Source: Ruminococcus bromii
GTDB lineage: Bacteria > Bacillota > Clostridia > Oscillospirales > Ruminococcaceae
Length of the DNA stretch: 64,000 bases
Direction: 5' to 3'
Assembly (NCBI GenBank): GCA_963590855.1
Contig: CAVAQT010000001.1
Coordinates: 66,364 to 130,363 of the forward strand
The translations under genes and the position numbers were made by a program. The notes beneath the pieces are model-generated. The model saw only the letters and a program-made list of their open reading frames with translations, had not been told where the DNA came from and did no database searches. Shown here one piece after another: positions 1 to 64,000 of the stretch (position 1 is the stretch's first letter; each line of letters opens with the position of its first letter).

Positions 1-47
1 CTGGAGGTGAAAAACGCTCCTACTTCACGACGATAGATCGCGCCCAT
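1..47 (-). CDS. ABC-2-type transporter permease, N-terminal fragment (continues beyond window)
   Basis: ATG at 47..45 overlaps the TAA of the upstream ATPase gene (TAATG). It reads MGAIYRREVGAFFTS and runs off the left edge. ATPase-permease pairing is the usual ABC-2 layout. Confidence 0.45.
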   Translation of the reverse strand, partial: MGAIYRREVGAFFTS

Positions 48-1123
48 TACGCTTCGCCTCCTTCTTTGGTTTCCGCTGCATCTTCCGGCTTCGGGGCTTC
101 TGCCTCTGCGGGAGCTGCTTCCTGCGGTGCTTCTGCGGGCTCCGGTGTCTCTGCCGGAGCTGCTTTTTGGGTTGCCGGCGACAGCTTTACACCCTCGCCC
201 ATAGTGATCTTGAGGAATGCATCCTCCAGCGTCATAACGCCCAGATCCATCTTATAAATGTACCATCCGTGAGACTCGACCATCTGGTTCAGTGCCGGAC
301 GAATGTCTGCGTTGGGCTTTGCCTCGATCTCAAACTCAAAGATGCCCGGCTCGCGTTCCATATCGGCGCGCACCTTTGTCACATCCTCCAGTCCGCGAAT
401 TGCCTGGAGCACTTCGTTTTTCGGGCCGTTGATGCGGACAACCAGACGGTTCACACCGGAAACAGCCTTGGACAGGTTGTCGATGGTGTCGTTTGCTGCA
501 ATCTGACCGTGGTTGATGATGACCACGCGGTCGCAGACCTCCTGTACCTCCGTCAGAATGTGGGAGGAGAGGATCACGGTGTGCTTCTTGCCCAGTTTCT
601 TTACCAGTGTACGAATTTCAATGATCTGCTTCGGGTCGAGACCTACGGTGGGTTCGTCCAGGATCAGGATCGGCGGATTGCCAATGAGTGCCTGCGCCAG
701 ACCCACACGCTGGCGGTAACCTTTGGACAGATGCTTGATAACGCGTCCGGACACATCGCTGATCCGGCACAGATTGCATACATCCTTCAGGTGCGACCGC
801 CGGGGCAGCTTGCACTTTTTCAGGTCATAGACAAAGTTCAGATAGCCCATGACGGTCATATCCAGATACAGCGGCGGCAGCTCCGGCAGATAGCCGATCT
901 GTGCCTTTGCCTTGATCGGATCTTCCAGAATATCAATGCCATTAATTAGTGCCTGTCCGGAAGTGGAACTGATATAACCGGTGAGCATATTCATGGTGGT
1001 TGACTTTCCGGCACCATTCGGGCCCAAAAGTCCCAGGATCTCACCGTCCTCTACGGTAAAGCTGATGTCGTTGACTGCCAGCTTGTCGCCGTATTGTTTC
1101 GTCAGATGTTTGACTTCAATCAT
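47..1123 (-). CDS. ABC transporter ATP-binding protein
   Basis: ORF track 47..1204, start trimmed to ATG 1123 (AAGGAGG upstream) giving MIEVKHLTKQYG. Walker A GPNGAGKST, signature LSKGYRQR, Walker B ILILDEPT. Has a ~45-aa Pro/Glu/Ala-rich C-terminal tail. Confidence 0.9.
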   Translation of the reverse strand: MIEVKHLTKQYGDKLAVNDISFTVEDGEILGLLGPNGAGKSTTMNMLTGYISSTSGQALINGIDILEDPIKAKAQIGYLPELPPLYLDMTVMGYLNFVYDLKKCKLPRRSHLKDVCNLCRISDVSGRVIKHLSKGYRQRVGLAQALIGNPPILILDEPTVGLDPKQIIEIRTLVKKLGKKHTVILSSHILTEVQEVCDRVVIINHGQIAANDTIDNLSKAVSGVNRLVVRINGPKNEVLQAIRGLEDVTKVRADMEREPGIFEFEIEAKPNADIRPALNQMVESHGWYIYKMDLGVMTLEDAFLKITMGEGVKLSPATQKAAPAETPEPAEAPQEAAPAEAEAPKPEDAAETKEGGEA

Positions 1124-1269
1124 CCCTGTGATTGCCTCCTTCTGCTGTGTGCAGAACCGGATTTTTCTCCGCCTGTGAAAAAAATCCATCTCTCCGGCAC
1201 ACAAAAACTAGCTATAGTTTATCATTCTATTGTGATAAAGAAGTGATAATCTTACGAAAGATGGCAATG

Positions 1270-2733
1270 TTATGCGGAAAGTGCATCAATTGCCTTGCGG
1301 ATACGGTTCAGCGTGTCCTCCTTGCCCAGGATCGCACACAGTTCTACGCCACCGCCCGGTGTAAACTGCTTGCCGGAAACCGCCGTACGCAGCGGCCACA
1401 GCATCCAGCCATTCTTTACGCCCAGATCTGCGATCTTTGCAAACAGCGCTTCGTGAATGTGATCCACATCCCACTCGCTGACGCCCTCCAGTACCGGCAG
1501 GGTTTCTTTCAGTGCTTCCAGCGCAGTCTCCGGCGTGGTTTTCATCTTCTTGTGACGGTACATTTCCAGATCATATTCCGGCATTGCGTCAATGAAGTCC
1601 ACCTGCTCCGGAATATCCGAGAATACTTCGGTACGGTTCTGCAAAACGCTGCACAGCAGTGCCATGTCGATATCAGTGCGCTTTACGGTCTGACGGATAT
1701 ATGGTTCAGCATCCTTGGCGAACTCTGCCGGATCCATCTTGTGCACATATGCGCCGTTGATGGCACGGAGCTTCTTGTCGTCGAAGATCGCCGGCGCTTT
1801 ACTGATGCCGCTGATCTCGAATGCCTTTTTCAGCTCATCCATGGTGAAGATTTCCTGCTCGTTGTACTCTCCGGAGGGTGCCCATCCCAGCAGTGCAATA
1901 AAGTTGATAACTGCTTCCGGCAGATAGCCCTTTGCCATGAGATCCTGGAACGATGCATCACCGTTGCGCTTGGAAAGCTTATGGGTCTTGTCCTTCATAA
2001 CCGGTGCACAGTGTACATAGACCGGCACATCCCAGCCGAATGCCTGATACAGCAGGTTATACTTCGGCGCAGAGGACAGATACTCGTTGCCGCGTACCAC
2101 ATGGGTGATGCCCATCAGATGGTCGTCTACCACATTGGCAAAGTTATAGGTGGGCATGCCGTCTGTCTTGATGAGGATCTGGTCATCCAGGGTGCTGTTC
2201 TCTACTGTGACATCGCCGTAGATCTCATCGTGGAATGTCGTTGTACCATCCAGCGGCATCTTCTGGCGGATGACATAGGGAACGCCGGCATCCAGCTTCT
2301 CCTGGATCTCCTCCGGAGACAGATCGCGGCAGTGGCGGTCATACATGGGGGCAATGTGGGATGCCTCCTGGATCTTCCGCACCTCTTCCAGACGCTCCTT
2401 GTCGCAGAAGCAATAATAAGCATGTCCGGTCTTTACCAGTTCTTCTGCATAGGACTTGAACATGCCCATGCGCTCAGACTGTACATACGGGCCGACCGGG
2501 CCGCCGATATCCGGGCCCTCGTCCCAGTTCAGACCGGCAATCTTCAGGGTATCATAGATCACATCCACTGCGCCTTCTACATAGCGCTCCTGGTCGGTGT
2601 CCTCGATCCGGAGGATAAAATCGCCGTCCTGCTTCTTGGCGATCAGATAGGCAAACAGTGCAGTACGCAGGTTGCCGATATGCATATAACCCGTCGGACT
2701 GGGTGCAAATCTTGTTCTTACTCGCTTGTACAT
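1270..2733 (-). CDS. gltX: glutamate--tRNA ligase
   Basis: 487 aa with class I aaRS HIGH-type motif ([12 protein letters not shown]) and KMSKS-type motif (KLSKRNG). Confidence 0.93.
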
Positions 2734-2776
2734 CGCTTGTACTTCCTTTCGTATATGAAATCGCCTATATTGGCTC

Positions 2777-3700
2777 TCATTGATTTTGTTTCAGCCATTC
2801 CCGGCACTGCGCCTGATCCTGTGTGATCTGGCGATAGAGGCTGTCCACATCCGGGAACTGCCGCTCTTCCCGCAGGAAATGCAGCAGTTCTACCCGGCAG
2901 GGCTGTTCATAGAGATCGCCGGAAAAGTCCAGGAGAAACGTCTCTGCCGCCGGCGACTGGTTCGCCGCAACGGTGGGCTTTACGCCCACATCAGTCACAG
3001 AGTCAAAGCTGCCCTGGGGCGTATGCGTCCGTGAAACATAGACGCCGTACCGCGGCACCAGCTGTCCCGGTGCAAAGGGAATGTTGATGGTGGGGACTGC
3101 CTTGGTGCGCCCCAGAGCCGCTCCATGAACGACTCTGCCGCTGATACAGTACGGCGCGCCCAGAAGCCGGGCAGCCTGTTCTGGCATACCCTCGCGAACA
3201 GCACTGCGGATGGCAGTAGACGAGATCTTCTCGCCGCCGCACCGCACGGGTTCTACCTGGTGGACGCCAAAGCCGAACCGCTGTCCAAACTGCCGGAGGC
3301 TGTCGATGTCCCACGCCGCCTTTGCGCCGAAGCGGAAATCACCGCCGCAGAACACCTCTTTTGCCCGGAGCAGCTCCACTAAGATCCGGCGGCAGAATGC
3401 TTCGCCGTCCAGGGCGCAAAGCTCTGAAAACGCCGGGCAATAGACGCCGTGAATGCCGCAGTCCAGCATCAGCGCGGTTTTCTGGGCATCTGTGTATAAA
3501 TAAGTCAGCGGCATGCCCTGCTTCACCGGGACAGAGTCCGCGGCAAAGGTGAATGCACACGCCATCAGTCCCCGTTCCGCGGCACATTGCGCCGCCGCAC
3601 GCAGCACGGCACGGTGTCCCAGATGCACACCGTCAAAAAAGCCCAGCGCCACAGCACTGTCCTGTGTCAGCGGTGCAGTGATGTGCTTCAGTTCTTCCAA
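2777..3700 (-). CDS. ribF: bifunctional riboflavin kinase / FMN adenylyltransferase
   Basis: 307 aa with N-terminal [10 protein letters not shown] nucleotidyltransferase motif and a C-terminal riboflavin-kinase part. Follows truB as in Firmicutes infB operons. Confidence 0.9.
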
Positions 3701-3716
3701 GCCGTTCTCCGCCTTT

Positions 3717-4628
3717 CTACTTCAGATTCTTTCCGATGCGCAGTTCATCTGCCGCCCGGTCTGCTTCTGCCGTTCCGAAGAAGCAGCCATCTGCGCCGTA
3801 TACGCGGTAAACTTCCTGCTCCGGCAAAATGCCGTCGACCCGGCTCAGCGCCAGCTTGACGCCGTTGCCGTACAGTTCGGACTGCTGCTCTGTGAGATGC
3901 AGTTCCGGCAGTGAAGTGAACAGCTGGTCAGTGGGGATCAGATGTTCTGCCAGTGTGCCCTGACGGCAAAATTCTGTTACCTGCTCAAAGGTATAGCACT
4001 GCTCCAGAGTAAAGCCGTGTGCCGCCGTGCGGCAAAGTGCCGTCATGGTCGCACCGCCGCCCAGTGCCTTTCCCATATCAGAGAGCAGCGTCCGGATATA
4101 AGTGCCCTTGCCGCAGGTCACAGACAGTACGGCGGTCTGCTTTTCCTCGTCCCATTCCTCCAGGACGATAGACTCCACCTGTACCGTGCGCGCCGGGCGG
4201 TCGATGACCTCACCCTTTCGCGCCAGCTCATAAAGCCGCTTTCCCTGCACAGAAACCGCCGAATACATGGGCGGAACCTGTTGAATCTCCCCGAGAAACT
4301 GCGGGATCACCGCTTCCAGCCCTTCACGGGTCACATGCATTTCCGGATAGACAGCTGTGCGGACACCCCAGATATCCTCGGTGTCTGTCTCCCAGCCAAA
4401 CTGTACCGCCGCGCGATAAGTTTTGGTCTGATCCGGAAGAATGTCACAGGCGCGGGTCGCCTTTCCCACCAGAACCGGCAAAACGCCGGTGGCCATCGGG
4501 TCTAGCGTTCCGGTATGTCCCAGCCGCCGCATCCGAAGAATGCCGCGCAGCTTTCCGATCACATCAAACGAGGTGAACTCCGCCGGTTTGTTCATGCAGA
4601 GTACGCCCTGTACGCTATCCAGATTCAT
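3717..4628 (-). CDS. truB: tRNA pseudouridine(55) synthase
   Basis: GHTGTLDPMATGVLPV catalytic-Asp motif. Start set at ATG 4628, which overlaps the nrnA stop (ATGA); alternative ATG at 4640. Confidence 0.9.
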   Translation of the reverse strand: MNLDSVQGVLCMNKPAEFTSFDVIGKLRGILRMRRLGHTGTLDPMATGVLPVLVGKATRACDILPDQTKTYRAAVQFGWETDTEDIWGVRTAVYPEMHVTREGLEAVIPQFLGEIQQVPPMYSAVSVQGKRLYELARKGEVIDRPARTVQVESIVLEEWDEEKQTAVLSVTCGKGTYIRTLLSDMGKALGGGATMTALCRTAAHGFTLEQCYTFEQVTEFCRQGTLAEHLIPTDQLFTSLPELHLTEQQSELYGNGVKLALSRVDGILPEQEVYRVYGADGCFFGTAEADRAADELRIGKNLK

Positions 4629-5602
4629 ACATTCCCCCATTCTGCCTTTACGGCATCCAGCAGGATCCGGCGCACCTCATCCGCAGTGCCCTCTACCTGA
4701 CAGCCGGAAGCCTTTACATGGCCGCCGCCGCCCAGGCGCTGACAGATCGCAGATACGTTTACCTGATCCGCAGAGCGCATGGAGATCCGGAACTTGCCCG
4801 GTTCTTTTTCCTTCATTGTGATGCCCACTTCCGCACCCTCCACCTGGAGTGGAAAACCGGCAATGCCGTCCAGTTCTGCCTCATCTACATGGAATTTCTT
4901 TAAAAACTCCTGTGTCACGCAGATCATGGTGCATTTTCCGTCCAGATAGCATTCCAGATGGTCGATGAGCAGTTTTTCCAGCTGTAGTCTGCCGAAGCTC
5001 TTTACCGCGAACATTTTGCGGTTGATCTGGGCATAGCGCACCTCCGGGCAGGTCTCCATGAGAGATGCCACGGCGCGGTGCGTTCCCGGGCCGGCGTTGT
5101 CATACTGAAAGCAGCCGGTGTCGGTGGCCATGCCGGTATACAGGCAGAGCGCGATCCGATCGGTAATGGTGACCGGCATGATCCGGCACAGACGATACAG
5201 GATCTCGCATGCCGCAGAAGCGCTTCCGTCCAGCAGTCTCTGTTTGGCATAGGGCACATTGGAGACATGGTGGTCGATACACAGATCTACCATTTCGCCG
5301 TAGCGCGCCTGCATTTCTTCGCCCAGCAGCTTTGCATCCGCCACGTCCACGGCAATGATGCATTTCGGGGTAAAGTCCGCCGCTGCCGGGTGCTCCGGCA
5401 GCATGAACTGATAGCGTTCTGCCACCTCATCATTACAGAGCACCGCCGCCCGCTTGTTCAGCTGATGCAGGATCTCTGCCAGTGCATACCCTGCGCCGAT
5501 GCAGTCCCCGTCGGGGCTGCGGTGAATCAAGATATAGGCATCTTCACATTGTTCCAGCCACGCGGCTGTCTGTGCCAGTGTCAACTCCTGCATCATGCTC
5601 AC
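4625..5602 (-). CDS. nrnA: DHH-family phosphoesterase (NrnA-like oligoribonuclease/pAp phosphatase)
   Basis: 325 aa with DHH motifs (SPDGDCIGA, CIDHH) and DHHA1 GGGGH. Conserved position between rbfA and truB. Confidence 0.85.
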   Translation of the reverse strand: MSMMQELTLAQTAAWLEQCEDAYILIHRSPDGDCIGAGYALAEILHQLNKRAAVLCNDEVAERYQFMLPEHPAAADFTPKCIIAVDVADAKLLGEEMQARYGEMVDLCIDHHVSNVPYAKQRLLDGSASAACEILYRLCRIMPVTITDRIALCLYTGMATDTGCFQYDNAGPGTHRAVASLMETCPEVRYAQINRKMFAVKSFGRLQLEKLLIDHLECYLDGKCTMICVTQEFLKKFHVDEAELDGIAGFPLQVEGAEVGITMKEKEPGKFRISMRSADQVNVSAICQRLGGGGHVKASGCQVEGTADEVRRILLDAVKAEWGNV

Positions 5603-5982
5603 TCCTTTTCTGTATTGTCATCCTCCGCGCTGTCTTCCACTGCCGGCTGAATATTGTGCAGCATCCGGTTGATCTCTGCGCTGTGGGCGATAGAATCATC
5701 TGCCACAAAGTGCAGCGCCGGGCTGCGGCGAATTTTCAGTCTGCGCAGCAGCTCCCGCCGGATGAAACCGGACGCACTGTCCAGTCCCTTGCAGGATTCC
5801 TTTGCAGCAGCTTTTCCGGAAAGACTGGACACAAAGATCTTGCAGTCCGAAAGATCCCGGGAAAGCTCTGCACGGACAACCGTCAGCATCGGATCGATGC
5901 GAGGGTCTTTGAGTTCCCGCAAAATCGCGGTCATCTCCCGCAGAATGTCCTCTTCGGTGCGGTTTGCTTTGAAGTTTGCCAT
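5599..5982 (-). CDS. rbfA: ribosome-binding factor A
   Basis: 127 aa, RbfA-like sequence directly after infB. Its stop overlaps the nrnA start (ATGA). Confidence 0.88.
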   Translation of the reverse strand: MANFKANRTEEDILREMTAILRELKDPRIDPMLTVVRAELSRDLSDCKIFVSSLSGKAAAKESCKGLDSASGFIRRELLRRLKIRRSPALHFVADDSIAHSAEINRMLHNIQPAVEDSAEDDNTEKE

Positions 5983-6068
5983 GCTGTACGGCTCCTTTCT
6001 ATAATGGGCAGCCCTTCTGCAGCCGCAGAAAGACCGCTTTCCACAAATAATTCAAATGCAGCGGTTCA

Positions 6069-8585
6069 TTAGTCGCGGTATTCTTCCATGATGAACGCCT
6101 CGAAGATATCGCCTTCCTTGAAGTCGCGGAACTTCTCCAGCGTGATGCCGCACTCATAGCCTTCGCCGACTTCCTTGGCGTCGTCCTTGAAGCGCTTCAG
6201 GCTGGACATCATATCTTCTGCGATCACGATGCCGTCACGAACCACGCGAATCTGGCACTGTCTGGTGACCTTGCCGTTCAGAACGTATGCACCGGCAACT
6301 GCGCCGACGTTGGAGATCTTATAGACCTGACGCACCTCGATGCGTCCCATTACGACCTCGCGGTACTTCGGTGCCAGCATGCCCTTCATTGCGGTCTCGA
6401 TCTCTTCGATGGCATCATAGATGACACGGTATGTGCGGATGTCCACCTTATCCCGTGCAGCGATCTCTTCCGCAGTCTGATCCGGGCGCACATTAAAGCC
6501 GATAATGATGGCATTGGATGCGCTCGCCAGCATAACGTCGCTCTCCTTGATGCCGCCGACGCCGCCGTGGATCACGCGAACGCGAACCTCATCGTTGGAC
6601 AGCTTCTGGAGCGACTGGGTAACTGCTTCTACAGAACCCTGTACATCCGCCTTGACGATCAGAGACAGTTCCTTCATCTCGCCCTGTTCGATCTGGCTGA
6701 ACAGGTTATCCAGTGTTACCTTCTGGTATTCGTTGAACTTCGCCTGCTTTGCCTCGTGCTTTCTCTGCTCTACCAGTTCTCTTGCCAGACGCTCATCCTC
6801 AACTGCGTTGAATACGTCGCCTGCCTCCGGCACTTCTGCCAGACCGGTAATCTCTACCGGAACAGACGGGCCGGCAGCATCGACAGCCTTGCCCTTGTCG
6901 TTGGTCATCACGCGGACACGGCCGACAGCAGTGCCTGCGATAATCACATCGCCGGTATGCAGCGTACCATTCTGTACCAGCAGAGTCGCGATCGGGCCGC
7001 GGCCCTTATCCAGACGCGCTTCTACTACAGTACCCTTTGCGCGGCGATCCGGATTTGCCTTCAGCTCACTGGTCTCAGCCACCAGCAGGATGTTCTCCAG
7101 CAGGTCGTCGATGCCCTCGCCGGTCTTTGCAGAAACCGGAACACAGATCACATCGCCGCCCCACTCTTCGCATACCATGCCGTACTTGGTGAGTTCTTCC
7201 TTGATGCGATCCGGGTTTGCGCCTTCCTTATCCATCTTATTGATGGCAACGATCACGGTGATGCCCGCAGCCTTTGCGTGGTTGATGGACTCTACAGTCT
7301 GCGGCATGATGCCGTCGTCCGCAGCAACAACCAGAATGGCAATATCGGTGATGTTTGCACCGCGGGCACGCATTGCAGTAAACGCCTCGTGTCCCGGAGT
7401 ATCCAGGAATGTGATCTCCTTGCCGTCATATTTTACCTGATATGCACCGATATGCTGTGTGATGCCGCCTGCTTCGCCTGCGGTAACATGCGCATTCCGG
7501 ATACGATCCAGGATAGAAGTCTTACCATGGTCAACGTGACCCATAACGCAGACAACCGGGCAGCGCTCTTCGGTATCCTCGGTGTCGTCGTCCTCATCGA
7601 TCAGACGATCCTCGATGGTCACGATCACCTCGTGCTCTACCTTTGCGCCCAGTTCCTCTGCCACCAGAGATGCAGTATCGAAGTCGATCTCCTCATTGAT
7701 GGTCGCCATAACGCCCAGCATCATCAGCTTCTTGATGACTTCTGTTGCAGTGACCTTCAGACGGGTCGCCAGTTCGCCTACCGAGATCACATCCGGGATG
7801 CGGACGCGAAGCTGCTGCTTTCTGGCGCGCTCCAGTTCCAGACGGCGCAGCTTATCCTGCTCGGTCTCGCGCTTATTGGAATAGCGCTGCTTGTTGCGCT
7901 GTGCAGACTTCTGGTTGATCTTCTGCTTCTTGGTGGAATACTTATCGTTGGTATACTTATTCGCCGGAGCGATCTGCTCATAGCGCTGGTTATACTTATC
8001 CAGATCCACATAAGAGCCGCGGGTATCGACTGTGCGGCGCTTTTCGGTGGTAATGCTGTCCGCAGATGCCATCTCAACCTCTACATGGAGACGCTCGCCG
8101 TGCTTCTGTGCCTTTGCCTGCTGCTTCTTGGGCTTTTCATGCTTCGGCGCATTGTTCTGGTTCTGCTTCGGTGCTTCCGCAGCTGCCGGTTTCTTTTCCG
8201 CCGGCTTTTCCGTTTTCTGTGCCTGCGGCTTCTTTTCTCCGGACTGCGGCTTCTGCTGCTTTTTATTTTCCGGCTGCTTCTTTTCTGCCGGCTTTTTGTC
8301 CGCGGACTTCTTCTCCGCAGGCTTCTTTTCCGCAGATTTTTTCTCTGCCGGCTTTTTCTCCTGCTTCCGCGGTGTATCCTTTGATGCGAAATAAGCATCC
8401 AGGCTGTCTACCTGGGTCTTTTGAGAATAGTACTCCAATGCCAGGTTGATCTCTTCCGGTGTCAGACCGGTCACACCCTTTTTGGTGTTGCCGCTGGCAT
8501 CCCGTTCCTGATAAAATCCGATCAGTTCCTGTGTCGAGATCTGCAGATCCCGTGCAACATCGCTCAGTTTCACTTTCTTCGTCAT
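6069..8585 (-). CDS. infB: translation initiation factor IF-2
   Basis: G-domain motifs [21 protein letters not shown]. Start trimmed to ATG 8585 behind GAGGAGGA. Lys/Pro/Glu/Ala-rich N-terminal region. Confidence 0.95.
8271..8365. repeat. imperfect in-frame tandem repeats inside infB (AEKK[P/S] units)
   Basis: The protein reads [28 protein letters not shown]. The DNA shows reiterated gccggcttttt/ccgcaggcttctt units. Confidence 0.7.
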
Positions 8586-8685
8586 AGGCGAAAATCCTCC
8601 TCTTCTCCAAGGAACGCACAAAAGAGTCTCTTACTCCTCCGACGCATTCCACTCCTGCGTATGTATCCCCGAAATGACTCCGGGG

Positions 8686-9021
8686 TTATTTTTCAATTTC
8701 CGGCGCAGCGGCTTCCTGCTCTGCAATGGTTCGGATCTTTTGAAAAAACCCGTCATCGCACACACCCAGAACGCCGCAGCCTCTGCCGATCATCTGTGCA
8801 AAATCCGCCCGTGTAAACGGCAGGATCAGACAGGGCACTTGTGCCTGGCTGCTGTAAAATGCAGCCTCTTTCTGCGTCTTTGCAGACGCATCCGACGCCA
8901 CCAGCACGCCCGCCACCGCACCGCGGTACATGGCGTCCTTTGTCGGTTCTAATCCCATGGCGAGCTTTCCTGCCTTACGACAGATGCTCAGGATCCCTTG
9001 CCAGTTCTGCTTGCAGTGCAT
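8686..9021 (-). CDS. ylxQ: L7Ae/L30e-family RNA-binding protein (YlxQ-like)
   Basis: About 111 aa from ATG 9021 (MHCKQNWQGILSICRKAGKLAMG). Classic position between ylxR and infB. Confidence 0.75.
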   Translation of the reverse strand: MHCKQNWQGILSICRKAGKLAMGLEPTKDAMYRGAVAGVLVASDASAKTQKEAAFYSSQAQVPCLILPFTRADFAQMIGRGCGVLGVCDDGFFQKIRTIAEQEAAAPEIEK

Positions 9022-9247
9022 GTTCCATCTCCTCATATACTTCTTCGGACACACGGCAGCCGAAGGAACGCTCAATGCGATGTCCCTTTCTCGCCGCAGT
9101 CAGACATTCGGTATTCTTACATAGATATGCACCGCGGCCGGACTGCTTTCCGGTGAAGTCCAGACGGATCTCACCCTCGGCATTTTTCAGCACCCGGATC
9201 AGATCTTTCTTCGGCTGCATCGTGCCGCAGCCCACACAAAGCCGCAT
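8975..9247 (-). CDS. ylxR: YlxR/DUF448-family RNA-binding protein
   Basis: Start trimmed to ATG 9247 (MRLCVGCG...GRGAYLC motif). Lies directly after nusA. Confidence 0.8.
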   Translation of the reverse strand: MRLCVGCGTMQPKKDLIRVLKNAEGEIRLDFTGKQSGRGAYLCKNTECLTAARKGHRIERSFGCRVSEEVYEEMEHALQAELARDPEHLS

Positions 9248-9257
9248 GGGAACTTTT

Positions 9258-10412
9258 TTACTCTTCAATGCTGCTCGCCTCCGGTGCACTTGCTTCTTCT
9301 GCCGCTGCCGGCGCTTCTGCTGCTTCCGGAGCAGTTTCTGCCGGTGTCTCATCCTGCTGATGCAGCACATCGAACTCCGGCTTGATGTCGATCTTATAGC
9401 CGGTCAGTTTTGCAGCCAGCTTTGCGTTCTGTCCCTTATTGCCGATCGCCAGAGACAGCTGATTGTTCGGCACTTTCACGGTGCAGGTGCGTTCTTCTTC
9501 GTCCAGGATCTGTACCTCCAGCACGGTTGCCGGTGCCAGTGCCTTTGCGATAAATTCCTCTGGCTTTTCGCTGTAGGGAATGATGTCGATCTTCTCGCCG
9601 TTCAGCTCAGACACAATGGCAGAGATACGGGAACGCTTCGGGCCGATGCATGCGCCGATGGCATCCACGTTCGGATCTTTCGACCAGACAGCCACCTTTG
9701 TACGGGATCCGGCTTCCCGAGAGACAGACTTGATCTCCACAGTGCCGTCATAGATCTCCGGGATCTCCAGCTCGAACAGGCGCTTTACCAGTTCCTTGCG
9801 GACACGGGAGATCTTGATGATGGGCTTTTTCTGCTTGTTGGCGATGGTGGTGATGTATACCTTAACGCGCTGACCTTCTTTCAGGGTCTCGCCCGGGATC
9901 TGCTCATTGCGGAACAGGTACAGTTCTGTCTTGTGATATTGCAGTGTTGCTGTGCCGCCGGTCTCGACCTGCTTTACTTCACAGGTGATGCAGTCGTTTT
10001 CCAGTGCCTCAAATTCGCCCAGGATGCGCTCCCGGTTGATCTCCCGCAAGTCGCCCTTAATGGACTGCTTTGCGGACTGTGCAGCAGCTCTGCCGAACTT
10101 TGCGATATCCAGGCGCTTTTCCACAAATCCGCCTACAACAGCGTTAGGATCCATGGTGCGTGCCACTGCGATGTTGACCTCGTTCTCGTCGATGGGTTCA
10201 TCGTCTACGACGGTCTGGCGCAGATACATCTCAAAGGTCTTGGTTGCCGGGTCGATCTCTACGCGGATATTCTCCTCACTGTCAGGATATGCCTTTCTTG
10301 CTGCTTTCAGCATGGCAGATTTTACTTTTTCCACCAGCAGCCCGGTATCTACATTTGCTTCGCTTCCCAGCGAGGAAAGCGCTTCAAAAAAACTGTTGTC
10401 CATTTTCTTCAC
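9258..10412 (-). CDS. nusA: transcription termination/antitermination factor NusA
   Basis: 384 aa with NusA N-terminal, S1 and KH regions and an acidic tail. Synteny rimP-nusA-ylxR. Confidence 0.95.
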   Translation of the reverse strand: MKKMDNSFFEALSSLGSEANVDTGLLVEKVKSAMLKAARKAYPDSEENIRVEIDPATKTFEMYLRQTVVDDEPIDENEVNIAVARTMDPNAVVGGFVEKRLDIAKFGRAAAQSAKQSIKGDLREINRERILGEFEALENDCITCEVKQVETGGTATLQYHKTELYLFRNEQIPGETLKEGQRVKVYITTIANKQKKPIIKISRVRKELVKRLFELEIPEIYDGTVEIKSVSREAGSRTKVAVWSKDPNVDAIGACIGPKRSRISAIVSELNGEKIDIIPYSEKPEEFIAKALAPATVLEVQILDEEERTCTVKVPNNQLSLAIGNKGQNAKLAAKLTGYKIDIKPEFDVLHQQDETPAETAPEAAEAPAAAEEASAPEASSIEE

Positions 10413-10426
10413 TATGCCTCCGTTGA

Positions 10427-10909
10427 TTAAAATTCTACTGCTACATACCGCCGCACATAGGACAGGTCTGCCAGTGCCAGTGTCACCGGTGCTTCCTGTT
10501 CCTCCGGCTGTATGGTGATCTGTTCGGTATCATACGCTGTCAGAGTGCCGATCCATTCTTTTTCGCCGTTGATGGGACGCACGGCGCGGGCGCGCACTTC
10601 CATTCCCAGCGTTTCTTCAAAATGCTGCGGCTGGTTCAGTTCCCGCTCCAGGCCGGCAGAACCGACTTCCAGCACATATGCCTGAGAGATGGGATCGGCG
10701 GCATCCACGGCGGCATTGACCGGACGCGTCATCTTTTCGCAGTCCTCAATGTCGATCCCGTCCGGATGGTCGATGAACACCCGCAGGTACCAGTATGCGC
10801 CCTCCTTCTCGAAGCTCACATCCCAGATGGAATAGCCCTGTTCATCGGCGATGGGCTTTACCAGATCATAGACCGTTTTTTCGGTTCCGCCGAATTTTTT
10901 CATTTTCAT
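10427..10909 (-). CDS. rimP: ribosome maturation factor RimP
   Basis: 160 aa, RimP-like, first gene of the nusA-infB operon. Confidence 0.88.
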   Translation of the reverse strand: MKMKKFGGTEKTVYDLVKPIADEQGYSIWDVSFEKEGAYWYLRVFIDHPDGIDIEDCEKMTRPVNAAVDAADPISQAYVLEVGSAGLERELNQPQHFEETLGMEVRARAVRPINGEKEWIGTLTAYDTEQITIQPEEQEAPVTLALADLSYVRRYVAVEF

Positions 10910-10987
10910 GGCATCTGCTCCTTTTCCAGCGTATCGTACACTTTTTGGAAAGAGATCCTTTCATCAAAAAAGTGCCTACATAAACGA

Positions 10988-11011
10988 AAGACCGGTGGGG
11001 TTCCGGTCTTT
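10988..11011 (-). promoter_or_regulatory. leader hairpin of the rimP-nusA-infB operon (possible attenuator)
   Basis: AAAGACCGG-n6-CCGGTCTTT between the predicted promoter and the rimP start. On the minus strand it is followed by CGTTTAT. Confidence 0.4.
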
Positions 11012-11029
11012 TGCTGCATGATTATCATT

Positions 11030-11058
11030 ATTATAACACTACCGGATGAAAAAATCAA
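11030..11058 (-). promoter_or_regulatory. sigma-70-type promoter of the rimP operon
   Basis: Minus strand reads TTGATT-17 nt-TATAAT with TGt immediately upstream of the -10. Confidence 0.55.
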
Positions 11059-11202
11059 GGGTTTTGAAGAAAAAAGTACGTTTTTTTCCAAAAAAATTTA
11101 CGCTTTCCGCATCATTCCCGCGCTTTCCGGGACACCGCAGCAAGAAGGCACAAAAAACCGGCTCACATCCGCTCGGATGCAAACCGGTTTTTTCCCGAAG
11201 CA

Positions 11203-11337
11203 TTATGCCTCATCAGCTGTGCTTTCGTCTTCCTCAGAATGTGCCAGAGTCAACAGAGTCTTTGTCGAAACAAGGATCCCCATGGTGTATGTGACGATTT
11301 CCAGTACAGCAAGTATTACCTGTAATGTCTTTTTCAT
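11203..11337 (-). CDS. small membrane protein (44 aa), unannotated
   Basis: ATG 11337, MKKTLQVILAVLEIVTYTMGILVSTKTLLTLAHSEEDESTADEA*, 48 nt after the fba stop. A hairpin with T-run follows (about 11150-11195). Below the ORF-track cutoff. Confidence 0.4.
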   Translation of the reverse strand: MKKTLQVILAVLEIVTYTMGILVSTKTLLTLAHSEEDESTADEA

Positions 11338-11385
11338 CGGAAACACATTCCTTTCTCCGCAGGAGCTGCGGTCTTGTCAGAGAAC

Positions 11386-12249
11386 TTACGCCTTGTTCAC
11401 AGAGCCGAACAGGTTCATCTTCTCTTCTACCTTTGCCATGATTGCTTCATAGCCCGGCAGGAGCAGCTTTCTCGGGTCGAAGCCCTTGCCCTTCAGATCC
11501 TTGCCTTCTTCGATGTACTTTCTGGTAGCTTCAGCAAATACCAGCTGGCACTCTGTGTTTACGTTGATCTTTGCAACGCCCAGAGAAATTGCCTTTGTGA
11601 TCTGGTCGTCCGGGATACCAGTACCGCCGTGCAGTACCAGCGGCATAGCGCCGACAGCCTTCTTGACAGCTTCCAGAGTCTCGAAGCTCAGGCCTTCCCA
11701 GTTTTCCGGATATACGCCGTGGATGTTGCCGATGCCGGCAGCCAGGATGTCTACACCCAGGTCAGCGATGGTCTTGCATTCCTGCGGATCTGCGCACTCG
11801 CCCTTGCCGATTACGCCGTCCTCTTCGCCGCCGATTGCGCCGACTTCTGCCTCGATAGACAGACCCAGCTTATGTGCAACTGCAACCAGTTCCTTGGTCT
11901 TTGCCAGGTTTTCTTCGATCGGGAAGTGAGAACCGTCGAACATGATGGAAGTAAAGCCTGCCTTGATGCAGTCATAGCACTGATCGTAAGTACCGTGATC
12001 CAGGTGCAGTGCAACCGGAACAGTGATACCCAGAGATTCGTCCATAGCCTTTACCATATCTGCAACAACCTTGAAACCGGTCATATACTTACCAGCACCG
12101 CCGGAAACGCCCAGGATTACCGGGGAGTTCAGTTTCTGTGCTGTGTTCAGGATTGCCTTTGTCCATTCCAGATTGTTGATGTTGAACTGACCGACTGCAT
12201 ATTTGCCGTCTCTTGCCTTGTCCATCATATCCTTTGCCGATACTAACAT
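11386..12249 (-). CDS. fba: class II fructose-1,6-bisphosphate aldolase
   Basis: 287 aa, class II FBA sequence (QFNINNLEW..., LHLDHG, LVLHGGTG). Confidence 0.93.
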   Translation of the reverse strand: MLVSAKDMMDKARDGKYAVGQFNINNLEWTKAILNTAQKLNSPVILGVSGGAGKYMTGFKVVADMVKAMDESLGITVPVALHLDHGTYDQCYDCIKAGFTSIMFDGSHFPIEENLAKTKELVAVAHKLGLSIEAEVGAIGGEEDGVIGKGECADPQECKTIADLGVDILAAGIGNIHGVYPENWEGLSFETLEAVKKAVGAMPLVLHGGTGIPDDQITKAISLGVAKINVNTECQLVFAEATRKYIEEGKDLKGKGFDPRKLLLPGYEAIMAKVEEKMNLFGSVNKA

Positions 12250-12566
12250 AAAAAAGTGCCTCCTAATTCAATTTGGTGCAGGCAGCGTTCCGCTTTTGGA
12301 ACGTCCGCTATACTTATTATACCGCATTTCGGGCACAATTGCAATGGGTTTCCGAAAATTTTTTCGTATTTTCTCAAAAAGTGCGCTGATCTCCCACATA
12401 AAATATACTTTTGTCTATAATACAACAATGTATCTTGATTTGATGCTTGCAATGCAATGTGTAGTTTTAGTATAATAATACTAGAATCTCATGTATTTGA
12501 CTATAGTTTTACAGCGAAACAACAAAAGTAAATCAATAAAACCGCACAGAGGAGTGAACCAACCCC

Positions 12567-14435
12567 ATGAATATCCATCAGTTTTTTCTGGGCAACGCCT
12601 TTGACGCCCATACTTATTTCGGCGCGCACGTCACCGAGGACGGCACTGTCTTTCGCACCCTTGCGCCCAATGCCGCAGCCGTCGATCTGATCTGGGAGGG
12701 CGGCGAATGGGAGCCCATGCCCATGAAAAAGGTACACGACGGCGGCGTCTATGAGCTGACCGTCCCGGAGGCTGTTCCCGGACAAATGTACAAGTACCGC
12801 ATCACGCCCCAGAACCCGGACGGCGACATCATCGACCACTGCGACCCCTACGGCTTCGGCATGGAGCTGCGCCCCAATAATGCCTCCATCATCCGCGATC
12901 TGTCCAGCTATACCTTTCACGACAAAAAATGGATGGCGCAGCGCGGCGGTCACCGGCACAAGCCCGTTAACATTTATGAAGTGCATCTGGGCTCCTGGCG
13001 CACCAACCCCAGCGACCCCAACGGCTGGTATACCTATGAAGAGATCGCCCCGAAGCTGGTGGATTACGTCAAAAAAGCCGGGTATAACTACATTGAATTT
13101 ATGCCCCTGAGTGAACACCCGGCGGACTGCTCCTGGGGCTATCAGAACACCGGATTTTTCAGTCCCACCTCCCGGTACGGCACAGCGCATCAGCTGATGC
13201 AGCTCATCGACACCTGTCACCAGGCAGGCATCGGCGTGATTTTGGACTTTGTACCGGTACACTTTGCCGTAGACGGCTATGCCCTGAACCACTATGACGG
13301 AACGACACTGTATGAGTACCCGGAAAAAGAGGACAACTACAGCGAATGGGGCAGCTGCAACTTTATCCACGCCCGTGGCGAGGTGTGCAGTTTTCTCCAG
13401 TCCTGCGCCAACTACTGGATGGATGTGTTCCACTTTGACGGCCTGCGGATGGATGCAGTGAGCCGGCTCATCTACTGGGGCGGCGACCCGAACCGCGGCA
13501 CAAATCCCTCCAGCATCACCTTCCTCAAGCGCATGAACCAGGGTCTGCACCAGCTGCACCCGGACAGCATGCTCATCGCCGAGGATTCTACCAACTATGA
13601 GGGTGTGACCTGCCCGGTGGAATACGGCGGACTGGGCTTCGACTATAAGTGGGATATGGGCTGGATGAACGACACCCTGGACTACTTCCGGCAGTATCCC
13701 TGGGTGCGCCGTGACAGCGAGACCTATCACAAGCTGACATTTTCCATGATGTACTTTCCCAATGAGTATTATCTGCTGCCCCTGTCCCATGACGAGAATG
13801 TCCACGGAAAAGCCACGATCATGCAAAAGATGTTCGGCGAATACGAACAGAAATTTCCGCAGGCGCGGCTGCTCTATTTATACATGTATGCGCATCCCGG
13901 CAAAAAGCTGCTGTTTATGGGCAGCGAACTGGGACAGCTCCGGGAATGGACGGAGGAACAGCAGCAGGACTGGGATATCTTAAAGTATCCCATCCACGAT
14001 GCATTCTACCATTTCATGCTGGAATTGAACAAGCTGTACCTCACCGAACCGGCGCTGTACCGGGACGACTATGAGAAAGACGGTTTCCGCTGGGTGGACT
14101 GCCACCAGGAGCAGCGCGGCATCTATGCCATGGAACGCCGTGCCGGCGACAGCCGTCTCCTCGTTCTGCTGCACATGTCCGATGAGGCAACCCAGACCTA
14201 TACCTTCAGCCTGCCGGACTGCGGCGGACTGAAGCCGCTGCTGCACACGGACTGGGAACGCTTTCACGGTACGACAAAGGAGAGCAAGCGCACGCTGACC
14301 GGCGATATGACCCGAACCGGCATGCAGTTCACCATTGATCTGCCGCCGTTTTCCGGCATTCTGCTGCGAATTCTGCCGGAGAAGCAGCAGGAGCGAAAGC
14401 CTGCTGTCCGACAGGCTAAAAAGAAGCGCGTCTGA
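12567..14435 (+). CDS. glgB: 1,4-alpha-glucan branching enzyme
   Basis: 622 aa GH13 branching enzyme (FHFDGLRMDAV, LSHDENVHGK). A TTGCAA-18-TATAAT promoter lies at 12447-12476. Confidence 0.93.
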   Translation: MNIHQFFLGNAFDAHTYFGAHVTEDGTVFRTLAPNAAAVDLIWEGGEWEPMPMKKVHDGGVYELTVPEAVPGQMYKYRITPQNPDGDIIDHCDPYGFGMELRPNNASIIRDLSSYTFHDKKWMAQRGGHRHKPVNIYEVHLGSWRTNPSDPNGWYTYEEIAPKLVDYVKKAGYNYIEFMPLSEHPADCSWGYQNTGFFSPTSRYGTAHQLMQLIDTCHQAGIGVILDFVPVHFAVDGYALNHYDGTTLYEYPEKEDNYSEWGSCNFIHARGEVCSFLQSCANYWMDVFHFDGLRMDAVSRLIYWGGDPNRGTNPSSITFLKRMNQGLHQLHPDSMLIAEDSTNYEGVTCPVEYGGLGFDYKWDMGWMNDTLDYFRQYPWVRRDSETYHKLTFSMMYFPNEYYLLPLSHDENVHGKATIMQKMFGEYEQKFPQARLLYLYMYAHPGKKLLFMGSELGQLREWTEEQQQDWDILKYPIHDAFYHFMLELNKLYLTEPALYRDDYEKDGFRWVDCHQEQRGIYAMERRAGDSRLLVLLHMSDEATQTYTFSLPDCGGLKPLLHTDWERFHGTTKESKRTLTGDMTRTGMQFTIDLPPFSGILLRILPEKQQERKPAVRQAKKKRV

Positions 14436-14449
14436 ACTGCAAAAATAAC

Positions 14450-14490
14450 AAAGCCGCTGTGCATCCCTGCCGATACACAGCGGCTTTTTG
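14450..14490. terminator. bidirectional rho-independent terminator
   Basis: AAAGCCGCTGTG-n14-CACAGCGGCTTT flanked by an A-run and a T-run, between convergent glgB and the lipoprotein gene. Confidence 0.8.
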
Positions 14491-14493
14491 TCG

Positions 14494-15057
14494 TCATGAT
14501 TCCATTGCGGTGGTTTCTGTTGCCAGAGGTGCCTGGGACTGAAACTGTGTAAACGTCAGTTCTGCGTCATAGCTGTCCATCGTGAAGCCTGCCAGGTCGC
14601 CGTTTTCTGTCAGTGTCAGAGTATACGGGCAGCCCTCCGACTCGCCCTCTACCAGGACACTGCCGTCTTTTTCCTTTCCGGTGATCTCTTCCTGCTGCGC
14701 CAGTTCGTCTACCGCCAGGATCAGCTGACTCAGAACCGATTTTGCCGGCATCGCCGACTGGGGCACAGAAAAGCCCAGTCCCTTATACGACGCTGTGACC
14801 TCTCCGTCCGAAAAGTCCAGCACAACGCCGGCAAGTGTTGCCGGCTCTGCAAAGGACACGCTCCACACACCGTCCCCCAGCCGGGACAATGTGCCGCCGG
14901 CTGTCCAGTCGTCCATGGTCATAGTCATCTCTGCGGTAAAACTGCCGCCCAGCTTCTGCGCCGCACTGGCACTGTTTCCGCCGGGTTTGGCACAGCCGGA
15001 AAAGCACACGCCTCCGGCAAGCAGCAGTCCCAGAACTGCACGATATTTTCGTCTCAT
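14494..15057 (-). CDS. lipoprotein of unknown function
   Basis: Start trimmed to ATG 15057 behind AGGAGGAG. Signal peptide with lipobox LLAGGVCFSGC. Confidence 0.75.
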   Translation of the reverse strand: MRRKYRAVLGLLLAGGVCFSGCAKPGGNSASAAQKLGGSFTAEMTMTMDDWTAGGTLSRLGDGVWSVSFAEPATLAGVVLDFSDGEVTASYKGLGFSVPQSAMPAKSVLSQLILAVDELAQQEEITGKEKDGSVLVEGESEGCPYTLTLTENGDLAGFTMDSYDAELTFTQFQSQAPLATETTAMES

Positions 15058-15101
15058 ATGATCTCCTCCTGTATTTTTCAGACGGAGAAGCACACAGGTT
15101 C

Positions 15102-15989
15102 TTATCGTTCCTGCTCCAATTTTGCCAACACCTGTGGCAGAAATGTGAGCAAGTCCCGTGGGAGCATCGCCTGCTGAGAAAGTGCCGCAGCGGCATGATC
15201 TCCGGCGAGTCCGTGGAGATAGACTCCGGCACAGGCCGCCTCCCAGGAGGGAATCCCCTGGGTTGCAAAGGCAGCGATCAGCCCGGCAAGCACATCACCG
15301 CTTCCACCGCGGCTCATGCCCGGATTTCCCGTGGGATTCTGCGCCAGACAGCTTCCCTGCGCCACCAGTGTTCCTGCGCCTTTCAGCGCCAGTGTCACCG
15401 GATACGCCGCTGCAAACTGTGCCGCCGTTTCCACACGGTTTTCCTGTATCTGCGGAATGGTCTGCCCAATGAGACGTGCCATTTCGCCGGGATGTGGTGT
15501 CAGAATCCAGTCTGTCCCCGTCCGTCTGCTTAACTCTATGCAGGAGACTGCACAGTTTAGACCATCTGCATCCAAAACCACCGGACACACCGCAGTTTCC
15601 AGCACCCAGTGCACCAGATGCTTTGTCTCCTCTGTTACACCCAGACCGCAGCCAAGCAGCACGCCGTTGGCGCGGCGGAGATGCGCCAGAAGCAATTCCC
15701 GGTTGTGGGAACTGCTAGTCAGAAAGCCGTTTTCGTCTGTTTCCAGCGAAAGCCACATCGCCTCTGGCGCAGCTGCGGCAAGACGCATGGGGTTTTCCGG
15801 CGCAGTTGCCACTGTAATCAGTCCGGCACCGCCGCGCAGTGCCGCCTGGGTGGAAAGCAGGCAGGCACCGGGCATGTTCCGGCTCCCGGTAATGCACAAA
15901 AGCCGCCCGAAATCCCCTTTCTGGGCATCGGTTTTCCGTTTGGGTATCATCCGGCAGATTTCCTGCCAGGTCAGTTGATGCAGCTTCAT
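15102..15989 (-). CDS. nnrD: ADP-dependent NAD(P)H-hydrate dehydratase (YjeF C-terminal type)
   Basis: Start trimmed to ATG 15989 (AAAGGAG upstream). KGDFGRLLCITGS and GSGDVLAGLIAAF motifs. No epimerase domain. Confidence 0.85.
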   Translation of the reverse strand: MKLHQLTWQEICRMIPKRKTDAQKGDFGRLLCITGSRNMPGACLLSTQAALRGGAGLITVATAPENPMRLAAAAPEAMWLSLETDENGFLTSSSHNRELLLAHLRRANGVLLGCGLGVTEETKHLVHWVLETAVCPVVLDADGLNCAVSCIELSRRTGTDWILTPHPGEMARLIGQTIPQIQENRVETAAQFAAAYPVTLALKGAGTLVAQGSCLAQNPTGNPGMSRGGSGDVLAGLIAAFATQGIPSWEAACAGVYLHGLAGDHAAAALSQQAMLPRDLLTFLPQVLAKLEQER

Positions 15990-16038
15990 GAAATGCTCCT
16001 TTCGCAGCGTGTCACGATCCGGCATTATCTCCGCCGGA

Positions 16039-16067
16039 TTGACAAAAGGTTTTCTGTGTGTTATGAT
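16039..16067 (+). promoter_or_regulatory. near-consensus extended -10 promoter for the 28-codon peptide gene
   Basis: TTGACA (16039-16044), 17-nt spacer, TGt-TATGAT (16059-16067). Confidence 0.65.
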
Positions 16068-16105
16068 AGCTTGTCGGCTTCTTCCGTCAGGGAGGAGGTG
16101 ATAAT

Positions 16106-16192
16106 TTGCTATACTATATCATTACCGCAGGTATCTCCGTTGGAGTAGACATTGTGTTATATAAAGTCTACAAATGGCTGAATGGAGAGTGA
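16106..16192 (+). CDS. 28-aa hydrophobic peptide (candidate type I toxin-like membrane peptide)
   Basis: SD AGGAGGTGA ends 7 nt before TTG 16106. Frame reads (M)LYYIITAGISVGVDIVLYKVYKWLNGE then TGA. Own promoter and terminator. Too short for the ORF track. Confidence 0.5.
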   Translation: MLYYIITAGISVGVDIVLYKVYKWLNGE

Positions 16193-16213
16193 GCCGACAA
16201 CAGCCTACATATT

Positions 16214-16276
16214 TTCGCCTTATTTTTATAAATAAGGCGAAAGCCCCCGGAGCTGCAACTCTGGGGGCTTTCTGTT
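16214..16276 (+). terminator. compound terminator: AU-rich hairpin plus conserved hairpin H1
   Basis: TTCGCCTTATTT-ttat-AAATAAGGCGAA (16214-16241), then AAAGCCCCCGGAG-ctgcaa-CTCTGGGGGCTTT (16240-16271), then TTTCTGTT. Confidence 0.65.
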
Positions 16277-16304
16277 GGTAATAATTTGCTACTATATCAT
16301 TTAC
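16236..16304 (-). ncRNA. candidate sRNA B (antitoxin-like), 5' seed complementary to the peptide SD/start region
   Basis: Predicted TSS is about 7 nt after the 16311-16316 -10 box. Nucleotides 16301-16277 are antisense to a near-copy of 16097-16123. It ends at hairpin H1 read on the minus strand. RNA ends are approximate. Confidence 0.45.
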
Positions 16305-16310
16305 AAGATT

Positions 16311-16339
16311 ATTGTATCACAAATAGAACACTTTGTCAA
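16311..16339 (-). promoter_or_regulatory. consensus promoter for candidate sRNA B
   Basis: Minus strand reads TTGACA (16339-16334), 17 nt, TGa-TACAAT (16316-16311). Confidence 0.6.
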
Positions 16340-16361
16340 GCATTCAAAGAATACTTTTTAT

Positions 16362-16442
16362 AGATAAAACAAAAGCCTCCGGAGCTGCAACTCTGGAGGC
16401 TTTCTTTTTTGGTGATCACTTGTAATTATATTATTTCAATGT
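16362..16442 (-). ncRNA. candidate sRNA C (diverged duplicate of sRNA B)
   Basis: Predicted TSS near 16442. Seed 16435-16411 is a degenerate copy of the SD/start region. Hairpin H2 (16403-16372) is followed on the minus strand by TTTTGTTTTAT. Confidence 0.45.
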
Positions 16443-16448
16443 GCCTTT

Positions 16449-16477
16449 ATTATAGCATAAGCTGCGACAATTGTCAA
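16449..16477 (-). promoter_or_regulatory. consensus promoter for candidate sRNA C
   Basis: Minus strand reads TTGACA (16477-16472), 17 nt, TGc-TATAAT (16454-16449). Confidence 0.6.
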
Positions 16478-16506
16478 ATATACGGAAATATTTTTTGCAG
16501 CACCGC

Positions 16507-16923
16507 CTAAAAATCGCACACGACCTGCACCGCCAAATTACTGGGGTCAGATGTTCCGTCTACTCTGTAGACCTCTAACGCCAATTTCAAATCTTCCAGC
16601 ATTTGTGATCTTGTATTTCCCGGTATGTATCTCAAAGGATTCTCCCATGAGGTTTGGAAACTCCAGATTCGCGTATTCGGCAGCCGGTTTTCCTTTTTCA
16701 GTGGCAGGATCATCTCTTGATCTTTCCAGTGAAAAAAGAACAACTCCTCATTCGGATAATCCCGATGCACGCCGATTGCAAACAAAAACACATCTTTTCC
16801 TGCATCTATGATCCACTCCCTCGGCTTGAGAAATCCTAAAGTGGGAGATAACGGATCGGGGATTTGCTTCGCCGCAAACTGTTCCCACTGTTCTGCTGTC
16901 AATGCTTCAATTTCAAACGCCAT
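16507..16923 (-). CDS. hypothetical protein (138 aa), no family recognised
   Basis: Start trimmed to ATG 16923 behind AGGAGGAG (MAFEIEALTAEQWEQF...). Soluble, Trp/Phe-rich. No terminator before the sRNA C promoter. Confidence 0.6.
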   Translation of the reverse strand: MAFEIEALTAEQWEQFAAKQIPDPLSPTLGFLKPREWIIDAGKDVFLFAIGVHRDYPNEELFFFHWKDQEMILPLKKENRLPNTRIWSFQTSWENPLRYIPGNTRSQMLEDLKLALEVYRVDGTSDPSNLAVQVVCDF

Positions 16924-17033
16924 GCCGCTCCTCCTGATACACAATTTTCAACCATTTCATGATACCACACATTTCACGAAAAGTCAATTTTCCCAGCATG
17001 CCTTTCTGCCTTTCCAATTTACAATATATTTAC

Positions 17034-17062
17034 TTGCCCATTTCGAGCTTTTGTGTTATAAT
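17034..17062 (+). promoter_or_regulatory. promoter of the DUF4190-like gene
   Basis: TTGCCC-17 nt-TATAAT with TGt extension. Confidence 0.5.
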
Positions 17063-17070
17063 AAATTTGT

Positions 17071-17106
17071 TTGACAATCTCACAAAATCATTGTGGAATT
17101 TGTCAA
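17071..17106. promoter_or_regulatory. imperfect inverted repeat at about +2..+38 (operator or 5'-UTR hairpin)
   Basis: TTGACAAtctCACAA-aatca-TTGTGgaatTTGTCAA, with outer 7-bp and inner 5-bp complementary arms. Confidence 0.4.
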
Positions 17107-17137
17107 CTGAATTGGGGATACAGGAGGTGTAACAGTT

Positions 17138-17410
17138 ATGGAACAGAAAAACGGAAAGGCAACTGCTGCCCTGGTATTGGGCATTATTTCGCTGATCGGC
17201 ATCTGCGTTCCGATCGCCGGCATTATCTGCGGCATCATCGCAATCGTTCTGGCATCGATGGCGAAAAAAGAGGGTGCTGTAAACGGCAAGCAGAAAGCAG
17301 GCCTGATTCTCGGCATCATCGGCATTGTCATCAGCATTGTTATGTGGATCGTCAATGCAGTGATTCTGGCAGGAAGCGGCATTCTGGATCAGCTTACCAA
17401 CCTGTCTTGA
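17138..17410 (+). CDS. small membrane protein, DUF4190-like
   Basis: 90 aa with Gly/Ile-rich TM pairs ([26 protein letters not shown]). AGGAGG RBS. Confidence 0.75.
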
Positions 17411-17426
17411 GTTTCAGGCAGGATAC

Positions 17427-17463
17427 AAAAAAGCGGAGAAGTCTCACGGCTTCTCCGCTTTTT
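17427..17463. terminator. bidirectional terminator
   Basis: AAAAAGCGGAGAAG-n8-CTTCTCCGCTTTTT between convergent small membrane-protein genes. Confidence 0.8.
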
Positions 17464-17480
17464 GTTGTATTACAGCAGGA

Positions 17481-17774
17481 TCACTGCATCTTCATGGAAA
17501 TGATCGCCGACAGAACGGTCAGAAAGCCTGCGCCTGCGGCAACAATTGCCGGAAGCGTTCCGCCTTTTCCCACCATCAGGCTGGCGAATCCGCCCAGAAC
17601 GGCACAACCGCCCAGGATCGCCGCCACCAGAACAGACACCCACATCAACGTGATAATGCCTGCTGCGGCAAGCCCCAGAGAAACCAGCCCCAGCATCAGC
17701 GCAGTGGCTTCCCGCGGGGTGCGCTCCCGTTTTTCCTTTTTCGGTTTTGGCTGCTTTTCGGTTTTTTCTTTCAT
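17481..17774 (-). CDS. small membrane protein downstream of pheT
   Basis: Start trimmed to ATG 17774 (GAGGTGA upstream). Lys-rich N-terminus followed by three Gly/Ala-rich TM segments. Confidence 0.6.
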   Translation of the reverse strand: MKEKTEKQPKPKKEKRERTPREATALMLGLVSLGLAAAGIITLMWVSVLVAAILGGCAVLGGFASLMVGKGGTLPAIVAAGAGFLTVLSAIISMKMQ

Positions 17775-17804
17775 GGAAATCACCTCGAACACAATACGCC
17801 GCAG

Positions 17805-20204
17805 TTATGCTTCACGCAGCACGGCATCCATGGCAGCCAGTGCTTTCAGCACACGCTTCATGGCTGCATCTGCCTGCTCGTCGGTCAGCGTACCCTCGTG
17901 AGAACGCAGCCGCAGCGAGAACGAAACGCTCTTCTTTCCGGCAGCGATCTGGTCGCCCTTGTATACGTCAAACAGATTCACTTCTTCCAGCAGCTTTCCG
18001 GCAGCCTGTTCGATAGCCTCTTCCATCTTGCCTACCGGCAGTGCATCATCGCACAGCAGGCTCAGGTCACGGGTGATCGCCGGGAACTTCGGCAGCGGAC
18101 GATAGGTCACTTCTGCCTCTGCCATCTCTGCCATTTCCTGTACCAGCAGCTTTGCCACATAGGTTCTCGTGCCGATGCCATAGGTTTTCTGCACGGTCGG
18201 GTGCAGTTCGCCCAGATAGCCGATGGGAGTCTCACCGCAGAGGATCACGGCGCTTCTGCCCGGATGGAGTGCACAGCATTCTGCAAAAGCACCCTCCGCC
18301 TCAGACGGGCGCACATAGGTGTATTTCGGCAGACGCAGTTCCTTCAGCAGCGCATCCACAGCGCCTTTCAGTGCAAAGAAATCTGCATCGCCGCCGTACA
18401 TGCCGATGGTCAGGCGGTTCGGCTCATCAGGCAGTGTATCCGGGCCGGTGGGCAGGTATTCCTTGCCGATCTCGTACAGTGCCACTGCGGCATTCCGGTT
18501 CTTATAGTTGGTTGCCAGTACATCCAGCATGCACGGCAGTGTAGTGGTGCGCATGATGCTGGTGTCCTCACCCAGCGGATTGGTAATAGTGATGGTCTTG
18601 CGCAGTTCGCTGTCTGCCGGGAGACCGATGCGGTCGAAGCACTTCGGCGAGGTGAAGGAATAGGTCAGTGTGCCATAATAGCCCAGACCCACCATGGTCT
18701 GTTCTGCCTTCCGCAGGAACTGCTGCTGCGGTGTCAGCTGTGCCTCAGCCACGCCGCGGATCACTGTAGACGGGATGTTGTTATAGCCATAGATACGGGC
18801 AACTTCTTCTGCGATATCCGCCGGACGCTCCAGGTCGATCCGGAAGCTGGGAGATACGCAGACATCGCCCTTGACCTGAATGTCCAGGGATTCCAGTGTC
18901 TTTACCATCTCGTCCCGGGAGATCTCTGTGCCCAGGAAGCGGTTGATCCAATCCGGGTCAAAGGGGATCTCTGCCGGCTTTGCGGTGCGGTTGTCCACTT
19001 CAATGAACTCCGCCACCGGTTCGCCTGCGCCCAGCAGTTCTACCAGTTCCATGGCGCGCTTCAGGGTGCGCTGGCAGCCGTCCGGATCCAGACCCTTTTC
19101 ATACCGTGCCGATGCATCGGTACGCATGCCCAGCTTCTTTGCGGTACGGCGCACCTGTACCGGCTCGAAGTATGCGGACTCGAAAATCACAGTATTGGTG
19201 TCGTCCATGATGCCGCTGTACTCGCCGCCCATAACGCCTGCAACAGCGATAGGCTTTTCTGCATCGGCGATGATGAGCATTTCCGGAGAAAGCTGACGTT
19301 CCTGACCGTCCAGTGTGGTGATGGTCTCGCCGTCCTTGGCGTTGCGGACAACGATCTTGCCGTCCTTGACATAGCGCTGGTCAAAAGCGTGCATGGGCTG
19401 GCCATATTCCAGCATCACATAGTTGGTGATATCCACCAGATTGTTGATGGGACGCACACCGCTGGCACGGAGACGCTCCCGCATCCAACGAGGAGACGGG
19501 CCGATCTTTACGTTCTTTACCATGCCGGCAATATAGCGCGGACAGAGCTGTGCATTTTCCACAGCCACAGACAGGCTGTCGCTCAGCTTCTCCCCGGAGC
19601 CGTGAAATTCCGGCGCTTTGACGTTCAGCGGCTTGCCGAATGTGACAGCAGCCTCTCTCGCCAGACCCACTACAGACAGGCAGTCCGGACGGTTGGAGGT
19701 GATCTCAAACTCCACAGAGGTGTCATTCAGTCCGATAGCCTCGTGAATATCCTGTCCCGGCTTGCAGTCCTCTTCGATGAGGAAAATGCCGTCCTCGATG
19801 GCATAGGGGAAGTCGTGCTTGGTCAGACCCAGTTCGCCCAGGGAGCAGAGCATGCCGTTGCTCTCTACGCCGCGGAGCTTGCCTTTTTTAATGTGTACAC
19901 CGCCGGGCAGATCTGCGCCGATCATTGCCACCGGCACCAGTGCGCCCTCCACAATGTTCTGTGCACCGGTCACGATCTGGATGAGTGCATCTCCGCCCAC
20001 GTCTACCTGGCAGACCTGGAGATGGTCGGAATTTTCATGGGGCGTAATGGAAACCAGCTTGCCGACGATCACATTCTTGACAGCCTCACCCTCGGTTTCA
20101 TATGTTTCTACTTTAGAGCCGCTCATGGTCATGCCGGCGCAAAATTCCTTGACGGAAACGCCGCAGTCTACATAATCAGCCAGCCATTTCATCGATAAAT
20201 TCAT
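17805..20204 (-). CDS. pheT: phenylalanine--tRNA ligase beta subunit
   Basis: 799 aa, begins MNLSMKWLADYV. tRNA-binding, B3/4, B5 and FDX-ACB regions. Follows pheS. Confidence 0.95.
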   Translation of the reverse strand: MNLSMKWLADYVDCGVSVKEFCAGMTMSGSKVETYETEGEAVKNVIVGKLVSITPHENSDHLQVCQVDVGGDALIQIVTGAQNIVEGALVPVAMIGADLPGGVHIKKGKLRGVESNGMLCSLGELGLTKHDFPYAIEDGIFLIEEDCKPGQDIHEAIGLNDTSVEFEITSNRPDCLSVVGLAREAAVTFGKPLNVKAPEFHGSGEKLSDSLSVAVENAQLCPRYIAGMVKNVKIGPSPRWMRERLRASGVRPINNLVDITNYVMLEYGQPMHAFDQRYVKDGKIVVRNAKDGETITTLDGQERQLSPEMLIIADAEKPIAVAGVMGGEYSGIMDDTNTVIFESAYFEPVQVRRTAKKLGMRTDASARYEKGLDPDGCQRTLKRAMELVELLGAGEPVAEFIEVDNRTAKPAEIPFDPDWINRFLGTEISRDEMVKTLESLDIQVKGDVCVSPSFRIDLERPADIAEEVARIYGYNNIPSTVIRGVAEAQLTPQQQFLRKAEQTMVGLGYYGTLTYSFTSPKCFDRIGLPADSELRKTITITNPLGEDTSIMRTTTLPCMLDVLATNYKNRNAAVALYEIGKEYLPTGPDTLPDEPNRLTIGMYGGDADFFALKGAVDALLKELRLPKYTYVRPSEAEGAFAECCALHPGRSAVILCGETPIGYLGELHPTVQKTYGIGTRTYVAKLLVQEMAEMAEAEVTYRPLPKFPAITRDLSLLCDDALPVGKMEEAIEQAAGKLLEEVNLFDVYKGDQIAAGKKSVSFSLRLRSHEGTLTDEQADAAMKRVLKALAAMDAVLREA

Positions 20205-20221
20205 CGTCTCTTACCTCCCAC

Positions 20222-21241
20222 TCAGAACTGTTCCAGGAATCGATAGTCGTTCTCATAGAGCAGACGCATATCGCCGATGTTATAGCGGCGCATTGCGATA
20301 CGCTCCAGACCCAGACCAAAGGCAAAGCCGGAGTATACGCTGCTGTCGATGCCGCAGCCCTCCAGAACCTTCGGGTGCACCATGCCTGCGCCCAGCAGTT
20401 CGATATAGCCTTCGCCCTTGCACATCCGGCAGCCCTTTCCGTGGCACTGGAAGCACATCACGTCAACCTCTGCGCTGGGTTCTGTGAACGGGAAGTGGTG
20501 GGGACGGAGACGGATCTTGCAGTCATCGCCGTACAGACGCTGCATCAGCAGTTCCAGTGTGCCCTTGAGGTCTGCCATGGTGATGCCCTTGTCTACCACC
20601 AGACCCTCGATCTGATGGAACAGCGGCGAGTGTGTGGCATCCACCGCATCCGAACGGTATACCCGTCCCGGAGAGATCACGCGGATCGGCGGCTTCTGGT
20701 TTTCCATGACATGCACCTGAACCGAAGAGGTCTGGGTACGCAGCAGAATGTTGTCTGTAATATAAAAGGTATCCTGAGTATCCCGCGCCGGGTGATCCGG
20801 CGGCAGGTTCAGCGCCTCAAAGTTGTAGTAGTCGTATTCCACTTCCGGGCCGTCTGCCACAGAAAAGCCCATGCCCAGGAAGATCTCGCGGATCTCGTTT
20901 TCCACGATGGTCAGCGGATGCATGCTGCCCACCTTCTGCTTCTTGCCGGGGAGCGTGATGTCCAGTGTCTCTGCTTCCAGCTTGTGCGCCAGCATGGCAT
21001 CTGCCAGCTTCTTCTGCTTTTCTGCCAGTGCATTTTCGATGTCCGCACGCACCTGGTTTGCCAGCTGACCCATTGCCGGGCGCTCTTCCGCAGAGAGCTT
21101 GCCCATCTGCTTGAGGATGCCGGTCAGTTCACCCTTTTTGCCCAGATACTGTACACGCAGATTTTCCAGCACCTTGGAATCCGCACAATCCGACAGCGCT
21201 TTTTTCGCAGCGAGGCGGATCGCTTCCAGTTGTTCTTTCAT
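20222..21241 (-). CDS. pheS: phenylalanine--tRNA ligase alpha subunit
   Basis: Class II aaRS core ([34 protein letters not shown]). Start trimmed to ATG 21241 behind GAGGAAAGGA. Confidence 0.95.
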
Positions 21242-21244
21242 AAT

Positions 21245-21560
21245 ATCGTTCCTTTCCTCCGCAGTCCTTGCGGTCATTTGGCTCTATGGGAAACACACAT
21301 ATCAAAAAAGCCCTGTCCTGCGAAAACAGGACAAGGCCAACGCTTGCTCAAACCACCCATTTTCAAAGAGCCATCACTCTTCTGCCCTTAATGCAGGCAC
21401 TACATCCAAGCCTAATTTTGGAAAATAATTTACAGGAGACCTGTGCTTTTTTCCAGGTTCAGCGCGGCCACTCAGAAGGGAACTTCGGTGTATCCCGCCG
21501 GACGGGCTCTCAGCAGTTCCCGTTCTCTGTACCGGCGGATCAGAGGGCAGTTTTTTTCCT
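21245..21560 (-). promoter_or_regulatory. T-box-like leader (Phe) with intrinsic terminator
   Basis: Minus strand shows an AGAGA bulge and CUGAGAG loop in a CCGCCGG/CCGGCGG-ACGGG/CCCGT stem, a UUC triplet in GAAGUUCCC, and AAAAUGGGUGGUUUGAGC (T-box core GGGUGGU). Terminator GCCTTGTCCTG-n6-CAGGACAGGGC plus T6 lies at 21337-21304. TTGGAA-18-TAGAAT promoter near 21574. Confidence 0.55.
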
Positions 21561-21702
21561 GCGGCGAAATTCTACCGCAATTTCCATATATTTTCCAAAC
21601 TGTCCGTGTCTCGAAATACACTTACTCGCTTCGTCGTCGTGTTTTCAATAGTTATTATACCTGCTTTGCCAAATAAAATCAAGTCTTTTTGAAAATTTTT
21701 TC

Positions 21703-21731
21703 TTGAAATTTTTTTAGAAGTATGGTATAAT
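21703..21731 (+). promoter_or_regulatory. promoter with extended -10
   Basis: TTGAAA-17 nt-TGg-TATAAT, about 165 nt upstream of ATG 21902. Confidence 0.55.
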
Positions 21732-21901
21732 AGAAGCTGGACATTGCAAAAGGCAAATTTCATTCAACGATTTTCCTTGTGATATGTGCAACATGCACAT
21801 TCAATGAAACCTCTGCCTTCCGGGGCAGTGTCCGGCAGAATGAAGACGGAACGGAGAGCACAATATTTTGCTTTTTCCCTTCCAAAAAGGAGCTTTACAA
21901 T

Positions 21902-22423
21902 ATGGACAATTTTGCGGAGTACATGGTGAAGAAACAGCCGGATTCTCGGGATAACGCCAAAAAAGCAGGCATCATCGCACTGGCAGTTCTGCTGAGTGCC
22001 GCTTCTGTATTTCTGGTTTTTATCACACACATCCCGTTTATCCTGATCATCACCTGTGCTGTCATTTACGGCGCATACTTTCTGCTCACGGGACTCTCGG
22101 TAGAGTATGAGTATGCTGTCACCAACGGCGAAATGGATGTGGACAAGATCATTGCCCGGCGCAAGCGCGTGCATCTCATTACCGTGGACGTAGGAAAATT
22201 CGATGCCTACGGTGCGCTGACGGACGACATCCCCGATGACGAGAACCGCACGATCGTGCTTTGTTCCGACAATACCGGGGACGGCGAATACTACGCCGAC
22301 CTGGAGACCGAGGACTACGGTGCGACCCGGATCATTTTCACGCCGAACGACGCAGTGGACGAAGCCATTACCGCTGCCCTGCCGCGTCAGCTGAGATTTC
22401 AGAACGGAGCGGCACAGAAATGA
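21902..22423 (+). CDS. membrane protein of unknown function (two TM helices plus acidic C-terminal domain)
   Basis: Start trimmed to ATG 21902 (AAGGAG upstream), MDNFAEYMVKKQP.... The longer track ORF begins inside the 5' UTR. Confidence 0.65.
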   Translation: MDNFAEYMVKKQPDSRDNAKKAGIIALAVLLSAASVFLVFITHIPFILIITCAVIYGAYFLLTGLSVEYEYAVTNGEMDVDKIIARRKRVHLITVDVGKFDAYGALTDDIPDDENRTIVLCSDNTGDGEYYADLETEDYGATRIIFTPNDAVDEAITAALPRQLRFQNGAAQK

Positions 22424-22707
22424 CGGCACTCCAGATCCGGTACATCCTGTGGGGACTCTGGGCAGCTGTGAATCTGCTCGCCTTTTGTCTCATGGGCATC
22501 GACAAGCACCGCGCCCGAAAGCATCTGTGGCGCATTCCGGAAAAGACGCTGTTTCTCGCTGCGATTCTGGGCGGCGGCATCGGCGGCACAGCCGGCATGT
22601 TTTATTTCCGCCACAAGACAAAGCACTGGTATTTCCGTATCTTTTTCCCGCTGCTGGCGATCTTGCAGCTGGCAGGACTGGGGTATCTGCTCCTGTCCAA
22701 CCGATGA
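22420..22707 (+). CDS. DUF1294-family membrane protein
   Basis: ATGA overlap with the preceding gene. GIDKHRARKHLWRIPEKTLFLAAILGGGIGGTAGMFYFRHKTKH matches my recollection of DUF1294. Confidence 0.75.
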   Translation: MTALQIRYILWGLWAAVNLLAFCLMGIDKHRARKHLWRIPEKTLFLAAILGGGIGGTAGMFYFRHKTKHWYFRIFFPLLAILQLAGLGYLLLSNR

Positions 22708-22766
22708 GGCGGTCTTTGAATGACCGCGGTTCCTTATTTTCCGAACCTGTTAGGAGGTTTTTTCTT

Positions 22767-24089
22767 ATGACTCACCCGATGATCCTGAAACTCGGTACAT
22801 TTCTCACTGCTGCTGCGCTGTGTGTATCCAGCCTGCCCTGCGGCATGGCGTTCGCAGAAGAAACAGCAGCAGCCAATACAAGCGACAGACAGACCGCCGA
22901 AGATCTGGTGCGCAGCGCAGAACGCGACGACTTCCTGATGTTGGGATTTGCCTGCATGGTTGAAGCCGCCAATGTGGGCGTAGGCAACGGCGCCAGCTTT
23001 TCAGATACCACATTGCAGCTGCTGGATCTGAACCAGTCCGGCAGCATCGACAGCGCAGACGCCAGCACCTTCCTCTACTGGTGTGCATATTACGGCGCGA
23101 GCGGTACATATCTGGACGAAAGCGCAGCATTCCTGGAACGCTGGGACGCTGCATTCGGCAGTGTCACTACCACCGCACCCGTTGAGACTACGCTGACCGA
23201 GACGACAGCAAACACCGAGACCACCACGACCGTCTCTGTCTCTGAGACCGAAGCGTCCAGCACGTCTGACATCATCCTCACCGCAGCCAACACCTCCACA
23301 GAGGCGACTGCATCGGAGACCACGGCGACTGCGGCAGAGACAACCACAGCGGAAAGCACCACAACAACTACAACTTCTGCTGCGACCACGACAACCACGA
23401 CGACAGCGGCAACTACCACAACGGTGACGACCACCACAAACCGCGGCGGCGCGTGGGCGCAGAAGGATTCCTACATGGGCGTCGATGTCTCCAAGTATCA
23501 GACCAACATCGACTGGAACGCCGTAAAGGCTTCGGGCATCGACTTCGGCATCATCCGCGCCGGATACGGCAAGGTTGCCAGCCAGAAAGACCCGTACTTT
23601 GAGCAGAACATGAAAAACGCCAAGGCTGCCGGCATCGCCTGCGGCACATATTGGTACAGCTATGCCAAGACTCCGGATGAGGCCAAGCAGGAGGCAGAGC
23701 TTTTCGCCAGCGTAATCAGCGGTTATACCTTCGAGTATCCGGTAGTCCTGGACATCGAAGACCCGTCTCAGGCGACACTCTCCAAGGAGCAGATCTCCGC
23801 GATCATCACCGCATTCTGTGATGTCATGGAGTCCAAGGGCTATTACGTCAGCCTTTACAGCTACGCAAGCTTCCTGAACGACAAGGTTTATCCGTCCGTC
23901 CTGGAAAACTACGACATCTGGGTAGCGCACACCGGTGTCAGCCGTCCGTCCTACACCAAGACAAGCTATGGCATGTGGCAGTATTCCCACAAGGGCTCTG
24001 TCAACGGCATCAGCGGCGAGGTAGACATGAACTACAGCTATAAGTGCTATCCCGATCTGATGACAAAGTACCATCTGAACGGCTTCTAA
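22767..24089 (+). CDS. secreted GH25 muramidase (lysozyme) with Thr-rich linker and N-terminal dockerin-like half-repeat
   Basis: Start trimmed to ATG 22767 (TAGGAGG upstream). Signal peptide. LDLNQSGSIDSADASTFLYW is an EF-hand-like segment. Poly-Thr linker. GH25 core MGVDVSKYQTNIDWNAVKASGIDFGIIRAGYG. Confidence 0.85.
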   Translation: MTHPMILKLGTFLTAAALCVSSLPCGMAFAEETAAANTSDRQTAEDLVRSAERDDFLMLGFACMVEAANVGVGNGASFSDTTLQLLDLNQSGSIDSADASTFLYWCAYYGASGTYLDESAAFLERWDAAFGSVTTTAPVETTLTETTANTETTTTVSVSETEASSTSDIILTAANTSTEATASETTATAAETTTAESTTTTTTSAATTTTTTTAATTTTVTTTTNRGGAWAQKDSYMGVDVSKYQTNIDWNAVKASGIDFGIIRAGYGKVASQKDPYFEQNMKNAKAAGIACGTYWYSYAKTPDEAKQEAELFASVISGYTFEYPVVLDIEDPSQATLSKEQISAIITAFCDVMESKGYYVSLYSYASFLNDKVYPSVLENYDIWVAHTGVSRPSYTKTSYGMWQYSHKGSVNGISGEVDMNYSYKCYPDLMTKYHLNGF

Positions 24090-24103
24090 ACAAAAGCAAA
24101 TAC

Positions 24104-24146
24104 AAAAAGGGCATCCTGCCAACACAGCAGGATGCCCTTTTTCTTT
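24104..24146. terminator. bidirectional terminator
   Basis: AAAGGGCATCCTGC-n7-GCAGGATGCCCTTT with flanking A-run and T-run, between the GH25 gene and sortase. Confidence 0.8.
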
Positions 24147-24156
24147 TGTATGCAGA

Positions 24157-24954
24157 TCAGTATTCTCCCAGACACTGTCCGAACAGCAGGCAGCGGATGC
24201 CGTCGTCTGCTCCGGAATTACAGGTCTGAAGCGCAATCATCTTATCCTCATAGGTGGGCGGATCGTCCTCCGGCGCATACCATACAAGCGCCGTGGAGCG
24301 CATCTGTTCCAGATACTTGTAGAACTCCGAGCGATTCAGCGTGATGCGGTTCCAGTAGTCGAACTCTGCGCCGTCCTCGCCGTTCAGCACAGAGGATGCC
24401 ACGATGCGGTAAAGATACCGCTTTTCCAGAGTCGCCACCTCAAAGTAGATGTGCTGTTTGCCCCAGGCCTCCTCTTTAAAGTTTTTGACGGCGTGGAACA
24501 TGGAGCCGTTGCCCATGTTGTGCCCATAGAGAAGCGTGTTCTCCGTCTCACCGATCTTGCCGCGAAAGTCCTCGAAGATGCTCCCAGCAGAGCTGTGATT
24601 GCCCTCCCAGTCGCGGTCGATGTAGTAGGCGTTGTCGTCCTTCTGCACAATGGGGTAATCAATGGGCGTATCATTCACATAGACCCAGCCCACAACATCC
24701 GGATTCTTCTCGTGATGCTGCTTGACCTTTTCCATGTCGATGTGCATGGTGTAGTCATAGCTGGTCGTTGTGGTCGTGGTCACCGTTGTGGTCGTCGTGG
24801 TTGTCGTCGTTGTGGTGAGAATCGGTATCGCGTCCGGCGCAGAGACTTTATCCGCGCGGTTCACGACGATCACCACCGCGACGATCACCGCCAGTAGCGC
24901 GATCCCCAGACCGATCAGAAACTTGTCCAGACGTTTCAGCTTTTTCAGTGCCAA
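24157..24954 (-). CDS. srtB: class B sortase
   Basis: 265 aa. TLLYGHNMGNG (His) and IALQTCNSG (TLxTC-type Cys) motifs. N-terminal TM followed by a ~20-residue poly-Thr stalk. TTG start. TTGACA-17-TATACT promoter upstream. Confidence 0.82.
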   Translation of the reverse strand: MALKKLKRLDKFLIGLGIALLAVIVAVVIVVNRADKVSAPDAIPILTTTTTTTTTTTVTTTTTTSYDYTMHIDMEKVKQHHEKNPDVVGWVYVNDTPIDYPIVQKDDNAYYIDRDWEGNHSSAGSIFEDFRGKIGETENTLLYGHNMGNGSMFHAVKNFKEEAWGKQHIYFEVATLEKRYLYRIVASSVLNGEDGAEFDYWNRITLNRSEFYKYLEQMRSTALVWYAPEDDPPTYEDKMIALQTCNSGADDGIRCLLFGQCLGEY

Positions 24955-25088
24955 TGGATATACCCCCAGGTTACGCAGTTATTTCCGCCGCAGGACTGCG
25001 GACAGATTCCAGTAATAAGTATACCGTTTTTCTGCGGGCTTGTCAAGAGAAATCTTTCTCCGTGCACGCAAATCCTGATGGGCGGAAA

Positions 25089-25132
25089 CCCCTCTGTCAC
25101 TTCGTGACATCTCCCCTTTCAGGGGAGACTTC
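25089..25132. repeat. double-hairpin interspersed repeat (family also at 62311 and, inverted, 56635)
   Basis: CCCCTCT-GTCAC-ttc-GTGAC-ATC-TCCCCT-ttc-AGGGGA, 45 nt downstream of the LRR gene stop. Confidence 0.7.
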
Positions 25133-25176
25133 TTTCTATTTCAGAAAATGGATCTGCGTATTCTCCGTAGACTCTG

Positions 25177-27378
25177 TTACTTCCCCAGAATTGCATCCCA
25201 GGAGGGTTCCATGCCGGCGCCGTCCTGGGCGATATAGGTGAGGAGGTATGCAGCATCCTTCGAGTTGACCTCGCCGTCGCCGTCAATATCGGCTGCCGCA
25301 AGCTGATCCTCGGTGAATGTGGTGTCCATGCCCACTGCGCTGCGTGCGATAAAGGTCAGAATCTGTGCAACGTCGGTGGCGTTGAGGGTGTCGTTGCCGT
25401 CGATGTCGCCCTGCGCCAGTGCCGGTGCAGGTTCTGTTGTGGTTGTGGTTTCGGTGGTAGTTGTTGTCGTGGTGGTTGTGGTGGCAGTAGTCGTTTCTGT
25501 AGTGGTCTCGGTAGTGGCTTCTGTGGTGGTGGTAGTCTCAGTCGGTGTGGTGGTCGGTGTGGTCGCAGTGGTTTCTGTGGTCGTTGTGGTGGTCTCTGCG
25601 GTGGTGGATTCTGTTGTGGTAGTCGTCGTTGCGGTCGTTTCCTCGGTAGTTGTGGTCGTGGTCGGCTCCGGCATAGGTTCGTTAGGATCCCAGTTGTAGT
25701 GGATGTTCGCATCTAAAAGCGCATCGTTTGAACCGTCTATTTCCATTGCCGCCCAGTCCTCTTCCGAACCGGTGTAGTAAGCATCACTCAGACCCTTACA
25801 GCCACTAAATGCGCCATAGCCGATGGATTCCAGATTTTTGAAGATCAGGACGCTGTGCATGCTGGAGCACTTCAAAAGGGTATAGCTGTCCAGAGATGTC
25901 ACGTCCTCCGGGATCACAATGGACTGCAAAGAAGAGCAGCCAGAGAAAGCTTCATCGCCCAATTTCGTCAGGTTCGACGGCATTACGACTTTTTCCAGGC
26001 TGGAGCAGCCGTCAAAAATATGACTGCCCATTTCCGTCACGCCATCGGGAATCGTCACCTGCTTCAAGCTGGAGCAGCCATAAAAAGTATATCCGCCCAG
26101 GGACATGAGTTCACTTGACAATGTAACCGATTCCAGGGAAGAGCATTCGTAAAAAGCATGATCCCCCAAAGCAAACACACTGTCCGGAACCACGATCTGT
26201 TTCAGACCAGTACAGGATGCGAACGCATAGTCTGCAATGGTAACAACAGAATCCGGGATCACAATTTCGGACAACTGTTCGCAGTCATAAAACACCTGAT
26301 TTGCGATCTCAATCAAGCCCTCCGGCAATGTGATCTCTTTTAATGCTTTACAACCATAAAAGGCTTCGCTTCCGATTTTGGTTATTTTGGTGGGCATTGT
26401 CACTTTTTCCAGACTGGTACAAGCTTCAAAAGTGTACACCGGCAATTCCGAAATCGAAACGCCCTCTGAAAATGCCACAGAGGTCAGACCAGAACAGCCG
26501 CAAAATACGGCATTTCCCATGCTGTTTAAATTGCCGGGGAGTGTTATCGCTGTCAGCGCTGTACAATATAAAAATGCCCAGCTCTCCAAAGTTGTCAAGC
26601 TGTCAGGAAGCGTAATTTCCTTTAATGCGGAACATCTATCGAACGCCATCTCATCAATTTTTTCCAAGCTATTGGACAGGGTGACTTGTTCCAGCGCGGT
26701 GCAGTCTACAAAGGCTTCTTGCCCGATGGTGGTTACCGAGTCCGGAATCTCCAGAGCGGTCATTGCGGTACAGCCCTGAAATGTAAATTTTCCTATAGCG
26801 GTCAAATTTTTGGACAGTGTCACCTGCTTCAAACGCGAGCAGTTGTAAAATATCTCACTGCCCATGGAGGTAACAGAATCCGGGATCACGATCTCTGTCA
26901 AATTGACACAGCCGCCAAATGCTGCGTTCGGGATCTCCGTTAAACCGTTGGAAAGCTTGACATTCTTCAATTCAGAGCATCCATTAAATACAGAATACTC
27001 CATTGTTTTTACACTGTCTGCCATAGTCACGCTTCGCAGGTGCTCACAATCGTTAAAGGCCATCTTGCCGATGTAGGTCACACTATCCGGTATTGTCACC
27101 TTCAGCAGCTTGGTATTATATTGAAACGCATAATCGTCAATTTGTGTTACCGGCTTTCCGTCGATCTCTGCCGGAATGGTGAGTACGGTCGTATCATCGG
27201 CGCACCCCGTGATTCTCACCTCGGTGCCGTCATTGAACAGACTATAGCTCAGTCCGTCTGCGGTTTCTGCGCTCGCTGTAATGGACATCTGCGGCAGACT
27301 CACCTGCATCACCGGCAAAGCCCCGGCACACAACACCCCTGCTGTCAAAACAGCTAAAAATTTCTTCATTTTCCTCAT
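25177..27378 (-). CDS. secreted BspA-type leucine-rich-repeat protein with C-terminal type I dockerin
   Basis: 733 aa with signal peptide. More than 15 repeats of about 23-25 aa (IPDSVTxIGxxAFxxCxxL). Long Thr/Glu linker. Duplicated Ca-binding segments GDIDGNDTLNATDVAQILTFIA and ADIDGDGEVNSKDAAYLLTYIA. Confidence 0.85.
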   Translation of the reverse strand: MRKMKKFLAVLTAGVLCAGALPVMQVSLPQMSITASAETADGLSYSLFNDGTEVRITGCADDTTVLTIPAEIDGKPVTQIDDYAFQYNTKLLKVTIPDSVTYIGKMAFNDCEHLRSVTMADSVKTMEYSVFNGCSELKNVKLSNGLTEIPNAAFGGCVNLTEIVIPDSVTSMGSEIFYNCSRLKQVTLSKNLTAIGKFTFQGCTAMTALEIPDSVTTIGQEAFVDCTALEQVTLSNSLEKIDEMAFDRCSALKEITLPDSLTTLESWAFLYCTALTAITLPGNLNSMGNAVFCGCSGLTSVAFSEGVSISELPVYTFEACTSLEKVTMPTKITKIGSEAFYGCKALKEITLPEGLIEIANQVFYDCEQLSEIVIPDSVVTIADYAFASCTGLKQIVVPDSVFALGDHAFYECSSLESVTLSSELMSLGGYTFYGCSSLKQVTIPDGVTEMGSHIFDGCSSLEKVVMPSNLTKLGDEAFSGCSSLQSIVIPEDVTSLDSYTLLKCSSMHSVLIFKNLESIGYGAFSGCKGLSDAYYTGSEEDWAAMEIDGSNDALLDANIHYNWDPNEPMPEPTTTTTTEETTATTTTTTESTTAETTTTTTETTATTPTTTPTETTTTTEATTETTTETTTATTTTTTTTTTETTTTTEPAPALAQGDIDGNDTLNATDVAQILTFIARSAVGMDTTFTEDQLAAADIDGDGEVNSKDAAYLLTYIAQDGAGMEPSWDAILGK

Positions 27379-27451
27379 TACAATAAACTCCCTTCACAAT
27401 TTTTCCATTGCGCAAAAGCACAACTTTCCATGATATATTGTAACATTGTCC

Positions 27452-27481
27452 ATTATAACGCCAAAAAAAAAAAAAATACAA
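27452..27481 (-). promoter_or_regulatory. putative promoter of the LRR-dockerin gene whose spacer is a T14 tract
   Basis: Minus strand reads TTGTA-T14-GGCGT-TATAAT, i.e. a TTGTAT -35-like hexamer, 18-nt spacer and a perfect -10. Confidence 0.45.
27463..27476. repeat. A14/T14 homopolymer tract
   Basis: Counted directly: 14 consecutive A on the plus strand. Confidence 0.95.
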
Positions 27482-27527
27482 CTTTTCAGGAATTTTCTGT
27501 GAATTTTGAGAAGTTTACAAAAAAGCA

Positions 27528-27565
27528 TAAAAAAATCGACGTCACGGCAGATGTGTGACGTCGAT
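27528..27565 (-). terminator. terminator after the anti-sigma gene
   Basis: ATCGACGTCAC-n9-GTGACGTCGAT followed on the minus strand by T7. Confidence 0.75.
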
Positions 27566-27605
27566 TATCGAGATTTCATTTTTTCATTTTCCCCTGTTAT
27601 GCGCA

Positions 27606-28514
27606 TTATTTCTGCACATTGAAAACATAGTACTCATCTTCTCCGACGTACTGTATCGCCAGCTTCTGGGACGGGTCTTCGCCCACGATGCCATAGATCA
27701 GCACCGTATAGGTATCGCTCACGTCGGTGCCGTTGGTCACGCCATAGCCCAGATAGTACTGCACATCCTTGCTCGGCACTTCCACATAGGTGGTGTCATA
27801 GTGCAAACCGCCCCACGACAGCATGAAGTAGTGAAAAATGCTCTGGCGAATGGAAATGTGCGAGGTGGTAGTCTCCGCTGTGTCTGTGGTCTGTGCCGCC
27901 TGAGACGTAGTCACAGCCGTGGTCGCCGCGGTAGTCTGCTTGATTGCCGTTGTTGCGCGCGCCGTGGTGACGGGCTTCGCGGTGGTGTGCCGCTCTACCG
28001 CCGTGGTCACTGCCGGTGCAGCGGTGATCTGCGGCTGCGGTGCTTCTTCCGGCACAGCGGCTTCGGTATCCGCCAGCGTCTCCTGCACCGTTACCGAAAT
28101 GTTCACAGCAGTGGTCTCCGCAGGGACTGCCGCGACGATAGTCTGCGTCTCAGCCACGGTCTCCCGGCTTTCAGAAACGGCAGTAGTGACAGCGGCTTCC
28201 AGTGTCTGCGCCTGTGTGGTCACCGTCGGCGGAATGACCTCCAGCTGATCTGCGCCGCCCTGGGGCATTCTGCTGTACAGCGCCGCAACTGCGACGACCA
28301 CGCAGACCAATGCCGCAGTACAAGCCCCGGCACCGGTCTGCCAGCGCAAATACCACGGTCGTTTTTTCTCCATGGGTTGTTCTGCTGCGGATGCCCGGCG
28401 CATGATCTCCAGATACATCCGATTCTTTGCGTTTTCATCCGGTTGGATCTGATCCAGCGCATGGTGCAAACGGCGTTCTAAGGATTCATTTCTGCGGTTC
28501 GGCATACAGCTCAC
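27606..28514 (-). CDS. putative anti-sigma factor (single-pass membrane protein)
   Basis: Overlaps the stop of the ECF sigma gene. Short cytoplasmic N-terminus, one TM (GACTAALVCVVVAVAALY), Thr/Ala-rich extracellular region and a C-terminal globular part. Confidence 0.55.
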   Translation of the reverse strand: MSCMPNRRNESLERRLHHALDQIQPDENAKNRMYLEIMRRASAAEQPMEKKRPWYLRWQTGAGACTAALVCVVVAVAALYSRMPQGGADQLEVIPPTVTTQAQTLEAAVTTAVSESRETVAETQTIVAAVPAETTAVNISVTVQETLADTEAAVPEEAPQPQITAAPAVTTAVERHTTAKPVTTARATTAIKQTTAATTAVTTSQAAQTTDTAETTTSHISIRQSIFHYFMLSWGGLHYDTTYVEVPSKDVQYYLGYGVTNGTDVSDTYTVLIYGIVGEDPSQKLAIQYVGEDEYYVFNVQK

Positions 28515-29013
28515 CTCCCAGTTTTTTGGCTAACAGCTTTCTGCTGCGGTGCAGCAAAGAGCGGACTGTGCTTTCTTTTTTCCCCAGCATCCCGGCGATC
28601 TCTGCCCCGGAATACCCTTCATAATAATACAGATATACAACGGTCTTGTACTGATCCGGCAGGCTCATCACGGCTGACATCACGGCGGAATCTTCATCCG
28701 GCGCTTCCGTTGTCCCCAGAGCAGCTTCCCAATCGTCGATCTCCTCCCGCTTAGAACGGGACCAGTGCCGCAGCGCATTCTTGCAAAGATTGGATGCGGT
28801 CACGATCAGCCATGCCTTTGCATGGGCATCATCTGTCCAGAGCTGCGGCTGCTGCATGGCTTTCAGGAAAACCTCCTGTACCGCATCCTCCGCGTCCATC
28901 TGATTTTTCATCCGTATGTAGCAAACGCGATATACCGTATCGACATGCCGTGCATAGAACTGCGCAAAAGCTGCTTCGTCCTGCGGCACGGAATCTCCCC
29001 CTATCGTTTGCAT
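28486..29013 (-). CDS. ECF-type RNA polymerase sigma-70 factor
   Basis: 175 aa with region 2 (DAEDAVQEVFLKA, WLIVTASN) and region 4 HTH (YSGAEIAGMLGKKESTVRSLLHRSRKLL). Confidence 0.88.
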   Translation of the reverse strand: MQTIGGDSVPQDEAAFAQFYARHVDTVYRVCYIRMKNQMDAEDAVQEVFLKAMQQPQLWTDDAHAKAWLIVTASNLCKNALRHWSRSKREEIDDWEAALGTTEAPDEDSAVMSAVMSLPDQYKTVVYLYYYEGYSGAEIAGMLGKKESTVRSLLHRSRKLLAKKLGGELYAEPQK

Positions 29014-29305
29014 TCCGGCGCACCAGGTGCACCGTAATTTTCCAAAATGTATCCGCTATTTTTTTGAATACACTTTCTTTCTCCTATCATACAACATCGA
29101 TGTATCTATAATATGTATATTAAGCAAACGAGATGTAAATGTGAATACATTTTGTTTGCAGATCATTCTTTGACAGCATCCCTTTCCGGCAGCTGTCAAA
29201 TTAGAGGAAATGGAAAAACGGGAGATCCAATTCTCCCAGTTGTGCGGAAGCACTGGTGAAATCCAACCTGCCAGACCGCAGATTCCATTTCAGCAGTGTT
29301 TCCAC

Positions 29306-29402
29306 CTCATCATGAAACCGCCATACCAGGCACTGCCAGCGCCATGCGCTGTCCCTTCGCAGTGTTCCCGGGCGAGAGACGTTCCCGCTGTTTCATGATG
29401 AG
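29306..29402. other. perfect 13-bp inverted repeat enclosing 71 nt in a 735-bp gene-free gap
   Basis: CTCATCATGAAAC (29306-29318) and GTTTCATGATGAG (29390-29402). The interior contains AGCGC-cat-GCGCT and CGGG...CCCG pairings. Confidence 0.5.
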
Positions 29403-29747
29403 CAGATACACATTTCCGATCTAATCCACGCGTCCGCACATCCGGATGCGAAACGCGCATACCTTCCACGGTGTTCTTCACACCGTAAAAAATCCCTTCA
29501 CTATGGATACAATTCTGCACCCCGAAATGTTGCACCGATCCGCACATTTTTTACGATTTGTAGGATTGCACAAATCCGAGAGCAAAATCTGGTCAGGATG
29601 CACAATTTTCTGTTTCCGGCAGAGAATTGCAAAAAAGCATTCCATTTTGTCTGATTTTATGTTATAATATAAATGTATGCACTGCCTCCCGGCAGGACGG
29701 TCTGCTCAGTGCGCAGTGCAGTGAAACACGAACAAAGGTGGTTTTTC

Positions 29748-31169
29748 ATGAACAAATACAAAAAGCTGGTCTCGAACACCCTGGTTTTCGCCATTGGTTC
29801 TTTCGGTTCCAAGATCCTGCTGCTGCTGCTGACGCGGCTCTATACCGGAAACATCAATCCGGGAGACAACAGCACCAAGGAACTGCTGGAACAGACCGCA
29901 AACTTTCTGATCCCGATCATTACATTTTCCATTGCGGACGCCGTGATCCGCTACGGCATCGACAAGAACTTTGACAATCGAAAGGTATTCACCTCTGCCT
30001 GTGTCACAGAGGCGTTTGGTATCGGCATCCTGCTGCTGCTCTCGCCCCTGCTGAACTTTCTGCCCTATACCGAGGGCTATGTGGTGCTGCTGGTGATCTA
30101 CTGTATCACCTCCGGCTTCCGGCAGATCGCCTCCCAGTTCGTGCGAGCCAGAGGGTTAGTGCGGCTCTTCGCCATGGACGGCATCCTCGCCACCCTGACC
30201 CTGTTTATCTTCAACGTCACGTTTATTGCCGGCTTCCACCTGGGCGTTACGGGATTTCTGATCTCCGTGATCCTGTCCGACCTGTTGTCGGGCTTGTTCC
30301 TGTGGGGTGTTGCCGGACTGCACCGGTTCTTCCGGCTGCGGTATATGGACAAGAAGATCCTGCGGATGATGCTGCGGTTTTCCGTGCCGCTGATCCCGTC
30401 TGCCCTGCTCTGGCTGGTGACAGGCTTCTCCGACCGTCTGTTTATCCGGTACATGTCCGGGCCGACGGGACTGGTAGGTGAGACTGCCGCTGGCATCTAC
30501 GGCGTTTCCACCAAGATCCCCAATCTGATCTCCACCATCTCTACGATCTTCTTCCAGGCGTGGAATATGTCCGCCATTGAAGAAAACGACTCCAAGGATC
30601 GGAGCAGATTCTACCGCCGGGTTTTTGACGCGTATCAGTCGTTTATGTTTATTGCCAGCGCCGGACTGATCGTCTTTGTCCGCATCCTGTCCAATATCCT
30701 CATCGACTCCAACACCTATCCGGAATATGCCACTGCATTTCTGTATACGCCGGTACTGATCGTGGGCGTTCTCATGATGTGCTTCAACCAGTTCCTCAGC
30801 AGCATCTACTCTGCGACCCAGCACACCACCCACTCCTTCTGGACGAGCCTGGTGGCTGCCGTGGTCAACATCGTGCTGAACATTGTCCTGATCCACATCT
30901 GGGGCATTATGGGCGCGGCCATTGCAACCTTTGCAAGCTATTTCGTCTGCTACTGCATCCGCATCGTGGACGCGCGAAAGTATGTGCCGTTCCCGGTCAA
31001 CCACGCCAAATTCGCCGCAAACACCGCCGCGCTGTTCCTGCTGGGCATCGTCGTTGTAGAAGCGCCGCCCATGTGGATCCTGATCCTGACCGTGGGTTTT
31101 GTCTTTATGGTGCTGTACAATTTCAGCGCAGTGACCCAGACCATGGCACAGCTGAGACGGCGGAAATAA
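29748..31169 (+). CDS. MOP-superfamily polysaccharide/oligosaccharide flippase (Wzx/MurJ-like)
   Basis: Start trimmed to ATG 29748 (MNKYKKLVSNTLVFAIGSFGSKILLLLL). About 12-14 TM segments. Confidence 0.75.
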   Translation: MNKYKKLVSNTLVFAIGSFGSKILLLLLTRLYTGNINPGDNSTKELLEQTANFLIPIITFSIADAVIRYGIDKNFDNRKVFTSACVTEAFGIGILLLLSPLLNFLPYTEGYVVLLVIYCITSGFRQIASQFVRARGLVRLFAMDGILATLTLFIFNVTFIAGFHLGVTGFLISVILSDLLSGLFLWGVAGLHRFFRLRYMDKKILRMMLRFSVPLIPSALLWLVTGFSDRLFIRYMSGPTGLVGETAAGIYGVSTKIPNLISTISTIFFQAWNMSAIEENDSKDRSRFYRRVFDAYQSFMFIASAGLIVFVRILSNILIDSNTYPEYATAFLYTPVLIVGVLMMCFNQFLSSIYSATQHTTHSFWTSLVAAVVNIVLNIVLIHIWGIMGAAIATFASYFVCYCIRIVDARKYVPFPVNHAKFAANTAALFLLGIVVVEAPPMWILILTVGFVFMVLYNFSAVTQTMAQLRRRK

Positions 31170-31209
31170 CCGCACCCCAAGTTCTATCAACAGGAAAGGA
31201 TGATTCTCT

Positions 31210-31914
31210 ATGGCAACTCCACACAACGCCGCCAGCAAGGGCGATATCGCAAAGACCGTTCTCATGCCAGGCGATCCCCTGCGGGCAAAGTTTATTGCAG
31301 AAAACTTTTTGGAAAATGCAGTGTGCTACAACACCGTCCGGGGCATGTTCGGCTATACCGGCACCTATCACGGTGTCCCGGTCTCTGTCCAGGGCAGCGG
31401 CATGGGCATGCCGTCCATCGGCATTTACTCCTATGAACTGTTCCACGAATATGAAGTTGACCGCATTCTCCGCATCGGCACTGCCGGCGGCGTAGCAGAC
31501 CACGTTCGCCTGCGGGATGTCATCCTGGGACAGGCTGCCTGCACCGATTCCAACTATGCGGCTCAGTATGCGCTCCCCGGCACTTATGCCCCCATCGCCA
31601 GCTTTTCGCTGCTGGACAAGGCGTACCAGACCGCAAAGCGCCTGGATATCCCGGTACAGGTGGGAAACCTGTTTTCCACCGATGTATTTTACCGTGAGCC
31701 GAGTCCCCTGCCGCAGTGGGCGAAAATGGGCGTTCTCGCCACAGAAATGGAATCGGCTGCCCTATATATGAATGCTGCTGCCGCCGGGAAAGAAGCGCTG
31801 TGTATCGTGACGGTTTCTGACTGTCCGCTCCGGGGCGAATTCACCACCGCAGAAGAGCGGCAGACCTCTTTCACCGATATGATGCGTCTCGCACTGGAGA
31901 CTGCCTGCGCATAA
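31210..31914 (+). CDS. deoD: purine-nucleoside phosphorylase
   Basis: 234 aa, DeoD-type (TPHNAASKGDIAKTVLMPGDPLRAKFIAE, GSGMGMPS, ATEMESAALY). Confidence 0.92.
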   Translation: MATPHNAASKGDIAKTVLMPGDPLRAKFIAENFLENAVCYNTVRGMFGYTGTYHGVPVSVQGSGMGMPSIGIYSYELFHEYEVDRILRIGTAGGVADHVRLRDVILGQAACTDSNYAAQYALPGTYAPIASFSLLDKAYQTAKRLDIPVQVGNLFSTDVFYREPSPLPQWAKMGVLATEMESAALYMNAAAAGKEALCIVTVSDCPLRGEFTTAEERQTSFTDMMRLALETACA

Positions 31915-31920
31915 CCAAAA

Positions 31921-31959
31921 ACAGCCTGAGAATGGGAAAATTCTCAGGCTGTATTTTTA
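31921..31959 (+). terminator. rho-independent terminator after deoD
   Basis: ACAGCCTGAGAAT-n6-ATTCTCAGGCTGT followed by ATTTTTA. Confidence 0.75.
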
Positions 31960-31977
31960 TCAAAGGAGCATATTGTG

Positions 31978-32460
31978 ATGCAAACCCAGACTATTTTTCA
32001 CTCCCCATTGGGAGACATCCGTCTCACCGCAGAAGATGACGCACTTTTGGAAGCGGCATTTGACGTGCCGGCAACCATGCCGCAGTCCGTTACGCCGTTT
32101 CTGGAAAGTGTCTGCCGCTGGCTGGACGAATATTTCCAGGGAAAAGACCCCGGAGAGATGCCGGCGCTCTGTCCCAAGGGCACACCGTTTCAGCTGCGCA
32201 TCTGGCGGCTGGCACAGCAGATCCCTTTCGGCTATACGGCGACCTATGGCACACTGGCGCAGGAAGCCGCACGGGAGATGGGAATCCCGAAAATGTCGGC
32301 GCAGGCGGTGGGCGGCGCTATGAAGCGCAACCCCATTGCCATTTTCATTCCCTGTCACCGGGTAGTCGGAGCGAACGGCAAGCTGGGCGGCTATTTCGGG
32401 AATGACCGCAGAAAGATCGATCTGCTGACACTGGAAGGGCAGCGTGGATTTACGCGGTGA
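31978..32460 (+). CDS. ogt: methylated-DNA--protein-cysteine methyltransferase
   Basis: Active-site IPCHRVV. ATG 31978 lies 8 nt after AAAGGAG (the track ORF starts at GTG 31975). Confidence 0.9.
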   Translation: MQTQTIFHSPLGDIRLTAEDDALLEAAFDVPATMPQSVTPFLESVCRWLDEYFQGKDPGEMPALCPKGTPFQLRIWRLAQQIPFGYTATYGTLAQEAAREMGIPKMSAQAVGGAMKRNPIAIFIPCHRVVGANGKLGGYFGNDRRKIDLLTLEGQRGFTR

Positions 32461-32470
32461 TGCGCGGCGT

Positions 32471-32836
32471 GCTCGCCGCTGAGCCTTACCCCCCGATATA
32501 GCGGAGAAAAAAGGGCAGTGTTACGGCAGACAAGCTGCCTGTTCCCCCCTCCGGGGGATTTATGTTTGAAAAGACATTTGTAGGGGCGAACATTGTTCGC
32601 CCGGGACTCCTGCGTCTGTTAGCCTCCTCTTATGTTTTATGCTGCCTTTCGTGCAGCGTTTACAAGCCCAGGCGGACAGCGAGGGCAACGAGCGATTCCG
32701 CCGGACGGTTTTACGGTGTTTTCCCTGGGGCAATGTTACCGGATACGTCAAAGCATCAACGGGCGAACCATGTTCGCCCCTACAGTAATGACGCGGAGAC
32801 AAGCAACTCTCTGCCCTGTCGGGCATCTCCTGAACC
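32471..32836. repeat. mosaic multi-hairpin repeat block (shares modules with 56272-56866)
   Basis: 32478-32572 aligns with 56279-56370. GTAGGGGCGAACATTGTTCGCCC is at 32580-32602 and GGGCGAACCATGTTCGCCCCTAC at 32761-32783. CTCTGCCCTGTCGGGCATCTC is the reverse complement of 56570-56593. Confidence 0.8.
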
Positions 32837-35038
32837 TTACCCCTCATCCTCGTCGCGGTACTCCGGTTCTTCACCGAAGTCGTCCTCTTCAAACTCTTCA
32901 AAGAAAAACTCGGACAGCAGCTCTTTGGCGTCATAATTGCCGCGCCGCGCCGCCTGGTGCAGCCAGTACTGCGCCATTTCATCGTCCTGATCGACGCCGG
33001 TTCCATTCATGTAGCAATAGCCCAGCATGTACTGCGCGCCGTCATGACCGCGCTCGGCAGCCTTTTCAAACCAGTCTACTGCGTCCTCGTCATCCTCGCT
33101 GTCGTCACCCACATAATAGCATACGCCGATCATGTACTGTGCATTTTCGTTATCCTGACGCGCCGCCTTGTAAAACCATTGCAGGGCGGTTTCTTTGTCC
33201 TCTTCCTCGTCAAAATAGTAAGTACCGATGGCACACTGCGCATCTGACAGTCCCAGTGCCGCCGCACGTTCAAACCAGTCCAGGGCAGTGTCAATGTCCT
33301 CATCCACGCCCTCGCCCTCCTGATAGCATGTACCCAGGGCAAACTGCGCGTAGGCATTGTTCTGCCGTGCCGATTTTTCCAGCCAGTAGACCGCTTCTTC
33401 TGAATCCGGCTTCACGCCGCTGCCGAAGCGATAGCATGTGCCCAGCTGAAACTGCGCCTCGGCATCGCCGGCTTCTGCCGCTTCCCGAAACAGCTGTATG
33501 GCGTATTTGGCATCCTGCTTCACGCCGTTGCCGTCCAGATAGCAGATCCCCAGCTGACACTTCGAGGGAATGTCACCTTGTTCTGCGGCTTTCTGAAACC
33601 AGTACACCGCCCGGCTGTCGCCCATATCCGATGTTACTTCCTGATAGTACAGACACATGCCCAGGGCATACTGCGCGTCCCGGTGTCCCTGTTTTGCCGC
33701 TTTTTCCAGCCATTCCTGCGCCAGCTTCTCGTCCTGGGGCACACCTCTGCCGAAGTGGTAGCATGTGCCCAGCATATACTGCGCAATGGGAATCTCCTGT
33801 GCCGCGGATTTCTGATACCATTCCACTGCCTTTTCCTCGTCCAGGTCTGTCCCCAGACCGTTGAAATAGCAGTCACCCAAGTTGTATTCCGCCGCCGCAT
33901 GCCCGGAAGCTGCTGCCTGCTGAAACAGGACAAATGCCTTTTTCTGATCCTGTGCCACGCCGGTGCCGTCCATATAGCCGCGCCCAAGCATATTCACCGC
34001 TTCCGGATTGCCGGACTCCGCCGCCTTTTCAAAGAGCGCAAAGCCCTTTTCGGCATCCTCTGCCACGCCGTCTCCGGACAGATAGCAAAGCCCCAGCTGG
34101 ATCATTGCCTCTTCGCTGCCCTGCTCTGCGGCGCATTGCAGCCAGTGGGCAGCGCTCTCCTTGTCCTCTGCCAGGTACTCCCCGTTGTACAGCAGCATTC
34201 CCACGGCAAACTGCGCATCCGGCGAGCCGGCTTCTGCGCCGCGGTGCAGGTACGCATATGCCTTTTCAAAGTCCTTCTCTGTGCCGAGTCCCTGAAAATA
34301 GCAGTCGCCCAAGTGGAACAGCGCCGACGGCAGCTCCTGTGCCGCAGCCTTTTCCAGCCACAGCATGCCCTGGGGTGCATTCTGTTCCGTTCCGGTGCCG
34401 TAAATGCAGCACATGCCGGCAAAATCCTGGGCTTCTGCCAGTCCCTCTTCGGCGGCGCGGATGATCCAGGTATAGCCCTCTTCCCGGTTTTCCACAGTCC
34501 CGACACCAAAATACAGACAGCGTCCGGTCTCAAACTCCGCCCGGAGAATGCCGCTGATGGCTGCCGCCTGGATCAGCAGAAAGCCGCGTGTTTCCTCCGC
34601 AGTCCCCTCTCCCGGCAGATTCAGCAGATACATGCCGTAGAAATATTCCGCCTCGTGGTCGTGCTGTTCCACTGCCAGTTCCAGCCACTGCTTTCCGGCT
34701 TCTTCGTCCGTCTCGATCTCTTTCAGATTTCCCTGGATGCAGTAGACGCCCATGAGGAACTGCGCCTCATGGTATCCCTCCTCTGCGGACGCTTTCAGCC
34801 ACTGCACCGCCTGTGCCGTGTCTGCCTCTGTACCGATGCCGTCCCGCAGGCACATCGCCAGGACAAACTTCGCGTTGGCATAGCCACGCTCCGCCATTTT
34901 CTGAAACCAGGCGCAGCCCTCCTTTTGTGCGGCTGCATCTCCGTCCTCCACCTGTTCCAGGCGGCGGTTATAATTCTCCGGATTCATCTCGTTTTCCGGT
35001 TCTTTCTTTTTCAAGCGCTCCAAAAACGGTTTCTTCAT
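32837..35038 (-). CDS. Sel1/TPR-like repeat protein (about 733 aa)
   Basis: About 18 tandem Sel1-type repeats (A..W..KAAEQG...AQ..LG.CY..G.GV..D). No signal peptide, acidic C-terminus. Start trimmed to ATG 35038 behind AAGGGGGAG. Confidence 0.85.
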   Translation of the reverse strand: MKKPFLERLKKKEPENEMNPENYNRRLEQVEDGDAAAQKEGCAWFQKMAERGYANAKFVLAMCLRDGIGTEADTAQAVQWLKASAEEGYHEAQFLMGVYCIQGNLKEIETDEEAGKQWLELAVEQHDHEAEYFYGMYLLNLPGEGTAEETRGFLLIQAAAISGILRAEFETGRCLYFGVGTVENREEGYTWIIRAAEEGLAEAQDFAGMCCIYGTGTEQNAPQGMLWLEKAAAQELPSALFHLGDCYFQGLGTEKDFEKAYAYLHRGAEAGSPDAQFAVGMLLYNGEYLAEDKESAAHWLQCAAEQGSEEAMIQLGLCYLSGDGVAEDAEKGFALFEKAAESGNPEAVNMLGRGYMDGTGVAQDQKKAFVLFQQAAASGHAAAEYNLGDCYFNGLGTDLDEEKAVEWYQKSAAQEIPIAQYMLGTCYHFGRGVPQDEKLAQEWLEKAAKQGHRDAQYALGMCLYYQEVTSDMGDSRAVYWFQKAAEQGDIPSKCQLGICYLDGNGVKQDAKYAIQLFREAAEAGDAEAQFQLGTCYRFGSGVKPDSEEAVYWLEKSARQNNAYAQFALGTCYQEGEGVDEDIDTALDWFERAAALGLSDAQCAIGTYYFDEEEDKETALQWFYKAARQDNENAQYMIGVCYYVGDDSEDDEDAVDWFEKAAERGHDGAQYMLGYCYMNGTGVDQDDEMAQYWLHQAARRGNYDAKELLSEFFFEEFEEDDFGEEPEYRDEDEG

Positions 35039-35211
35039 GCAAACTCCCCCTTTCGTCTTGCAAAGCCTGTTTCCAACTCGTCGCATTGGTCGTGATACTT
35101 ATTATAAAGCAAAATATGTCTGGTGTCAAGTGAGTGCCGTTTTTCTCAGGGAGAACCTGCGCCTATGTCAAATTTATATGTTAATTTTTTGTAACTAGTT
35201 GAGAATGAGTA

Positions 35212-35240
35212 TTGACAAGGAAATCGCGATGTGCTATAAT
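35212..35240 (+). promoter_or_regulatory. consensus promoter of the rubrerythrin gene
   Basis: TTGACA-17 nt-TATAAT with TGc extension. Confidence 0.65.
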
Positions 35241-35300
35241 AAAGACAAGCTAAGGGAGACAAGAAAGCCCTTGCAGATTTACTTTATGGAGGTAGTTATC

Positions 35301-35849
35301 ATGAAAAAGTTTGTATGTTCTATTTGCGGTTATGTATATGAAGGCGACTCTGCTCCGGCAGCATGTCCCATCTGCGGCGCTCCCGCAGAAAAGTTCACAG
35401 AGCAGAAAGAGGACGGCATGGAGTGGGCTGACCAGCACGTTGTCGGCGTTGCAAAGGGCGTAGACGAAGAGATCGTACAGGGTCTGCGTGAGAACTTCAA
35501 CGGCGAGTGCTCTGAGGTCGGCATGTATCTGGCAATGGCTCGCGTGGCATTCCGCGAGGGCTATCCGGAGATCGGTCTGTACTGGGAAAAGGCTGCCTAT
35601 GAGGAAGCAGAGCACGCTGCAAAGTTTGCTGAAATGCTGGGCGAAGTCGTAACCGATTCCACCAAGAAGAATCTGGAAATGCGTGTTGCTGCGGAAAACG
35701 GCGCATGTGCCGGCAAGAAGGCACTGGCTGCAAAGGCAAAGCAGCTGAACCTGGATGCCATCCACGACACCGTACACGAAATGGCAAAGGACGAGGCAAG
35801 ACACGGCTGTGCATTTGCCGGCTTCCTGAAACGTTACTTCAACGATTAA
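35301..35849 (+). CDS. rbr: reverse rubrerythrin (N-terminal rubredoxin-like domain plus ferritin-like diiron domain)
   Basis: ATG 35301 after [15 protein letters not shown]...CPICG at the N-terminus, then ExxH diiron helices ([15 protein letters not shown]). Confidence 0.88.
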
Positions 35850-35871
35850 GCTGCTATCCCCCATCCAAATG

Positions 35872-35914
35872 AAAAGGCGGATCGTTCTGCACCGGCAGAG
35901 CGATCCGCTTTTTT
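35872..35914 (+). terminator. terminator after rubrerythrin
   Basis: GCGGATCG-n16-CGATCCGC followed by T6. Confidence 0.75.
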
Positions 35915-35926
35915 CTCCCCCATAGC

Positions 35927-35963
35927 AAAAACTGCCTGCATTTTCGTGCAGGCAGTTTCGTTT
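35927..35963 (-). terminator. terminator after the Wzz-like gene
   Basis: AAACTGCCTGCA-n6-TGCAGGCAGTTT with T-runs on both strands. Confidence 0.7.
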
Positions 35964-35989
35964 ACAATGATTGTTTTGTGCAGAGACGT

Positions 35990-37540
35990 TTAGTCTTTTT
36001 CGCTTTCGGCATCTGCTTCAGTTTCAGCCGCTTTTGCAGTTTCCTTTGTCTCTTCTGTTTCTTGCGCAGCAGCTGCAATGGCATTTCTGCGGTAAGAAAC
36101 CATGAACGCACGAACCACTGCAAATACCAGATATGCTACGAACAGCAGTGCTTCTGCGATCAGCAGCGGACGCATCATATTGGAGATGGCGTTAGACATT
36201 GCATTAGAAACGCTGCCGCTTGCCGGAACCAGAATGCTGTAGGAATTTGCATAGGACGCAGTCTCAAAGAAATCATCCGCAGTTGCATTGACATCGTCAA
36301 CCAACTTGTTCAGCTTGTCGCAGACGGTCTGCATATCTGCATCGACCTTTTCCTGCTCCTTCTTGGTGCCGACAGAGCCCTTGTTCAGCCGATCCAGACG
36401 TGTCTGATAGTCGTTGATCTGCTGCTGATAGGACGAAACGCTGCTCTGTGCGTCTGTCTTTTGGGTAATCAGATCGTCGTATGCCTCAGACGGCTGGGTC
36501 AGTGCGGAACTGGAAGCCGCATCCGAACCTGCCATTACCACCATGGAATCCTTCTGGTAGTTGTTGATGGAGTCAGTGATGGATGCCAGCTTTTCCTGTG
36601 CGCTGGTCAGGTTGCGGCTCAGGGTATCGATGCGGTACTGATAGTAGGTCTGGAGCGCGTCCTTGTCCTTTGTGACATTCTTGCCCAGAACATAGGAGGA
36701 CAGGCTCGCATAGTCTACCGAACGCATGGTGCTGATCGCTTCGCTGAGGTCAGAGAAGGTATAGCCGGTCTTGCTGGAGCGGAACCGTGTCTTGTCGTTG
36801 GTGGACAGGGTGGAAACGTAGTTTTGCAGTCCGTTCAGGGTGTTGGAGAACACATCCAGTGCCTGTGCGTAGTCATAGGTGGTATAATCCACGGTTGTCA
36901 GCGCATCGCCCAGGGCATCGTTATAGCCGTAGGTACGCATGAAATAGGTCTTGTAGTTGCTCAGCATGGTGTTCAGGAAATCTGCCGCCTGAGAGCGGTT
37001 CATTTCGGTAGCGCCATAGGCAAACTGTACCTCGAAGCGTGTCGGATAGTAGGAAACATCCATGATCTTCTGCGCCGCTTCAATGGAATTGGTAGATTCA
37101 AAGATGCTCTGATAAGCCGTCAGCTTGTCAATGGTATCATCCGGAACAACGCCGGAAATGGTGATGCTGCTGCGGATCGCATCTGTCTTTGTGGAATCCA
37201 TGCCCAGATCGGTGAGTGTGGACTCGATAATGGACGGGGATTTCAGAGAATTGGCATCGAACTCGTTGCCGCTGGGATCCAGACCCTGTTCAATGCCGTC
37301 ATAAGTAAAGCCCACCATTGCGGTCAGCGGTGTTGCCTTACTGTTGGACATCAGCATTGCGCCGCCAAACACAGCGCCGGCTGCGATCACGGCGATCAGG
37401 ATCCAAAGCAGAAAATACTTTTTCAGCTGACGGAAAATGTCTAGCACCGGAATGGTAATGGTATCTTCCTCTTCCTGTACGTTCTGTACTGCCGCAACTG
37501 TAATCAGCTCCGGCTTCTGTTCTGTACTCTTTTTACTCAT
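35990..37540 (-). CDS. bitopic membrane protein with polysaccharide co-polymerase (Wzz/YveK-like) topology
   Basis: 516 aa. TM helices near residue 45 and near the C-terminus flank a ~400-aa Ser/Thr/Asp/Gln-rich, partly coiled-coil ectodomain. TAGGAGT RBS. The family call is tentative. Confidence 0.5.
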   Translation of the reverse strand: MSKKSTEQKPELITVAAVQNVQEEEDTITIPVLDIFRQLKKYFLLWILIAVIAAGAVFGGAMLMSNSKATPLTAMVGFTYDGIEQGLDPSGNEFDANSLKSPSIIESTLTDLGMDSTKTDAIRSSITISGVVPDDTIDKLTAYQSIFESTNSIEAAQKIMDVSYYPTRFEVQFAYGATEMNRSQAADFLNTMLSNYKTYFMRTYGYNDALGDALTTVDYTTYDYAQALDVFSNTLNGLQNYVSTLSTNDKTRFRSSKTGYTFSDLSEAISTMRSVDYASLSSYVLGKNVTKDKDALQTYYQYRIDTLSRNLTSAQEKLASITDSINNYQKDSMVVMAGSDAASSSALTQPSEAYDDLITQKTDAQSSVSSYQQQINDYQTRLDRLNKGSVGTKKEQEKVDADMQTVCDKLNKLVDDVNATADDFFETASYANSYSILVPASGSVSNAMSNAISNMMRPLLIAEALLFVAYLVFAVVRAFMVSYRRNAIAAAAQETEETKETAKAAETEADAESEKD

Positions 37541-37804
37541 TCGTAATTACTCCTAATACTGATTCAAATGATTTTGGATTTGAGAAGGGTCACTTCTAAA
37601 AACTTCTACATTTCATTATAACACATTTCAAATGATCTGTAAACCGGATATTTTTTCAAAAAAGCCCATGGCATTCCCGAAAAAAACAGCATTTTTCACA
37701 AATTCCAAAAGCATCTCCCCGAAAAGTCCCATTTCTGCTTTGACAGATTTTCCGAAAATATGCTATAATACTTGTAATATTTCTGGATTTGGAAAGGCTT
37801 CAAC

Positions 37805-38158
37805 ATGACATACTATATTTATGTGCTGCAATGCGCCGGCGGCACGCTCTACACCGGCATCACCCCGGATCTGCAAAAACGCATGCGCCAGCACTGCGGC
37901 GAGCTGGCAGGCGGCGCAAAGTATACCCGCAGCCATCCCCCAAAGGCACTGCTCCAGGTGTGGCAGACCGACGGGCACACCGCCGCCGCCCGGTTTGAAT
38001 ACGCCTTTAAGGGGCTTTCCCGGCAGAAAAAGCTCGCGCTCCTGGAAGCGCCGGCGCAGTGGCAGGCGTTTCTGCCGGAGCTGTGTGAAGGCGGCAGCTA
38101 TCTTCCGGCAGCCCACGGCGTACTGGAAAGCTATCTGAAACAGCACAAAGAAAAGTGA
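37805..38158 (+). CDS. GIY-YIG nuclease-superfamily protein (UPF0213/YhbQ-like)
   Basis: YIYVLQCAGGTLYTGIT...R..QH motif. TTGACA-18-TATAAT promoter upstream. Confidence 0.8.
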   Translation: MTYYIYVLQCAGGTLYTGITPDLQKRMRQHCGELAGGAKYTRSHPPKALLQVWQTDGHTAAARFEYAFKGLSRQKKLALLEAPAQWQAFLPELCEGGSYLPAAHGVLESYLKQHKEK

Positions 38159-38168
38159 CCGCACCGGG

Positions 38169-38687
38169 TCACTTTTTTCGTTGATACTGTAATTCCTCCG
38201 GCAAAAAGCCCTTTCTGTCCAGGACATAGGTCACCCAGACCACTGCCATGGGCAGGAGATTCCACACGGCCAGAAAAGCCGTCTGTCCCCAGGAGAGCGA
38301 GGACGCCGTCACATCCTTGCTGCAAAGATTGCACAGCTGCAAAAAAGGCGCGTCCAGCAGCTTGTACCAGCGGTACCAGAGATCCGGCAGAACGCCGGCT
38401 CTGGCGAGCAGCAGTGAGATGCCCAGAAGCAGAAAGGGCAGTCCTGCCGCGATGCTGTAAAACAGCTGTAACCCTACGGTATTTTCCCGTTTCTGATGCC
38501 GGTCTGCACCGGAGCGGTTCAGGGCATAGTTGACACAGACGCAGATCAGCACCGCAATGGTGCAGATACAGCTGACCAGCCGGAACAGTCCGCCGCCTAC
38601 GGCAGAAAGCGTTACCGCCAGGAACAGGCAGAGTGCCTCTGCGAACAGGTAATTGCCCAGTCCTTTGGCAAAATTTTTGATATCCAT
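38169..38687 (-). CDS. multi-pass membrane protein of unknown function
   Basis: Start trimmed to ATG 38687 behind AAGAGGAAAAAT. Four to five hydrophobic segments. Confidence 0.6.
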   Translation of the reverse strand: MDIKNFAKGLGNYLFAEALCLFLAVTLSAVGGGLFRLVSCICTIAVLICVCVNYALNRSGADRHQKRENTVGLQLFYSIAAGLPFLLLGISLLLARAGVLPDLWYRWYKLLDAPFLQLCNLCSKDVTASSLSWGQTAFLAVWNLLPMAVVWVTYVLDRKGFLPEELQYQRKK

Positions 38688-38834
38688 ATTTTTCCTCTTT
38701 CGGAAGTATTTTTTGCAGGCAACACCACACATGCTTTGTGCTGTGCTGTCCGTATATTTTCAAGTCCGGCGGAGACAATATGACTGTGTTCTGCGGCACT
38801 TCGCAGAACCATTTCAAAAAAGGAGGGCAGACCC

Positions 38835-39266
38835 ATGTCTCCGCAGGAACAGCATGTACTCGACGCATTTTATCAGAATGCCGCCATGGGCGCAGACGCG
38901 ACCAGCGCCATTCTCCCCAAGGCAGACCATCCGGCGCTGCGGCAGGAGCTTTGCAAACAGCTGGAATTTTACCAGTCCCGCAAGGACGAGATCCGCAGCC
39001 AGATGCAGCAGGCACACATGCAGCCGGCATCCCAGAACGAGATGGCAAAGTTCTGGGCAAAGACCAGCATTCAGCTTCACTGCCTGGGCGGTGCGCCGTC
39101 CGGCGAGATCGCAAAGCTGATGCTCAAGGGCACAAACACCGGCGTCATTCAGCTCACCGAGGTGCTCCACAGCAATCCGGACATTTCGGAGCGGCTGATG
39201 CGCCAGGGAAAATCGTTCGTCCGTCACGAAGAGGCGTACATGGAACGCCTCAAGGCCTATTTATAA
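38835..39266 (+). CDS. hypothetical helical protein (143 aa)
   Basis: AAAGGAGGG RBS. Predicted all-helical, no family recognised. Confidence 0.6.
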   Translation: MSPQEQHVLDAFYQNAAMGADATSAILPKADHPALRQELCKQLEFYQSRKDEIRSQMQQAHMQPASQNEMAKFWAKTSIQLHCLGGAPSGEIAKLMLKGTNTGVIQLTEVLHSNPDISERLMRQGKSFVRHEEAYMERLKAYL

Positions 39267-39277
39267 GAGGTGAGACC

Positions 39278-39448
39278 ATGAACCCCGAAGAAGAGAAAGC
39301 CAGACAGAGCGCAGAAGCCGAAATGAAGATCTATACGCCCCACCGGGTGATCCAGGAGAAATGCGACAACATTGCATTCGACAACGCGCCGGTACGCATC
39401 TACGAGCGGCCGTATCACCCCAACCAGCCCACGTCTCCGCTGGGCTGA
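39278..39448 (+). CDS. small hypothetical protein (56 aa), unannotated
   Basis: AAGAGGTGAG RBS, ATG 39278, MNPEEEKARQSAEAEMKIYTPHRVIQEKCDNIAFDNAPVRIYERPYHPNQPTSPLG*. Begins 11 nt after the preceding gene. Confidence 0.45.
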   Translation: MNPEEEKARQSAEAEMKIYTPHRVIQEKCDNIAFDNAPVRIYERPYHPNQPTSPLG

Positions 39449-39508
39449 GCCAAGCATCCGGATGCCCGGTGCATCCGGTACATAGAGAGTTCCGTTACGG
39501 CAGAGCCG

Positions 39509-39925
39509 TCAGGCAGGCTTGTGCTTTTTGGCGCAGTCCGCGCACAGTCCGTACAGCACCGTTTTGGTATGGTCGATCACAAAGCCGTGATGCTCCAGCA
39601 GGTGCTCGCCCAGCTGACTGAGATAATCGCAGCTGACGTGAAACAGTCTGCCGCAGTCTGTGCATTTCAGGTGAAAGTGATCCTGGCAGGCATGGGGCTC
39701 GCCGGAGAGGAACTGATAGCAGGCACTGCTCTTGCCGTCCAGCACATACTTGCGCACCACACCCTCTTCCACAAGCTGTTCCAGTGTCCGATAGACCGTC
39801 GCCGTCCCCACCGGTGTGGCATTGTCCTGCAAATGGCGCACCAGTTCTGCCACGGTGATGTGGCTGCCGCCGCTGTTCTGCAAAAATGCCAGGATATACT
39901 CCCGCTGTTTTGTCTTGTATGCCAT
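39509..39925 (-). CDS. Fur-family transcriptional regulator (Fur/Zur/PerR not resolved)
   Basis: Start trimmed to ATG 39925. Winged-helix N-terminus (TVAELVRHLQDNATPVGTATVYRTLEQLVEEG), HFHLKCTDCG and C-terminal CADC metal-site motifs. Confidence 0.85.
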   Translation of the reverse strand: MAYKTKQREYILAFLQNSGGSHITVAELVRHLQDNATPVGTATVYRTLEQLVEEGVVRKYVLDGKSSACYQFLSGEPHACQDHFHLKCTDCGRLFHVSCDYLSQLGEHLLEHHGFVIDHTKTVLYGLCADCAKKHKPA

Positions 39926-39975
39926 GATATTTCGATCGTCCTTCCAACACCGGGCATCATTTCCCGGGCAATCCA

Positions 39976-40028
39976 AATTGCCGCAGCCGACACCCTTTCC
40001 GGCATCCTTGCTGCGGCAATTGTTTTTT
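39976..40028 (+). terminator. terminator-like hairpin oriented on the plus strand, upstream of fur
   Basis: AATTGCCGCAGC-n22-GCTGCGGCAATT (perfect 12 bp) followed by GTTTTTT on the plus strand. No plus-strand gene ends here. Confidence 0.4.
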
Positions 40029-40083
40029 CTATCACAAAGTTCCCTGCGCATCCAGACATGTGACAGGATGCGTCAGCAGGTTC

Positions 40084-40121
40084 TTATTCTTCGATAGTGA
40101 CCTTATTCCTCGATAGTGACC
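40084..40121. repeat. 19-bp tandem duplication of the 3' end of the cyclophilin gene
   Basis: TTATTCTTCGATAGTGACC (40084-40102) is followed directly by TTATTCCTCGATAGTGACC (40103-40121), with one mismatch. The second copy holds the real stop codon. Confidence 0.9.
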
Positions 40122-40576
40122 TTTTTCATGATCTGGGGAGTCAGGGGCTTGTCGCTGAAATCCGTCTGCACCGACGCGATCTCGTCCACAACGTCCATGC
40201 CCTCTACTACCTTGCCGAATGCTGCATACTGACCGTCCAGATGCGGTGCATCCTCGTGCATGATAAAGAACTGCGAGCCGGCAGAGTTCGGGTTCATGGC
40301 GCGTGCCATGGACAGCACGCCGCGAGTGTGCTTCAGGTCGTTCTGGACACCGTTTGCGGCGAACTCACCCTTGATGTTCCAGCCCGGGCCGCCTGTGCCC
40401 GTGCCATTCGGACAGCCGCCCTGGATCATAAAGCCGGGAATGACCCGGTGAAAGGTCAGGCCGTCATAAAAGCCCTGCTTCACCAGTTTTTCAAAGTTTT
40501 CACAGGAGATCGGGGCGATCTCCGGGTACAACTCGATCTTGATCTTCTTGCCGTTTGCCATTTCAATGACTACCAT
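40103..40576 (-). CDS. ppiB: cyclophilin-type peptidyl-prolyl cis-trans isomerase
   Basis: FHRVIPGFMIQGGCP and SMARAMNPNSAGSQFFI motifs. Start trimmed to ATG 40576 behind GAGGAA. TTGCAT-17-TACAAT promoter upstream. Confidence 0.9.
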   Translation of the reverse strand: MVVIEMANGKKIKIELYPEIAPISCENFEKLVKQGFYDGLTFHRVIPGFMIQGGCPNGTGTGGPGWNIKGEFAANGVQNDLKHTRGVLSMARAMNPNSAGSQFFIMHEDAPHLDGQYAAFGKVVEGMDVVDEIASVQTDFSDKPLTPQIMKKVTIEE

Positions 40577-40724
40577 AAGTCGTTTCCTCACATCATCAAA
40601 TATTTCCGGGGACGGCGAAAAACGCTGCCGCCCTCTGGGATATTTCTATTGTAGCACAAAACGCTGCAAAATGCAAGGGAGAATATGCAGACGACACAGA
40701 TTCGTTTTTTTCCGGAAAGGGCGC

Positions 40725-40856
40725 TTAAATTCCCCGGAGGGTCGTCGGCAGCACCAGACTGCTGTCCATATGCATCTTGTTCAGCATATACAGCGTCACC
40801 GCCATCACTGCCCAGATCGCCGCAGTCTGAATGGTATAAAAAAGAATCTTCTTCAT
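40725..40856 (-). CDS. small membrane peptide (43 aa), unannotated
   Basis: GAGG lies 8 nt before ATG 40856. MKKILFYTIQTAAIWAVMAVTLYMLNKMHMDSSLVLPTTLRGI*. Own promoter and a ~130-nt structured leader. Confidence 0.4.
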   Translation of the reverse strand: MKKILFYTIQTAAIWAVMAVTLYMLNKMHMDSSLVLPTTLRGI

Positions 40857-40992
40857 GAGAAACGCCTCATTTCAATTGCATCGTTCTATTTGCTGCCCGT
40901 GCGCATTTCCGTCCCCACACAGCAGCGTCACCTGTTCCCATATCCGAAAAGTGTACACCTTTTCCGGGAACATGCTTTTGTCATCATTTATC

Positions 40993-41021
40993 ATTATACA
41001 CAAGAACTATCAAAAATGCAA
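40993..41021 (-). promoter_or_regulatory. consensus promoter for the 43-aa peptide gene
   Basis: Minus strand reads TTGCAT-17 nt-TATAAT. Confidence 0.55.
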
Positions 41022-41327
41022 TGCCTTTTTGTGAATTGTAATTAAATTGTAAGCAATGGCAATGCTGTACCCAAAATATGCATTTTTTGCAGTTCGTGCA
41101 TTTTTGCCGGAGAATGCATCATGTTTTTTCAAGTCTGTTGCAAAAGCATAAATACCGCCGAAAAACCGCCAACTTTTCTAAATTACAGCGTGGTTTCTCG
41201 TATAAAATCCCATATTTACAAACGGGTCGGTTTGTGGTATGATGAATGTAGGCGCAATATCATGATATTTTAGGAAGTACCGCAAAAACCTGTGCGGTTT
41301 CACTCTTGAAAGAAAAGGGGTCTTATT

Positions 41328-41954
41328 ATGCAGAATTATGTGATTACAATTACACGGCAGTTCGGCAGCAGAGGCCGGGACATTGGCATTGCCGCAGCGA
41401 AAAAGCTGGGCATCCCCCTGTATGACAGAAATGTACTGGAAAAAGAGGCAGAAGAGATCGACAGCACCCTGCACTCTCTGGTGGAATTCAGCAAAAACGG
41501 CATGCGTTCCTCCGGCTATTATAAGATGGCATATCCTCTGGGCATCGGCAGCACGCTGAAAAAAGACCGGATGTTCGAGGTACAGAGCAAGTTAGTCCTG
41601 GAGCACGCCGAAAAGGAAAGCTGCGTCATCATCGGGCGCTGTGCCGACTATCTCCTGCGGGAACGGGAAAACGTCATCCGCTGCTACGTCTTTGCCCCGT
41701 ATCAGGCGCGCATCCGCAACAGCATCATGACACTGGGACTCGCCACCGCTGAGCCACAGCGGATCATCGAAGAGGTAGACAAGGCGCGGGCGGAATACTA
41801 CCGTTCGCACACCGGCTGTGAGGTGAACAACACCCGCTACCGCGATCTTTTCCTGAACAGCAACCTGCTCGGGGTGGAGGGCACAGCAGACCTCATTGTG
41901 GACGCTGTCCGGAGAAAGTTCGGGCTGGCGGAGACACCGGCAGAAGAGGCGTAA
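41328..41954 (+). CDS. cytidylate-kinase-like family protein
   Basis: 208 aa. ITITRQFGSRGRDIG N-terminus typical of the cytidylate-kinase-like (AAA_18-type) family. TTTACA-17-TATGAT promoter upstream. Confidence 0.7.
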   Translation: MQNYVITITRQFGSRGRDIGIAAAKKLGIPLYDRNVLEKEAEEIDSTLHSLVEFSKNGMRSSGYYKMAYPLGIGSTLKKDRMFEVQSKLVLEHAEKESCVIIGRCADYLLRERENVIRCYVFAPYQARIRNSIMTLGLATAEPQRIIEEVDKARAEYYRSHTGCEVNNTRYRDLFLNSNLLGVEGTADLIVDAVRRKFGLAETPAEEA

Positions 41955-41999
41955 CCCTTTCCCCTGTTCCTGCATACCTTGTGATTGAGGTGATGCGTG

Positions 42000-42494
42000 A
42001 TGGAACAATTCCGCAGAAGTGTGTGGATCGGATTTGTCTGGAGCATCGTTTTCGGAACGGTGCTCCATTTTTTATACGGCTGGACGGGCGAAAACCGCGT
42101 CGTCGGGCTGTATGCCGCCGTGAGCGAAAGCACCTGGGAGCATCTGAAGCTGCTGTTCTTTCCGGTGCTCGCCTATACCGTCTGGGAGTACATCTGGACG
42201 GGACACCGGTGGAAGGGCTATGTCCTGGTGCGGGCAAAGGGCGCGCTCTGGGGCATGCTCACCATCACGGCGCTGTTTTACACCTATACCGGCATCTGCG
42301 GCAGACACTGGCTCTGGGCGGATATCCTCACGTTTGTGCTGGGTGCTGCCGTCACTGCCGGCTACACCTGGAAGCAGGCGCCCCGTGCAAAGGGCAGCGA
42401 TCTGGCAGGCATCCTGCTGTTTGCCGCGGTCGCGGTCTCTTTCGGCGTTTTCAGTTTATATCCGCCCACGGCAGGGATCTTTGCGATCCCGTAA
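42000..42494 (+). CDS. multi-pass membrane protein of unknown function
   Basis: GAGGTGA RBS, ATG 42000 (the track ORF begins at GTG 41997). Five hydrophobic segments, STWEHLKLLFFP motif. Confidence 0.65.
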   Translation: MEQFRRSVWIGFVWSIVFGTVLHFLYGWTGENRVVGLYAAVSESTWEHLKLLFFPVLAYTVWEYIWTGHRWKGYVLVRAKGALWGMLTITALFYTYTGICGRHWLWADILTFVLGAAVTAGYTWKQAPRAKGSDLAGILLFAAVAVSFGVFSLYPPTAGIFAIP

Positions 42495-42507
42495 GGAGGG
42501 ATTTGAG

Positions 42508-42885
42508 ATGAACGGATGGATCTGTCTGCTGCTGTTCGGGATGCTGGCGGTGACGGCACTGGCAGCTGTGGGGCTGTGCCGCCGGCTGTTTTCCCACGAG
42601 CTGCCGGAACATATGGCGACGCTGGTGCTGCTGGAAGATCCGGCGAAGTGGGAACAACAGAGTGCCGCCCTCGCCGCCCAGATCGTCTGGACAGACCGGG
42701 ACATGGTGCGCACCGTCTGGCTGGTGGATGCCACGCCGGAGCACAGCCTGGCGCAGGTCTGCGAGGCGTTTTGCAGACGGCACCGGGACTTTCGCTGCTG
42801 CCATTTGTCAGAAGCGGCGAAAATTTTTGGAAGCTTTTCGGAATCCGAAAAAAATCATTGCAATTTGTCGAAAAAACAGGTATAA
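42508..42885 (+). CDS. hypothetical membrane-anchored protein (125 aa)
   Basis: AAGGAGGG RBS, ATG 42508, N-terminal TM (WICLLLFGMLAVTALAAVGL). Contained in the longer track ORF 42220..42885. Confidence 0.5.
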   Translation: MNGWICLLLFGMLAVTALAAVGLCRRLFSHELPEHMATLVLLEDPAKWEQQSAALAAQIVWTDRDMVRTVWLVDATPEHSLAQVCEAFCRRHRDFRCCHLSEAAKIFGSFSESEKNHCNLSKKQV

Positions 42886-42953
42886 TAAAAAGGAGCGTGT
42901 TTTCCCCGTTCCGGGAGAACCGGCGCATTATTTCTGACAGGGAGGAAACCGCA

Positions 42954-45245
42954 GTGGATCAGGATGAAAAAAAGCCTCTGCACCTGGAGGGTACTGTAGA
43001 AAATGTACTGTACATCAATCCGGAAAACGGCTATACGGTACTGGATCTGGATGCAGACGGCACAATGGTCACTGTGGTGGGCGAGATGGGCGAGACCGAA
43101 GAGGGCGAGCGGCTCTCGGTGGACGGAGAATATATCACCCATCCCCGGTACGGCATGCAGTTTCGGGCGCAGTACTGGGAGCGAAAGCTCCCGGCAGACG
43201 CGTTCAACATCCAGCGCTATCTCTCCTCCGGCGCCATCAAGGGCATCGGGCCGTCGCTGGCGAAAAAGATCGTCAGCGTGTTCGGAGACCGCACCCTGGA
43301 GATCATGGAAAAGACACCCACCCGGCTGACCGAAGTCCGGGGCATCTCGGAGCAGAAGTGCGAAGCCATCGCCGCCGAGGTCAAGCAGATCTTTTCCCTG
43401 CGGACGCTGATGCGGTTTCTGGCGGAATATGACATCCGCTCCAAATACGCCATGCGCGCCTATCAGAAGTGGAGCACCGGCGCAATGGATATGCTGGCGG
43501 CAAACCCGTATCTGCTCTGCTCCCCCGGTGTCGAACTGGACTTTCAGAAGGCCGACGCCGTGGCCATGGGGATGGATTTTGCTGCCGGCTCGCCCCAGCG
43601 CGTCCAGGCAGGGATCGTCTATATCCTCCAATACAACGCCAACAGCGGAAATGCCTGTCTGCCTCTGGATCGGCTGCGCCCGAAGGCATGCGCCTATCTC
43701 AAGGTCAACGAAGCCGACTTCGAGGTCGCCTATGCCGCGGCGCTGGAAGAGCACACCATCTATGTCTATGAGAAAAACGGCAGGGACTTTGTGTATCTGG
43801 AGGACTACTACATTGCGGAGCGTTATATCGCCGACCGCATCGGCGTGATCCAGGATTTCAGCGCCCCGGAGGACAGTCCGCTGTTCGAGACGCTCATCCA
43901 TGCCCAGGAAGAGGAACAGGGCATGGAATATGCCGCTTTACAGCGAAAGGCCATTGTGACGGCGCTGTCCCGCAGCATCATGATCCTCACCGGCGGCCCG
44001 GGTACGGGAAAGACCACCACCCTGAACGCCATCATTGCCCTCTATGAGAAGCAGGGCTATCGGGTCATGATCGCCGCACCCACCGGACGCGCCGCCAGCC
44101 GCATCGCAGACCTCACCGGCTATGAAGCGAGCACCATCCACCGGATGCTGGAGGTGGAGTTCGACATGTCCGGCGGCATGGGCTTTCACCACGACGAGCG
44201 CAATCCCCTGGACTGCGACGTCATGGTCGTGGACGAAATGTCCATGGTGGACGTGCTTCTGTTTGAGCATCTGCTCCGGGCGCTCCGTCTGGGGTGCAAG
44301 GTGGTGCTGGTGGGCGACTGTGACCAGCTGCCCTCGGTGGGCGCAGGCAATCTGCTCCGCGACCTCATCGACAGCGGCAGAGTGCCGGTGGTGGCGCTGA
44401 AAGAGATCTTCCGCCAGGCGCAGAAGAGCAGCATCATCACCAACGCCCACAAGATCATCGGCGGCGACTATCCCGACCTCACCCAGAAAAAGAGCGACTG
44501 CTTCTTTTTCCAGCGGCTGAAGCCGGAGCCGGCGACACAGCTCATGCTGGAACTGGTGCACACGCGCCTGCCGAAGGCATACGGCTATTCTCCGGTGGAG
44601 GACATCCAGGTCATCACGCCCTCCCGAAAGGGCATCATGGGCGTAGTCGAACTGAACCACCGGCTTCAGGCGGTGCTCAATCCCCCGTCCAAGTCCCTGC
44701 CGGAGGTCAAGTCCATGCTGTACACCTTCCGGGAAGGGGACAAGGTGATGCAGATCAAAAACAACTACGACATCATCTGGCACAAGGACGGCGAAAACGG
44801 CACCGGCATCTTCAACGGCGACATCGGCTATCTCCGTGCCATCAACCGCCAGAGCCAGGAGGTCGTGGCGGAATTTGACGGCAGGACTGCCACCTATCCC
44901 TTTGAACAGCTGGATCAGCTGGAGCTTGCCTATGCAGTCACAGTGCACAAGAGCCAGGGCAGCGAATTTCAGGCGGTGGTCATGCCGCTTCTGGGCGGCT
45001 TTCCGAAGCTGTACTACCGGAATCTGCTGTACACCGCCGTCACCCGTGCCAGACGGCTGCTGATCCTGATCGGCTCACAAAACGTCATTTATCAGATGGT
45101 GGACAACAACCGCCGTATGAATCGATATACCTGTCTGCGGGACATGCTGGAACAGCAGAAAGCCCCCCAGACAGCGCCTCTGTCCGCACCGGAAGAAGCC
45201 GGCGCATCCGACAGGGCGGCAACAGAACAGGAGGAATCGTCATGA
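42954..45245 (+). CDS. recD2: RecD2-type (RecD/TraA family) ATP-dependent DNA helicase
   Basis: GTG 42954 lies 8 nt after GGAGG. Walker A GGPGTGKTT, Walker B MVVDEMSMVD, VLVGDCDQLPSVGAG, AVTVHKSQGSE. Confidence 0.9.
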   Translation: MDQDEKKPLHLEGTVENVLYINPENGYTVLDLDADGTMVTVVGEMGETEEGERLSVDGEYITHPRYGMQFRAQYWERKLPADAFNIQRYLSSGAIKGIGPSLAKKIVSVFGDRTLEIMEKTPTRLTEVRGISEQKCEAIAAEVKQIFSLRTLMRFLAEYDIRSKYAMRAYQKWSTGAMDMLAANPYLLCSPGVELDFQKADAVAMGMDFAAGSPQRVQAGIVYILQYNANSGNACLPLDRLRPKACAYLKVNEADFEVAYAAALEEHTIYVYEKNGRDFVYLEDYYIAERYIADRIGVIQDFSAPEDSPLFETLIHAQEEEQGMEYAALQRKAIVTALSRSIMILTGGPGTGKTTTLNAIIALYEKQGYRVMIAAPTGRAASRIADLTGYEASTIHRMLEVEFDMSGGMGFHHDERNPLDCDVMVVDEMSMVDVLLFEHLLRALRLGCKVVLVGDCDQLPSVGAGNLLRDLIDSGRVPVVALKEIFRQAQKSSIITNAHKIIGGDYPDLTQKKSDCFFFQRLKPEPATQLMLELVHTRLPKAYGYSPVEDIQVITPSRKGIMGVVELNHRLQAVLNPPSKSLPEVKSMLYTFREGDKVMQIKNNYDIIWHKDGENGTGIFNGDIGYLRAINRQSQEVVAEFDGRTATYPFEQLDQLELAYAVTVHKSQGSEFQAVVMPLLGGFPKLYYRNLLYTAVTRARRLLILIGSQNVIYQMVDNNRRMNRYTCLRDMLEQQKAPQTAPLSAPEEAGASDRAATEQEESS

Positions 45246-46261
45246 GTAAAACAGATATCGGCATTGATTTGGGAACGGCGAACACCGTCATTACCCTGGG
45301 GAAAAAGGGCGTTGTACTCAGCGAACCCTCTGCCATCGCCTATCACACCCGCACCAAAGAGGTGCTCGCCGTGGGAAAGCGCGCCTATCAGATGATCGGA
45401 AAGACGCCGGATTACATTGAGGTGATCCGTCCCCTCTCCGGCGGCGTGATCTCCGACGACCGCATGACCCAGTACATGATCCGGGAGTTTATCCTCCAGG
45501 TCACCGGACACCGTCTCACCAAGCCGCGCATCATCATCTGCGTGCCGTCCTTTATCACAGACGTGGAAAAGCGCGCCGTAGTAGAAGCCGCCATGAGCGC
45601 CGGCTCGCGAAAGGCATATCTCATCGATGAGCCCATCGCCGCTCTCATCGGCGCAGGCGTGAACATCGGCAAGGCGCGGGGCAACATGGTGGTGGACATC
45701 GGCGGCGGCACAACGGACGTTGCCATCGTCTCCATGAACGGCATCGTCACCTCCCACTCTGTCCGCGCCGCCGGAAACACCCTGGATCAGGCGATCATCC
45801 GGTACATGCAGACCAAGTACAAGCTGCTCATCGGCGACCGCACGGCAGAGCGGCTGAAGATCGAGATGACCAACCTCTATGACCCAAGAGCCGATGTCAC
45901 CGCCTGGGTCAAGGGACGGAATCTGGTGAGCGGTCTGCCGGAGATGCAGGAGGTCAGCGAGCTGGAGATCTTCGAGGCGGTAGAGGACGTGGTGGCGGAC
46001 ATCATCGAAGCCATCAAGACTGTCCTGGAAGAGACACCGCCGGAGCTGGTGGGCGACATCTACGAAAACGGCGTGCTCATGGCAGGCGGCGGCGCCATGC
46101 TGGGCGGTCTGCGAAAGCTGGTGGAGCGCACCCTCCAGGTGAAGTGCGTGGTGGCAAAAGACGCCATCCACTGTGTGGCAAAGGGCACAGCCATCGCCTT
46201 CCGCAAAATGGATACCCTGCTGGACGGCTTTGAGAATATCGCGGTGTATCAGTTTAAGTAA
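45242..46261 (+). CDS. mreB: rod-shape-determining actin homologue MreB/Mbl
   Basis: IGIDLGTANT and DIGGGTTD motifs. ATGA overlap with the recD2 stop. Confidence 0.92.
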   Translation: MSKTDIGIDLGTANTVITLGKKGVVLSEPSAIAYHTRTKEVLAVGKRAYQMIGKTPDYIEVIRPLSGGVISDDRMTQYMIREFILQVTGHRLTKPRIIICVPSFITDVEKRAVVEAAMSAGSRKAYLIDEPIAALIGAGVNIGKARGNMVVDIGGGTTDVAIVSMNGIVTSHSVRAAGNTLDQAIIRYMQTKYKLLIGDRTAERLKIEMTNLYDPRADVTAWVKGRNLVSGLPEMQEVSELEIFEAVEDVVADIIEAIKTVLEETPPELVGDIYENGVLMAGGGAMLGGLRKLVERTLQVKCVVAKDAIHCVAKGTAIAFRKMDTLLDGFENIAVYQFK

Positions 46262-46372
46262 ATCAACATACCCCTGCATAAGGGCATGTGTACAAGTTCT
46301 TTTGTACGCATGCCCTTCTTGTATGTCTGCTCTTATTCGGCCTGCACCTTTAGCACTCCAAACTAGCACTTG

Positions 46373-46399
46373 TTAGCACTCATTTGCTAAGAGTGCTAA
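46373..46399. promoter_or_regulatory. CIRCE element (HrcA operator)
   Basis: TTAGCACTC-atttgctaa-GAGTGCTAA is an exact match to the consensus TTAGCACTC-N9-GAGTGCTAA. Extra half-sites at 46350-46358 and 46364-46372. Confidence 0.85.
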
Positions 46400-46560
46400 A
46401 TTTCATCCAGTTTTCACAAAACCAACCTTATGCTTTCACAAACCGGGGGTAATATGATACTTGTAAACGGAAAGGAGCTCCGGAAGAAGCAAACAGCAAA
46501 CCGGACAGCTTCCATCCGCAAGCCACAATATCAGGATACCATGCATAGGAGGAATGCTTT

Positions 46561-46995
46561 ATGATGACATATTTGACACCGTTTGAACGCACAGGTTATG
46601 ATCTGTTCCGCTCCATGCGGGACTGGGAGAACGAATTTTTCGGCGGCAAATCCGCACCCATGAGCTCCTGCAAGACAGACATCCGGGACACCGGTGACAG
46701 CTATGTGCTGGAAGCCGAGCTGCCGGGATTCCAGAAGGAAGAGATCAAGATCGGCGTAGAGGGCGACACCCTGACGCTGTCCGCCGTCCACAAGGAAAAG
46801 ACCGAGGAGGAAAAAGCAAAGGACGGCACCTATCTCCGCCGGGAACGCAGCACAAGCTCCTATGAGCAGAAGCTGGACATCAGCAACGTGGATGCTTCCG
46901 GCATGCGCGCCGTTTATGAAAACGGTGTGCTGACTCTGACCATGCCGAAAAAGCAGCCGGCGAAACCGGTCTCCCGTCAGCTGGAGATCCACTAA
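46561..46995 (+). CDS. Hsp20/alpha-crystallin small heat-shock protein
   Basis: 144 aa. DIRDTGDSYVLEAELPGFQKEEI ... ENGVLTLTMPK. Confidence 0.92.
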   Translation: MMTYLTPFERTGYDLFRSMRDWENEFFGGKSAPMSSCKTDIRDTGDSYVLEAELPGFQKEEIKIGVEGDTLTLSAVHKEKTEEEKAKDGTYLRRERSTSSYEQKLDISNVDASGMRAVYENGVLTLTMPKKQPAKPVSRQLEIH

Positions 46996-47141
46996 GAGAG
47001 AAACTGCAATGCAGAAAAAGAACCGGGATCACAAAAAAGAGAGAGAATAGAGAGAAAAAGCGCCGGAAAACGACGCATAGAACAAAGAAAACCGAGAGCC
47101 CGAGACAGGCTCTCAGAGACAATTCCAAGGAGGAATGACTT

Positions 47142-47597
47142 ATGATGACCATTTTTCAACCGTTTGCAAACACTTTGTGGGATCCGTTTCAGGAAACCGA
47201 ACTCACAAAAGTACCGCGGACTGACCTGCGCGACACCGGCGACAGCTATGTGCTGGAAGCCGATATGCCGGGATTCCGGAAAGAGGAAATCAAGCTGTCC
47301 CTGGAGGGCGACGTTCTGACCATTGCGGCGGAGCACACCGCAGAGAAAAAGACCGAGAGCGCACCCAAGGAGGGCGAAGTCACCATTGAAAACGCTGCAC
47401 CCCAGGCAGAAGCGCCTGCCAAAAAGGGCACTTATTTGCAGCGGGAACGCAGCTTCTGCAAGTATTTGCAGCGACTGGATATCAGCAACGTGGATGCGGA
47501 GCATATGGATGCCGCATATGAAAACGGTGTGCTGATCCTGACCATGCCGAAAAAGCAGCCGGCAAAACCGGAAGTCAAAGAGATCACGATCCAGTGA
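47142..47597 (+). CDS. Hsp20/alpha-crystallin small heat-shock protein (paralogue with inserted linker)
   Basis: 151 aa. DLRDTGDSYVLEADMPGFRKEEI ... ENGVLILTMPK. Same RBS context AGGAGGAATGnTTATGATGAC as the first copy. Confidence 0.92.
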   Translation: MMTIFQPFANTLWDPFQETELTKVPRTDLRDTGDSYVLEADMPGFRKEEIKLSLEGDVLTIAAEHTAEKKTESAPKEGEVTIENAAPQAEAPAKKGTYLQRERSFCKYLQRLDISNVDAEHMDAAYENGVLILTMPKKQPAKPEVKEITIQ

Positions 47598-47731
47598 CCC
47601 GCACATGTTCTCCCCTGCGGTAATCGCCGCAGTTTCATAAGAGCCTGATGATGCAGCTTGTCTGCACGCGTCCGGCTCTGGCGCAATCCTGCATCTTGCA
47701 TGCAGCTTTGCCAAAAATGTATCTCCTAGCG

Positions 47732-47772
47732 AAGCACCGCGGCAGAGTCCTGCTGCGGTGCTTTTGCTGTTT
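47732..47772 (+). terminator. terminator after the hsp20 pair
   Basis: AAGCACCGC-n14-GCGGTGCTT followed by TTGCTGTTT. Confidence 0.65.
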
Positions 47773-47875
47773 CCTGCAAGATTTCCGCCCATGCTGCATA
47801 GAATAAAGGTAGCACCGCATAACGCTTTGTGCGGGATCGCCGAAGCATATCACTCATGAAACGGAGGACTTTTCT

Positions 47876-49711
47876 ATGTGCGGAATCACCGGCATGATAC
47901 ATCTGGAACAGGATCTGCGGCAGCAGGAAGCGCTGCTGCGGCGGATGCAGGACACCCTGCGGCGGCGCGGCCCGGATCAGGAGGGCATCTTTCTCTCGCC
48001 GCGCTGCGCCATGGCGCACACCCGTCTGGCGGTCATCGATGTGGAAAAGGGCAGGCAGCCCATGGAGATCACCGCCGGCGGCGAGACCTATACCATCGTC
48101 TATAACGGCGAGTTGTACAACACGCCGGAGCTGCGGGCACAGCTGGAACAGGAGGGCGTGGTCTTTCAGACCCACTGCGACACCGAGGTCGTCCTACAGT
48201 CCTACGCCCACTGGGGGCCGCGGTGTGTGGAGCAGTGCAACGGCATCTTCGCCTTTGCCATCTGGGAGCACAGCGCCCAGCGGCTCTTTCTGGCGCGCGA
48301 CCGCATCGGCGTAAAGCCGCTGTTCTACGCGGAGATCCCCGGCGGTCTGGTCTTTGGCTCAGAGATCAAGGCGCTGCTCCAGCACCCTGACGTTCCCCAC
48401 GAGATCGACGAAAAGGGCGCGGCAGAGCTGCTGCTCATGGGGCCGGGGCGCACACCGGGATACGGCGTGTTCCGCACTGTCCGGGAGGTAAAACCGGCGC
48501 ACTGCGGCTACTACATGCAGGGAGATCTCCACCTCCACTCCTACTGGGAGCTGCATGCCGCAGTCCACACCGACAGCTTCGCAGAGACCGCCGCCCATGT
48601 CCGGGAACTGGTGACCGATGCCGTCCGGCGGCAGCTGGTGTCTGACGTTCCCATCGGCACATTTTTGTCCGGCGGTCTGGATTCCAGCCTGCTCTCCTCT
48701 CTGGCGAGCCGCGTCCTGGGCGAACGGGGCGAGACGCTCCACACCTTTTCCGTGGACTATCGGGACAACGACCGCTATTTCCAGAAGAGCCACTTTCAGC
48801 CCACCAGTGACCCCGACTATATCCGCGCCATGGCACGGTATCTGGGCTGTCAGCACCACTGGACGGTACTGGATACCCCGGCGCTGGCAAAGGCGCTCTA
48901 TGCCGCTGTGGATGCCAGAGATCTGCCGGGCATGGTGGATGTGGACAGTTCCCTGCTGCTGTTCTGCGGCGAGATCCGGAAGGAAGTCACGGTGGCGCTG
49001 TCCGGCGAGTGCGCCGACGAGCTGTTCGGCGGCTATCCCTGGTACCGGGACGCCGATGTCCGCCAGGTAAACGGCTTTCCCTGGGCGCAGAGCACCGCTT
49101 ATCGGGCAAAATTTATGCAGGAGCAGCTGGCGAAGCGCATCGATCCGCAGGCATATGTCCAGGATGCCTATGCCCGCACCATCGCCGCCGCAGAAAAGCT
49201 CCCCGATGATTCACCGCTGGAAGCGCGGATGCGGGAGATGATGAAGCTGAACCTGGACTGGTTCATGCAGACGCTTCTCGACCGAAAGGATCGCATGAGC
49301 ATGTACAATTCCCTGGAAGTGCGCGTGCCCTTCTGTGACTATCGCATTGCAGAGTATCTCTACAATGTCCCATGGGAGTACAAGGACTGGAACGGCTATG
49401 AAAAGGGACTGCTGCGGACTGCCATGCAGGATGCGCTGCCGCCGGAGGTATTGTGGCGCAAGAAGAGTCCCTATCCCAAGACCCACAACCCCAACTATCT
49501 CCAGACCGTCGCCGAACTGCTGCGCGAGGTCATCCGCGACCCTGAAACGCCGCTGTTTCAGATCGTCCGCCGGGAAATGCTGGAAGAGCTGCTGGAGCGC
49601 GAGGAGTCCGTCCAGTGGTACGGTCAGCTCATGACCCGGCCGCAGATCATGGCGTATTTCGTCCAGATGGACTACTGGATGCGGAAGTATGCGGTAAAGG
49701 TCGTATCATAA
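47876..49711 (+). CDS. asnB: asparagine synthase (glutamine-hydrolysing)
   Basis: 611 aa. N-terminal MCGITG (Ntn Cys2) and PP-loop FLSGGLDSS. Confidence 0.92.
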   Translation: MCGITGMIHLEQDLRQQEALLRRMQDTLRRRGPDQEGIFLSPRCAMAHTRLAVIDVEKGRQPMEITAGGETYTIVYNGELYNTPELRAQLEQEGVVFQTHCDTEVVLQSYAHWGPRCVEQCNGIFAFAIWEHSAQRLFLARDRIGVKPLFYAEIPGGLVFGSEIKALLQHPDVPHEIDEKGAAELLLMGPGRTPGYGVFRTVREVKPAHCGYYMQGDLHLHSYWELHAAVHTDSFAETAAHVRELVTDAVRRQLVSDVPIGTFLSGGLDSSLLSSLASRVLGERGETLHTFSVDYRDNDRYFQKSHFQPTSDPDYIRAMARYLGCQHHWTVLDTPALAKALYAAVDARDLPGMVDVDSSLLLFCGEIRKEVTVALSGECADELFGGYPWYRDADVRQVNGFPWAQSTAYRAKFMQEQLAKRIDPQAYVQDAYARTIAAAEKLPDDSPLEARMREMMKLNLDWFMQTLLDRKDRMSMYNSLEVRVPFCDYRIAEYLYNVPWEYKDWNGYEKGLLRTAMQDALPPEVLWRKKSPYPKTHNPNYLQTVAELLREVIRDPETPLFQIVRREMLEELLEREESVQWYGQLMTRPQIMAYFVQMDYWMRKYAVKVVS

Positions 49712-49716
49712 GGCAG

Positions 49717-49766
49717 AAAAACGCCGCCGGCTTGCTGGGTGTACCAGTGCCGGCAGCGTTTTTTTC
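49717..49766. terminator. bidirectional terminator
   Basis: AACGCCGCCGGC-n17-GCCGGCAGCGTT (one mismatch) with an A-run before and T7 after, between convergent genes. Confidence 0.7.
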
Positions 49767-49801
49767 AGCGAAAACGGACGATACATCCGTCAGCGCGATC
49801 C

Positions 49802-51448
49802 TCAATACAGGATGCTGTCCCAGTTAACGGGATACCCTGCACCCTCCTGTGCAATATAGGCAAGCAGATATGCCACATCCTGCGAATTGACCGTGCCGTT
49901 ATCATCGATATCCGCCGCCAGGATCTGCTTGTCTGTAAAGTTGGTGTCCAGATCCAGAGAAGCACGCGCCACATAGGACAGGATCTGTGCCGCATCGGTA
50001 GCGTTCAGGACGCCGTTGTTGTCCACGTCTCCCTTGCGATAGTTGCCCTCCCGGACAGTGCCGTCGGCGAAGTGGATCGCCGCATAGGACAGATCTTCAT
50101 TGTCTATCGTGCTCACACTTACTGCATCCCACTGCGCCTCTGTCCCCTGAAAATAGATGTCCTGCAACTGATCGCAGTAGTGAAATGCATAGTCCATGAT
50201 GCTCTTGAGCCCGGCCGGAAGCGTCACGGTGGTCAGCGCGCTGCAAAACTCAAATGTGCCTTCATTGATGGAGGTCACATTTTCCGGCACTGTCACATCG
50301 GTCAGCACGATGCATCCGTAAAAGGATGCGTCGTTGATGACTTTTACACTGTCCGGGATCTGATATGCCCCTGCCTTGCTGTTGGGGTACAGGATCAGCG
50401 TCGTCTGATCCTTGTCGAACAGCACCCCGTCTGCGCTGGAATAGAACGTATTGTTCTCGTCCACCTGAAGCGCCTGAAGCGCCGTGCAATTCAAAAAAGT
50501 ATCTTCGATCACTTCTACGCTCGCCGGGATCTGAAGCGTCTCTATGGTATCGTTGCTCTGAAAAGCGCTATCATGTACCGTCACAACGCCGTCCGGAATG
50601 CAATAGGTGCTCCCTGCCTTGGCTTCCGGGCAAAAGTACAGCTCTGTCTTGTCCTTGCTGAACAGCACGCCGTTGTCATCGCTGAATACCGGATTTGTCT
50701 CCGGCACATAGATGGCATCCAGCATGGTCATGGACAGCGCATCTACTGCGATATCGGTAATATTGGCGGACAAGGTCAGATCCCGCAGCCACACACATTC
50801 CCCAAAAGCATCTGCGCCGATCTCTGTCACACTGTCCGGAATGACATAGGCAGTATCTTCCCTGCCGCCGGGATAACAGATCAGCTTTTTCTTGTCGTGA
50901 TCCATCAGCACGCCGTCCACATCGCAGTATACCGTATTCCCGGCATCCACAGAGATCTCCTGGAGCTGATTGCCGTAAAATGCGCCATCGCCGATGCTGA
51001 CGAGTCCCTTGGGCAGCGAAATATGCGTCAAAGCCCAGTCGTCACTAAAAGCATAATTCCCGATCGTCACAAGTGATTTCGGCAGTACCACACTTTCCAG
51101 ATCCTCGCAGCCCGCAAATGCTGACGCACTGATGCTGCTGATCCCCTCCGGGAGCACCACTTCACACAAGCCGGAATAGCCGCAGCAAGCACTGTCTCCA
51201 ATACAGGTCACCTGTTTTCCGTCGATACTGGACGGAAATGTCACCGAAGAGCCCTCCCAGTCAAACAGTTCGACGATCTCCACCGTCGTGCTGCTGATAT
51301 CCTGGTAGAGGAATGATGCGTCCTCCGTCTCATAGATAAAATAATACTCCTCCGTATCGTCGATCTCATCCACCGCAAATGCCGTCATGGGCAGCGCGGA
51401 AAATGCCAGAACCCCTGCCGCCGCTGCGGCAAACCATTTTTCCTTCAT
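49802..51448 (-). CDS. secreted BspA-type LRR protein with C-terminal type I dockerin (paralogue 2)
   Basis: 548 aa with signal peptide and LRR units (IPDSVTEIGADAFGEC...). Dockerin segments GDVDNNGVLNATDAAQILSYVA and ADIDDNGTVNSQDVAYLLAYIA. Confidence 0.85.
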   Translation of the reverse strand: MKEKWFAAAAAGVLAFSALPMTAFAVDEIDDTEEYYFIYETEDASFLYQDISSTTVEIVELFDWEGSSVTFPSSIDGKQVTCIGDSACCGYSGLCEVVLPEGISSISASAFAGCEDLESVVLPKSLVTIGNYAFSDDWALTHISLPKGLVSIGDGAFYGNQLQEISVDAGNTVYCDVDGVLMDHDKKKLICYPGGREDTAYVIPDSVTEIGADAFGECVWLRDLTLSANITDIAVDALSMTMLDAIYVPETNPVFSDDNGVLFSKDKTELYFCPEAKAGSTYCIPDGVVTVHDSAFQSNDTIETLQIPASVEVIEDTFLNCTALQALQVDENNTFYSSADGVLFDKDQTTLILYPNSKAGAYQIPDSVKVINDASFYGCIVLTDVTVPENVTSINEGTFEFCSALTTVTLPAGLKSIMDYAFHYCDQLQDIYFQGTEAQWDAVSVSTIDNEDLSYAAIHFADGTVREGNYRKGDVDNNGVLNATDAAQILSYVARASLDLDTNFTDKQILAADIDDNGTVNSQDVAYLLAYIAQEGAGYPVNWDSILY

Positions 51449-51553
51449 CTTTTCTCCTCCTGAAATTCTCTGTTTTTGGAATCCAACTTTTCATGATTAT
51501 ACCATATTTTAAGACAAATGTCAATCTGAATGGAACATCTCCCCGGATTTTTG

Positions 51554-51590
51554 CCAAAAAAAGACCGTGAACGCAGCCCGTTCACGGTCT
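51554..51590 (-). terminator. terminator after ftsH paralogue 1
   Basis: Minus strand reads AGACCGTGAACG-ggctg-CGTTCACGGTCT followed by T7. Confidence 0.8.
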
Positions 51591-51611
51591 CTCTGTCAGT
51601 GTAATTTGTGG

Positions 51612-53459
51612 TTATTCCGCCGGATTCTGCGAAATCATCGGGCGGTTCAGGATCTGCATAAACTCTTCACCGGTGATGGTCTCGTGCTCATACAGATACT
51701 TGGCGATCTCGTGCAGCTTTGCCTGGTTGTTCCGGAGCATGTCCATGGCTCTGCCGTACTGGGTCTGGATGATCTCCGTGACCTTTTTGTCGATCTTGGT
51801 CTGGGTCTCCATGGAGCATGTCAGGCTGGCGTCACCGCCCAGATACTGTCCCTGCACCGTCTCCATGGCAACCATGCCGAACTCTTCGCTCATGCCGAAG
51901 CGGCTCACCATCGAGCGCGCCAGCTTCGTCGCCTGTTCGATATCGTTGGATGCGCCGGTGGTGATCTCGTGGAAGATCAGCTCCTCTGCGGCACGTCCGC
52001 CGGTGAGGGTGGCGATCTTGTTCTCCATCTCCGTCTTGGTCATGAGGAAGTGCTCGCCCTCTTCCACCTGCATGGTATAGCCCAACGCACCGGAGGTACG
52101 GGGAATGATGGTGATCTTCTGCACCGGTGCAGACTGAGACTGGAGCGCAGCCACCAGTGCGTGCCCCACCTCGTGATAGGACACGGTGAGCTTCTCCTTG
52201 TTGGAGAGCACCCGGTTTTTCTTCTGATAGCCGGCAATGACCACTTCTACGCTCTCCATGAGGTCTTCCTGTGTGGCACAGGAGCGTCCCAGGCGAACGG
52301 CACGCAGCGCCGCCTCATTGATGATATTCGCCAGCTCTGCGCCGGATGCGCCGGATGCCGTCCGGGCGATGGCGGAGAAGTCTACGTTTCCGGCGAGCTT
52401 GATCTTCTTGGCGTGAACTTTCAGAATGTCGATGCGTCCCTGAAGATCCGGCAGCTCTACGGGGATGCGCCGGTCGAACCGTCCCGGACGCAGCAGCGCC
52501 GGGTCGAGGGATTCCGGACGGTTGGTCGCCGCCAGGATGACGACACCCTTTGAGCCGTCGAAGCCGTCCATTTCGGTGAGCAGCTGGTTCAGGGTCTGTT
52601 CCCGTTCGTCGTTGCCGCCGCCGTATTGTCCGCCGTCACGCTTCTTGCCGATGGTGTCGATCTCGTCAATAAAGACGATGCAGGGCGCTTTTTCGTTTGC
52701 CTGCTTGAACAGGTCGCGCACCTTTGCCGCGCCCATGCCCACGAACATTTCCACAAACTCCGAACCGGAGATGGAGAAAAACGGCACGTTCGCCTCGCCG
52801 GCGACTGCCTTTGCCAACAGAGTCTTACCGGTTCCGGGAGGGCCAACCAGCAGCGCGCCCTTGGGCATAGAAGCACCGATCTCTTTATAGCGCTCCGGCT
52901 TGTGGAGATAGTCCACGATCTCCGCCAGCAGTTCCTTTGCCTCTTCTTCACCGGCAACGTCCTGGAACTTGATGCCCGTGGTGGACTTGACATAGACCTT
53001 GGCGTTGCTCTTTCCCATGCCGAACATCATCGAGCCGTCGCCGCCGCCCATGCGCTGCGCCATCTTCTTGTTAAAGAAGTGGAACACCAGCAGCATCAGC
53101 GCAATGGGGAGCACATAGCTGACAAGGATGTACAGCAGCGGACTGGTGCCGCTGTCGATCTCCGACTCAAACTTTGCGCCGGAGTCATACAGCCGCTGGA
53201 TCAGATCCGGGTCGTCCAGGGTGCCGGTCTGATACACCTGTTTTTCGTCTTTGTCCGTAAAGGTGATCTGGCTGTTCTCGATCTTCACCGAGCCGATCTC
53301 CTTGTTCTCCGTCATGCTGATAAAGGTGTCATAGCCCACCTCTTTCACCCGTCCCTTGAACAGGTTCGGGAACACGAACGCCTGGAGCAGCAGGAACACA
53401 CACAGTGCGATCAGCCAATACGAGATCCATGATTTTTTGGGTTTTTGCGGTTCTTCCAT
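51612..53459 (-). CDS. ftsH: ATP-dependent zinc metalloprotease FtsH (paralogue 1)
   Basis: Start trimmed to ATG 53459 (GAGGAG upstream, [11 protein letters not shown]). Two TM segments, Walker [14 protein letters not shown], zinc site HEVGHAL. Confidence 0.93.
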
Positions 53460-53634
53460 GATACATTCTCCTCTCTGTGCCGTGTGACACGGCGGGGATT
53501 CTTTTACCTTATGTAATATACCATATTTTTTTGAGAAATGCAAGCACAGTTTGTGATGATTTGGTGAGAATTGCAAAACAGACCCGCCCTCCGCGGAGAG
53601 CGAGTCTGCTGCAAGTGCAAGGCGTGATTGCCTC

Positions 53635-55485
53635 TTAGAAAATATTGTGATCGAATACCAATACCTGATACTGTCCGCCGTAGCTGTCAGACCAGGAGAA
53701 GGACAGGGTGGTCTCCGACAGCAGGGCATCGCCCCGGCTCACCAGGGTGTCATACTCGCCGGAGTCCAGAAGCAGGAAGTACTTGTCCTGATCGGGCTGT
53801 GTGGTATACCACTCCGCAGCGGTCTGGTAATAATACTTCGTCACGCCGTTGGTCTCGTCCACGCTGACCGAGCGCACCTTTACGGCGTCGTCCGAGATCA
53901 CGGTGACGGAGTTTGCGCGCCAGAAGGTGGCATAGCCATAGTCCAGACCCTGTTCCTCCAGCATCTCTGCCAGCTGGTACTGGACGTTGACCTTTTCGGC
54001 ATCCCGGGGCAGCTTCACCACATTCCATGCGCTGATGGTGCAGAAGCAGATAATGGGGATGCACAGCACCATTGCCATGCGCTGCATCGGGGTGCGCTTT
54101 GCGATCGCCCAGTGCAGGAACGCAATGGAGACGATGGCAGAGGTGCAGACAATGGGGCTGAGCCGCCAGTTTGCCGCAGAGAGCGCGCCGCAGATATAGC
54201 CCACCAGAACCAGTGCAGACACCGCCCAGTGCGCCCACAGGAGAATGTGCATCTGTCTGCCCGAAGTGCCCTTATACTTGGGATAGCAGCAGGTCGCAGC
54301 GATGGGGAGCGCCGCCAGCAGAATGGCAGTGCCCATGCGGATGAGGTTCACGATGCTCTTGCCGGACATCAGGTTTTCGCCGCCGATGTCCTCCAGACCC
54401 AGCAGATTCATCCACGCCAGGGGCAATCCCTGGATGTGTCCCAGCCACTCCGACTGCGCCGTCCAGTTGGAATACGCGTCGGCATAGCCGCCGGTCACGC
54501 CGTCTGCCCAGAACGCGCTGAGCTTCATGCCGGCAACCATCGCAGCGCCCAGGGCGAGCAGCAGGATCAGGCTCTTTCCGTTCCGCTTGCTGCAAAGCGG
54601 TGTCCGGCGATCCAGCAGCCGCTCCAGGAAGATGCCTGCCATCATCGGCAGGGCAAAGATGGTGATGGCTGAGATCTGGTCGGTGCAGCAGAGCATGAAA
54701 AAGACCAGGAACACCGCAAAGGTGATGATCTTGTGCGTCCGGAGCTTCTTGTCATTTTTCCGCAGGGCGGTGAGATTTTGCAGCCGGAACAGCAGCGCCA
54801 GTCCCACAAACAGGAACAGGATGCCCAGGCTGTAGTAGATGGTGTGTCCCCAGAAGATCTCCCGGAGCTTCTTGCTGGCACAGAGCAGCGTCAGAAAGAT
54901 GGCTGCTCCGCCGCAGATCCAGCCCTTGCTGAAATGCATCTCCCGGAGCATCCAGCAGAGCCCCAGGGTCAGCAGCAGGAAGAACAGGAGCATGCCCAGC
55001 ATATGGGTGGTCATGGACAGCCCGAAGAAGGGCATAAAGATCAGCATCAGCAGACTGCCGCCGAAAGGCAGCAGGCAGGCGTAAGTAAAGTCCGGGCTGA
55101 TGAGCTTGCCGCTGTCAAAGGTCGCCTTTGCCCAGTAGATGGTGTCTGTACAGTCGGCGTGAAATTCGCCCTTGGACGGACACAGGATATAGTAGATCAC
55201 CAGCGCCACCGCCGCCAGAAGCAGCAGGGGCGGAACGACCATGCCGGCGATCTTCAGGATCTTCTTTGCCGTTTCCTTTTTCGGGATGCCTGCCGGGAGC
55301 GGCTCTGCGGCGATGGCGTCCGAGCCGAGATCCGCCGGCTCTAAGCCGTCCGGTTCTGCAGCAGACTCAGGCGCTTCTGCGGTCTCCGCCGCTTCGGGCT
55401 GTGCCGGCATCGGTGTGTCTGCGGCGGTCTCTTCCGGGGCTGTGCCGCCGGAGACCGTCTCTAGTTCTCGATTTTCTTCTGTCAT
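53635..55485 (-). CDS. large polytopic membrane protein, GT-C-fold glycosyltransferase-like (tentative)
   Basis: 616 aa. Acidic/Pro-rich N-terminal tail, at least 12 TM segments, and a ~130-aa C-terminal extracytoplasmic domain. Starts 26 nt after the luxS stop. Function is not established from sequence alone. Confidence 0.6.
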   Translation of the reverse strand: MTEENRELETVSGGTAPEETAADTPMPAQPEAAETAEAPESAAEPDGLEPADLGSDAIAAEPLPAGIPKKETAKKILKIAGMVVPPLLLLAAVALVIYYILCPSKGEFHADCTDTIYWAKATFDSGKLISPDFTYACLLPFGGSLLMLIFMPFFGLSMTTHMLGMLLFFLLLTLGLCWMLREMHFSKGWICGGAAIFLTLLCASKKLREIFWGHTIYYSLGILFLFVGLALLFRLQNLTALRKNDKKLRTHKIITFAVFLVFFMLCCTDQISAITIFALPMMAGIFLERLLDRRTPLCSKRNGKSLILLLALGAAMVAGMKLSAFWADGVTGGYADAYSNWTAQSEWLGHIQGLPLAWMNLLGLEDIGGENLMSGKSIVNLIRMGTAILLAALPIAATCCYPKYKGTSGRQMHILLWAHWAVSALVLVGYICGALSAANWRLSPIVCTSAIVSIAFLHWAIAKRTPMQRMAMVLCIPIICFCTISAWNVVKLPRDAEKVNVQYQLAEMLEEQGLDYGYATFWRANSVTVISDDAVKVRSVSVDETNGVTKYYYQTAAEWYTTQPDQDKYFLLLDSGEYDTLVSRGDALLSETTLSFSWSDSYGGQYQVLVFDHNIF

Positions 55486-55511
55486 GATCCTCTTCCTTTC
55501 TTATGCCGATC

Positions 55512-56006
55512 TTACACCGAAGCCGTTCCGGTGAGCACCTCTGCCGGATAGTGCAGCTGTTCCGGTGTCCAGTCCGCCAGAATGGGCTGATATTCCCGTG
55601 CCATTGCCTTTGCGCCCTCCAGGTCATGGGCGAGATAGTTGCCGCACTCCTGCCGCTTTCCGCCGGGGATCTCTCCGGAAAAGTCCAGCACATACTGGAG
55701 CGTCTCCTGCACCAGACGGATGGCATCTGCGCCGGAAACGGTATCCCGGGTCAGAAAGTAGAAGCCGGTGCGGCAGCCCATCGGCCCTACATAGACCACG
55801 CCGTCCGACAGCGGCGTATTCCGCACATAGGTGGCAAAGAGGTGTTCAAAGGTGTGCAGGGCATTGTCCTCCAGATAGTCGCCGTCCGGGTTATTGGGCA
55901 GCTTCATGCGCATGTCATATGTCACCACGTCGCCGTCCACCCGGGAGATATACATCCCCGGCTTCAGAAAGTCGTGGTTGATGGTGAAGCTTGTGATCTG
56001 TTTCAT
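55512..56006 (-). CDS. luxS: S-ribosylhomocysteine lyase
   Basis: Start trimmed to ATG 56006 behind GGAGG. HTFEHLFA metal motif and GPMGCRTGFY. Confidence 0.92.
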   Translation of the reverse strand: MKQITSFTINHDFLKPGMYISRVDGDVVTYDMRMKLPNNPDGDYLEDNALHTFEHLFATYVRNTPLSDGVVYVGPMGCRTGFYFLTRDTVSGADAIRLVQETLQYVLDFSGEIPGGKRQECGNYLAHDLEGAKAMAREYQPILADWTPEQLHYPAEVLTGTASV

Positions 56007-56037
56007 AAAAATCGCCTCCAAAGTAGATTCAACATTC

Positions 56038-56067
56038 ATTATAACAAATTTGCTTTCAGATTGTCAA
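56038..56067 (-). promoter_or_regulatory. luxS promoter
   Basis: Minus strand reads TTGACA-18 nt-TGt-TATAAT. Confidence 0.6.
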
Positions 56068-56271
56068 GGTTTTTCTTGGAAAAATACAAAAAAACCGGGG
56101 ATTTCCGCCGCACCCCACACCATGCGCCCACCGGTCAGACAAATGGCGCCGCGCCGCCCCGAAACGCTCCCTTTCTGAACATTTTGCCGGAATCGTGTAA
56201 ATTCTCCGTTCATAGTTGCACACACCCGTGCAACTTTTGCCTGCTGCGGGACTATTTATGGGAGGCAGTGG

Positions 56272-56370
56272 GCTCACTGCTGAGCTTTACCCCCCAATTT
56301 CGCGGAGAGAAACGGGCAGCGTCACGGCGGCGGAAGCCGCCTATAACCCCTCCGGGGAATTGTTGTTTCC
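56272..56370. repeat. ~95-nt repeat module shared with 32471-32572
   Basis: GCTGAGCTTTACCCCCCAATTTCGCGGAGAGAAACGGGCAGCGTCACGGCGGCGGAAGCCGCC... aligns with the 32478 copy. The GGCGG/CCGCC stem corresponds to GGCAG/CTGCC there. Confidence 0.8.
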
Positions 56371-56410
56371 GGTACGCGAAAAAACCCTTTTAGCCTCCCT
56401 TGAAAAGGGA

Positions 56411-56598
56411 GGTGGATGCTCCATCAGGAGCAGACGGAGGGATAACACCTCAATCACCGCCCGGAACCCCCAACCGTAGGGGCGAACATTGTTCGCCCGC
56501 CACGACTCCTCCGGCACTGCGTGCCACCTCCTCTAAGAGAGGAGGCTTCATATTGTCTCCTCTTCCAGAGGAGATGCCCGACAGGGCAGAGGAGTTGT
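56411..56598. repeat. 188-nt direct repeat, copy 1 (chain of short hairpins)
   Basis: Same unit recurs at 56679-56866. The last ~97 nt are identical and the first ~90 nt carry scattered differences. Confidence 0.9.
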
Positions 56599-56634
56599 CT
56601 TGCCTCCCTTGAAAAGGGTGATTCCCCACGGGGT

Positions 56635-56665
56635 GGGGAAATGTCACCGTAGGTGACAAAGGGGA
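56635..56665. repeat. double-hairpin repeat, inverted copy
   Basis: The reverse complement TCCCCTTTGTCACCTACGGTGACATTTCCCC aligns with 25090-25117. Confidence 0.65.
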
Positions 56666-56678
56666 CCGCTCAGTACGA

Positions 56679-56866
56679 GGTGGATGCTCCGTCAGGAGCA
56701 GACGGAGGGATAACACCTCAGTCCATCGCCCGGAAACCCCAATCGTAGGGGCGAACATGGTTCGCCCCTACGACTCCTCCGGCACTGCGTGCCACCTCCT
56801 CTAAGAGAGGAGGCTTCATATTGTCTCCTCTTCCAGAGGAGATGCCCGACAGGGCAGAGGAGTTGT
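56679..56866. repeat. 188-nt direct repeat, copy 2
   Basis: See copy 1. The period between copies is 268 nt. Confidence 0.9.
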
Positions 56867-56932
56867 TAAAAACAAAATGCATAGTGGTCTCCGCCCACAT
56901 CACCCACCCATTTCAGAAAGGAGTACTATCCC

Positions 56933-57409
56933 ATGGTAGAAGAAGAAAAGAAGTCATTTTTGTTGTACACCGACCGCTGGAAGGAGATCCAGATGCTGTC
57001 CAATGAACAGTGCGGCATCCTGTTCAAGGCGATCTTCACCTATGTCAACACCGGCGAGCCACTGGAAACCGACGATCTCGCCCTGCGCCTGTTTTTCAGC
57101 TTTCTGACCTCCCAGATCGACGAGAACACGCGGAAGTGGATCGCCACCCGGAAAGCACGGGCAGAAGCAGGCAAAAAGGGCGGCAGACCCAAAAAAGCAA
57201 ACGAAAGCAAAAAAGCAAATGCTTTTTCAGAAAAGCAAGTCAAAGCAAAAAAAGCTGTTACTGTAACTGGTACTGATACTGTTACTGGTACAGTAACAGT
57301 ATCAGAGACAATACCGCAGGACAGCACCGCCCTGGAACGGGCGGCACTGCCTGCGCCGGAAGAGGAGGCGGTGATCCCATGGGATGAGATCGACTTTGAG
57401 CTGGTGTGA
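56933..57409 (+). CDS. orphan phage/prophage-type small protein (DUF6291-like by recollection)
   Basis: 158 aa. FLLYTDRWKEIQMLSNEQCGILFKAIFTYVNTGE ... RKARAEAGKKGGRPKK pattern, which I associate with small phage replication-module proteins. The family name is from memory only. Confidence 0.6.
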   Translation: MVEEEKKSFLLYTDRWKEIQMLSNEQCGILFKAIFTYVNTGEPLETDDLALRLFFSFLTSQIDENTRKWIATRKARAEAGKKGGRPKKANESKKANAFSEKQVKAKKAVTVTGTDTVTGTVTVSETIPQDSTALERAALPAPEEEAVIPWDEIDFELV

Positions 57410-57474
57410 GTACAGCAAAAAAAGCCGTCACATCCGGTCTCCCGCTGTGACAGCTTTTCGGTCTGAGATTCTGT

Positions 57475-59433
57475 TTATGCCTGCGTCTCCTGCGGTGCAT
57501 CTCCGCCTTCTGACGGCTTGGGGGCATCTTCTGCCGGTGCAGCTTCTGCGGCAGCTTCGGCGGTCTCTGCCGGCTTCTCCGGAAGCTCCTCGAACTGAGA
57601 CGGATCCATCTTGCCCTGCATCAGGGTCTCGAAGTCGTCCTTCTCGATCTTCTCGTGGATCATCAGATACTTCGCCAGCAGCTCCAGCTGATCCATGTGC
57701 ATTTGCAGGATCGCCGTCGCCTTGTCGTATGCCTTTTCCACGATCTCCCGTACCTCGTCGTCGATCTCGCCGGCAACGCGGTCGGAATAGTCCCGGGACG
57801 AGCCCAGGTCTCTGCCCAGGAACACTTCGTTCTGGTCATTGCCGTAGACCACCGGGCCCAGCTTTTCGCTGAAGCCATAGCGTGTCACCATGCTCCGTGC
57901 CGTAGAAGTGGCGCGCTCCAGGTCGTTGGATGCGCCGGTGGAGATATCGTCCAGCACCAGCTGTTCTGCGACTCTGCCGCCCAGCAGGGTGATGATGTTC
58001 TCCTCCATCTCCTTCTTGGAGACGAAGCTCTTGTCCTGTTCCGGCAGGGACATGGTATAGCCGCCCGCCATGCCTCTGGGGATAATGGACACCTGGTGCA
58101 CCTTATCCTGGTGATCGCAGTAATAGGTGCAGACGGCGTGGCCTGCCTCGTGGAATGCGGTGAGACGCTTTTCCTTGGGTGTCACCTTGTGGGACTTCTT
58201 CTCCGGGCCGGCGATGACCTTGATGGTCGCCTCCTGGATCTCCTCCATGGTGATGGCCTTCTTGTTCTTTCGTGCCGCCAGCAGGCAGGCTTCGTTCACC
58301 AGGTTTTCCAGATCTGCGCCCGTAAAGCCCACGGTGGACTTTGCGATGGTGGTGAGATCTACATCCGGGCCGATGCTCTTGCTCTTGGTGTGCACCTTGA
58401 GGATCTGTTCTCTGCCCTTGACATCCGGATAGCCCACCACGATCTGGCGGTCGAACCGTCCCGGACGGAGCAGCGCCGGGTCGAGGATGTCTCTCCGGTT
58501 GGTGGCGGCGATGACGATGACGTTATCCTTTCCGGTAAAGCCGTCCATCTCCACCAGCAGCTGGTTCAGGGTCTGTTCCCGTTCGTCGTGTCCGCCGCCG
58601 ATGCCTGTGCCGCGGTGCCGTCCCACGGCGTCGATCTCGTCGATAAAGATGATGGAAGGCGCGTTCTTCTTCGCCTGGTCGAACAGGTCGCGGACACGGG
58701 ACGCACCCACGCCCACGAACATTTCCACGAAGTCTGAACCGGAGATGGAGAAGAACGGGCAGCCTGCTTCGCCGGCAACCGCTCTGGCGAGAAGGGTCTT
58801 ACCAGTACCCGGAGGGCCCATGAGCAGCACGCCCTTGGGGATCCGCGCGCCCAGCTCGGCGTACTTCCGGGGATTCTTCAAGAAGTCCACGATCTCTTCC
58901 AGCTCGTGCTTTTCCTCATCGGCTCCGGCAACGTCGGCGAAGGTCGCCTTGCGGGTGTTCGCCTGGTTCTTGATGTTCGCCTTGCCGAAGGAGGTGTACT
59001 TTCCGCCGCCGTTCGCCTGGCGCATCATGAACACAAACAGCAGGATCATCAGCACCAGCAGCACCAGGGTGGGGATCAGCGTCAGCAGCCAGGAATTGTC
59101 CCGGATCTTATAATAGTCCACCTGCAGCGGTTCGTCCGGGTGCTGCATGTTGTAGTTCTTGCGGTAGTTCGCCGTATCCTCCCGGAACACGGAGACATTC
59201 GGGACATCATAGGTGAACTTGTCGCCGTTGTCCAGCGTCAGCTTCAGCTCTCCCGTGCCCAGATCCAGGGTATAGGCGGTGACCTCATAGTTGTCGAAAT
59301 ATTTCATGACATCAGAATACTTGGTCTCCCGGCTGCCGCCCTTTACGCTGGACAGCAGGAACACCAGTGCGATGATGAGCACAACGACAACGAGCAGATA
59401 TGCGCCGATCCCACGGCCTTTCTTTGGTGTCAA
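57475..59433 (-). CDS. ftsH: ATP-dependent zinc metalloprotease FtsH (paralogue 2)
   Basis: Walker [14 protein letters not shown], zinc site HEAGHAV. Start proposed at TTG 59433, 7 nt after GGAGTGA ((M)[16 protein letters not shown]). The track ATG 59547 would overlap tilS by 58 nt. Confidence 0.9.
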
Positions 59434-59489
59434 ATCACATTCACTCCATTCTGTTGAAAAGAGATCGCAGCTTCTGTTCGCAGAAATCT

Positions 59490-60857
59490 CTATGTCAGTT
59501 CCGTCATTTCCAGCACCAGAAGCCGCCGGGTGTCTGCATCGGGACACACACGGGCAGCACAGCCCGCACCCTCTGCATAGATCACACCCGACGCGTCCGC
59601 CAGAACATGCGCAAAGGCACGGCGCTCCGGCGGCAGGTTCGCCTGGATCAGCTTTTTCAGCGACGAGGTGAACCCTCTCCCCGGCAGCGCGATCCGGTCT
59701 CCCGGCTGTCTGGCGCGCAGGAAAATCTCACCTTTTATTTTATCATAATCCAGAGACGCATTTGCAAATTTTCTATGAATATTTCTGATTTTTTCCGATT
59801 CTTCTATGGGAGATATCTGTGCACGGAGCAAAAATCCGGGAAAAAGCACGTTTTCGCCCAGGCGGAGCTTCACGGCGGCAGGCTGCTGCGGCGGCGCAGG
59901 CATGTGTGCTATCCGAAGTGTGCCCGATTTTCCCACGGCGTAAACATCTCCGGACAAATTCCATCTGCCGCCCTGCCGCGTCAGCCGTTCCAGCCGTTCC
60001 AGAAGCGGTGCGTCACAGGCGAAGCCCAGCTCTTCCAGCAGCAGCGCCAGGCAGCGAAACCGCAGCGCCGGATGCAGCGCGTCCAGTCCCGTGAGACCGT
60101 CCCCGCAGGTGTGACACCGGGCATAGGCCGCCTTTGCCTGCTCCATGAGGTAATCGTCCTCCCGGCGGAGACTGCGCAGGGTATATGCCGCGGTGCGCTC
60201 TGCCGCCGGGTTCAGCGTCCGCAGCACCGGGATGATCCGGTGGCGGATCTTGTTCCGGGTATAGTCGTCGGTGAGGTTGGTGCTGTCCGTCACATAGTCC
60301 TGTCCCAGGGCTTCGAGATACGCCTCTGCCTGCTGCCGGGTCACGGTCAGCAGCGGCCGGAGAAACCTGCCGTTTACCGGCGGAATGGCAGTCAGTCCAT
60401 GGAGACTCGCGCCCCGTGTCATGCGGTGCACCAGGGTCTCCAGGTTGTCCGACGCGGTGTGCGCCGTGGCGATCCAGTCCGCCGCCACCTGTGCGAACGC
60501 CTCATAGCGGCACAGCCGGGCAGCCAGCTCTGCGGAGCAGTGTTCCGCCGCCGCACGCGCCGCCGCATTCACATCCAGCACCGTCAGGCGCACGCCCAGG
60601 GCTTCGCACAGATGCCGGCAGAAGTCGGCGTCCCGGTCGCTCTCGCTGCCCCGGAGGTGGTGGTTCACATGCACGGCGGTGACGGTGATCTCCAGCTCCC
60701 GGCGCAGCGCCAGCAGACACCGCAGGAGACAAACGCTGTCTGCGCCGCCGGAAAGGGCACAGCACACCGTCTGTCCCGGCTGCACCGCGTCCAGTTCCCT
60801 CAGCTGTTTCCTCACGGCACGGGGCAATGCATCAGCTCTCATCGCGCATTTCCGCAT
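59490..60857 (-). CDS. tilS: tRNA(Ile)-lysidine synthetase
   Basis: PP-loop ALSGGADS. Lies upstream of ftsH as in Firmicutes. The start (60857 or 60842) overlaps the end of dnaB. Confidence 0.88.
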
Positions 60858-62178
60858 TGGAGAAGCGTGTGAACTGGCCGTCCCACATCAGCTTGATGGT
60901 GCCGGTCTCGCCGTGACGGTTCTTTGCCACGATGCATTCCGAGATGTTGGGCGTGGGGCTGTCCTTATTATAGTAGGCATCCCGGTAGAGGAACATGACG
61001 ATGTCGGCATCCTGCTCGATCGAACCGGATTCACGGAGGTCAGACAGCATAGGGCGCTTGTCGGTACGGCTCTCCGGGCCGCGGGACAGCTGTGACAGCA
61101 CGATCACCGGCACATCCAGTTCCTTTGCCATGATCTTCAGCTGACGGGTGATCTCGGAGATGATGAGTACGCGGTTGTCCGTCCGCAGCGTCGAGCCCAT
61201 GAGCTGGAGATAGTCGATGACCACCAGTCCCAGGTTTTTCATCCGGCGCAGCTTCGCCTTGATCTGCTGCACCGTCACGCTTGCGGTATCGTCGATGTAC
61301 ATGGGCAGACCGCTGAGCACGCCGGCGCTGGTGGCGAGGCGCACCCAGTCCTCATTGGTGAGAAAGCCGCTGCGGAGCTTGTTGGACTCCACCAGGGACT
61401 CTGTGGAGAGCATACGGGTGGCAAGCTGTTCCTTGGACATTTCCAGAGAGAAGATCGCCACCTCCTTGTCGCTGTGCCGCGCCACATTGGTGGCGATGTT
61501 CATGGCGAAAGAGGTCTTTCCCATACCCGGACGGGCGGCGATCAGCAGCAGGTCGGATTTGTTCAGACCGGAGGTGATGGTGTCCAGATAGGTGAAGCCC
61601 GTCTTTGCGCCCAGGTACTTCTCCTTATCCGGGCCGGCGATCTTGCCGATGCGGTCATAGGCTTCGCAGATGGCGTCGCCGATCTTCGCCAGACCCTGGG
61701 CGCTCTTGCCCTGCCGGATGTCGAAAATGCGCTGTTCCGCCGCATCCATCAGCGTCTGGGCGTTGGTCTCGCCGGACTGGATGTCCTGCAAAATGCCCCG
61801 CGCCGCAAACGCCAGGCAGCGGATGTAATACTTTTCGGACACGATGGCGCAGTAGCTCTCGATATTCGAGGTGGACGGCACGATGTTGATGAGCGCCGCC
61901 AGATAGTTTCTGCCCTCTGCGGCATTCTCGAACACCTTCCGCGCCACCGCCTCATTGAGCACGGTGATGACGTCCGCCTTTTCGCCGGAGGTGAACATCT
62001 GAAAGATGATCTGGAACAGCTCCCGGTGCTGCTCGTTGAAGAAGCACTCCGGGCGGATGGTCTCCAGCACCACGGGCAGCACGTTGGCATCCTGTAGGAT
62101 CGCGCCCAGAATGGTCTGCTCTGCCTCCAGGCTGAACGGCAGCTCTGCATTTTCGTTGGAATATAGGGTATCTGCCAT
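60832..62178 (-). CDS. dnaB: replicative DNA helicase
   Basis: 448 aa. LEAEQTILGAIL N-terminus and Walker A ARPGMGKTSFAMN. Confidence 0.95.
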   Translation of the reverse strand: MADTLYSNENAELPFSLEAEQTILGAILQDANVLPVVLETIRPECFFNEQHRELFQIIFQMFTSGEKADVITVLNEAVARKVFENAAEGRNYLAALINIVPSTSNIESYCAIVSEKYYIRCLAFAARGILQDIQSGETNAQTLMDAAEQRIFDIRQGKSAQGLAKIGDAICEAYDRIGKIAGPDKEKYLGAKTGFTYLDTITSGLNKSDLLLIAARPGMGKTSFAMNIATNVARHSDKEVAIFSLEMSKEQLATRMLSTESLVESNKLRSGFLTNEDWVRLATSAGVLSGLPMYIDDTASVTVQQIKAKLRRMKNLGLVVIDYLQLMGSTLRTDNRVLIISEITRQLKIMAKELDVPVIVLSQLSRGPESRTDKRPMLSDLRESGSIEQDADIVMFLYRDAYYNKDSPTPNISECIVAKNRHGETGTIKLMWDGQFTRFSNAEMRDES

Positions 62179-62310
62179 GAAAAAAACCTCCTAGGGAAAA
62201 ACAATGCGGGACGAAAGCCACTCGAAATCAATTTTTTCACTGCCCACTTCAAAAAGGCATCCGCAGGATGTGCCTTGTGCTGGGATGGCTGCTCCACAGG
62301 GAACAGACAA

Positions 62311-62366
62311 GGGGAATATCCCCCTGTCAGCTTACGCTGACATCCCCCTTTTCAAGGGGGACTTTC
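62311..62366. repeat. triple-hairpin interspersed repeat (same family as 25089)
   Basis: GGGGA-ata-TCCCC, GTCAGC-ttac-GCTGAC, TCCCCCTT-ttc-AAGGGGGA. Lies 64 nt downstream of the rplI stop. Confidence 0.7.
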
Positions 62367-62429
62367 TGAAAAATTGATTGCGTGCGAAAGACGTACCCGC
62401 ATTGCTGAAATTTCAAATGAAGCTCAATG

Positions 62430-62876
62430 TTATTCCTCGACGACCTCGACTGTCACCTTCACCGAAATGCCGGTGTACAGGCGGATGTCTGCCTCATAGC
62501 TGCCGAAGTTCTTGATGTCGGATTTCAGGCTGATCTTCTTCTTGTCGATCTTGCAGCCGAACTGCTTTTCGATGCACTCAGCGATTTGTGCCGCTGTGAC
62601 TGCACCGAACAGTCTGCCGCCGTTGCCTGCCTTTGCTGCTGCGCGGACGGTCTGTCCCTTCAGCTTGTCGGCGATCGCCTGGGCGTTCTGCTTTTCCACG
62701 TCGATCTTGTGGGCGGCAGAGGACTGCTTTCCGGAAAGCTCTGACAGGTTCTGGGGCGTTGCCTCTACTGCCAGTCCCTTTTTCAGCAGCATATTCCGTG
62801 CATAGCCGTCAGAGACGTTCTTGACCTCGCCCTTTTTGCCGGAGCCTTTTACATCCTGTAGAAAAATCACTTTCAT
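62430..62876 (-). CDS. rplI: 50S ribosomal protein L9
   Basis: 148 aa, [28 protein letters not shown]. Confidence 0.95.
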
Positions 62877-62916
62877 GGTTCTCTCTCCTTCTATTTCTAG
62901 TACGCTGTGTCAGCGT

Positions 62917-64000
62917 TTAATTCTCATTTTCCTGCGCTTCCAGGATCAGCAGCAGCTGTTCCTTTGCCTCCTGGATGGTACAGCCCTTCAGCTGAGTCGC
63001 CGCCATGGTCTGGTGACCGCCGCCGCCCAGCTGTTCCATGATGACCTGCACGTTCACATTGCCCATAGAGCGTGCGGAGATCCCCACGCCGGTCTCTTCC
63101 AGATACAGCACAAAGGATGCCTCTACGCCCTGGATACTCAGCAGCTCATCCGCCGCCTGGGATGCCAGCACACGGGCATTTTTATCCTGGAGCTTCACCG
63201 CGGAAATGGCGTTGTTCCGGTACAGCTCCGCGTGCGCCACGATCTGGGCGCGCATGGAGTACATGGAAATGGTGTTGGAGAACAGCGCCTTGACCTGCAC
63301 GGTGTCCGCGCCGATCTTCCGCAGATACGCCGCCGCCTCGAATGTCCGCACGCCGGTGCGCATGACAAAGTTCTTGGTGTCCAGCATAATGCCGGCGAGG
63401 AGCGCGTCTGCATACGCCGCGGAAATCTCGGTATCCAGCCGGAAATACTGGATGATCTCCGTCACCATTTCCGATGCAGAGGACGCATAGGGCTCGTGGT
63501 GAAAGATCACCGCGTTTTCGATGAAGTTCACGTTCTTCCGGTGGTGATCGATGACGATGACATACCGCGCCGCGTGGTACAAGTCCACGCTCTCCAGAAT
63601 ATCCTTGTTGTGGGTGTCGGCAATAATCAGCAGGCTATTGTCCGTCACCTGTGCCAGAGCGTCCACCGGTTCGATGAACTGCGGGCCGTCCGGACACTGC
63701 TGCATCCGCTCGATGAGCTGGGTGGCGAGACAGCTCTGCCGGTTCACCACCACATACGCCGGCTTCTGCATGAGCCGCACCGCACCGGCAAGGCCGCAGG
63801 CAGAGCCAACGGAGTCCAGGTCGCCGAAGCGGTGTCCCATGAGGAATACCTGGTCGGAGTTTTCGATGAGTTCCTGCATGGCGAGGGCAATGGAGCGAAT
63901 CTTGGTCTTGGACTTCTTCTCGACGCCCTTCGACGCGCCGCCAAAGAAGCAGAAGCCGTTTTCCGTCTTGACTGCCGCCTGGTCGCCGCCCCGTCCCAGC
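62917..64000 (-). CDS. gdpP: GdpP-like DHH/DHHA1 phosphodiesterase, C-terminal part (gene continues beyond window)
   Basis: DHH motifs (HRFGDLDSVGSA, VIDHH) and DHHA1 GGGGH. The frame stays open from 63879 to the window edge and reads ...LGRGGDQAAVK, as at the end of the degenerate GGDEF domain of GdpP. gdpP-rplI-dnaB synteny. Confidence 0.8.
   Translation of the reverse strand, partial: LGRGGDQAAVKTENGFCFFGGASKGVEKKSKTKIRSIALAMQELIENSDQVFLMGHRFGDLDSVGSACGLAGAVRLMQKPAYVVVNRQSCLATQLIERMQQCPDGPQFIEPVDALAQVTDNSLLIIADTHNKDILESVDLYHAARYVIVIDHHRKNVNFIENAVIFHHEPYASSASEMVTEIIQYFRLDTEISAAYADALLAGIMLDTKNFVMRTGVRTFEAAAYLRKIGADTVQVKALFSNTISMYSMRAQIVAHAELYRNNAISAVKLQDKNARVLASQAADELLSIQGVEASFVLYLEETGVGISARSMGNVNVQVIMEQLGGGGHQTMAATQLKGCTIQEAKEQLLLILEAQENEN

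Follow-up and report, generated by a model that had tools for sequence, protein, structure and literature searches.

A probable par-like type I toxin-antitoxin module in a Ruminococcus chromosome and its relatives in gut Clostridia

Introduction

Toxin-antitoxin (TA) systems of type I have been studied in depth in Enterococcus, Staphylococcus, Bacillus, Escherichia coli and Clostridioides difficile; to our knowledge, they are near-invisible in the dominant fibre-degrading Clostridia of the gut and rumen. Among the described systems, par loci have promoters that converge, a terminator that works in both directions, direct repeats, and a stem-loop at the 5′ end in which the Shine-Dalgarno (SD) sequence is concealed, and the U-turn motif is not universal among their homologues (Weaver 2020, PMC7472228). 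A PXXXG(C) motif in the hydrophobic domain is essential for the toxicity of Fst and Lpt (PMC7472228). The signature of the Ldr/Fst superfamily is a transmembrane helix with a strongly conserved Trp and then clustered charged residues behind it, and Fst-like ORFs have been reported in Clostridiales (Fozo et al. 2010, PMC2887945).

Here we describe an unannotated locus within a 64-kb stretch of a Ruminococcus chromosome, referred to as the window. A sequence-only reading of this DNA had proposed a type I TA-like, or sRNA-controlled membrane-peptide, module. Our analysis supports this proposal: the ORF is conserved, 64 of 65 related units have a convergent promoter, and the antisense seed co-varies with its target. 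The locus is probably a chromosomal type I TA module of the par (Fst/RNA II) design.

Results

Three near-consensus promoters in a core-gene spacer

The locus occupies a 481-nt spacer (16026–16506) between an nnrD-like gene and pheT, a core-gene neighbourhood, and has a low G/C content compared to the window (38% vs 55%). The spacer contains three near-consensus extended −10 promoters (at least 11/12 matches plus TG; Table 1), compared to a mean of 0.001 in 2000 dinucleotide shuffles of the spacer, none of which had three. All three had been proposed in the sequence-only reading, and the remaining sequence features on its list were likewise found in place, apart from one small imprecision in the SD distance. 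The promoter of the toxin mRNA is kept in four relatives' loci (L001, L003, L057 and L066), and the hexamers of the sRNA2 promoter are kept in L001, L057 and L066. The whole window holds nine promoters with at least 11/12 matches plus TG. Consensus promoters outside the spacer, at 35212 and 37740, each lie 5′ of an ordinary-length ORF, rubrerythrin-like and GIY-YIG-like by sequence, respectively. Neither the module nor the peptide occurs a second time in the 64-kb window.

Table 1. Features of the locus, in window coordinates.
Feature	Position	Strand	Remarks
Toxin-mRNA promoter, TTGACA-17-TGtTATGAT	16039..16067	+	11/12, with TG
Predicted toxin mRNA (RNA I equivalent), ~200 nt	16074..16276	+	ends placed from the −10 box and the terminator
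5′ leader hairpin	16078..16098	+	predicted fold
Start-region copy of the bipartite direct repeat (DRa/DRb equivalent)	16097..16123	+	3′ part of the SD, TTG, codons 2–6
28-codon ORF, TTG start	16106..16192	+	encodes (M)LYYIITAGISVGVDIVLYKVYKWLNGE
GCCGAC directly after the stop codon	16193..16198	+	complements 5′-terminal GUCGGC (16073–16078)
Hairpin upstream of the terminator	16213..16242	.	perfect 13 bp, 16213–16225/16230–16242
Predicted sRNA1 (RNA II equivalent, cognate antitoxin), ~77 nt	16228..16304	-	seed is the complement of 16277–16301
Putative shared bidirectional terminator hairpin (16239–16272) and plus-strand U-run	16239..16276	.	inverted repeat, predicted fold
sRNA1 promoter, TTGACA-17-TGaTACAAT	16311..16339	-	11/12, with TG
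Second 3′ unit: half of the upstream hairpin and terminator hairpin 16372–16404	16355..16408	.	87% identity
Predicted sRNA2 (orphan RNA II-like gene), ~81 nt	16362..16442	-	degenerate seed is the complement of 16409–16435
sRNA2 promoter, TTGACA-17-TGcTATAAT	16449..16477	-	12/12, with TG

Leader hairpin and peptide

The leader hairpin consists of an anti-SD arm, CUUCUUCC (16078–16085), a GUCA loop and an SD-bearing arm, GGGAGGAGG (16090–16098), with a predicted fold of −16.6 kcal/mol. In the minimum free energy (MFE) fold, CUUCUUCC pairs with GGGAGGAG, which would sequester the SD. The SD itself, AGGAGG at 16093–16098, lies 7 nt 5′ of the TTG at 16106; the spacing given in the sequence-only reading is correct for this hexamer, whereas the longer string AGGAGGTGA ends 4 nt before the start codon. 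In the window peptide, a single hydrophobic helix precedes KW and a polar tail of a few residues. This allele carries an Asp within the helix, and its tail, KWLNGE, is weakly charged with a short NGE end.

The GCCGAC that follows the stop codon and the 5′-terminal GUCGGC represent a possible 5′–3′ closing helix of the toxin mRNA. GCCGAC is found at this place in 13 of 64 units, all belonging to the window's peptide subgroup, compared to 3 of 212 control windows, and the closing helix is absent from the MFE fold of the toxin mRNA. As a family-wide feature it was rejected, being confined to that subgroup.

A putative shared terminator hairpin and a bipartite direct repeat

The putative terminator hairpin between the convergent promoters has arms of 17 nt (16239–16255 and 16256–16272) that are 88% complementary, and the predicted toxin mRNA and sRNA1 overlap at this hairpin. 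On the plus strand, the hairpin of this first unit has the tail TTTCTGTT when GCCCCC...GGGGGC is read as its stem; on the minus strand, the sRNA1 hairpin is followed by UUUCGCCUUAUUUAU, an interrupted U-run. A simple terminator scan flagged only the hairpin of the second unit (16372–16403) and not the mRNA terminator. The two hairpin units, 16223–16276 and 16355–16408, are 87% identical and show a compensatory change from C-G to U-A. A YUNR U-turn motif is not present in the mRNA terminator loop, which reads CUGCAA; the motif is not strictly defining, because some par homologues are without it (PMC7472228).

The direct repeat is made of two blocks. The first spans 15 nt (16097–16111 and 16277–16291) with one G/A difference, which therefore becomes a G-U pair in the RNA duplex. 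The second, after a 2-nt bulge, is identical in both copies (16112–16123 and 16290–16301). Repeat analysis thus recovered the two hairpins and the bipartite repeat of the sequence-only reading.

sRNA1 matches the resident start region

The 5′ end of sRNA1 pairs with the mRNA start region at −31.6 kcal/mol (z = −6.2), a value reached by none of 500 shuffles, and the best targets of sRNA1 among 64 start regions are the three A-type alleles. For sRNA2 and the resident start region, the corresponding value is −14.2 kcal/mol (z = −2.6), and some shuffles pair more strongly than this. Both RNAs had been proposed to carry seeds against the SD and start codon; this holds firmly for sRNA1 alone. The idea of a duplicated antitoxin gene had to be given up as well: with its weak complementarity to the resident mRNA, sRNA2 is no working duplicate. 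The proximal sRNA1 is predicted to be the sole convincing antitoxin at the locus. RNAcofold of the mRNA with the sRNA reports the trivial 3′ antisense duplex only, and no simultaneous 5′ and 3′ contacts, because these jointly have a pseudoknot-like topology.

The hairpin of sRNA2 is 82% complementary to the mRNA terminator (cofold ddG −21.7). No cognate toxin for sRNA2 stood out among the 64 family start regions (best −20.8 kcal/mol), and a start-region pattern of the sRNA2 type had no match in viral or metagenome contigs. The sRNA2 unit is kept in L001, L057 and L066, and L001, L003 and L066 carry toxin 3′ remnants at the position equivalent to the second 3′ unit, and also hybrid hairpins. 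sRNA2 looks like an orphan antitoxin gene left by a decayed neighbouring tandem module whose toxin gene was deleted.

A family of units with co-varying seeds and targets

With the 5′ leader of the window as query, we obtained 67 loci, of which about 60 are true matches, nearly all in Ruminococcus and other Oscillospiraceae. The unit of Ruminococcus callidus ATCC 27760 (L066) encodes a peptide one residue off the window's, and the functional parts of the two loci match almost base for base. In this R. callidus strain, the RNA overlapping the toxin 3′ end is non-cognate and the cognate seed is located on the distal RNA.

Our family set comprises 65 non-redundant units, and all of them have a 26–33-codon ORF 7–10 nt past the SD. 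A convergent promoter (at least 10/12) is present in 64, with its −10 box ending 83–141 nt past the stop codon, and most units have an upstream promoter whose −10 box ends 10–14 nt before the leader. The start codon is ATG in only 27 of 64 units. Cognate duplexes between sRNA and start region have a mean of −35.0 kcal/mol compared to −15.6 kcal/mol (sd 4.4) for non-cognate combinations, and for 58 of 64 sRNAs no start region pairs better than the cognate one. By median, the duplex extends from −9 to +23 relative to the start codon, and this codon is fully paired in 54 of 60 units. An independent, peptide-based metagenome sample gave a similar picture, with a convergent promoter in 58 of 70 units and a mean of −34.6 kcal/mol for cognate duplexes. 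More than 100 independent loci repeat the whole arrangement, and their seeds co-vary. Relatives thus bear out what the sequence-only reading had expected of them: the coding sequence is kept in more than 100 alleles, and so is the complementarity of seed and target.

Within the ORF, variability is lowest at the second codon position (0.21, compared to 0.41 and 0.43 at positions 1 and 3). The consensus of the peptide family is MxYIxSFxISVxAxVxxYYIxKWLDRK; K23 and W24 are each at least 90% conserved in the family alignment, the Trp is usually followed by [LI]-D-R-K, and some members have longer KSDK tails. The leader (21–28 nt) was rejected as a family invariant: its apparent constancy reflects ascertainment, and only 4 of 122 peptide-based metagenome matches have it. 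The others carry different anti-SD/SD hairpins in their leaders. Over 29 leader classes, the type of anti-SD tracks the type of SD (10/17 vs 0/12, Fisher p = 0.0012). The SD is predicted to be paired at 4.34 of 5 nt in real leaders compared to 3.63 in a shuffled-upstream control, a weak discrimination.

Close relatives differ at this locus by presence or absence and by swapped alleles, and one relative at 75% identity lacks the module. At the same chromosomal site, close relatives can carry a peptide allele of 52% identity with the facing repeat changed in step. We also observed tandem arrays, several copies per genome and some copies on contigs of viral collections. In L057 and L001, which have no cognate sRNA1-type unit, the A-type toxin is damaged by a 2-codon deletion and a 5′ truncation, respectively, and two genomes that keep the sRNA1-type unit have an intact A-type toxin. 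This association is anecdotal and would fit sRNA1 being a functional antitoxin. A tblastn search of plasmids with the peptide gave no match, nor did a peptide-motif pattern requiring [DE]-I in viral contigs, and 9 of 10 family peptides checked were not in a collection of 15 billion proteins.

Relationship to known peptide and RNA models

No Pfam or NCBIfam model matched the window peptide even at E ≤ 10. Of 59 relatives, 4 matched the NCBIfam Fst model NF033608, the best at E = 8.9e-5; the two relatives listed with bit scores reached 13.9 and 15.5 with a cut-off of 26, and the positive controls scored 34.7 (Fst) and 58.3 (PepA1) bits. Membership in the Fst family (PF13955/NF033608) at the curated cut-off was thus not reached. 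The PXXXG(C) motif is absent from the family, which has S/T-x-x-x-G/S at this place (S11-V-G-V-D15 in the window peptide). NF047374 showed weak similarity to 12 of 59 members in the transmembrane segment (best E = 0.01, 13–16 bits), and a profile search of the PDB gave just transmembrane noise (the TNFR16 helix, E ~1).

At the RNA level, no type I antitoxin family of Rfam (e.g., Fst antitoxin) matched positions 15500–17000 at E ≤ 10, and nothing in the whole 64-kb window reached a gathering score. Below its gathering score of 42, RF02442 (SpF66_sRNA) aligned over its full length with the window's toxin mRNA (27.2 bits) and gave full-length colinear matches to 9 of 12 family loci (24.7–35.7 bits). 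In the RF02442 consensus, an SD and an ATG accompany an ORF of 32 codons that ends in ...VCKWLDGKE, and hhalign of the family alignment against the RF02442 peptide gave a probability of 97.1% (E = 5.4e-11, 24 columns, 42% identity). By this alignment, our peptide family is clearly related to the peptide in Streptococcus SpF66. The sequence-only reading had placed the peptide in no named family. This is correct as far as curated models go; the peptide is not without family, being related to RF02442 and, judged by its helix, Trp and charged tail, carrying the Ldr/Fst superfamily signature. A literature search on type I TA systems of Ruminococcus and on the CKWLD motif returned nothing relevant.

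Discussion

Proposed mechanism

By analogy with par, we infer how transcription, the order of RNA–RNA contacts, a translational block and toxicity could be connected. A strong plus-strand promoter would give rise to a toxin mRNA of ~200 nt, whose leader CUUCUUCC would fold onto GGGAGGAG and conceal the SD. From a weak TTG start, the 28-codon ORF would be translated into a single-helix membrane peptide. An equally strong promoter on the opposite strand would drive the ~77-nt sRNA1. Since the terminator hairpin is common to sRNA1 and the mRNA, sRNA1 is perfectly complementary to the mRNA 3′ end. In addition, its first ~28 nt, which derive from the direct repeat, would cover the start codon and codons 2–6 together with the 3′ part of the SD, pairing as two helices separated by a 2-nt bulge. 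As long as sRNA1 pairs, the mRNA would stay untranslated; upon loss of sRNA1, the peptide would be made and damage the membrane. sRNA2 may still match the mRNA terminator hairpin, and its pairing with the start region would be weak. The likeness of the repeats could in principle also stem from gene conversion and not from selection for pairing.

Alternative explanations

The peptide might instead be a non-toxic small membrane protein tuned by an sRNA, for example a subunit with a regulatory or accessory role in a membrane complex. Its toxicity is a prediction, the curated Fst models do not recognise the peptides, which are without PXXXG, and the nnrD-like/pheT surroundings are those of core genes. 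We nevertheless consider this unlikely, as a complete par apparatus is typical of genes that need silencing: starts are weak (few are ATG), the SD is hidden and the antisense promoter is of consensus strength. Moreover, close relatives differ by presence, absence and allele swaps, copies occur in tandem arrays, repeatedly per genome and in viral collections, and genomes without the cognate sRNA have damaged A-type toxin genes. Silencing apparatus, allele swaps, arrays and damaged toxins are the behaviour of a TA locus and not of a housekeeping small protein.

That the locus is what remains of a tandem array of type I TA modules, decaying, non-functional and under no selection in this genome, appears very improbable. 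Decay has clearly left traces here, with an sRNA2 that has no toxin partner, the remnants and hybrid hairpins in L001, L003 and L066, and a relative from which the module is absent; however, the window keeps the toxin ORF with its leader, the two promoters and the seed of sRNA1 intact, the functional parts are near-identical to those of R. callidus ATCC 27760, and the seed pairing of sRNA1 is strong. A chance arrangement, in which terminators of the flanking minus-strand genes would have met coincidental promoters and a coincidental ORF, is extremely improbable. The spacer is indeed AT-rich, and hairpin 16372–16404 might also terminate the upstream 145-codon gene, but three such promoters where 0.001 are expected, and the recurrence of the arrangement at over 100 independent loci whose seeds co-vary, already refute it.

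Significance

We regard the locus as a novel branch within the par/Fst kind already known, and the mechanism itself is not new. The family is common in gut Clostridia and missed by gene callers, and none of the curated protein and RNA models detects it. For Ruminococcus and relatives, the leader or the KWLD motif together with a convergent promoter offers a recipe for annotation, and the more than 100 natural toxin/antitoxin pairs form a data set on how the specificity and orthogonality of RNA antitoxins evolve.

As a long shot, the locus might be one site of a fast-turning-over specificity system across gut Clostridia, in which toxin start regions and antitoxin seeds co-diversify into many orthogonal classes, modules are swapped at fixed chromosomal sites and orphan antitoxins like sRNA2 are kept on purpose. 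If so, retained orphans could provide anti-addiction immunity against related modules arriving on phages or conjugative elements; alternatively, the two contact sites of par might be divisible between two RNAs, as the arrangement in R. callidus ATCC 27760 would suggest.

Comparison with known systems

Several described systems share part of this design. The type I toxins of C. difficile (NF047374) also come from Clostridia and show weak similarity in the transmembrane segment, but scores are far under the 60-bit cut-off and concern the hydrophobic stretch only, and that model has 51 positions compared to 26–33 residues in our peptides. In txpA/RatA and bsrG/SR4 of Bacillus subtilis, the genes are convergent and overlap at their 3′ ends as they do here; there, however, it is this overlap, extending into the ORF or close to it, that does the functional pairing, no 5′ seed derived from a repeat is known to target the SD and start codon, and their toxins, of 38–59 aa, are not related to our peptides. 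Ldr/Rdl differs by its hok/sok-like regulation, with the antisense RNA at the 5′ end and a leader ORF, and the NGE tail of the window allele is barely charged compared to the Ldr/Fst signature.

SprA1/SprA1AS of Staphylococcus aureus, which encodes the Fst-family toxin PepA1, also combines 3′ overlap with start-site pairing outside the overlap. In a by-eye alignment on the Trp, P10/G14/W23 of PepA1 stand opposite S10/G-or-S14/W23 of the family consensus, so that the Pro is replaced by Ser or Thr; hhalign gave a probability of 55% only, and PepA1 reaches 58.3 bits on NF033608 compared to 13.9 and 15.5 for the two family members listed. Streptococcus SpF66 shares colinear mRNA matches, peptide homology and the CKWLD motif with our family, whereas its leader is unlike ours and all RNA matches stay under the gathering score. 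The Rfam entry calls SpF66 an sRNA and does not annotate a toxin; judging by its consensus, it is probably a streptococcal Fst-like type I toxin mRNA, of the kind that Fozo et al. (2010) tested in S. pneumoniae.

The sequence-only reading had cited systems with 3′ overlap (txpA/RatA, bsrG/SR4) and the trans-pairing systems of E. coli, with their repeat-derived antitoxins, as separate comparators. The closest known system is instead par, which combines the two traits. Compared to par (Fst/RNA II of Enterococcus faecalis pAD1, and par_EF0409), our peptide is without PXXXG and missed by the Fst models, with an hhalign probability of only 37% to pAD1 Fst; the terminator loop is without a U-turn motif, the host belongs to an anaerobic lineage of gut Clostridia, and there is an extra orphan antitoxin gene. 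Otherwise the layout is alike. Both have convergent promoters, and the hairpin that lies between them at our locus may act, as in par, as a shared bidirectional intrinsic terminator that provides 3′ complementarity. Opposed direct repeats let the antitoxin 5′ end pair across the translation start of the toxin, a 5′ stem-loop (here predicted) hides the SD, the antitoxin does not overlap the ORF, and the toxin is a peptide of ~30 residues with one hydrophobic helix and a polar tail. Par thus comes closest, as the one family known to join an overlap of 3′ ends at a shared bidirectional terminator to 5′ pairing, derived from a repeat, over the start site.

A probable par-type module in an AT-rich spacer

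Our analysis supports a par-type type I toxin-antitoxin module, together with an orphan antitoxin gene, in the 481-nt spacer at 16026–16506, which is AT-rich (38% GC versus 55% in the window). A type I toxin-antitoxin-like module, with a 28-codon peptide gene and two facing sRNA genes, had been proposed by the sequence-only reading, and all the elements it listed were found in this spacer. Promoters with at least 11/12 matches plus TG number three here versus a mean of 0.001 sites in 2000 dinucleotide shuffles of the spacer, and nine in the whole 64-kb window. Judged from sequence, the promoter at 35212 lies upstream of a rubrerythrin-like gene and that at 37740 of a GIY-YIG-like gene. An Rfam search of window positions 1–64000 gave no family at gathering score.

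Features of the spacer locus and its surroundings (window positions; positions of predicted RNAs are approximate)
Feature	Position	Strand	Remarks
NAD(P)H-hydrate dehydratase gene	15102–15989/16025	minus	Pfam Carb_kinase in homologues; flanks spacer
Sigma-70 promoter, extended −10	16039–16067	plus	11/12; toxin promoter
Predicted toxin mRNA	16074–16276	plus	
SD AGGAGG	16093–16098	plus	7 nt upstream of TTG 16106
28-codon ORF, TTG start	16106–16192	plus	
Perfect 13-bp hairpin	16213–16242		3′ of ORF
GC-rich hairpin	16239–16272		3′ of ORF
Repeat of SD/start region 16097–16123	16277–16301		two blocks, 2-nt bulge between
Predicted sRNA1	16304–16228	minus	~77 nt
Sigma-70 promoter, extended −10	16339–16311	minus	11/12; faces toxin gene
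Second copy of hairpin unit	16355–16408		87% identical; compensatory C-G to U-A change
Predicted sRNA2	16442–16362	minus	~81 nt
Sigma-70 promoter, extended −10	16477–16449	minus	12/12; upstream of sRNA2
145-codon ORF	16507–16944	minus	flanks spacer, other side
Six such promoters outside the locus	21703, 35212, 37740	plus	
	37643, 51524, 56067	minus	

In the predicted fold, a stretch near the 5′ end of the toxin mRNA (CUUCUUCC, 16078–16085) is base-paired to GGGAGGAG in the SD region, and the leader by itself reaches −16.6 kcal/mol. The predicted proximal minus-strand RNA, sRNA1, is complementary to the repeat at its 5′ end and, after that, to the terminator hairpin. The duplex between its first 40 nt and the start region of the mRNA has −31.6 kcal/mol (z = −6.2; 0/500 shuffles as strong). 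RNAcofold gives only the 3′ antisense duplex, since no single nested structure can hold both the 5′ contact and the 3′ contact of sRNA1 with the mRNA.

The downstream dehydratase gene has only a weak candidate promoter (CTGACG-16-TATCAT, 9/12, 16063–16090 minus), which overlaps the toxin promoter and leader. As a speculation, transcription that starts at the sRNA promoters and runs on through the toxin gene could add to dehydratase expression. A Pfam search with the 145-codon ORF gave no match; at the corresponding place, L001, a relative with 96% dehydratase protein identity, has a called gene of 138 residues and L003 (89%) has no such gene called, and the ORF is a second variable element at the site, besides the module.

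Seed and target co-vary across a family

The leader CTTCTTCCGTCAGGRAGGAGG was matched at 67 loci among 185,579 species genomes, about 60 of them true and nearly all in Ruminococcus or other Oscillospiraceae, including R. flavefaciens, Ruminococcoides intestinale, Porcipelethomonas and R. callidus ATCC 27760, the peptide of which is one residue off that of the window. The few matches in Proteobacteria lack the ORF and were dismissed as chance. All 65 non-redundant units have a start codon 7–10 nt past the SD and an ORF of 26–33 codons, and 64 of them a convergent promoter (10/12 or better, mostly TTGACA-17-TATAAT), the end of its −10 lying 83–141 nt beyond the stop codon; start codons in these 64 are ATG (27), TTG (19), GTG (14) and CTG (4). 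The peptides share the consensus MxYIxSFxISVxAxVxxYYIxKWLDRK, in which conservation of K23 and W24 is 90% or higher. Variability is 0.21 at codon position 2 and 0.41 and 0.43 at positions 1 and 3, the pattern expected of a translated hydrophobic helix.

When every predicted sRNA was paired through its 5′-most 40 nt with the start region of every unit, cognate duplexes averaged −35.0 kcal/mol versus −15.6 kcal/mol (sd 4.4) for non-cognate ones, and the cognate start region was the best partner in 58/64 cases and among the top two in 62/64. The duplex typically covers positions −9 to +23 relative to the start codon, which is fully paired in 54/60 units. Given this cognate preference over very divergent alleles, seed and target co-vary, the point that the sequence-only reading had proposed to check.

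The leader had itself served to pick all these first units, so its seeming invariance is no evidence. An independent scan of metagenomes, at the codon level, for the peptide pattern Y-x-I-C-K-W-x-D-[RS]-K returned at least 120 loci. Among the matches listed, only 4/122 have the Ruminococcus leader, and invariance over the family was rejected; the rest have different leaders, again with a pyrimidine stretch opposite the SD (e.g., CCACCCC...GGGGGUG). CCCC lies upstream in 10/17 GGGGG leaders versus 0/12 others (Fisher p = 0.0012, for leader classes that are not phylogenetically independent), and the anti-SD type follows the SD type. Among the matches listed, convergent promoters are present in 58/70 units and duplexes average −34.6 (cognate) versus −17.1 kcal/mol (non-cognate). 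The module of the window thus belongs to a large family of par-like modules in Clostridia of gut and rumen. A collection of 15 billion proteins lacked nine of the ten family peptides tested, and no paper on such loci in Ruminococcus was found in the literature.

Two toxin units lie 300–1500 nt apart in genomes (L015, L018, L020, L023) and metagenomes (L154, L164), and several MAGs (RGIG4212, S12M_St_23, UBA2900, RGIG4831) have three or more units on separate contigs; such tandem, multi-copy occurrence is typical of type I toxin-antitoxin loci. Two IMG/VR contigs (L007 1000–1300, L008 150–440) carry the family member MLYYMISLFISVGVE[PL]ILYKLYKWL[SN]RK together with a co-varying sRNA unit belonging to it. 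Its neighbours in L007 are a 315-codon ORF (1553–2500, minus) and, by sequence, a terminase-like fragment (2436–3140, minus). With copies on contigs of a viral collection and such a fragment nearby, some family members appear to travel on mobile elements.

A variable slot and a putative orphan antitoxin gene

To compare the same chromosomal site, homologues of the flanking dehydratase were fetched with their contigs. L001–L005 (96% and 89% identity) have the same promoter and leader at this site and a peptide 52% identical to that of the window, (CTG)YYLISLLVSVTVEIISYNLYKWVNR. The repeat is altered in step with the peptide gene (toxin side GGTGTCTAACGCTGTATTACTTAATATCTCTT, sRNA side GCGTGTCTAACAGCACTACAAAATATCTCTT), and the sRNA unit has its own promoter, TTGACA-17-TGaTATACT. 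In this allele (L001 2800–2900 minus; same in L003–L005 and the further locus L051) no in-frame ATG, GTG or TTG follows the SD, and a CTG 9 nt past GGAGG is the sole candidate start. Further downstream lie a 5′-truncated remnant of a window-type toxin, a hybrid hairpin (in L001 with left arm CCCCC and right arm GGAGG) and the sRNA2 unit of the window, in place of which L003 has a different kind of sRNA unit. The module is absent from the site in L006 (75% identity). Given the differing alleles, remnants and absence, the site is a variable slot, occupied by tandem modules that have decayed to different degrees.

Both of the tandem sRNA genes proposed by the sequence-only reading are present, and the distal one, sRNA2, is something other than a mere copy of sRNA1. 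The pairing of sRNA2 with the mRNA start region is weak (−14.2 kcal/mol, z = −2.6), its hairpin and the terminator of the mRNA are 82% complementary (cofold ΔΔG −21.7), and its seed has no match among the 64 family start regions or in the viral and metagenome scans. Because the start of the unit falls within what is the upstream hairpin in a toxin 3′ end, and toxin 3′ remnants occur at the equivalent place in relatives, sRNA2 is read as the antitoxin gene of a neighbouring module that has lost its toxin. The complete R. callidus chromosome has one canonical-leader toxin only, according to the leader scan. In R. callidus ATCC 27760 (L066 4584–5030), compared with window 16039–16477, the same toxin is present and a toxin 3′ remnant lies between the two sRNA units, with the order reversed: the non-cognate unit overlaps the toxin 3′ end and the cognate one is distal. 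This looks like recombination between near-identical terminator hairpins.

sRNA2 may be debris, may serve as a back-up by contact at the terminator loop, or may protect against modules that come in. The unit is retained in four genomes with promoter hexamers intact. Two genomes have the non-cognate unit alone, and in both the window-type toxin is damaged (2-codon deletion in L057, 5′ truncation in L001), as would be expected, in these two cases, if only the cognate RNA restrains the toxin.

Comparison with par, Fst and SpF66

The par locus of the Enterococcus plasmid pAD1 encodes the Fst toxin mRNA and the antitoxin RNA II. Features conserved among its homologues are convergent promoters, a common bidirectional intrinsic terminator, the pair of direct repeats DRa/DRb, whose opposite transcription provides a second complementary region that sequesters the start site, and an intramolecular stem-loop that conceals the SD (Weaver's review on Fst/Ldr, PMC7472228). 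All four are found, as predicted elements, at the window locus, which suggests that it would work like par. Together with the cognate pairing and the convergent promoters of the family, they support the type I reading, under which transcription, repression and toxicity are expected by analogy with par. The mechanism would be of a known kind; new are the family of peptides and RNAs, the range of hosts it occurs in and its having gone unannotated.

Whether the peptides belong to the Fst family is a matter apart from the par-like layout. Fst-like ORFs have already been reported in Clostridiales, and the family shares the helix, conserved Trp and charged cluster of the Ldr/Fst signature (Fozo et al. 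2010, PMC2887945). In place of PXXXG, which is essential for toxicity in Fst, it has S/T-x-x-x-G/S. The window peptide matched no Pfam or NCBIfam model. The NCBIfam Fst model, with a cut-off of 26 bits, is touched by only 4/59 relatives (best E 8.9e-5), the two with listed bit scores reaching 13.9 and 15.5, versus 34.7 bits for pAD1 Fst and 58.3 bits for S. aureus PepA1 as positive controls; with these control sequences, hhalign of the family gave probabilities of only 37% and 55%, respectively.

A firmer link is Rfam RF02442, the Streptococcus sRNA SpF66, which gives a full-length, sub-threshold match to the toxin mRNA of the window and of 9/12 family loci. The SpF66 consensus includes an SD, an ATG and an ORF of 32 codons for a hydrophobic peptide, MSLILELVLTIIADVIAGIILYFVCKWLDGKE, ending CKWLDGKE. 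Against the NCBIfam Fst model this peptide reaches 18.9 bits, under the cut-off, and it matches the family profile with 97% probability (hhalign, E = 5e-11). SpF66 itself looks like a streptococcal Fst-like type I toxin mRNA that has been filed as a non-coding RNA.
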